Shown here: one piece after another, positions 1-24,538 of the stretch
Position numbering within the stretch: the stretch's first letter is position 1
Layout of the letters: the number at the start of each line of letters is the position of its first letter
Source: Pseudomonadota bacterium
GTDB taxonomy: Bacteria; Bdellovibrionota; FAC87; UBA2466
Direction of reading: 5' to 3'
Assembly (NCBI GenBank): GCA_043767805.1
Contig: JAYUGC010000151.1
Location: 1 to 24,538 of the forward strand
Length of the DNA: 24,538 bases
The notes under the pieces: generated by a model
What the model saw: the letters and a program-made list of their open reading frames with translations, nothing else
Told to the model about the DNA's origin: nothing
Database searches by the model: none
Program-made: the position numbers and the translations under genes

Positions 1-31
1 CCCTTTTGGTACCAAAAAGTGCCAGAGCGAG

Positions 32-913
32 TTAGCGCTTCTTTAAATTCGAGAGGGCGATGAGCGCGAGCAAGCAGATGATTAGGAATATGATGAGCAC
101 TTTGACGAGGAACCACCAGTCAAAGGCCGAGTTGCGACGAGCTTCGGAGTCCAAGGCCGCTTGCACGCCTTCCACTTCCGAGCGCTTCCCGGGAATGGAC
201 GCCTTGTCCTCGCCGCCGGCTTGATCGCCGCCCTTGGAAGCGTCCTTCTTGCCGCCGTTCCCCCCGCCGCCTCCACCGCCGGAGCCGCCTTCTTCCGCGC
301 CACCGCCACCGTCGGCTTTGCCGAACGCATTTTTTCCGCCCTGGGCGCTGTCACTTCCCGAGCTGCCATCGGCCTTTTGATTGCCGCCTTTGAAAAATCC
401 GTCGCCGCTCAAATTGCCGCCGCCGTTAAATCCGCCGCCACCGCCGCCGCCGCCTTGGGAGCCACCGCCGCCAACATTGCCTCCGCCACCGACGTTACCG
501 CCCCCACCCACATCTCCCACGGGCTTTAATTCCCGGCCCTGAGCGAGCTGGCCGGTCTTCAACTGACCATTTCCGCCGACATCGGAAGGCGCGTTCATCG
601 GGCTGCCATCGGCGAGCGCATCCGGATCTTTCAAGTCCGATCCTTGGGAGACCTGGTTCGAGCCCCCTGGATTGGCTTGTCTCTCCGCGCTGAACCACAC
701 ATTCGGCACCGGCCGTTTCGGCGTTTGCCCGATGAAGTCCACGAGCTTTTGCCGCTGCCCTTGAAGAGAACCGATCAAAGCCTGGCCGAAAACGCGATTC
801 AAAATAGGAATCGCAACGGCCGCCACCACCACGGTGACCATCAGATAATCCACGACGGACTGCCCCGATTGAGCGCGCGCACGTCGTTTCATGGGATAAA
901 TGGATGCACTCAT
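32..913 (-). CDS. Gly-rich membrane/surface protein with Flp/TadE-like prepilin N-terminus and C-terminal TM anchor
   Basis: N-terminus MKRRARAQSG|QSVVDYLMVTVVVAAVAIP: basic leader, G|Q, DY at +5/+6, then a hydrophobic helix. Long G/S/N/D-rich linker. C-terminus FDWWFLVKVLIIFLIICLLALIALSNLKKR is a TM helix plus basic tail. Alternative start ATG at 892. Confidence 0.7.
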   Translation of the reverse strand: MSASIYPMKRRARAQSGQSVVDYLMVTVVVAAVAIPILNRVFGQALIGSLQGQRQKLVDFIGQTPKRPVPNVWFSAERQANPGGSNQVSQGSDLKDPDALADGSPMNAPSDVGGNGQLKTGQLAQGRELKPVGDVGGGGNVGGGGNVGGGGSQGGGGGGGGFNGGGNLSGDGFFKGGNQKADGSSGSDSAQGGKNAFGKADGGGGAEEGGSGGGGGGGNGGKKDASKGGDQAGGEDKASIPGKRSEVEGVQAALDSEARRNSAFDWWFLVKVLIIFLIICLLALIALSNLKKR

Positions 914-971
914 GGCTTAGCGAGTCAGAAGCGACTTGATGAAGGAAGAGACAGGCGGAAGCGAAAAAACC

Positions 972-2372
972 CTAAGAGACGGCTTTCTTCAGCTTCTCCT
1001 GTATTTTACCAAACTCTCCGTTAGACATCACGACCACTGTGTCCCCAGGCTGGAAACCCTTGAGGAATTCGGCCACGATTTCGTCGGAAGTGGCGAAACT
1101 GGAGGCGGTTTTGCCCTTGGCGACCAAACTATCCACCAAAGTGCTGGAGTTGAAGCGCTCGCCGTCTTTCAGCGCGCCCTGCAAAGGCTCGGCGACTAAA
1201 ATCCGATCGGCACTGTCAAAAGCTTTGGCATAGTCCTCTTGAAGGACCGCGCGGCGAGAAGTCGCGGAACGCGGCTCGAAAAGCGCCCACAACTTCGCAT
1301 TGGGACGGCGCCGTTTCACCGCCGTCAAAGTCGCGCGCACTTCCGTCGGATGGTGAGCGAAGTCGTCCACGAGATAGATGGGCGCTTTCATCAAGACTTC
1401 CTGCCGCCGGCGGGCTCCGTTAAACTTCGCGGTGATGGGACGGATGGCGTCGATGGAGACGCCAAGATTCACGGCGCAGATGATGCCGGAAATAATATTC
1501 AAAAGATTGTGCTCGCCGAACATGGGCGACTTGAAAGTGCCGGCGCTTCTTCCCTTATAGATCACTTCGAATTCGAAGCCGTCTTCGTTCTCAGACACTT
1601 TGCCCAGCCGCCACATGGCTCCGGGCCCCGTACCGAAAGTCTGAATCGGGCAAAGCGCGCCCTGCACCACTTCCATGGCGTTCTTGTCATCGTAACGGGC
1701 GATACAAAGCCCGTCGCCCGGGAGAAGCGCCACTAATTTCTCAAAAGACGCCTTCACGTGATCGAGATCGCGGTAAATGTCGGCGTGATCGAACTCCACG
1801 TTGGCCAAAACCAAAAAATGCGGGTTGTAGTGCAGAAACTTAGGCCCTTTGTCGAAGAAGGCCGAGTCGTACTCGTCCCCTTCCCCCACGAAGACTTCGC
1901 CCCGGGTCAGCGCGCAGCCGCGAGGCAAGTCGAGCGGCACGCCGCCGACCAGATAAGAGGGATCCATGCCGAGCTCTTTCAACAGAAATGCAATCCAGCT
2001 CGTGGTGGTGGTCTTTCCATGAGTGCCCGCGCAGACCACCGACTTTCTATCTTGAATGAGCAAGCGGCGCACGGCTTCCGGAAAAGAAACGAACGGCACG
2101 CCCTTTTGGATCCAGGCGCGAGCCTCGGGATTCTCCTTCGTGATGACGTTACCGATGAGCACCATGTCGGGCGTGAGCCGCGAAGCCGTGTCCGCTGAGA
2201 ACCCTTCGATGAACTCCACGTGCGCGGAAGCGAGCACCGACTTCATGGGCTCGTAGAGAGCCTTGTCACTCCCCGTGACCTGATACCCGCTCTCGGAAAG
2301 CGCCACGGCGAAAGTGCCGGTTCCCGTACCGCCCACTCCCACGAAATGAATGTTCCGGATTGAGCTTTCCAT
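972..2372 (-). CDS. mpl: UDP-N-acetylmuramate:L-alanyl-gamma-D-glutamyl-meso-diaminopimelate ligase (murein peptide ligase)
   Basis: IHFVGVGGTG dinucleotide-binding start, P-loop AGTHGKTTT, Mpl-type EGDEYDSAFFDK..KFLHY, DHADIY, DDFAHHPTE, FEPRS, MSNGEFG. Start moved to ATG 2372, which has an AGGAG SD upstream and abuts the previous gene's stop. Confidence 0.9.
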   Translation of the reverse strand: MESSIRNIHFVGVGGTGTGTFAVALSESGYQVTGSDKALYEPMKSVLASAHVEFIEGFSADTASRLTPDMVLIGNVITKENPEARAWIQKGVPFVSFPEAVRRLLIQDRKSVVCAGTHGKTTTTSWIAFLLKELGMDPSYLVGGVPLDLPRGCALTRGEVFVGEGDEYDSAFFDKGPKFLHYNPHFLVLANVEFDHADIYRDLDHVKASFEKLVALLPGDGLCIARYDDKNAMEVVQGALCPIQTFGTGPGAMWRLGKVSENEDGFEFEVIYKGRSAGTFKSPMFGEHNLLNIISGIICAVNLGVSIDAIRPITAKFNGARRRQEVLMKAPIYLVDDFAHHPTEVRATLTAVKRRRPNAKLWALFEPRSATSRRAVLQEDYAKAFDSADRILVAEPLQGALKDGERFNSSTLVDSLVAKGKTASSFATSDEIVAEFLKGFQPGDTVVVMSNGEFGKIQEKLKKAVS

Positions 2373-2374
2373 GA

Positions 2375-3433
2375 CTAACTCCTGCAAAATTGCGCCCAGG
2401 CATCGTGAATGCGCGGCCGCCACTGGCGAACGCGCTCGTCGAGCCGCGAGGGATGAACGCGATTCGTGTGAAAAATAGCGAAATGACTCTGCTCGGGATC
2501 GATCCAGACCGAGCACCCCGGATAGCCGAGATGACCGAACGCCGAGGGACTAAAGAGAGAGCCGGCGGAAGATCCTTCCGCGGAACGAGTGTCCCATCCG
2601 TACGCCCAGGAACTTGCCGGCGCGCGGTTCGAGCGGGTGACGAATTGCTTCGCGGTCTTTTGCCCGAGCCATTTCGATTTGCCCTGAACCGCCGCGAGCC
2701 ATTCTTTCGCCCAGCGCGACAAGCCTCGGGCGGTGGAAAAGAGTCCTGCATGCGCGGTGGCTCCCTCGAGCTCGCGCGAGTTATCGTCGAAAACGTCGCC
2801 CTGCCAAAAAGCCGCGGTCTCGAGGCTGAACTCCGTCGCGGCACAGGCAGCGTTCTTCACCGGACCATAGCGAGTTTCGTCTAGTCCTAACGGACCCGCG
2901 ACGCGCGCTTGAAATAGCCGGCCGAGCTCCTGACCTTTAGACTCGAGAACGAGCCCCAAGAGCAAGAATCCCAAATCGCTGTACACGGCCTTCTCGCCCG
3001 AACGACGAGGCAAGACTCGTTTCGCCTCTTTGCGAAACCACGCTGTCAAATCCGCGCGCGAGGTTTCTTTGCCGACGGGAAGCCAAGCTTCGAGGCCCGC
3101 GCTATGACTCAAAACGGCGCCAAGCTCGAGCGGGCCAAGGGTCGTATCGGAAAGCGCGCTCACATGCTTGCCGACGGTGTCGCTCAAGGCGAGCTCACTT
3201 CTGTCGACAGCAAGCGCACAAAGCGTAGTCGTCACGACGACTTTGGTCACGGAGCCGATATCAAAGTACGTCGACGTACTGACCGGCGCGGCGCCTTTCC
3301 AGTGAGACAGAGAACCGCCCGCAAGGGAGAGCTCTCCCTTTGGCCCTTCCCCATGGAACTGGAAACCGGAATAAACGTACTCGGACCGGGCTTGCTCCAA
3401 CAAACGAGCGATGGAGTCCTGTGCTTTGATCAT
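2375..3433 (-). CDS. Serine hydrolase, class C beta-lactamase/AmiE-like family, no signal peptide
   Basis: FDIGSVTK (SxxK), LSHSAGL, YSDLGF, HAGLFSTA, FGHLGYPGCSVWIDP, TNRVHP. GGAG SD upstream. Confidence 0.85.
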   Translation of the reverse strand: MIKAQDSIARLLEQARSEYVYSGFQFHGEGPKGELSLAGGSLSHWKGAAPVSTSTYFDIGSVTKVVVTTTLCALAVDRSELALSDTVGKHVSALSDTTLGPLELGAVLSHSAGLEAWLPVGKETSRADLTAWFRKEAKRVLPRRSGEKAVYSDLGFLLLGLVLESKGQELGRLFQARVAGPLGLDETRYGPVKNAACAATEFSLETAAFWQGDVFDDNSRELEGATAHAGLFSTARGLSRWAKEWLAAVQGKSKWLGQKTAKQFVTRSNRAPASSWAYGWDTRSAEGSSAGSLFSPSAFGHLGYPGCSVWIDPEQSHFAIFHTNRVHPSRLDERVRQWRPRIHDAWAQFCRS

Positions 3434-3442
3434 CGGCTCCTG

Positions 3443-4591
3443 TCAGCGCCAAGCGTCTCGGAAAATCGCGGAGGGCAGCCCGAGGGTGCCCACGTCAGTC
3501 GTCGCATAGAGACGATCGGCCACCGAGAAAGCATAGAGGTTGCCGTAGTTGCTCATGCAGTAGAACCACTCGTCTCCACCCGAAACGGCAGCCGACAAAG
3601 TTCCCACGCCGAGCCGGCCCACGGAAATGAGGCGCCCGTCCTTCGGATCCAAGACGTAGAAAGGATCCGCCGACGTGGTCACCACGAGCGTGTTGCCAAC
3701 CTTGGTGGGCGTCATGGCCACGCCCGCTTCAAAGGGCACTTTCCAGATAACTTGGCCCGAGCTCGCGTCGAGAGCGTAGAGAGATCCGTTCAAGCCCGAA
3801 AAGTAGAGCCGTCCGTCTTCTAGAACGAAGCCGCCGTAGCTGCCGACGGGAAAGCTCCATTTGGTCGCGCCCGTTTTGCGATCGAGGCGATAGAGCATGC
3901 CGTCGAATGTCGCGGCGTACACCGAGGTGTCGTCCACGAGGGGCGGCATATCGACGTCGTAAAACCGATCCCGGACCCGGAGCTTCTTCGTCCAAATCTC
4001 CTGGCCCGTTTCCGCGTTCAGCGCCATGAGCGAGCCGTCCGAGAACCCCACAAAGACTTCGCCACCGGAAACGGTGGGACTCGACGTCCCGCGAATGGTC
4101 ATCTTCTCGTCGCCGCGATGAGAATAGCGCCAGAGAATTTTACCGTCGTCACTATTGATGGCCACGAGCTCGTCGTTCGACGCCATGGCGTAGAGCCGAT
4201 CTCTGAGAAGCGCCGGCGCGGATAACCACTCGGCTCCGACGTTCGCCGTCCACGCTTCCGAGCCGTCCCGCGCATTGAGCGCATGCAGCGTGCCCGCGCG
4301 ATCGCCCACGTAAATCTTGCTGCGCCCGTAAGTCAGCGCGCCATCGATCGACACCGGAAGCTTGGTCTCCCAAAAAATATAGCCTTCCTTGCGGTGGAAC
4401 GCGATGAGGCGTCCCTCGAGGTTGGCGGCGTAAATGATGTCTCCGACCACGAGCGGCCGGGTGCGCTCGTGCGGACGAAGCTCGAAGGTGTGACCCACCC
4501 GAGTCGGAAAAACCCACTCGTTATTGACGGAGATGTCACCGAAACCAGCGCACGTTGCGAGCGAGAGAGCGAGGCCCAAGAAAAACTTCAA
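3443..4591 (-). CDS. PQQ-like beta-propeller repeat protein, BamB-like
   Basis: Repeated G.L.AL....G...W blades (GTLHALNARDGSEAW, GSLMALNAETGQEIW, GSLYALDASSGQVIW). N-terminal signal peptide. TTG start overlaps the stop of the upstream YfgM-like gene, matching the common yfgM-bamB pairing. Confidence 0.8.
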   Translation of the reverse strand: MKFFLGLALSLATCAGFGDISVNNEWVFPTRVGHTFELRPHERTRPLVVGDIIYAANLEGRLIAFHRKEGYIFWETKLPVSIDGALTYGRSKIYVGDRAGTLHALNARDGSEAWTANVGAEWLSAPALLRDRLYAMASNDELVAINSDDGKILWRYSHRGDEKMTIRGTSSPTVSGGEVFVGFSDGSLMALNAETGQEIWTKKLRVRDRFYDVDMPPLVDDTSVYAATFDGMLYRLDRKTGATKWSFPVGSYGGFVLEDGRLYFSGLNGSLYALDASSGQVIWKVPFEAGVAMTPTKVGNTLVVTTSADPFYVLDPKDGRLISVGRLGVGTLSAAVSGGDEWFYCMSNYGNLYAFSVADRLYATTDVGTLGLPSAIFRDAWR

Positions 4592-5307
4592 GACTTAGTC
4601 TCCTGCCAGAGGGGGCTGGACATGCGGCGCAACAAGCCTTTGGCTAGCTTCGCGTACTCGGTGTTCGTGTACTCTTCGCTGACCTTTTTGTAGATCTCTT
4701 CCGCCTTCGCTTTGTCGCCCTTCATTTCCTGCAAACGCCCGAGGCTGAGCTTCGCGAGGCCCGCGGGCTCTCCGCCGAAATCCGCGGCCATTTGATAATC
4801 CTTACCCGCTTCGTCTAGCTGACCCAGAATTTCCTTAGTGCCCGCCCGATCCAAGTACAAAAGCTGTTTCTCACCGGCGAGCAAACCGCGAAACTCGAGG
4901 GCCTTGCCGTACCAGCTCACCGATTGAGTCGCGGCTTCCGTGGGCTTTCCGTCTTTCTTCAGCGCTTCCTTCTTCGCGTCGTCGTAATAGGAGTCCGCGA
5001 TAGCCACCGAGGCGAAATACCCGGGGCGATCGCCCGTGTGATCGGTTTGGAAAACTTTCAACTGATCGAGGCGCTGGGCTCCGGTGAGCTTCGTAATGCG
5101 GGCGTACTCGCCCCAGCTCTTATCGAGCTTACGATCGGACCACCAATCAAACGCGTAGACCGAGGCGATGAGAATCGCGCCGCCGATCAGAACCGGCATG
5201 AAGCGCTTTCGTTTCTGAAGAAGAAAAGCGAACGCCGCCTGCCCCTTCTTTACGAACTCGTCCGGTTTTTTAAGATCTTTGCGGTCGAGTTTAGGTGTCT
5301 TTTCCAT
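4588..5307 (-). CDS. Single-pass membrane TPR protein, YfgM-like
   Basis: Basic N-terminus RKDLKKPDEF, one TM helix (FMPVLIGGAILIASVYAF), helical TPR-like C-terminus (LAKLSLGRLQEMKGDKAKAEEIYKKV). GGAG SD. Directly upstream of the BamB-like gene. Confidence 0.75.
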   Translation of the reverse strand: MEKTPKLDRKDLKKPDEFVKKGQAAFAFLLQKRKRFMPVLIGGAILIASVYAFDWWSDRKLDKSWGEYARITKLTGAQRLDQLKVFQTDHTGDRPGYFASVAIADSYYDDAKKEALKKDGKPTEAATQSVSWYGKALEFRGLLAGEKQLLYLDRAGTKEILGQLDEAGKDYQMAADFGGEPAGLAKLSLGRLQEMKGDKAKAEEIYKKVSEEYTNTEYAKLAKGLLRRMSSPLWQETKS

Positions 5308-5405
5308 CGTTCAGTCTCCTGCGGCTACCCACTGAGCTTTTGCTGCGCACAATAATGATTAAACCATGCTAACATTTCACTTATTCGGGCCATCCGTCAA
5401 ACCCC

Positions 5406-5891
5406 ATGAAACGAACCCTTACCATCCTCCTCCTTCTTTTGGGCTCAGCGTCAACTCCCCATGCCGAGGCGAGGAACCTTCAGAACCGGTTCGGGATGGG
5501 GATGATGCTCCACGATCTCAGTGGCCTAGCGTCGGTCTCGCTCCGTTATGTCCCCGAGCTTCATTACGCCGTCGGCTTTTCCTTGGGGTTTGATTCCGGG
5601 AGCTCGGGCTACACCATGATGGGCGGACGCCTGAACCGCTACGTGGATCTTCAAGAGAACCTGAACGCCTACCTTGGCGTCGCGGCTTATTACGTCGCCC
5701 GAGCCACCGCCGGGGTGACGACGCGGGGCTATCAGATTGATGCACTGCTCGGAATCGAGGCTTTCCTCCCCGGGCTCTCCGACCTGGGGCTCACTTTCGA
5801 GACGGGACTTGGGTACCGATCCCTCGCCGGGACGTCTTTGAGGACCCTCGGCAATGGCTTTTTAGGGACCGCTATCCACTACTACTTCTGA
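5406..5891 (+). CDS. Small outer-membrane beta-barrel protein
   Basis: Signal peptide ending ...PHAEA, alternating amphipathic strands, C-terminal aromatic beta-signal AIHYYF. Confidence 0.7.
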   Translation: MKRTLTILLLLLGSASTPHAEARNLQNRFGMGMMLHDLSGLASVSLRYVPELHYAVGFSLGFDSGSSGYTMMGGRLNRYVDLQENLNAYLGVAAYYVARATAGVTTRGYQIDALLGIEAFLPGLSDLGLTFETGLGYRSLAGTSLRTLGNGFLGTAIHYYF

Positions 5892-5920
5892 GTATTCCCC
5901 TGGAATACACCCCCCTCGAC

Positions 5921-5950
5921 TCGACGCAATGCCCCTGTTCCAGCTATAAT
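5921..5950 (+). promoter_or_regulatory. Putative sigma70-type promoter for the 5995 gene
   Basis: TCGACG(5921-26)-N18-TATAAT(5945-50), about 45 nt upstream of ATG 5995. Confidence 0.45.
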
Positions 5951-5994
5951 GGAGATATCCGTCCCAGGTATCCCCGGTAGATCGAAAATCCAAA

Positions 5995-6729
5995 ATGAAA
6001 AATATCATCGCTTACACGTTAGTGGGGTTCCTCGCCGTGGTGGCGCCCGCCGTTTCGCGGGCCGAGAGCCAGGATACCGATTACAAAGGGGTTACCGATC
6101 CTTTCAGCGATCCGACGAACTACGAGTTCGCGGAAGACGAGAAGGAGGACAAGGAGTTCTTCCACCTGGGCCGTTACCTCATGCTCGGCTTCGACACGGG
6201 CGTCGGCATTTTCACGGGGGAAATCGGCCGCACTACCCAACCCGGCTTTTACGTCGGCCTGAAGCTTCTCTACTTTTTCGACAAGTCGTTCGCCATGGAA
6301 GCGGCCGGCCACTATTCCAGTCACAGCCAGCTCGTGATTCCGGACGCGTCGAAAGTGCTGGAGCTCCAAGTCTCGCTCATTCCGGTGACGGCGGGCTTCC
6401 GGTATTACTTCGATACGAAAGCCGCGCCCAAAGCGATCGCCATCGCCAATCCCTATCTAGCGTTCGGCGCTGGCGCTTACATTCGGCAGCAGCAGGTCTT
6501 GCAAGATACCGCATCGGTCTTGGCCGGCGGGGAGGCCACCTCCAGCGCGCTCGGCGGCTACGCCGGCGGCGGCGTGGAGTTTTCCATTTACCGTCGCCAT
6601 CTCTATTTAGGCATCGATCTTCGTTACCATCTCATCTTCTTCAACGACGAGACGCAGAAGTTCTTCGTGGATGGCGATCGCGCGGGTGATTACTTCACCG
6701 GCAATATCGGCATTACGTATAACTTTTGA
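5995..6729 (+). CDS. Outer-membrane beta-barrel protein (OmpA/OmpW-like 8-strand fold) with acidic N-terminal extension
   Basis: Signal peptide ending ...VSRA, PVTAGFRYYF, NPYLAFGAG, GGGVEF, GIDLRYH, terminal GITYNF. Confidence 0.75.
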   Translation: MKNIIAYTLVGFLAVVAPAVSRAESQDTDYKGVTDPFSDPTNYEFAEDEKEDKEFFHLGRYLMLGFDTGVGIFTGEIGRTTQPGFYVGLKLLYFFDKSFAMEAAGHYSSHSQLVIPDASKVLELQVSLIPVTAGFRYYFDTKAAPKAIAIANPYLAFGAGAYIRQQQVLQDTASVLAGGEATSSALGGYAGGGVEFSIYRRHLYLGIDLRYHLIFFNDETQKFFVDGDRAGDYFTGNIGITYNF

Positions 6730-6739
6730 TGCCATTCAG

Positions 6740-6760
6740 CGTTCAAGCTTCGCTTGAACG
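6740..6760. terminator. Perfect hairpin between convergent genes (possible bidirectional terminator)
   Basis: CGTTCAAGC-TTC-GCTTGAACG, 9-bp stem in the 32-nt gap between stops at 6729 (+) and 6762 (-). No U-tract. Confidence 0.45.
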
Positions 6761-6761
6761 G

Positions 6762-7583
6762 CTAATGTCCAGCGAATAGGCTCCAGCCGACAATCGCTCC
6801 ACCGAGCAGGATGCGGTACCACGCAAAAAGCGCGAAGTCGGCGACCCGCAGGAAACGCATCAGCACGTGAATGCTGATGAGCCCAAACACGAGCGAGGCC
6901 GCGAGTCCCGTCGCGAGCATCGACGAGGGAATGGCTTCGGCGGCGGAGTGCTGAAACACTTCCCTGCCCTTCATGACGCCGGCCGCGAGCGTAATGGGAA
7001 ACGAGAGTAGGAACGAATAGCGAGCGGCCGCCTCACGGCTGATGCTCAAGAATCGAGCCATGGTCATCGTCGATCCCGAGCGCGAGACGCCGGGCACGAT
7101 CGCGCAGGCCTGTGCGATGCCGATCCAGAAGGCGTCCTTGCCTCTCAAATCCTCGATCTTTCTCGTCGATGGATAGCGGCCGTCCACCCAGTAGAGCAAG
7201 AAGCCGACGCCCGCGAGAGTCATGGCGATGAGCAGCGGCGAGCGGAACGTGTCCTCCGCCTGTTGATTGAAGAGATACCCGGCGATGCCCGCCGGAATCG
7301 AACCGAAGAATAAGAGCCAGAAGAGGAGACGATCGGTTTCAAACCCGATCTTTCTCTCGATGATACTGAGGAAACCCGCCTTGATGAGACGAAACCAATC
7401 TCCCGCGAAGTAGAAGAAGACCGCGACGATGGTCCCCAGGTGGAGAAACGCATCGAAAGCGAGACCCGGATCTTTCCATCCGAAGATCCAGGGAAACAAG
7501 ATCAAGTGCGCCGAGCTGCTGATGGGCAGAAACTCGGTAATCCCCTGGACCGCGCCGAGAACGAAGGACTGAAAGATGGTCAT
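6762..7583 (-). CDS. uppP: Undecaprenyl-diphosphate phosphatase (BacA)
   Basis: GAVQGITEFLPISSSAHL, FDAFLHLGT, IVPGVSRSGSTM, AARYSFLLS. Multiple TM helices. GGGGAG SD. Confidence 0.95.
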   Translation of the reverse strand: MTIFQSFVLGAVQGITEFLPISSSAHLILFPWIFGWKDPGLAFDAFLHLGTIVAVFFYFAGDWFRLIKAGFLSIIERKIGFETDRLLFWLLFFGSIPAGIAGYLFNQQAEDTFRSPLLIAMTLAGVGFLLYWVDGRYPSTRKIEDLRGKDAFWIGIAQACAIVPGVSRSGSTMTMARFLSISREAAARYSFLLSFPITLAAGVMKGREVFQHSAAEAIPSSMLATGLAASLVFGLISIHVLMRFLRVADFALFAWYRILLGGAIVGWSLFAGH

Positions 7584-7640
7584 GAGCTCCCCCGAAAGAC
7601 CTGCCTGAGATTATAGGCCAGAATCGTCGACAGAGGTATT

Positions 7641-8717
7641 TCAACCTATGAGGGAATGCAGATAATCGGCAGCCAGGAGACAGGTGCGATCCCGGGCGAA
7701 GTCGAGAGAGCCCGAAAGCGGCGGCGCGACCTCGGTAATGTCGCCTCCGAAAACCTCGAAATGCTTTCTGACTTCGGCGATGAGCTGAGTTACGAACGCC
7801 GGCTGGAGCCCCTCGAACTCAGGCGTGCCCGTTGCGGGGGCAAAGGAGGCGTCCGTTCCGTCGATATCATTTGAAATGTAGATCCGGCTCACGCCTAGCT
7901 CCCGGAAATGCTCGACCACGTTCTCAATGGCCTGGGTTTCCTTGCCCTTGATCTCCGCCGCCCAGAACTGGCGCACGGGCAGCAGGGCCTCCCACTGTTC
8001 GCGGCTCCGCGTCGAGGCCCTCAGACCCACTTGCACGAGGTGCTTGGGCTTCATGGCTTTTTGCGCGTGAAAGGCCCAGGTGGCGAAACAGAAACTGACA
8101 CCGAGCCGCTTTTCCAAGAGATCGGAATGGGCGTCGAAGTGAAGCACCCCGTACTCCTGTCCGAGACGCTCCTGACAATAGCGCATGGCGGGCCACGAGA
8201 CGCTGTGATCCCCTCCCAAGACGACGAGCCGGGCCTTCGGATTGAGCTCGTGCAAAGTGAGAAAGGCCGCTTCCGCGAGAGACAACGGACTGACCGGCAA
8301 CGCCTCGCCTTGCGTGCCCGGAAAGAGGGCTTGGCGGCAGGCCGAGATCTGCGCGTCGTTCAGCATGGAGTCGTGGAGAAGCTGCGGAATGCAAAGCACG
8401 TCGCCAATATCGATGAGCCCTTTGGGGTAAGCGCCGTAACGCTCCAGATAGGCCATGCGAATCCCCATGGGGCCAAACGCCGCGCCTCTAAAAAAACTCG
8501 CGCCGGTATCGCACGGCACGCCAATCAAAATCGTCTCCACCCGGCGAATGCGCTGCAGCGCTTCTTCCCACGCCTCTTGAATGGCCTCGCTTTGGTCAGT
8601 GCCATAGAGCTTCATGAGGAGCGGACGCGCCATGCCGCCACCCGTCGAGAAAGTCGCGATGCCCCGGCCCGGAGGACGAAGGAAAAGACGCAGGCGATCT
8701 AACGCGGAGAGCGGCAT
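7641..8717 (-). CDS. Arginase/agmatinase (ureohydrolase) family protein
   Basis: GVPCDTG, LGGDHS, HFDAHSD, QVGLR, SNDIDGTD, APATGTPE, DITEVAP: complete binuclear Mn ligand set. ATG 8717 preferred over GTG 8735. Confidence 0.88.
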   Translation of the reverse strand: MPLSALDRLRLFLRPPGRGIATFSTGGGMARPLLMKLYGTDQSEAIQEAWEEALQRIRRVETILIGVPCDTGASFFRGAAFGPMGIRMAYLERYGAYPKGLIDIGDVLCIPQLLHDSMLNDAQISACRQALFPGTQGEALPVSPLSLAEAAFLTLHELNPKARLVVLGGDHSVSWPAMRYCQERLGQEYGVLHFDAHSDLLEKRLGVSFCFATWAFHAQKAMKPKHLVQVGLRASTRSREQWEALLPVRQFWAAEIKGKETQAIENVVEHFRELGVSRIYISNDIDGTDASFAPATGTPEFEGLQPAFVTQLIAEVRKHFEVFGGDITEVAPPLSGSLDFARDRTCLLAADYLHSLIG

Positions 8718-8792
8718 AAAACGACCATACCGCACTCCCGATCGCTTTTCACTTAGACCCGGGAGGCGAGAGATCGGGTTATACTTAAGACT

Positions 8793-9113
8793 ATGACCGT
8801 TTTAGTCCGCGCGCTCTGCCTGGTTTTGGTACTTTCCACCGCCCCGATTTTTGCCGCCGAGCCCGCCTCGGAGGCGAGTGTTCCCGACTTGGTGACTCTG
8901 GTGAGCGATATGGAAAAACTCTTGGCGCTAGGTCTTCCCTGTCCTGTCGGCGAGGCCCAGCCTGATGCCGAATGGCGGGCTTGCGTGGAACGCTGGGAGA
9001 ATTTGAAGACGGAAGAGCTGTATCAGCCGCTCGTCGCGCGCCCGGCGCGCGGAGTGGCGAGCGAGCCGCGCGAGGCGGACGCGGAAGTCGGCGCTCCGGC
9101 CCACGAAAACTAA
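8793..9113 (+). CDS. Hypothetical small secreted protein
   Basis: Signal-peptide-like N-terminus (RALCLVLVLSTAPIFA), acidic mature part with two Cys. Fills an otherwise empty gap. TATACT lies 7 nt before the ATG. Confidence 0.55.
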   Translation: MTVLVRALCLVLVLSTAPIFAAEPASEASVPDLVTLVSDMEKLLALGLPCPVGEAQPDAEWRACVERWENLKTEELYQPLVARPARGVASEPREADAEVGAPAHEN

Positions 9114-9602
9114 TTACTGCTCGATGCCGAAGAGCTTGCGGCCGTTGTTGTCGGCGGCGATGAAGATCGCATCCACGATTTTATCGCCGTAAAGCACGGC
9201 CACGAAGCGAAGGCCGCAAATCGTATAGGTCTGCGTCTCGATCTTCTCTCCCGACTCGGCGCTGGCTGGCTTTTGGCCCTTGGCGTCCCCGAGCTTCTCG
9301 TGCACTTCCTTGGTGAACTCCGGATCTTCTCCACCGGTCTGGATCTCTCCGGCGGCGCCTTTGAGCAGAATGGAATTCTTCAGCGCCGCCCAACGGTCGA
9401 GCTCGGATCGGTTACGGCCCACGATGTCGTTCATCTCGAACTTCTTGCAGTCGAGACCGAGACCTTCGGAAATCTTGATGTCGTTCTCGTAATCACTCTG
9501 GGTGTAGCGGCGCGACCGCACTTTCCAGCTGAAATAAACGAAAACGCTAATCAGGGCGACGAGAGCGAAGACGACGATGCGGTATTGCTTCAGCTTTTGC
9601 AT
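9114..9602 (-). CDS. Hypothetical membrane-anchored protein
   Basis: N-terminal TM (IVVFALVALISVFVYFSW) followed by a soluble domain with two Cys. Extended -10 TGCTAGAAT upstream. Stop abuts the stop of the 8793 gene. Confidence 0.65.
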   Translation of the reverse strand: MQKLKQYRIVVFALVALISVFVYFSWKVRSRRYTQSDYENDIKISEGLGLDCKKFEMNDIVGRNRSELDRWAALKNSILLKGAAGEIQTGGEDPEFTKEVHEKLGDAKGQKPASAESGEKIETQTYTICGLRFVAVLYGDKIVDAIFIAADNNGRKLFGIEQ

Positions 9603-9635
9603 TTATAAAGATTATTCTAGCACGACGGAGTTTTG

Positions 9636-9654
9636 TGGTGCACCCGGAGGGACT
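9636..9654 (-). repeat. Degenerate copy of a tRNA 3' end (part of T arm, acceptor strand, CCA)
   Basis: Plus-strand TGGTGCACCCGGAGGGACT versus the tRNA's TGGTGCGGCCGGAGGGACT (9675-9693): 17/19 identical, separated by 20 nt. Confidence 0.7.
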
Positions 9655-9674
9655 GGCCTTCGGCCGGTTCATAA

Positions 9675-9758
9675 TGGTGCGGCCGGAGGGACTTGAACCC
9701 CCACGGGTTTCCCCATATGGTTCTAAGCCATACGTGTCTACCATTTCACCACGGCCGC
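9675..9758 (-). tRNA. tRNA-Leu (anticodon TAG)
   Basis: Reverse complement GCGGCCG TG GTGAAATGGTAGACAC G TATGG CTTAGAA CCATA TGGGGAAACCCGT GGGGGTTCAAGTCCCTC CGGCCGC ACCA. 7-bp acceptor stem, TAG anticodon, long variable arm, GTTCAA T loop, encoded CCA, 84 nt. Confidence 0.96.
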
Positions 9759-9767
9759 GGAGTCACG

Positions 9768-9796
9768 AAGATATTTTTGACCGGTCCCAAAGGCAA
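9768..9796 (-). promoter_or_regulatory. Putative sigma70 promoter of tRNA-Leu
   Basis: Minus-strand TTGCCT-N17-TATCTT ending 9 nt upstream of the tRNA 5' end. Confidence 0.6.
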
Positions 9797-9814
9797 GAGG
9801 TAAACCCTGCCTCC

Positions 9815-10498
9815 ATGGCCAAAGCGAATCGAAAAGGTCCGAAACCGCCCTCGCCCGAGGAAATTAAGGCGGTCTTCGAGGCCCTTTCCGCTCTCTATCC
9901 CGACATCGAGACCGAGCTCACGTACCGCAACCCCTTCGAGCTTCTGGTGGCCGTGATTCTCTCCGCCCAATGCACGGACGTCCGGGTGAATCTCACTACG
10001 CCGGCGCTTTTCGCCAAGTACCCGACACCCGCAAAGCTCGCGGCCGCCAAACCGGCGGAGGTTGAGAAACTCATCCACTCGTGCGGCTTTTACCGCGCCA
10101 AGACCAAAAACATCATCGCCTGCGCCCGCTCTCTCGTCGAAAACTTCGGCGGCGAAGTCCCAAAGACCCTCGAGGAGCTCATCACTTTGGGCGGGGTCGG
10201 ACGGAAGACCGCGAGCGTCGTCCTCAATCAGGCTCACGGCTTACCGGCCATTGCCGTCGATACCCATGTAAAGCGCGTCGCAAACCGCCTTGGCTGGGCT
10301 CATTGCGAAGACCCGGTTAAGATTGAATGGCAACTGAGAGAGCTCCTACCCGAAAACCTCTGGGCCACGGTAAACGGCTTATTCATTTTCCACGGGCGCC
10401 GGCTCTGCAAATCGCGAAAGCCACTCTGCGCCGAGTGCCCCGTCACCACCCACTGTGCTTTTTTTCAGGCCCTGCCCGCCCGCCAAAAGGCTCATTGA
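9815..10498 (+). CDS. nth: Endonuclease III
   Basis: NPFELLVAVILSAQCTD, HhH motif LGGVGRKTA, VDTHV, and [4Fe-4S] motif C-x6-C-x2-C-x5-C (CKSRKPLCAECPVTTHC). Start set at ATG 9815 because the longer ORF overlaps the tRNA. Confidence 0.95.
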   Translation: MAKANRKGPKPPSPEEIKAVFEALSALYPDIETELTYRNPFELLVAVILSAQCTDVRVNLTTPALFAKYPTPAKLAAAKPAEVEKLIHSCGFYRAKTKNIIACARSLVENFGGEVPKTLEELITLGGVGRKTASVVLNQAHGLPAIAVDTHVKRVANRLGWAHCEDPVKIEWQLRELLPENLWATVNGLFIFHGRRLCKSRKPLCAECPVTTHCAFFQALPARQKAH

Positions 10499-10537
10499 TA
10501 AGTGCGCCCGCAGTGACTAGACTTTTTTGAACACCTC

Positions 10538-11164
10538 ATGCGAGACCTCCAGCTAGAAAAGATCGCGGCCAAGTACTACGACGCCTCCCTGCCCTATCAT
10601 AATTTTGGGCATATCGAGGACGCGCTGGAGGCCGGCGAATCGATACTCGCTCAGTGCCGCGCGAGCCACCAAAAGCTCGATGAAGCGGCGGTGTATTACG
10701 CCATCCTCTTTCACGACGCCGGCTATCAAGAAGATCACCGGGCCAAGGGATTTGCTTCAAAGGAAGAGTACTCGGCCAAGCTCGCTGAAAAAGCTTTGAG
10801 CGAGATCAAAGTGTCCGCCGCGACGATGCAGCTTGCTTGCGAGGCCATCCGCGCGACCCGTAAGGGATACGAAGGAGAGCCGACGAAAGAAGCTCAGGCG
10901 GTTCGCGCCGCGGACTTGGCTCAGCTCGCGGCAGAGTATCCCGTGTTCAAGACGAACACCGTGCATCTCTGGAGAGAGCAGGAAAAGATGAACGGCAAAA
11001 AAATTTCGTGGCCGGAATGGCGCCGCCGGGCCATTAAAGACGTCGAGCACTTCCTGGACACGCTCTTTTTTGTGGCGCCCGGTCAGGAGAAGCCCCAGTT
11101 CGAGCCGTTCCTCCGTCAAGCCCGCGCCAACCTCGCCACCCTCTCCGAAGACGACACCTTCTAA
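10538..11164 (+). CDS. HD-superfamily metal-dependent phosphohydrolase
   Basis: LPYHNFGH...AILFHDAGY...EEYSA...AADL, the H..HD..D pattern. Standalone domain. Confidence 0.75.
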   Translation: MRDLQLEKIAAKYYDASLPYHNFGHIEDALEAGESILAQCRASHQKLDEAAVYYAILFHDAGYQEDHRAKGFASKEEYSAKLAEKALSEIKVSAATMQLACEAIRATRKGYEGEPTKEAQAVRAADLAQLAAEYPVFKTNTVHLWREQEKMNGKKISWPEWRRRAIKDVEHFLDTLFFVAPGQEKPQFEPFLRQARANLATLSEDDTF

Positions 11165-11182
11165 AAGCGCGCTCCTTCAGGG

Positions 11183-12295
11183 TCAAAGGGTGAGGCGGAC
11201 GAGGATTTGGATCGCGTTTTCGGAAGCGCCGGCGCCGTCGTCCAAATGCTCGAGATAAGAAAAGACGCGAACGCCGCGGAACGGATCGAAGACGGGACCG
11301 GCCTGAACCCGATTCACCTTCGCCTCGATCGCGGGCGAGTAGCGTAAGGCCTCGGCGCGGAAGTAGCCCTTGAACCATTCCGTCAGCCCGATATAGGCCG
11401 TGCCTGTCACGCCGAGTGCGGCCACGCCTCGCGACGAGTCCACTAAACGCCCGGATACGACGTCAAACTCGAGCATCGAGCCTTCGCCTATGGCAAGAGA
11501 AGCAAATACATGCCCCACGTTGTTGGAGATGTAATTCACGCTTCCCGGATCCGACTGCCGGGAGGAGTACCCGGAGACGCCGAAGTTCAGAGTCGACGTG
11601 GAGGTAAGCCCCCAGTGAAACACGACCGAGCCGGTGAACGCTTTTGCGTTGTTCGTATTCAAGGCGACGATGCCGCTACCGTTGAAGAGGCCCAAGGAAA
11701 TATCGATGAGCCCCGGCACCGGGCGGTAGGTGATTTCCGTGCCGAGCTCCCGAAACAAAAGCGTAGCCTGGTGCGTGCGCGCGTAATCGGGGATGGGCAG
11801 GTCGGCGAGATCCGAGCTGAAAAACGGCGAAAGCGTGGGCGCGAACATGCCGGCCTTCCAAAGAATCGTCGCCTCTGACTTCCAGGAATTTCTGCCCGCG
11901 TCCCGAAATTGAACCCAAGCATCCACCGGAAGGACCTGCGGAATCAAAACAGAAGAGAACTCCCGGCTAGGCGCCAAGGACAAGCGGTAATCGACGTAGC
12001 GTGCGATCTCGCCCGAGACGTTGAGACGAAGCCCCGGCAATGAAAAGCCCTGATCGATGGGGCGGCCAGCGGAAAATCCGATATCGGTACGAAGCCCGAC
12101 CACGAGAAGCTGGGCGGCGGCGGTATCGTCGGCAAGGGTCTCTTTGACCTTAGCTTGAGTCACGCCGGCGCCGGAGGTGAGCGCCGGAGCGTCTTCAATT
12201 TCTCCGTCAGACTCTTGAGACCAGGCCGTCACAGCGCCCGCGGTAAGCAGGCATAGTCCCAATAGCAAACGTCCCATTCGCATCTGTATCCTCAA
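11183..12295 (-). CDS. Putative porin / outer-membrane beta-barrel (OprO/OprP-like)
   Basis: Signal peptide (GRLLLGLCLLTAGAVTAWS), RLNVSG, DAWVQF, WKAGMF, SLGLFNGSG, amphipathic strands, terminal IQILVRLTL. TTG start overlaps the pilS stop; ATGs at 12283 and 12277 are alternatives. Confidence 0.6.
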   Translation of the reverse strand: MRIQMRMGRLLLGLCLLTAGAVTAWSQESDGEIEDAPALTSGAGVTQAKVKETLADDTAAAQLLVVGLRTDIGFSAGRPIDQGFSLPGLRLNVSGEIARYVDYRLSLAPSREFSSVLIPQVLPVDAWVQFRDAGRNSWKSEATILWKAGMFAPTLSPFFSSDLADLPIPDYARTHQATLLFRELGTEITYRPVPGLIDISLGLFNGSGIVALNTNNAKAFTGSVVFHWGLTSTSTLNFGVSGYSSRQSDPGSVNYISNNVGHVFASLAIGEGSMLEFDVVSGRLVDSSRGVAALGVTGTAYIGLTEWFKGYFRAEALRYSPAIEAKVNRVQAGPVFDPFRGVRVFSYLEHLDDGAGASENAIQILVRLTL

Positions 12296-14067
12296 GCGCT
12301 CTGCAGAAAAATTTCAAACCGGGTGCCCGCCTGGGGCTTCGACTTCACGCGAATTTCGCCATGAAGGGCTTCGACAATCTTGTAAGACGTGGCGAGACCT
12401 AAGCCCGTACCGCGATCCTTCGTCGTGAAAAAGGGCTCATAGAGGTGAGCAAGCACCTCTTCGGACATGCCCTGCCCTTGATCCTCGACCCAAAGCCGCA
12501 CGCGGTTGCCAGCGGCGGAAGCACAGCCCACTTCGATCCGACCGGGCTTATCCATGGCTTGCAGAGCGTTCACGAGAAGATTCCACATGACCTGCTTCAG
12601 CTTCTCCGCGTTCGCAGACGCCACCACTTGGCCCTCGAAAGTCTCGACGAGCTCCACGCCCGGCTTGAACTCCTTCGAGTTTCTGAGCTGCGAGACGAGG
12701 TCGGAACAAAGCTTGTTCAAGGAGACTTCCTCGATCTTCGGCCGCGCGGGCTTAACGAAATCGAGGAACTCGCTAATGAGATTGTTCAGCCGATCAATCT
12801 CGCGGACGGCGATGTCCATGAGCTTTTGATTCTCGGCTTCCGAGGTGCTGGACATCGAAGTGCGCAGGAGCTGAATGCTGCCGCTCATGCTGGCCAGGGG
12901 ATTGCGAATCTCGTGCGCGATGCCCGCCGCGAGCTTTCCGACGGCGGCGAGCTTCTCATTCTGTTTCAACTTGTCTTCCAGATGGAGAAGCTTGGTGACG
13001 TCTTGGAACAAGAGCACCTTCGCGCCCCGCTGATCCGCGCTACGCATTAGACGGCCGAGAGGCGCATCCACGTCGAGCTCGGCTACGTCGCCGCGGAGCA
13101 GCTTCGCCTTGGCGCCCTTGCCCACTTCCACGGTTTGCTGAAGACGGGTCTTTTCGTTTTTCCGGGGGTGAACGAAATGGCTCGTATGAAACTCCGAGCG
13201 CGTCCGAGAGAGGGCCGTCGTCTCGTCGCGCGCCGGCTCGTTCTCGTCATCGGCGATGTCCTCGGCTTCGATCTGGGAGAAGAACGGAAGCAGTCCCGGC
13301 TCTATCTCGGCAAGCGGCTTACCGACGATTTCGATACGTCGGCGGCCCAAGATATTCTCGCCGGCCGGGTTCACGAAATTAATCCGCATCAGCCCGTCAA
13401 CGGTGAGCAGGCCCGTGGGAAGGTTCGAGATGACTTGCTCGTAAAACTGCTGGAGCTTTTCAATCTTGCGGCTCTCCTCGCGCAGACTTTCCGTCGTACG
13501 AAGGAGCTCTTCGCTCAAGTACCCGCCGATTACCCCTAGCGTGATGAAAAGCGCCGAGTAGATACCCCAAATGAGCCAGCCTTCCTGAGGCGGCCGGAGC
13601 CAGCACACCAAGCCGAAGCCCGCGCACGCGATGGCCGCTCCCAAGACCGCTCCCCGTTTATAGAAGGTGAGTGCGGCAAAGAGAATCTGAACTAAGTAGA
13701 GCAGCGCGAACAACGTTCCCTGCCCGTCCGAGAGCAAAATCCAATCGGAAATGACAACGGAATCAAACGCGATGTTCACCACCGCCAGCCCCCAATGCAT
13801 GGGAAGCCGGTTCAGCCAGATGGATTGTAAGAGATTGAACGCGAAGCTGAGCGCCAGAAGCGTGTAGCCGAAGTAGAGCGGCCGCTCCGGCACCGCCTGT
13901 CCGCGAAACACCTGATGCAGCACCACGCCGGCCAGCACGAGATACAGCACCGCCAGCCGAGCCATCATCAGGTACTGCAACGCCTCACGAGTGCCGCTGG
14001 ACGGAGGTAAGTCGAGCCCTAGCTCGAGTTTCCACCGCTGCAGGCTGCCCGTCAGGTGCTTGCGCAT
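12292..14067 (-). CDS. pilS: PilS-like sensor histidine kinase (TM-PAS-HisKA-HATPase)
   Basis: About 6 TM helices, PAS (NLPTGLLTVD..INFVNPAGE), H-box AAGIAHEIRNPL, N-box QVMWNLLVNALQA, DQGQG, FFTTK..GTGLGL. Directly after pilC. Confidence 0.8.
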   Translation of the reverse strand: MRKHLTGSLQRWKLELGLDLPPSSGTREALQYLMMARLAVLYLVLAGVVLHQVFRGQAVPERPLYFGYTLLALSFAFNLLQSIWLNRLPMHWGLAVVNIAFDSVVISDWILLSDGQGTLFALLYLVQILFAALTFYKRGAVLGAAIACAGFGLVCWLRPPQEGWLIWGIYSALFITLGVIGGYLSEELLRTTESLREESRKIEKLQQFYEQVISNLPTGLLTVDGLMRINFVNPAGENILGRRRIEIVGKPLAEIEPGLLPFFSQIEAEDIADDENEPARDETTALSRTRSEFHTSHFVHPRKNEKTRLQQTVEVGKGAKAKLLRGDVAELDVDAPLGRLMRSADQRGAKVLLFQDVTKLLHLEDKLKQNEKLAAVGKLAAGIAHEIRNPLASMSGSIQLLRTSMSSTSEAENQKLMDIAVREIDRLNNLISEFLDFVKPARPKIEEVSLNKLCSDLVSQLRNSKEFKPGVELVETFEGQVVASANAEKLKQVMWNLLVNALQAMDKPGRIEVGCASAAGNRVRLWVEDQGQGMSEEVLAHLYEPFFTTKDRGTGLGLATSYKIVEALHGEIRVKSKPQAGTRFEIFLQSA

Positions 14068-14071
14068 CCGC

Positions 14072-15307
14072 TTACATTGCCCCCGTAACTTTGTCGGCGA
14101 GCTGGAAGATCGGCATGTACATCGCGAGCATCATGAAGGCGATGAGGATACCGACCACCACGATCAAAGCCGGCTGAATGAGGCCGGTGAGATTGCCAAT
14201 GGCATCGTCCACCTCGTCGTCGAAAATGTCGGAGACCTTGCTCAAAAGCTCATCGAGCTTACCGGTCATTTCGCCGATGCCCACCATGTGAGTCACCATG
14301 GGCGGAAACACGCCATTTGACTTAAGGCCAGCCGCGATGGACTTGCCGTCCTGAACGAAGGTAGCCGCGTTCTTCACGGCCTGCTTGACGGCGAGATTCG
14401 ACATGAGCTGCTCACAGATCTCGAAGGCGCTAAGCAGAGGCACGCCCGTGCCGACGAGAGTCGACATGGTGCGCGTGAATTTGGCGACTTCCGATTTCTT
14501 GATGAGCGAGCCGAAGAGCGGCACCTTCAGAACGAAAGGATCCCAGACGGCACGGAACGCGGGGACTCGGTACAAAAAGGCCATCCCGCCGATCGACCCG
14601 AAAAACGTAACTAACACGTAGCCCCAGTTCGCCTGGAACCACATCGAAATACCCAAAACCAATTCGGTGAGCTCCGGAAGCTTCGCGGAAGACTCGGTAT
14701 AGAGCTTCGTGATCTCGGGAATGACTTTTACCAAGAGAAAAATCAAAACGGCCGTCGCCACAACGACGGTGATTAAGGGATAGGTGAGCGCGCTAATCAC
14801 TTTCGCGCGCAAGCGGCCCAATTTCTCGAGCTGAACGCCGATGCGGCGAAGGGCGAGATCGAGCGTTCCCGAAATTTCTCCCGACTCGACGATACGCACG
14901 AAGAAATCATTGAAAGCTTTCGGATGCCGCTTCAGGGCTTCCGCAAGCCCTTGGCCCGCTTCGATATCGGCCTTTACCCGGCCCAAGACGCGCTTAAAGG
15001 CGGGACGGCGCTCCTGCTCCCACAAGATGTCGAGCGCTTGCACGACGGGAATACCGGAATCGATGAGCGAGGAGAACTGGCGGGTAAAAATGAGCATACC
15101 CTTCAAATCAACCGGAGGACCGAACGAAAAATCACTTAAGTTACTGAAGGAGAAAGTGAAAGCCGAGGTGGCCTTGTTCTCGGTGAGATTCAGCGGACGG
15201 ATTTGCATCGCGCGCAGCTTCATCTGCGCTTCGATTTCGTCGACGGCATCCACGACGCCGTTGACCTGTTCCCGTTGGCGGGTGACGCCAGTGTAGTAAT
15301 ACTTCAT
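14072..15307 (-). CDS. pilC: Type IV pilus inner-membrane platform protein (GspF family)
   Basis: FTRQFSSLIDSGIP, GEISGTLD, ALTYP, GEMTGKLD, AMYMPIF. Three TM segments. Follows pilB-pilT. Confidence 0.93.
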   Translation of the reverse strand: MKYYYTGVTRQREQVNGVVDAVDEIEAQMKLRAMQIRPLNLTENKATSAFTFSFSNLSDFSFGPPVDLKGMLIFTRQFSSLIDSGIPVVQALDILWEQERRPAFKRVLGRVKADIEAGQGLAEALKRHPKAFNDFFVRIVESGEISGTLDLALRRIGVQLEKLGRLRAKVISALTYPLITVVVATAVLIFLLVKVIPEITKLYTESSAKLPELTELVLGISMWFQANWGYVLVTFFGSIGGMAFLYRVPAFRAVWDPFVLKVPLFGSLIKKSEVAKFTRTMSTLVGTGVPLLSAFEICEQLMSNLAVKQAVKNAATFVQDGKSIAAGLKSNGVFPPMVTHMVGIGEMTGKLDELLSKVSDIFDDEVDDAIGNLTGLIQPALIVVVGILIAFMMLAMYMPIFQLADKVTGAM

Positions 15308-15318
15308 TCAAGTCACCT

Positions 15319-16398
15319 TTAGCCGGCGCGACGGCGTAAGTCCGATAACGTTTTAATGAGGTCGTCTTGCTCGGGCGAAGCCTGCAAGGCCGAGTCATAC
15401 GTAATGACGCCCTTCTTGACCAAGTTCACCAGACACTGGTTCAGCGTAATCATGCCGCTCTTGTCCTGGCCGACGAGCATGGCGGAGGGAACTTGGAATA
15501 ACTTGTTCTCGCGAATGAGGTTTCGGATCGAAGGATTAGGAAGCATCAGCTCGTAAGCGAGCACCCGGCCCGCCCGGTCCGCGCGCTCGATGAGGGACTG
15601 GGTAATAATGCCTTCGAGCACCATCGACAGCTGTAAGCGCACCTGGTCCTGATACTCCGCCGGGAAAACCTGAATCATACGAGTAATGCTCTGATATGCG
15701 CTGTTGGTATGCAGAGTGCTCATCACCAAGTGACCCGTCTCGGCCAGGGTCAAAGCCGTCTCGATGGTGTCGCGATCTCTCATCTCGCCCACGAGAACGA
15801 CGTCGGGATCTTCACGAAGAGCGGCTTTCAAGGCGGCGGTGAAGCTCGTCGCGTCCTGGCCGATCTCGCGCTGGTTGATGAGGCACGAGCGATGGGAGTG
15901 AATGTACTCGATCGGATCTTCGATGGTGACGATGTGCAGGTGATCGGAATCGTTGAGCGCATCGATCATCGAGGCCAAGGTCGTGGACTTGCCACTACCG
16001 GTGGCGCCCGTGATGAGCACCAGACCACGCGGTTTTCTCATGAGCTGCTCGAGAATGGGCGGAAGACCCAGCTGCTGGAGCTTCGGAATCTCGAAAGGGA
16101 TGTGACGGAAGGCGCCAGCGACGGCACCGCGCTGATAGAAAACGTTCGCGCGGAAACGGGCGAGGTCGCGGATACCGAACGAGAAGTCGAGCTGCTTCTG
16201 CTCCTCGAACTGGGCTTTCTGCTGGTCGGTGAGCACCGAGTAGCATAGCTCCTTGGTGTCGGTCGGGGTCAGGCCGCCCGTTTTTGCTTTGAGGATCTGA
16301 CCGTGCACGCGGAAAGTCGGCGGGCTACCGCTGGTCACGTGCATGTCGGATGCCTTGTTGTCGAGCATCGCCTTCAAGAGCTGAGGTAGCGTCATCAT
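15319..16398 (-). CDS. pilT: Type IV pilus retraction ATPase
   Basis: ASDMH, RFRANVF, Walker A GATGSGKSTT, TIEDPIE, LREDPDVVLVGEMRD, AETGHLV.STLHT, SIRNLIRE (AIRNLIRE motif). Confidence 0.95.
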   Translation of the reverse strand: MMTLPQLLKAMLDNKASDMHVTSGSPPTFRVHGQILKAKTGGLTPTDTKELCYSVLTDQQKAQFEEQKQLDFSFGIRDLARFRANVFYQRGAVAGAFRHIPFEIPKLQQLGLPPILEQLMRKPRGLVLITGATGSGKSTTLASMIDALNDSDHLHIVTIEDPIEYIHSHRSCLINQREIGQDATSFTAALKAALREDPDVVLVGEMRDRDTIETALTLAETGHLVMSTLHTNSAYQSITRMIQVFPAEYQDQVRLQLSMVLEGIITQSLIERADRAGRVLAYELMLPNPSIRNLIRENKLFQVPSAMLVGQDKSGMITLNQCLVNLVKKGVITYDSALQASPEQDDLIKTLSDLRRRAG

Positions 16399-16412
16399 GG
16401 GGCAGTGTCTCC

Positions 16413-18155
16413 CTAGGAGGTAGATTTCGCGATATCGCCGTCAGGACGAGAGTTATTGAGCACTTCCTCGAGGGTGGTCTCTCCTCGATAGAGCTTGAGC
16501 AAAGCGGACTGGCGGAGCGTGGTCATGCCATCGGCCATGGCTTGTTTCTTCAAATCGTCGGTATTGGCGCCTTTTACGATCATGTCTCGCAGGCCTTCGG
16601 ACAACATCATCACTTCGAAAATTCCTTTGCGGCCTTTGTAGCCGGTATTGCCACAACGATCGCAGCCGCGGCTCTTCAAGGGCTTCACGGTTTCGAGCCA
16701 ATGCTCGGGCATCTCCGCCGCGCGGAGCATTTCGATGGTGACCTTCTTGTCGGGCGCCGCGCACTTATCACAGTTTACGCGCACCAGACGCTGAGCCTGC
16801 ACGAGGGTCAGCGCCGCGGTAATGAGAAAGGGCTCGAGACCCATGTGTAAAAGACGAGTGATGGTGCTCGGCGCATCGTTGGTGTGAAGGGTCGAGAAAA
16901 CCATGTGACCGGTGAGCGCGGCTTTGACGGCGATTTCCGCGGTCTCATGATCGCGGATCTCACCGACCATGATGACGTCGGGATCTTGGCGCAAAAGAGA
17001 GCGAAGCGCGGCCGCGAAGTTCAGGCCGATGCCGTCTTTCATCTGCACCTGATTGATGCCCGCCATGTTGTACTCGACGGGATCCTCGACGGTGGAGATG
17101 TTGACGTCCGGTCCATTCAATTCTTGAAGGGCCGCGTACAGCGTCGTGGATTTACCGCTACCGGTGGGACCGGTGACGAGGATCATGCCGTAGGGTTGTA
17201 CGGCCGCCTTGCGAAAAAGATCGTATTGCGCCTGCTCGAAGCCGACGGCAATGAGATCGGGCGTCTTGCCGCCGCTATCCAAAATACGCATGACGACTTT
17301 CTCGCCGAAAATCGTCGGCAGAGTCGAAACGCGGATATCGACTTTCTTTTCCTTGGTGCGCACCTGGAGGCGGCCGTCCTGAGGCAGGCGCTTCTCGGAG
17401 ATATCCATCTGCGCCATGACCTTGATACGAGCCGGGACCGCCGCGCGGAGCTGGGGCGGCAGGCGCATCACTTCATGCAAGCTTCCGTCGATGCGCAGGC
17501 GGATGCGGGAAAACTGCTCGTAGGGCTCGACGTGAATATCGCTACTTTTACGCCGGATTGCCTCGACGAAAATTTTGTTCAGCAGTTTGTGAATGGGCTT
17601 GTCGGCGGCGGCTCCCCCGTCTAGCTCGTGCGCTTCTTGCGCTTCCACCTTGCCGACCTCGACGACGTTCGTCCCCATGTCGGGGTCCGGTCCGCCGTAA
17701 GCCTCGCTCATGTCGATCTGCGCGCTTCGGTTCGCGTACGCGCGATCGATCAAAACCTTGATGCCCGATTCCGTGCCGAGATAAACCTGCACGTCCATGT
17801 TACAGAGAAAGCGCACGTCATCGACGGCGGCGACATTCGTCGGATCGGCGACGGCCACCGTAATGCGATTGCCCTCGACGCTGAGCGGAACGAGCATGTG
17901 CTTTTCGCACAAGCTCCAGGGAACAAGGCGAGTCAGCTCGGGCGGAACGGTGACGTCCTCCAGGGAAATGGCCGGAATGCCGTACTGCTTGGAGAGAAAC
18001 GTCGCGAGAACTTTTTCGTTGATGTGGCCAAGCTGAACCAAGGACGCAGAAAGGCGCGTGTTTTGGCGGCTCTTATGCTCGATCGCTTCTTTGAGCTGCT
18101 TGCCTGTGATCAGGCCCTGGTTGACGAGCAGCTCGCCAAGTTTACCGGCTGACAT
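16413..18155 (-). CDS. pilB: Type IV pilus assembly ATPase
   Basis: N-terminal KLGELL (MshEN-like), SDIHVEP, RLPQDG, GPTGSGKSTTLY, LRQDPDVIMVGEIRD, STLHTNDA, zinc tetracysteine CDKC...CDRC..TGYKGR. Confidence 0.95.
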   Translation of the reverse strand: MSAGKLGELLVNQGLITGKQLKEAIEHKSRQNTRLSASLVQLGHINEKVLATFLSKQYGIPAISLEDVTVPPELTRLVPWSLCEKHMLVPLSVEGNRITVAVADPTNVAAVDDVRFLCNMDVQVYLGTESGIKVLIDRAYANRSAQIDMSEAYGGPDPDMGTNVVEVGKVEAQEAHELDGGAAADKPIHKLLNKIFVEAIRRKSSDIHVEPYEQFSRIRLRIDGSLHEVMRLPPQLRAAVPARIKVMAQMDISEKRLPQDGRLQVRTKEKKVDIRVSTLPTIFGEKVVMRILDSGGKTPDLIAVGFEQAQYDLFRKAAVQPYGMILVTGPTGSGKSTTLYAALQELNGPDVNISTVEDPVEYNMAGINQVQMKDGIGLNFAAALRSLLRQDPDVIMVGEIRDHETAEIAVKAALTGHMVFSTLHTNDAPSTITRLLHMGLEPFLITAALTLVQAQRLVRVNCDKCAAPDKKVTIEMLRAAEMPEHWLETVKPLKSRGCDRCGNTGYKGRKGIFEVMMLSEGLRDMIVKGANTDDLKKQAMADGMTTLRQSALLKLYRGETTLEEVLNNSRPDGDIAKSTS

Positions 18156-18291
18156 AGGTTAAATTTCGTTCCGAAGTCGGGGATTTTAGTCGAGTGGGCG
18201 GATACCCTACATTATAGCGGAAAGCGGCCCGGGCACGAACCCCCGCCTGCCCCAACGGGCAAAATAACGCCAACTAACTGGAATTATTTTC

Positions 18292-19842
18292 TTATTTAGG
18301 GAGCCGAAGCAGGCTTTTGCCGCTCATTTCCGAGGGCTGGTCGATTCCCCACAGAGCGAGCATGGTAGGCGCGATGTCGCAAAGCCGGCCGCCGTCCATG
18401 ACCTCGACTTTTTTGCGCTGCGGCTCAATGAGGATGAGCGGAACGGGAAGCGTGGTGTGGGCGGTGAAAGGCGCGCCCGAGTCGTCCAGCATCTTCTCGC
18501 AATTGCCGTGATCGGCGGTGAGTAGCGCGAAGGCCCCGTTTTTTTCCACCCAGTCGACGATGCGGCCCACGCACTTGTCGACGGTTTCTACCGCCTTGAT
18601 CGCGGCCGGAATATTGCCGGTGTGCCCGACCATGTCGGTATTTGCGAAATTTACGACGACAAAACGGTACTCAGTGGCATCGAGCTCTTCGAGAAGAGCG
18701 TCGGTCACCTGCTTCGCGCTCATCTCGGGCTTCAAATCGTAAGTGCGCACGTCGCGGGGAGACGGAATGAGCACGCGCTTCTCGCCGTCGAAAACGCGCT
18801 CGTCCCCGCCGTTAAAAAAGTAAGTCACATGCGCGTACTTTTCGGTTTCGGCGATGCGGAGCTGCTTGCCGCCCAGACGGGAAATGATCTCGCCCAAGGT
18901 ATTGGGCACCTTCGGCTTTTGGAACGCGGCCGGCACGTCCACCAAAGACTCGTCGTAAGGAGTCATGGTGACGAAGCCCGCGAGCGTCGGCGTCGATTCC
19001 CGTCGAAAGCTCGTGAACTCGGCTTGGGTCATCGCGCGGGTGATTTGGCGAGCGCGGTCGGCGCGGAAATTAAAGAACAGGACCCCGTCTCCATCCTTGA
19101 TGCCCGGGTAGCCCTTAGCCACGGCCGGGGGCAAAAACTCGTCGGTGGTGCCAAGCTCGTACTGCGAACGGATGTACTGAAACGGATCGGAAAATTCGTG
19201 GGCGCTTTTGCCGCCGACAATGGCGGCATAAGCGGCTTCCGTGCGCTCCCAGCGCTTGTCGCGGTCCATGGCGAAGAAGCGGCCGTTAATCGTCCCTATT
19301 TTTCCGAGGCCCACGGACTTCGCCTGCTCGAGGCATTGCTCGGCAAACTCGATGCCGCTAGTGGGCGAGGTGTCCCGGCCATCCGAGATGAAATGGATCC
19401 AAACTTTTTCAAGGCCCTGCCGCTTGGCAAGCTCCAAGAGCGCGAACAGATGGGAGATGTGGCTGTGCACGCCGCCGTCGGAAACGAGCCCCATGAGATG
19501 GAGCGCGGGCCGGCCCTTTTGTTCTTTTAACCGGGTGATGAGGTGAAGGAAGGCGGGGTTCTCGAAAAAGATTTCTTCTTCGATGGCGTTACTGATGAGC
19601 GAAAAATCCTGGTAGACCACTCTGCCCGCGCCGATGTTCAAGTGCCCGACTTCCGAATTGCCCATGAAGCCTTCGGGCAACCCAACGAAGCTTTCCGAGG
19701 CTTGCAGCGAACTATGCGGGTAATTTTCGAAGAGTCCTTTGAGTACCGGCGCCTTTGCGAGCGCAAACGCGTTTGCCCGCGTGTCGGGGTTCAGGCCGAA
19801 GCCGTCCAGAATGATGAGAATGCCCGTACGATCGTGCGCCAT
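18292..19842 (-). CDS. gpmI: 2,3-bisphosphoglycerate-independent phosphoglycerate mutase
   Basis: LIILDGFG, MGNSEVGH, SDGGVHSH, DGRDT, AMDRD, NFRADR, AETEKYAHVTYFFNGG, DMVGHTG, TADHGN. Confidence 0.97.
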   Translation of the reverse strand: MAHDRTGILIILDGFGLNPDTRANAFALAKAPVLKGLFENYPHSSLQASESFVGLPEGFMGNSEVGHLNIGAGRVVYQDFSLISNAIEEEIFFENPAFLHLITRLKEQKGRPALHLMGLVSDGGVHSHISHLFALLELAKRQGLEKVWIHFISDGRDTSPTSGIEFAEQCLEQAKSVGLGKIGTINGRFFAMDRDKRWERTEAAYAAIVGGKSAHEFSDPFQYIRSQYELGTTDEFLPPAVAKGYPGIKDGDGVLFFNFRADRARQITRAMTQAEFTSFRRESTPTLAGFVTMTPYDESLVDVPAAFQKPKVPNTLGEIISRLGGKQLRIAETEKYAHVTYFFNGGDERVFDGEKRVLIPSPRDVRTYDLKPEMSAKQVTDALLEELDATEYRFVVVNFANTDMVGHTGNIPAAIKAVETVDKCVGRIVDWVEKNGAFALLTADHGNCEKMLDDSGAPFTAHTTLPVPLILIEPQRKKVEVMDGGRLCDIAPTMLALWGIDQPSEMSGKSLLRLPK

Positions 19843-19891
19843 ATGGAAGTTACGTTTATCCTAACCCGCCCAGCCCGGGAATCACAAAAAT

Positions 19892-19928
19892 GGTTGAAAA
19901 CCCCGGGGTTTGCCCCTAACTTTCAACC
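19892..19928 (+). promoter_or_regulatory. Putative sigma70 promoter of the acyl-CoA dehydrogenase-etf operon with overlapping palindromes
   Basis: TTGAAA(19894-99)-N17-TAACTT(19917-22). Perfect palindrome AAACCCCGGGGTTT (19898-19911). Flanking inverted repeat GGTTGAAA/TTTCAACC. Confidence 0.55.
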
Positions 19929-19973
19929 GGCCCCGTGGGGCTCTAGCGACTGATTTTCCAAGGGAGTTTCCGC

Positions 19974-21122
19974 ATGATCGGCTTCGATCTCACAGACGAG
20001 CAACTAGCGCTTCGCGACATGGTGCGCAAATTCGTGGACACCGAAGTCCGCCCCGTGGCCGCGAAATACGACGAGACCGGAGAGTTTCCGTGGGATGTCA
20101 TCAAGAAGGCCTGGGAACTGGGCATCATGAATATCGCCATTCCCGAAAAGTTCGGCGGCCTCGGCCTGGGCGTTCTCGAAGACGTCATCATCAACGAGGA
20201 AATGGGCGCGGGTTGCCTTGGCATCACCACCAGCATCGCGGTGAACACCCTCGGCATGTACCCCATTCTCTTGGGTGGCACCGACGAGCAGATCAAAGAG
20301 TTCGCCGCGCCCTTTTTGGAAGAGCCTCGCCTCATCGCTTTCGGCCTCACCGAGCCCGGCTCGGGCTCCGACGCGGGCGGCATGAGCACCCATGCGAAAG
20401 ACTGCGGCGATCACTTTCTGGTGAACGGCTCGAAGATGTGGATCACCAACGCGGGCCACGCCTCCCTTCACTCGATTTTCGCGACCACCGACAAAGCCTT
20501 GAAGAGCAAAGGCACCGTTTGCCTCGTCGTTCCCGGCGATGCCCCCGGCGTTTCCTACGGCAAGCACGAGAACAAGCTCGGTCAGCGCTGCTCGGACACG
20601 CGCTCCATCACGTTCGAGAACGTGAAAGTGCCGAAGAAGAACATGATCGGCAAAGTCGGCGACGGCTTCAAGATCGCGCTTCGTACCCTCGATAAAACCC
20701 GTCCGGCGATTTCGGCCGGCGCGGTGGGCGCGGCTCGCTCGGCCATGCAGCACTCCATCAAGTATTCGAAGGAGCGCAAGCAGTTCAATCAGGCTATCTC
20801 GAACTTCCAGGGCATTCAGTTCATGCTGGCCGACATGGCCACCGACATCGAGGCGGGCCGGCTCCTTTGCTACCAGGCCGCCTGGCTCCTCGATAAGGGC
20901 GAGTACGATCGCGCCAACTTCTGTTCGGCGCTCGCGAAACGCCATAGCGCCGACATGGCGATGAAAGTGGCGACCGACGCGGTTCAGATCTTCGGCGGCT
21001 ACGGCTACACGAAAGAGTATCCCGTGGAAAAGATTTTCCGGGACGTGAAGCTGGTTCAGATTTACGAAGGCACGTCGCAAATCCAGCGTTTGGTCATTGC
21101 GCGTCACCTTCTGAAGGATTAA
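19974..21122 (+). CDS. Acyl-CoA dehydrogenase (short/medium-chain type)
   Basis: FGLTEPGSGSD, NGSKMWITN, KLGQRCSDT, ERKQF, AVQIFGGYGY..EYPVEK..RD.K..QIYEGTSQIQR. AGGGAG SD. Confidence 0.95.
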   Translation: MIGFDLTDEQLALRDMVRKFVDTEVRPVAAKYDETGEFPWDVIKKAWELGIMNIAIPEKFGGLGLGVLEDVIINEEMGAGCLGITTSIAVNTLGMYPILLGGTDEQIKEFAAPFLEEPRLIAFGLTEPGSGSDAGGMSTHAKDCGDHFLVNGSKMWITNAGHASLHSIFATTDKALKSKGTVCLVVPGDAPGVSYGKHENKLGQRCSDTRSITFENVKVPKKNMIGKVGDGFKIALRTLDKTRPAISAGAVGAARSAMQHSIKYSKERKQFNQAISNFQGIQFMLADMATDIEAGRLLCYQAAWLLDKGEYDRANFCSALAKRHSADMAMKVATDAVQIFGGYGYTKEYPVEKIFRDVKLVQIYEGTSQIQRLVIARHLLKD

Positions 21123-21168
21123 GTACTTTTAACCGGACCCCTCGTCCTGGGATCCGCGGGAGGACACG

Positions 21169-21948
21169 ATGAACCTTTTCGTTCTGGTCAAACAGGTCCC
21201 TGACACCGAGACCAAAATCCGTCCCAATTCCGCCGGCACCGGCATCGAGACCGATGGCATCAAGTGGGTCATCAGCCCGTACGATGAATTTGCCATCGAA
21301 GAAGCTCTCAAGACGAAAGAACGCCTCAAAGAAGGCACGGTCACCGCGCTGACCGTGGGCCCCGAACGGGCCACGGAAGCTTTGCGGACGGCTCTCGCCA
21401 TGGGCGCCGATAACGCCATTCACATCAAATCGGACGACGCCGGCCTCGACACCTACATGGTGTCCCGCGCGCTTTCCGAAGTTTTGAAAAAGGAAGGCGC
21501 GCAGCTGGTCTTCTCGGGCAAACAGGCCATCGACGACGACCAGGGCGCCGTGTTCGCCTACGTCGCCGAGTTCATGGACATCCCTTCGGCTTCCGTCATC
21601 GTGAAAGTCGACATCGCCACCGATAAAAAATCGGCGAAGGTCGAGCGCGAAGGCGAAGGCGGCGCGAAGCAGATTATCGAAATGCCGCTCCCGGCGATGA
21701 TTGCCGTCAACAAGGGCATCAATACCCCTCGTTACGCGAGCCTTCCCGGCATCATGAAGGCGAAGAAGAAAGAAATTAAGGCGTACGCTTTGGCCGACCT
21801 CGGCCTCAGCGCGGCCGATGCCTGCACGAAGGACACCGGCTACCAGCTCCCCGCGGAGCGCGCGCCGGGCAAAAAGATTACCGGCGATGCGGCTACCCAA
21901 GCCAAAGAGCTCGTCCGTCTGCTTCGCGAAGAAGCGAAAGTCATTTAA
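21169..21948 (+). CDS. etfB: Electron transfer flavoprotein beta subunit
   Basis: VKQVPDT, PYDEFAIEEAL, ALAMGAD, GKQAIDDD, PRYASLPGIMKAKKK. GGAGG SD. Confidence 0.95.
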   Translation: MNLFVLVKQVPDTETKIRPNSAGTGIETDGIKWVISPYDEFAIEEALKTKERLKEGTVTALTVGPERATEALRTALAMGADNAIHIKSDDAGLDTYMVSRALSEVLKKEGAQLVFSGKQAIDDDQGAVFAYVAEFMDIPSASVIVKVDIATDKKSAKVEREGEGGAKQIIEMPLPAMIAVNKGINTPRYASLPGIMKAKKKEIKAYALADLGLSAADACTKDTGYQLPAERAPGKKITGDAATQAKELVRLLREEAKVI

Positions 21949-21957
21949 GGAGAACCC

Positions 21958-22926
21958 ATGGCGAATACTTTCTTGATTGCCGAACACCACGAAGGCCAAG
22001 TCAAACGGGTCACCTACGAAATTTTTGCCGAGTTGCAGAAGCAAGGCGCCGATACGGTGGTCGTCCTCATTGGGGCTCCTGGCCTGGACACCATGACCTC
22101 CCAGCTCGGGACCCACGGCATCGCGAAAGCGGTCCTCCTCGAGCACGCGGACCTGAAGGCGTACACGACGGAAGGCTACGCGAACGCGCTCTACAACTAT
22201 CTCTCGAAGCAGTCTCCCGCCGCTATCGTCATCGGTGCCACGGATCAGGGAAAAGACCTCCTCCCCCGCCTCGCGGCGAAGTTCAAAGTCGGTTTTGCCG
22301 GTGATTGCGTGAGCTTCACGTCGTCGGGTGGCAAATGGGCGGCCCGCCGCCCGGTCTACGCCGGCAAATGCACGAAGAACGTGGAGTTCTTAAAAAGCCC
22401 TGCGGTCTTCTCGGTGCGCCCCAATGTTTTGCCTCTCGGCACGCCGACGGAAAAATCCGCCGAAGCGCAGAAAGTGGCGGCCGCTCCTGGAAACATCCGG
22501 GCGAAGTTGGTCAGCGTCACCGCGAGCGGCGAAAAGAAAATCGATCTCACCGAAGCGGACGTCATCATTTCGGGCGGCCGTTCTTTGAAGAACGCCGAGA
22601 ACTTCAAAATCCTGCGTGACTGCGCCGCCGTCATTGGCGCTGCGGTGGGCGCGAGCCGCGCGGCGGTCGATGCAGGCTACGCTCCGCACGACATGCAGGT
22701 CGGGCAAACCGGTAAAACGGTCAGCCCCAAGCTCTATATAGCCTGCGGTATCTCCGGCGCGATTCAGCATTTGGCGGGCATGCGCACGTCGAAGATCATC
22801 GTCGCCATCAACAAGGATCCCGAGGCTCCGATTTTCCAGCGCGCCGACTACGGCCTCGTGGGCGACCTTTTCGAGATCGTCCCGGCTTTGGCCGAAGCGT
22901 TCAAGCAGCTGAAAGCGCATTCCTAA
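21958..22926 (+). CDS. etfA: Electron transfer flavoprotein alpha subunit
   Basis: RPVYAG, LTEADVIISGGR, GASRAAVDAG, QVGQTGK.V.P.LYIACGISGAIQHLAGM, AINKDPEAPIF. AAGGAG SD. Confidence 0.96.
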   Translation: MANTFLIAEHHEGQVKRVTYEIFAELQKQGADTVVVLIGAPGLDTMTSQLGTHGIAKAVLLEHADLKAYTTEGYANALYNYLSKQSPAAIVIGATDQGKDLLPRLAAKFKVGFAGDCVSFTSSGGKWAARRPVYAGKCTKNVEFLKSPAVFSVRPNVLPLGTPTEKSAEAQKVAAAPGNIRAKLVSVTASGEKKIDLTEADVIISGGRSLKNAENFKILRDCAAVIGAAVGASRAAVDAGYAPHDMQVGQTGKTVSPKLYIACGISGAIQHLAGMRTSKIIVAINKDPEAPIFQRADYGLVGDLFEIVPALAEAFKQLKAHS

Positions 22927-22939
22927 GGGAGTGCCTTAA

Positions 22940-23680
22940 GTGGACCTAAAGCGTCTCATCTTTTCGCTGCTCTTTTCCCTCTGCGCGGGCACGTTTCTGT
23001 CGTTTGCGGCGGTTCGTCGCGAGCGGGTGGGAACGAAGTACTTCTTCTATCATGGGCTCATCGTCGCGGTTTTCGCGCTTGGAGCCTGGCTTACGCTCGC
23101 CCCGGCGAGTGTCGGACTCTTTCCCTTGGGCCTGGTCGCAGCGGCAGTCGTCTATTCGACGCAAATCGAGAAACGCCCCAACCTCGCCAAAGTCGCTTTT
23201 GTGGTGGGAGTATTCTTCTCCGTCCTGGTCTTGAGGCTTGTTGGGAAGCCGTTTCCGGCAAGCCTTTATCTCTCTACGCTCCTGCTCGGGTTTTCCATGG
23301 CGGCGATGCTACTCGGTCACTGGTACCTGAGCGTTCCCGGCCTTTCCATCGAAGAGCTTCGCCGGGTGGTTTTACTCTTCTTCTTGTTCCTCGTAGTGCG
23401 CACTTTGGTTGCCGCCTGGAACCTCGCCCCACTCGTCGCGGGTAAGTCGGAGATGGATCTCTATCGTTACTTCTTCTCTTCGACTTCCGGGATCTTTCTC
23501 ACCATGCGTTGGTTTTGGGGACTCATTGGGCCGCTGGGACTCGCGTACTTCATCTGGGAAACGGTGAAGCTCAGCTCCACGCGCTCGGCGACCGGCATCC
23601 TCTATGTTGCCGTGGTCTTCGTCCTCATTGGCGAGACAATGGCCCAGTACCTCGCTTACTTCCACGGGCTTCCGGGCTAA
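22940..23680 (+). CDS. Hypothetical polytopic membrane protein (about 8 TM)
   Basis: GTG start with AAGGGAG SD. Serial hydrophobic helices and conserved-looking motifs AMLLGHWYL, RWFWG, STRSATGILY, GE. Confidence 0.75.
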   Translation: MDLKRLIFSLLFSLCAGTFLSFAAVRRERVGTKYFFYHGLIVAVFALGAWLTLAPASVGLFPLGLVAAAVVYSTQIEKRPNLAKVAFVVGVFFSVLVLRLVGKPFPASLYLSTLLLGFSMAAMLLGHWYLSVPGLSIEELRRVVLLFFLFLVVRTLVAAWNLAPLVAGKSEMDLYRYFFSSTSGIFLTMRWFWGLIGPLGLAYFIWETVKLSSTRSATGILYVAVVFVLIGETMAQYLAYFHGLPG

Positions 23681-23682
23681 GC

Positions 23683-24087
23683 ATGGAAATTTCGACGGAA
23701 TGCCTCAGCTGCAAAGCCCGTCTCGAAGTGACGGACGGGATGGCTCAGCACTGCGGCGAGAATCTCTTTCCTTATGCCACCGATCGCTTTTTGAAAGAGC
23801 GCTTTTTGAATCAGTGCCCCCATTGCGGAGCCGCTCATCTCTATAAGCAAAGGGACTTCAATCGTCGGCTGGGCATTGGGTTGGTAGTCGTGGGTATTTT
23901 CTTTGCGTGGTGGACGTACGGCCTATCGCTGGCCCTCGTGACCCTCATCGACTGGTGGCTCTACCGCCAAGTGGGGGACGTCGGCTGCTGCTACCAGTGC
24001 ACGACACAGTTTCGCGGCGCGGAGATAGAGCCGCTGCCCGCATTTGATTTAGAGCTCCACGATTACTATAAGAGCCGCGCTCCGTAA
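23683..24087 (+). CDS. Hypothetical Cys-rich (zinc-ribbon-like) membrane protein
   Basis: ATG 2 nt after the upstream stop. CLSC, HC, CPHCG..LYKQRDF, TM hairpin, CYQC. Confidence 0.7.
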   Translation: MEISTECLSCKARLEVTDGMAQHCGENLFPYATDRFLKERFLNQCPHCGAAHLYKQRDFNRRLGIGLVVVGIFFAWWTYGLSLALVTLIDWWLYRQVGDVGCCYQCTTQFRGAEIEPLPAFDLELHDYYKSRAP

Positions 24088-24209
24088 GAGCGTTCGCTGC
24101 CACATAGCGCCTCAAAGCCAGGAGCGCTCTGCCCCATTCGTTTGCCGAGCCGAAGATTTCCGCCGTGCTCTGTGATCCGTTTCTGATCGGGGAAGAGAGT
24201 TCGTTGCAT
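24066..24209 (-). pseudogene. Probable internally deleted Y1 (IS200-like/REP-associated-type) transposase relic
   Basis: Manual translation from ATG 24209 gives MQRTLFPDQKRITEHGGNLRLGKR. A shifted frame from 24139 reads EWGRALLALRRYVAANAL. From recall (not searched), these resemble the N- and C-terminal segments of Bdellovibrionota Y1 transposases. Confidence 0.45.
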
Positions 24210-24452
24210 CAAGGATATGAATACGTCGGTGGCGATCGCGGGGCAATAGCATTTTAGGGCAATAGGGAGCGTGTTTGTCGACGATAGAATCGACGCTGAG
24301 TGCCTTCCGACGCTGGCGCAGTGAATAGTGTCCGGCGACGTCCGCTTTCTTCTTGTGCGATGCCTTTTCCTACTGGGCTACGCTTCTAGCTTGGCCCTGC
24401 CCGACGCCTAACTGCCCTCGGACACATCAAACGGCGTACCGCTCTGATCTTC

Positions 24453-24538
24453 GTGTAGGTAGGCGGGACCCCTTGCGGGGCCCGCCCCCATTAAAACCGT
24501 ACTGGCGCTATTTACGCATACGGCTTCCTCATCGATAC
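24453..24538 (-). mobile_element. Group II intron, 3' end (domains V and VI); remainder lies beyond the window
   Basis: Minus strand reads ...TGAG GAAGCCGTATGCG-TAAATAG-CGC-CA-GTACGGTTTT (DV, 24527-24493, AGC triad, 2-nt bulge), then AAT, then GGGGGCGGG-CCCC-GCAA-GGGG-T-CCCGCCT-A-CC (DVI, GNRA loop, bulged A at 24460), then TAC(AC). 3' splice site at 24453 or 24455. Confidence 0.88.

Follow-up and report, generated by a model that had tools for sequence, protein, structure and literature searches.

Some group II introns whose proteins are devoid of an endonuclease domain home into other mobile elements, as RmInt1 does in ISRm2011-2. Classes A, C, D, E and F are given as being without the En domain (PMC3552965). 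In introns of classes IIE and IIF, which are otherwise described as IIB-like, domain V (DV) has a loop of 5 nt where a zeta' loop of 4 nt is usual (Nagy et al. 2013, PMC3753933). According to a review (PMC4424553), the consensus of the DV bulge is AY; for IIB-like introns, EBS3-IBS3 pairing predicts a fixed base at position +1, which an invariant A would fit.

The window analysed is a stretch of 24,538 nt, which is the whole contig C151 of genome G000; the assembly consists of 204 contigs, the shortest of 2063 nt. We regard it as very likely that this contig ends with the catalytic 3′ part of a group II intron that is mobile, is present in several copies and belongs to a known bacterial lineage. 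Its structure, copy number, covariation, homology, target sites and EBS1-IBS1 complementarity were observed or computed here. The last 84 bases of the window (24455-24538, minus strand) constitute the group II intron 3′ terminus and fold as first described. The sequence-only reading of this DNA had recognised the DV, domain VI (DVI) and 3′ splice site signature of a group II intron on the minus strand, and all elements that it described are present at their places: a DV hairpin with GCCGUAU pairing GUACGGU, an AGC triad and a 2-nt bulge was found at 24527-24493 and equals the minimum free energy (MFE) fold, and the GC-rich stem with its GCAA tetraloop and an unpaired A24460 beside a G-U pair corresponds to DVI. 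The features of the contig end are as follows.

24529-24538, minus strand: last codons (..Y R) of the intron-encoded protein (IEP) reading frame with its TGA stop at 24531-24529; the rest lies beyond the contig end
24527-24493, minus strand: domain V, a 35-nt hairpin (basis: MFE fold, RNAalifold, covariation and RF00029 alignment)
within 24527-24493, minus strand: lower helix of DV, 10 bp, GCCGUAU pairing GUACGGU
24525-24523, minus strand: AGC triad of DV, inside the lower helix
24504-24503, minus strand: 2-nt bulge of DV, CA
upper helix of DV, minus strand: 4 bp, GCG/CGC plus U24514.G24508, closing the pentaloop
24513-24509, minus strand: pentaloop of DV, AAAUA
24492-24490, minus strand: linker UAA between DV and DVI (basis: RNAalifold and MFE fold)
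24489-24458, minus strand: domain VI, a GC-rich stem (basis: RNAalifold and MFE fold)
24476-24473, minus strand: GCAA tetraloop of DVI
24468, minus strand: bulged U of DVI
24487 and 24461, minus strand: G.U pair of DVI adjoining the bulged A24460
24460, minus strand: bulged A above a 2-bp basal helix, branch-point candidate
24457-24455, minus strand: 3′ tail UAC
24454, minus strand: A that all copies have in common, taken here as base 1 of the 3′ exon and candidate for IBS3

The MFE fold of 24533-24455 is identical to the DV plus DVI structure, with -42.5 kcal/mol and z = -4.45, and one of 200 shuffled sequences was equally stable. The covariance-model check with Rfam RF00029 (Intron_gpII), which had been suggested together with the fold, gave a divided answer. 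All 77 model positions align to 24528-24453 with 33.8 bits (E = 2.8e-5 in a 239-nt search), and the gathering score of 40 bits is not reached. Because of this shortfall RF00029 is absent from the list of the whole-window Rfam search at gathering, which holds a tRNA alone and no intron match. The tRNA (9678-9758, minus strand; RF00005, 60.9 bits) is 81 nt long and has a long variable arm. The score with RF00029 is lowered by three features of the window's DV-DVI: its pentaloop cap, its CA bulge, and a DVI that is short and rich in GC. A sub-threshold score is typical for introns of the RF02005 type: at 12 RF02005 loci in which DV was found by our custom covariance model, the gathering score of RF00029 was reached in six, and DV-DVI of the other six introns was missed. 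The low score and the abundance of palindromic repeats in this genome would both fit hairpins that arose by chance, or an unrelated structured repeat (a REP-like element or a terminator) merely resembling DV-DVI. This explanation is weighed below against the relatives of the element.

The same 84-98 nt, 100% identical, are found at the ends of four contigs of the assembly (C151, C160, C168 and C185), and the flanks are all different. A 5′ end starting with GUGCGCC is shared by three other contig ends, over 28 nt in C86, 89 nt in C133 and 380 nt in C156. Furthermore, C156:3272-3507 matches RF02005 (group-II-D1D4-6) over the full model with 123.6 bits and E = 1e-36, the matched region being part of domain I (DI). 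The sequence-only reading had made its case dependent on a covariance-model match and on a GUGYG boundary with DI-DIV structure in adjoining sequence. What we found is the sub-threshold RF00029 match together with GUGCG, 380 nt of 5′ sequence and the RF02005 match at the partner ends; the latter lie outside the window and are tied to it by homology and site type. The 5′ and 3′ pieces were linked solely through homology and the logic of their sites, no read or contig spanning both.

Comparison of the 5′ 380 nt with 34 genomes of the family gave matches in G000 and G008 only, the latter with 76% nucleotide identity. The copy in G008 is complete and consists of an RF02005 match (104.7 bits), an ORF and a DV-DVI closely like that of the window. 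Its IEP of 458 aa matches RVT_1 (104 bits) and GIIM (23.5 bits), has no endonuclease domain and scores 294.4 bits with TIGR04416, under the cut-off of 300. When the G008 reverse transcriptase (RT) was compared with 401 genomes of the phylum, 28 genomes had matches at E ≤ 1e-40; close relatives (65-66% identity) were limited to G313, with two copies in identical surroundings, and G147, with a partial one. A search of 38 genomes of the class revealed no further close relatives. In G313 a homologous 5′ part and a homologous DV-DVI enclose an ORF. The family profile searches were run on the G008 ORF, and the G313 ORF was found by 65% protein similarity to the G008 protein. The intron in G008 (L021 1437-1445; G008:C246) starts with GGGCG and not GUGCG, has a weakened EBS1 stem and interrupts a DDE transposase ORF (L021 13-1497; Transposase_29, 50 bits); this copy is perhaps in decay. 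The 5′ piece in G000:C156 contains an extra stem-loop of 27 nt near the 5′ end of DI (L016 3243-3269), which is absent in G008 and G313.

The ORF of G008 ends with ..SPAVCR at the same TGA, 7 nt before DV, and that of the present intron with ..RPTVYR; C168:1-24, which holds 14 extra bases, extends the frame to ..SRPTVYR before the stop. The TGA just upstream of DV had been proposed to be the stop of an RT/maturase ORF, and homology to the ORF end in G008 supports this, since the 458-aa frame with RVT_1 and GIIM stops at the same TGA.

DV-DVI of this intron, of G008 and of G313 align without gaps. RNAalifold predicts 27 pairs for the three sequences; in ten of these, both partners are exchanged in one sequence or more, and none is broken. 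DV accounts for 14 pairs, five with compensatory change, and in DVI five of the 13 pairs change on both sides, again with none broken. A covariance model was built from the 3′ ends of these three introns and retrieved 34 DV-DVI matches in 40 sources. In the resulting alignment, whose fitting to the covariance model favours the structure, 96.8% of the cells pair and 22 of the 27 pairs covary (11 of 14 for DV alone). None of 500 shuffles reached the observed values, and slid controls paired to at most 47.4%. This strong covariation, the homologous DV-DVI that comes after an RT/maturase ORF in the relatives, and the RF02005 match of the partner 5′ end refute chance or an unrelated repeat as the source of the hairpins, the probability of which we consider negligible.

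RVT_1 and GIIM profile searches of the whole G000 assembly returned nothing, and an intact IEP or a full-length intron at this site was not observed. According to the simplest reading, the contig ends inside the intron: the assembler failed to resolve the repeat, at least four near-identical copies were collapsed, and their interior with the RT gene did not enter the assembly. The collapsed repeat would on the same simplest reading be about 2 kb long. The intron thereby explains the stops of C151 and at least six other contig ends and flags a retroelement whose RT gene the assembly misses.

Public sequencing runs contain further pieces of the element. In run X1 the flank has a word depth of 6.09 and the unitig with the intron end one of 34.1, word depth not being a copy number. 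Seven contig pieces from four public runs all stop being identical at 24454, as do the four copies in G000, and the flanks differ beyond; run X6 adds a further, different flank. Identical 85-nt ends with other flanks occur in metagenome runs from three studies, and two public-run contigs, from X1 and X4, continue 398 and 644 nt, respectively, further into the element past this end. A contig of run X1 joins sequence like 24300-24322 straight to the intron end (window 24322/24454), and this junction is probably another insertion site beside a paralogous repeat.

The missing interior leaves room for a different view of this particular copy, namely a 5′-truncated or ORF-less remnant of abortive retrohoming that is unable to splice. 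No interior or RT was seen in the assembly, the 5′ ends number three in G000 and the 3′ ends four, and the relative in G008 looks decayed in its 5′ end and EBS1 stem, all of which would suit a remnant. We nevertheless judge it unlikely: over 84-98 nt, the end of the ORF among them, no difference exists between the four copies (100% identity), public contigs reach 398-644 nt deeper into the element from the same end, and a site-matched 5′ end exists at C156. By analogy with the complete relatives, this copy may instead carry an intact IEP and be capable of splicing and movement.

Other repeats also occur at contig ends of G000. A REP-like palindrome (..CCTTTTGGTACCAAAA..) at window positions 1-60 is common to 13 contig ends; this second repeat family likewise interrupts the assembly, and it fits the IS200/RAYT-like genes of this genome. 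At least two further families, starting with GTTCCCCGGGGCTCATC.. and GTAACCATTCAGTAAAAAAGGTG.., were seen at contig ends (C114_L, C135_L, C75_L, C126_R, C170_R and C69_L; also C155_L, C158_R, C189_L, C76_L and others) and are probably ends of insertion sequences.

Two registers had been considered for the base of DVI, and the one ending at 24453 had been called closer to canonical. It is not favoured by our data, and we regard an end at this position as very improbable. The present intron shares the conserved sequence ...CCUACCUAC with G008 and G313, and this sequence ends at 24455 (...CCUAC); the next base differs between the three (A, A and G), and an AY terminus results in all three only with the end at 24455. 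The register found by RNAalifold comprises the G.U pair, the bulged A, a 2-bp basal helix and the UAC tail. Position 24453 and probably also 24454 are exonic, because the shared sequence of the copies ends at 24454 and the conserved CCUACCUAC at 24455. Judged from these alignments, the 3′ splice site most likely lies between 24455 and 24454. The candidate branch point A24460 is then only 5 nt away from the splice site, compared to six in Pe.th.I2 (PMC3753933).

An intron ending at 24454 (...CCUACA) would include this A and have its branch A 6 nt upstream of the end, as in the intron just named. The base at 24454 is indeed common to all copies and all public contigs, and the joined exons exceed the paralogous empty sites in C26, C86 and C102 by 1 nt in each case. 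These sites are, however, paralogues of only about 81-84% identity lying in A/T runs, and the comparison with intron-less sequence gave an ambiguous 1-nt answer on the boundary. Moreover, the termini of the three introns would become CA, CA and CG and depart from the AY consensus (PMC4424553), and a common A at +1 is what the EBS3-IBS3 requirement predicts anyway. We consider an end at 24454 a somewhat doubtful possibility. No EBS3 column was found that has U in this intron and in G008 and C in G313; this search is uninformative, since an invariant U could pair with A as well as with G. With the preferred end at 24455, the A at 24454 would be the first exonic base.

The sequence downstream of the splice site and the target pairing are listed below. 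Within the RF02005 region, the terminal loop that follows an internal loop of 13 nt was aligned and taken as EBS1; it differs in each intron. As IBS1 we took the 6 nt that precede the 5′ splice site of each intron.

24453-24137, minus strand: 3′ exon, a non-coding repeated leader followed by the start of a decayed gene, possibly IS200/RAYT-like (ATG 24207-24205, ~23 codons)
this intron: EBS1 GAUUUU; IBS1 AAUAUU, AAUAUC and AAAAUU, with 5, 5 and 6 of 6 positions paired
G008: EBS1 CAUAUA; IBS1 UAUAUG
G313: EBS1 UGACAA; IBS1 UUGUCA

The EBS1 loop covaries with the 5′ exon in G008 and G313. Full complementarity of EBS1 (6/6) to the intron's own 5′ exon was present in 7 of 13 introns of the lineage versus 9 of 156 cross pairs. 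The flanks of 5′ and 3′ exons fit together as three types of homologous site. Two of these are the arms of a quasi-palindromic AT-rich spacer (TTTCGGATTT ... AAATCCGAAG) used in opposite orientations, and the spacer is empty in C26:221-275. The 5′ exons seen (C156, C86 and C133) are A/T runs by eye. Copies of the 3′ exon leader with 81-84% identity are located at C86:73-390 and C26:277-538. The ORF that follows the leader is whole only in C86 (318-956), where it scores 22.7 bits with Y1_Tnp, against a cut-off of 23, and 21.8 bits with IS200/IS605; these scores hint at an IS200/RAYT-like gene. Rfam searches gave no match in 24050-24460, and no promoter-like or terminator-like site was found in 23900-24538. 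The sister species G004, which belongs to the same genus, has the neighbouring gene, and its similarity ends at window position 24073. A true empty allele is for this reason absent in G004, and the zone past the last gene looks like mobile DNA.

In the mechanism that we propose, the intron would be transcribed on the minus strand, and the 2′-OH of the bulged A24460 would attack the 5′ GUGCG site, located on another contig, to bring about splicing. The AGC triad, which binds metal, and the bulge would be contributed by DV. Lariat and RT/maturase would then jointly reverse-splice into DNA sites that are chosen by pairing of EBS1 (GAUUUU) with AA(A/U)AUY and by an A at +1, and in G000 the targets would be AT-rich spacers adjoining IS200/RAYT-like repeats. 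More tentatively, the element may represent a lineage with a reversed CA bulge and a branch A 5 nt from the splice site that is currently mobile and uses spacers beside RAYT/IS200 repeats, in both orientations, as a safe-haven target. The suggestion of current mobility derives from the presence of at least four identical copies here and from the metagenome runs, in which the 85-nt end recurs unchanged next to other flanks. If it holds, the identity of the DV bulge bases would be less constrained for catalysis than the AY consensus suggests, and a homing niche linked to REP/RAYT elements would be new.

Two features of DV had been pointed out as unusual by the sequence-only reading. The cap turned out to be ordinary for its kind, since a DV loop of 5 nt has been published as characteristic of classes IIE and IIF (PMC3753933) and is shared by the relatives. 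The same cap length is present in 31 of the 34 aligned DVs, with L048, L049 and L052 as exceptions; ten of the rows (L007-L015 and L024) were picked by a DV pattern that fixes the cap length and hence do not count as independent in this respect. Covariation in this alignment extends to the pair that closes the pentaloop (UG 16, GC 12, CG 2, AU 1).

The CA bulge, by contrast with the cap, proved to be rare. Among 23 relatives found by RT similarity, a set unselected for the bulge, AC occurs in 14, AA in three, AU in two, and CA, UC, UU and CC in one each, the sole CA bulge being that of G008. A genome-wide pattern scan in which the CA bulge was fixed yielded nine loci from several phyla, four of which have a YADD ORF ending 11-21 nt upstream; thus CA recurs in other lineages. 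The present intron is not among the nine: in seven the end is CCCCUAU, which marks a different lineage, and the other two have the same cap, but a DVI of more than 100 nt. A scan of metagenome contigs with the exact DV gave one locus of the long-DVI type and no copy of this intron. In L008, L014 and L024 (a Spirochaetia MAG, Desulfotruncus alcoholivorax and a metagenome contig, in this order) DV is the same or nearly so, with a UAAAUAG or UUAAUAG cap, a CA bulge and a DVI of more than 100 nt. Long DVI stems have been noted for IIF introns (PMC3753933). A full-text literature search revealed no paper pairing 'group II intron' with 'CA bulge'. Most of the unusual-looking features of the contig end are a published lineage trait, and the CA bulge and the short distance from branch to splice site are minor variants. 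As the intron was apparently active until recently, its CA bulge amounts to a modest experiment of nature on the metal-binding bulge of DV.

The intron fits an IIB-like, endonuclease-less lineage that is modelled as group-II-D1D4-6 and has published traits of classes IIE and IIF, an assignment drawn from such traits. As in the class IIE/IIF introns Pr.ae.I1, Sy.wo.I1-1 and Pe.th.I2, a 5-nt DV loop replaces the GNRA tetraloop, EBS1 is located in DId and complementary to the last 6 nt of the 5′ exon, and DVI is well structured (PMC3753933). The IEP of the nearest relative, G008, likewise has no endonuclease domain. Unlike these introns, the present one has CA and not AY in the DV bulge and a branch A 5 nt (or 6) from the splice site. 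Class IIC introns insert just after a terminator-like hairpin or attC site. At the present intron, the 5′ part matches RF02005, the 5′ exons appear by eye as A/T runs, and the scan for terminator-like sites covered 23900-24538. The known picture of group II introns is unchanged by these observations. A parallel in habit is RmInt1: the copies described here stand beside IS200/RAYT-like repeats, and the copy in G008 lies inside a DDE transposase ORF. In contrast to RmInt1, the present intron belongs to another lineage, and its target is an AT-rich spacer outside the repeat, which is occupied in both orientations.
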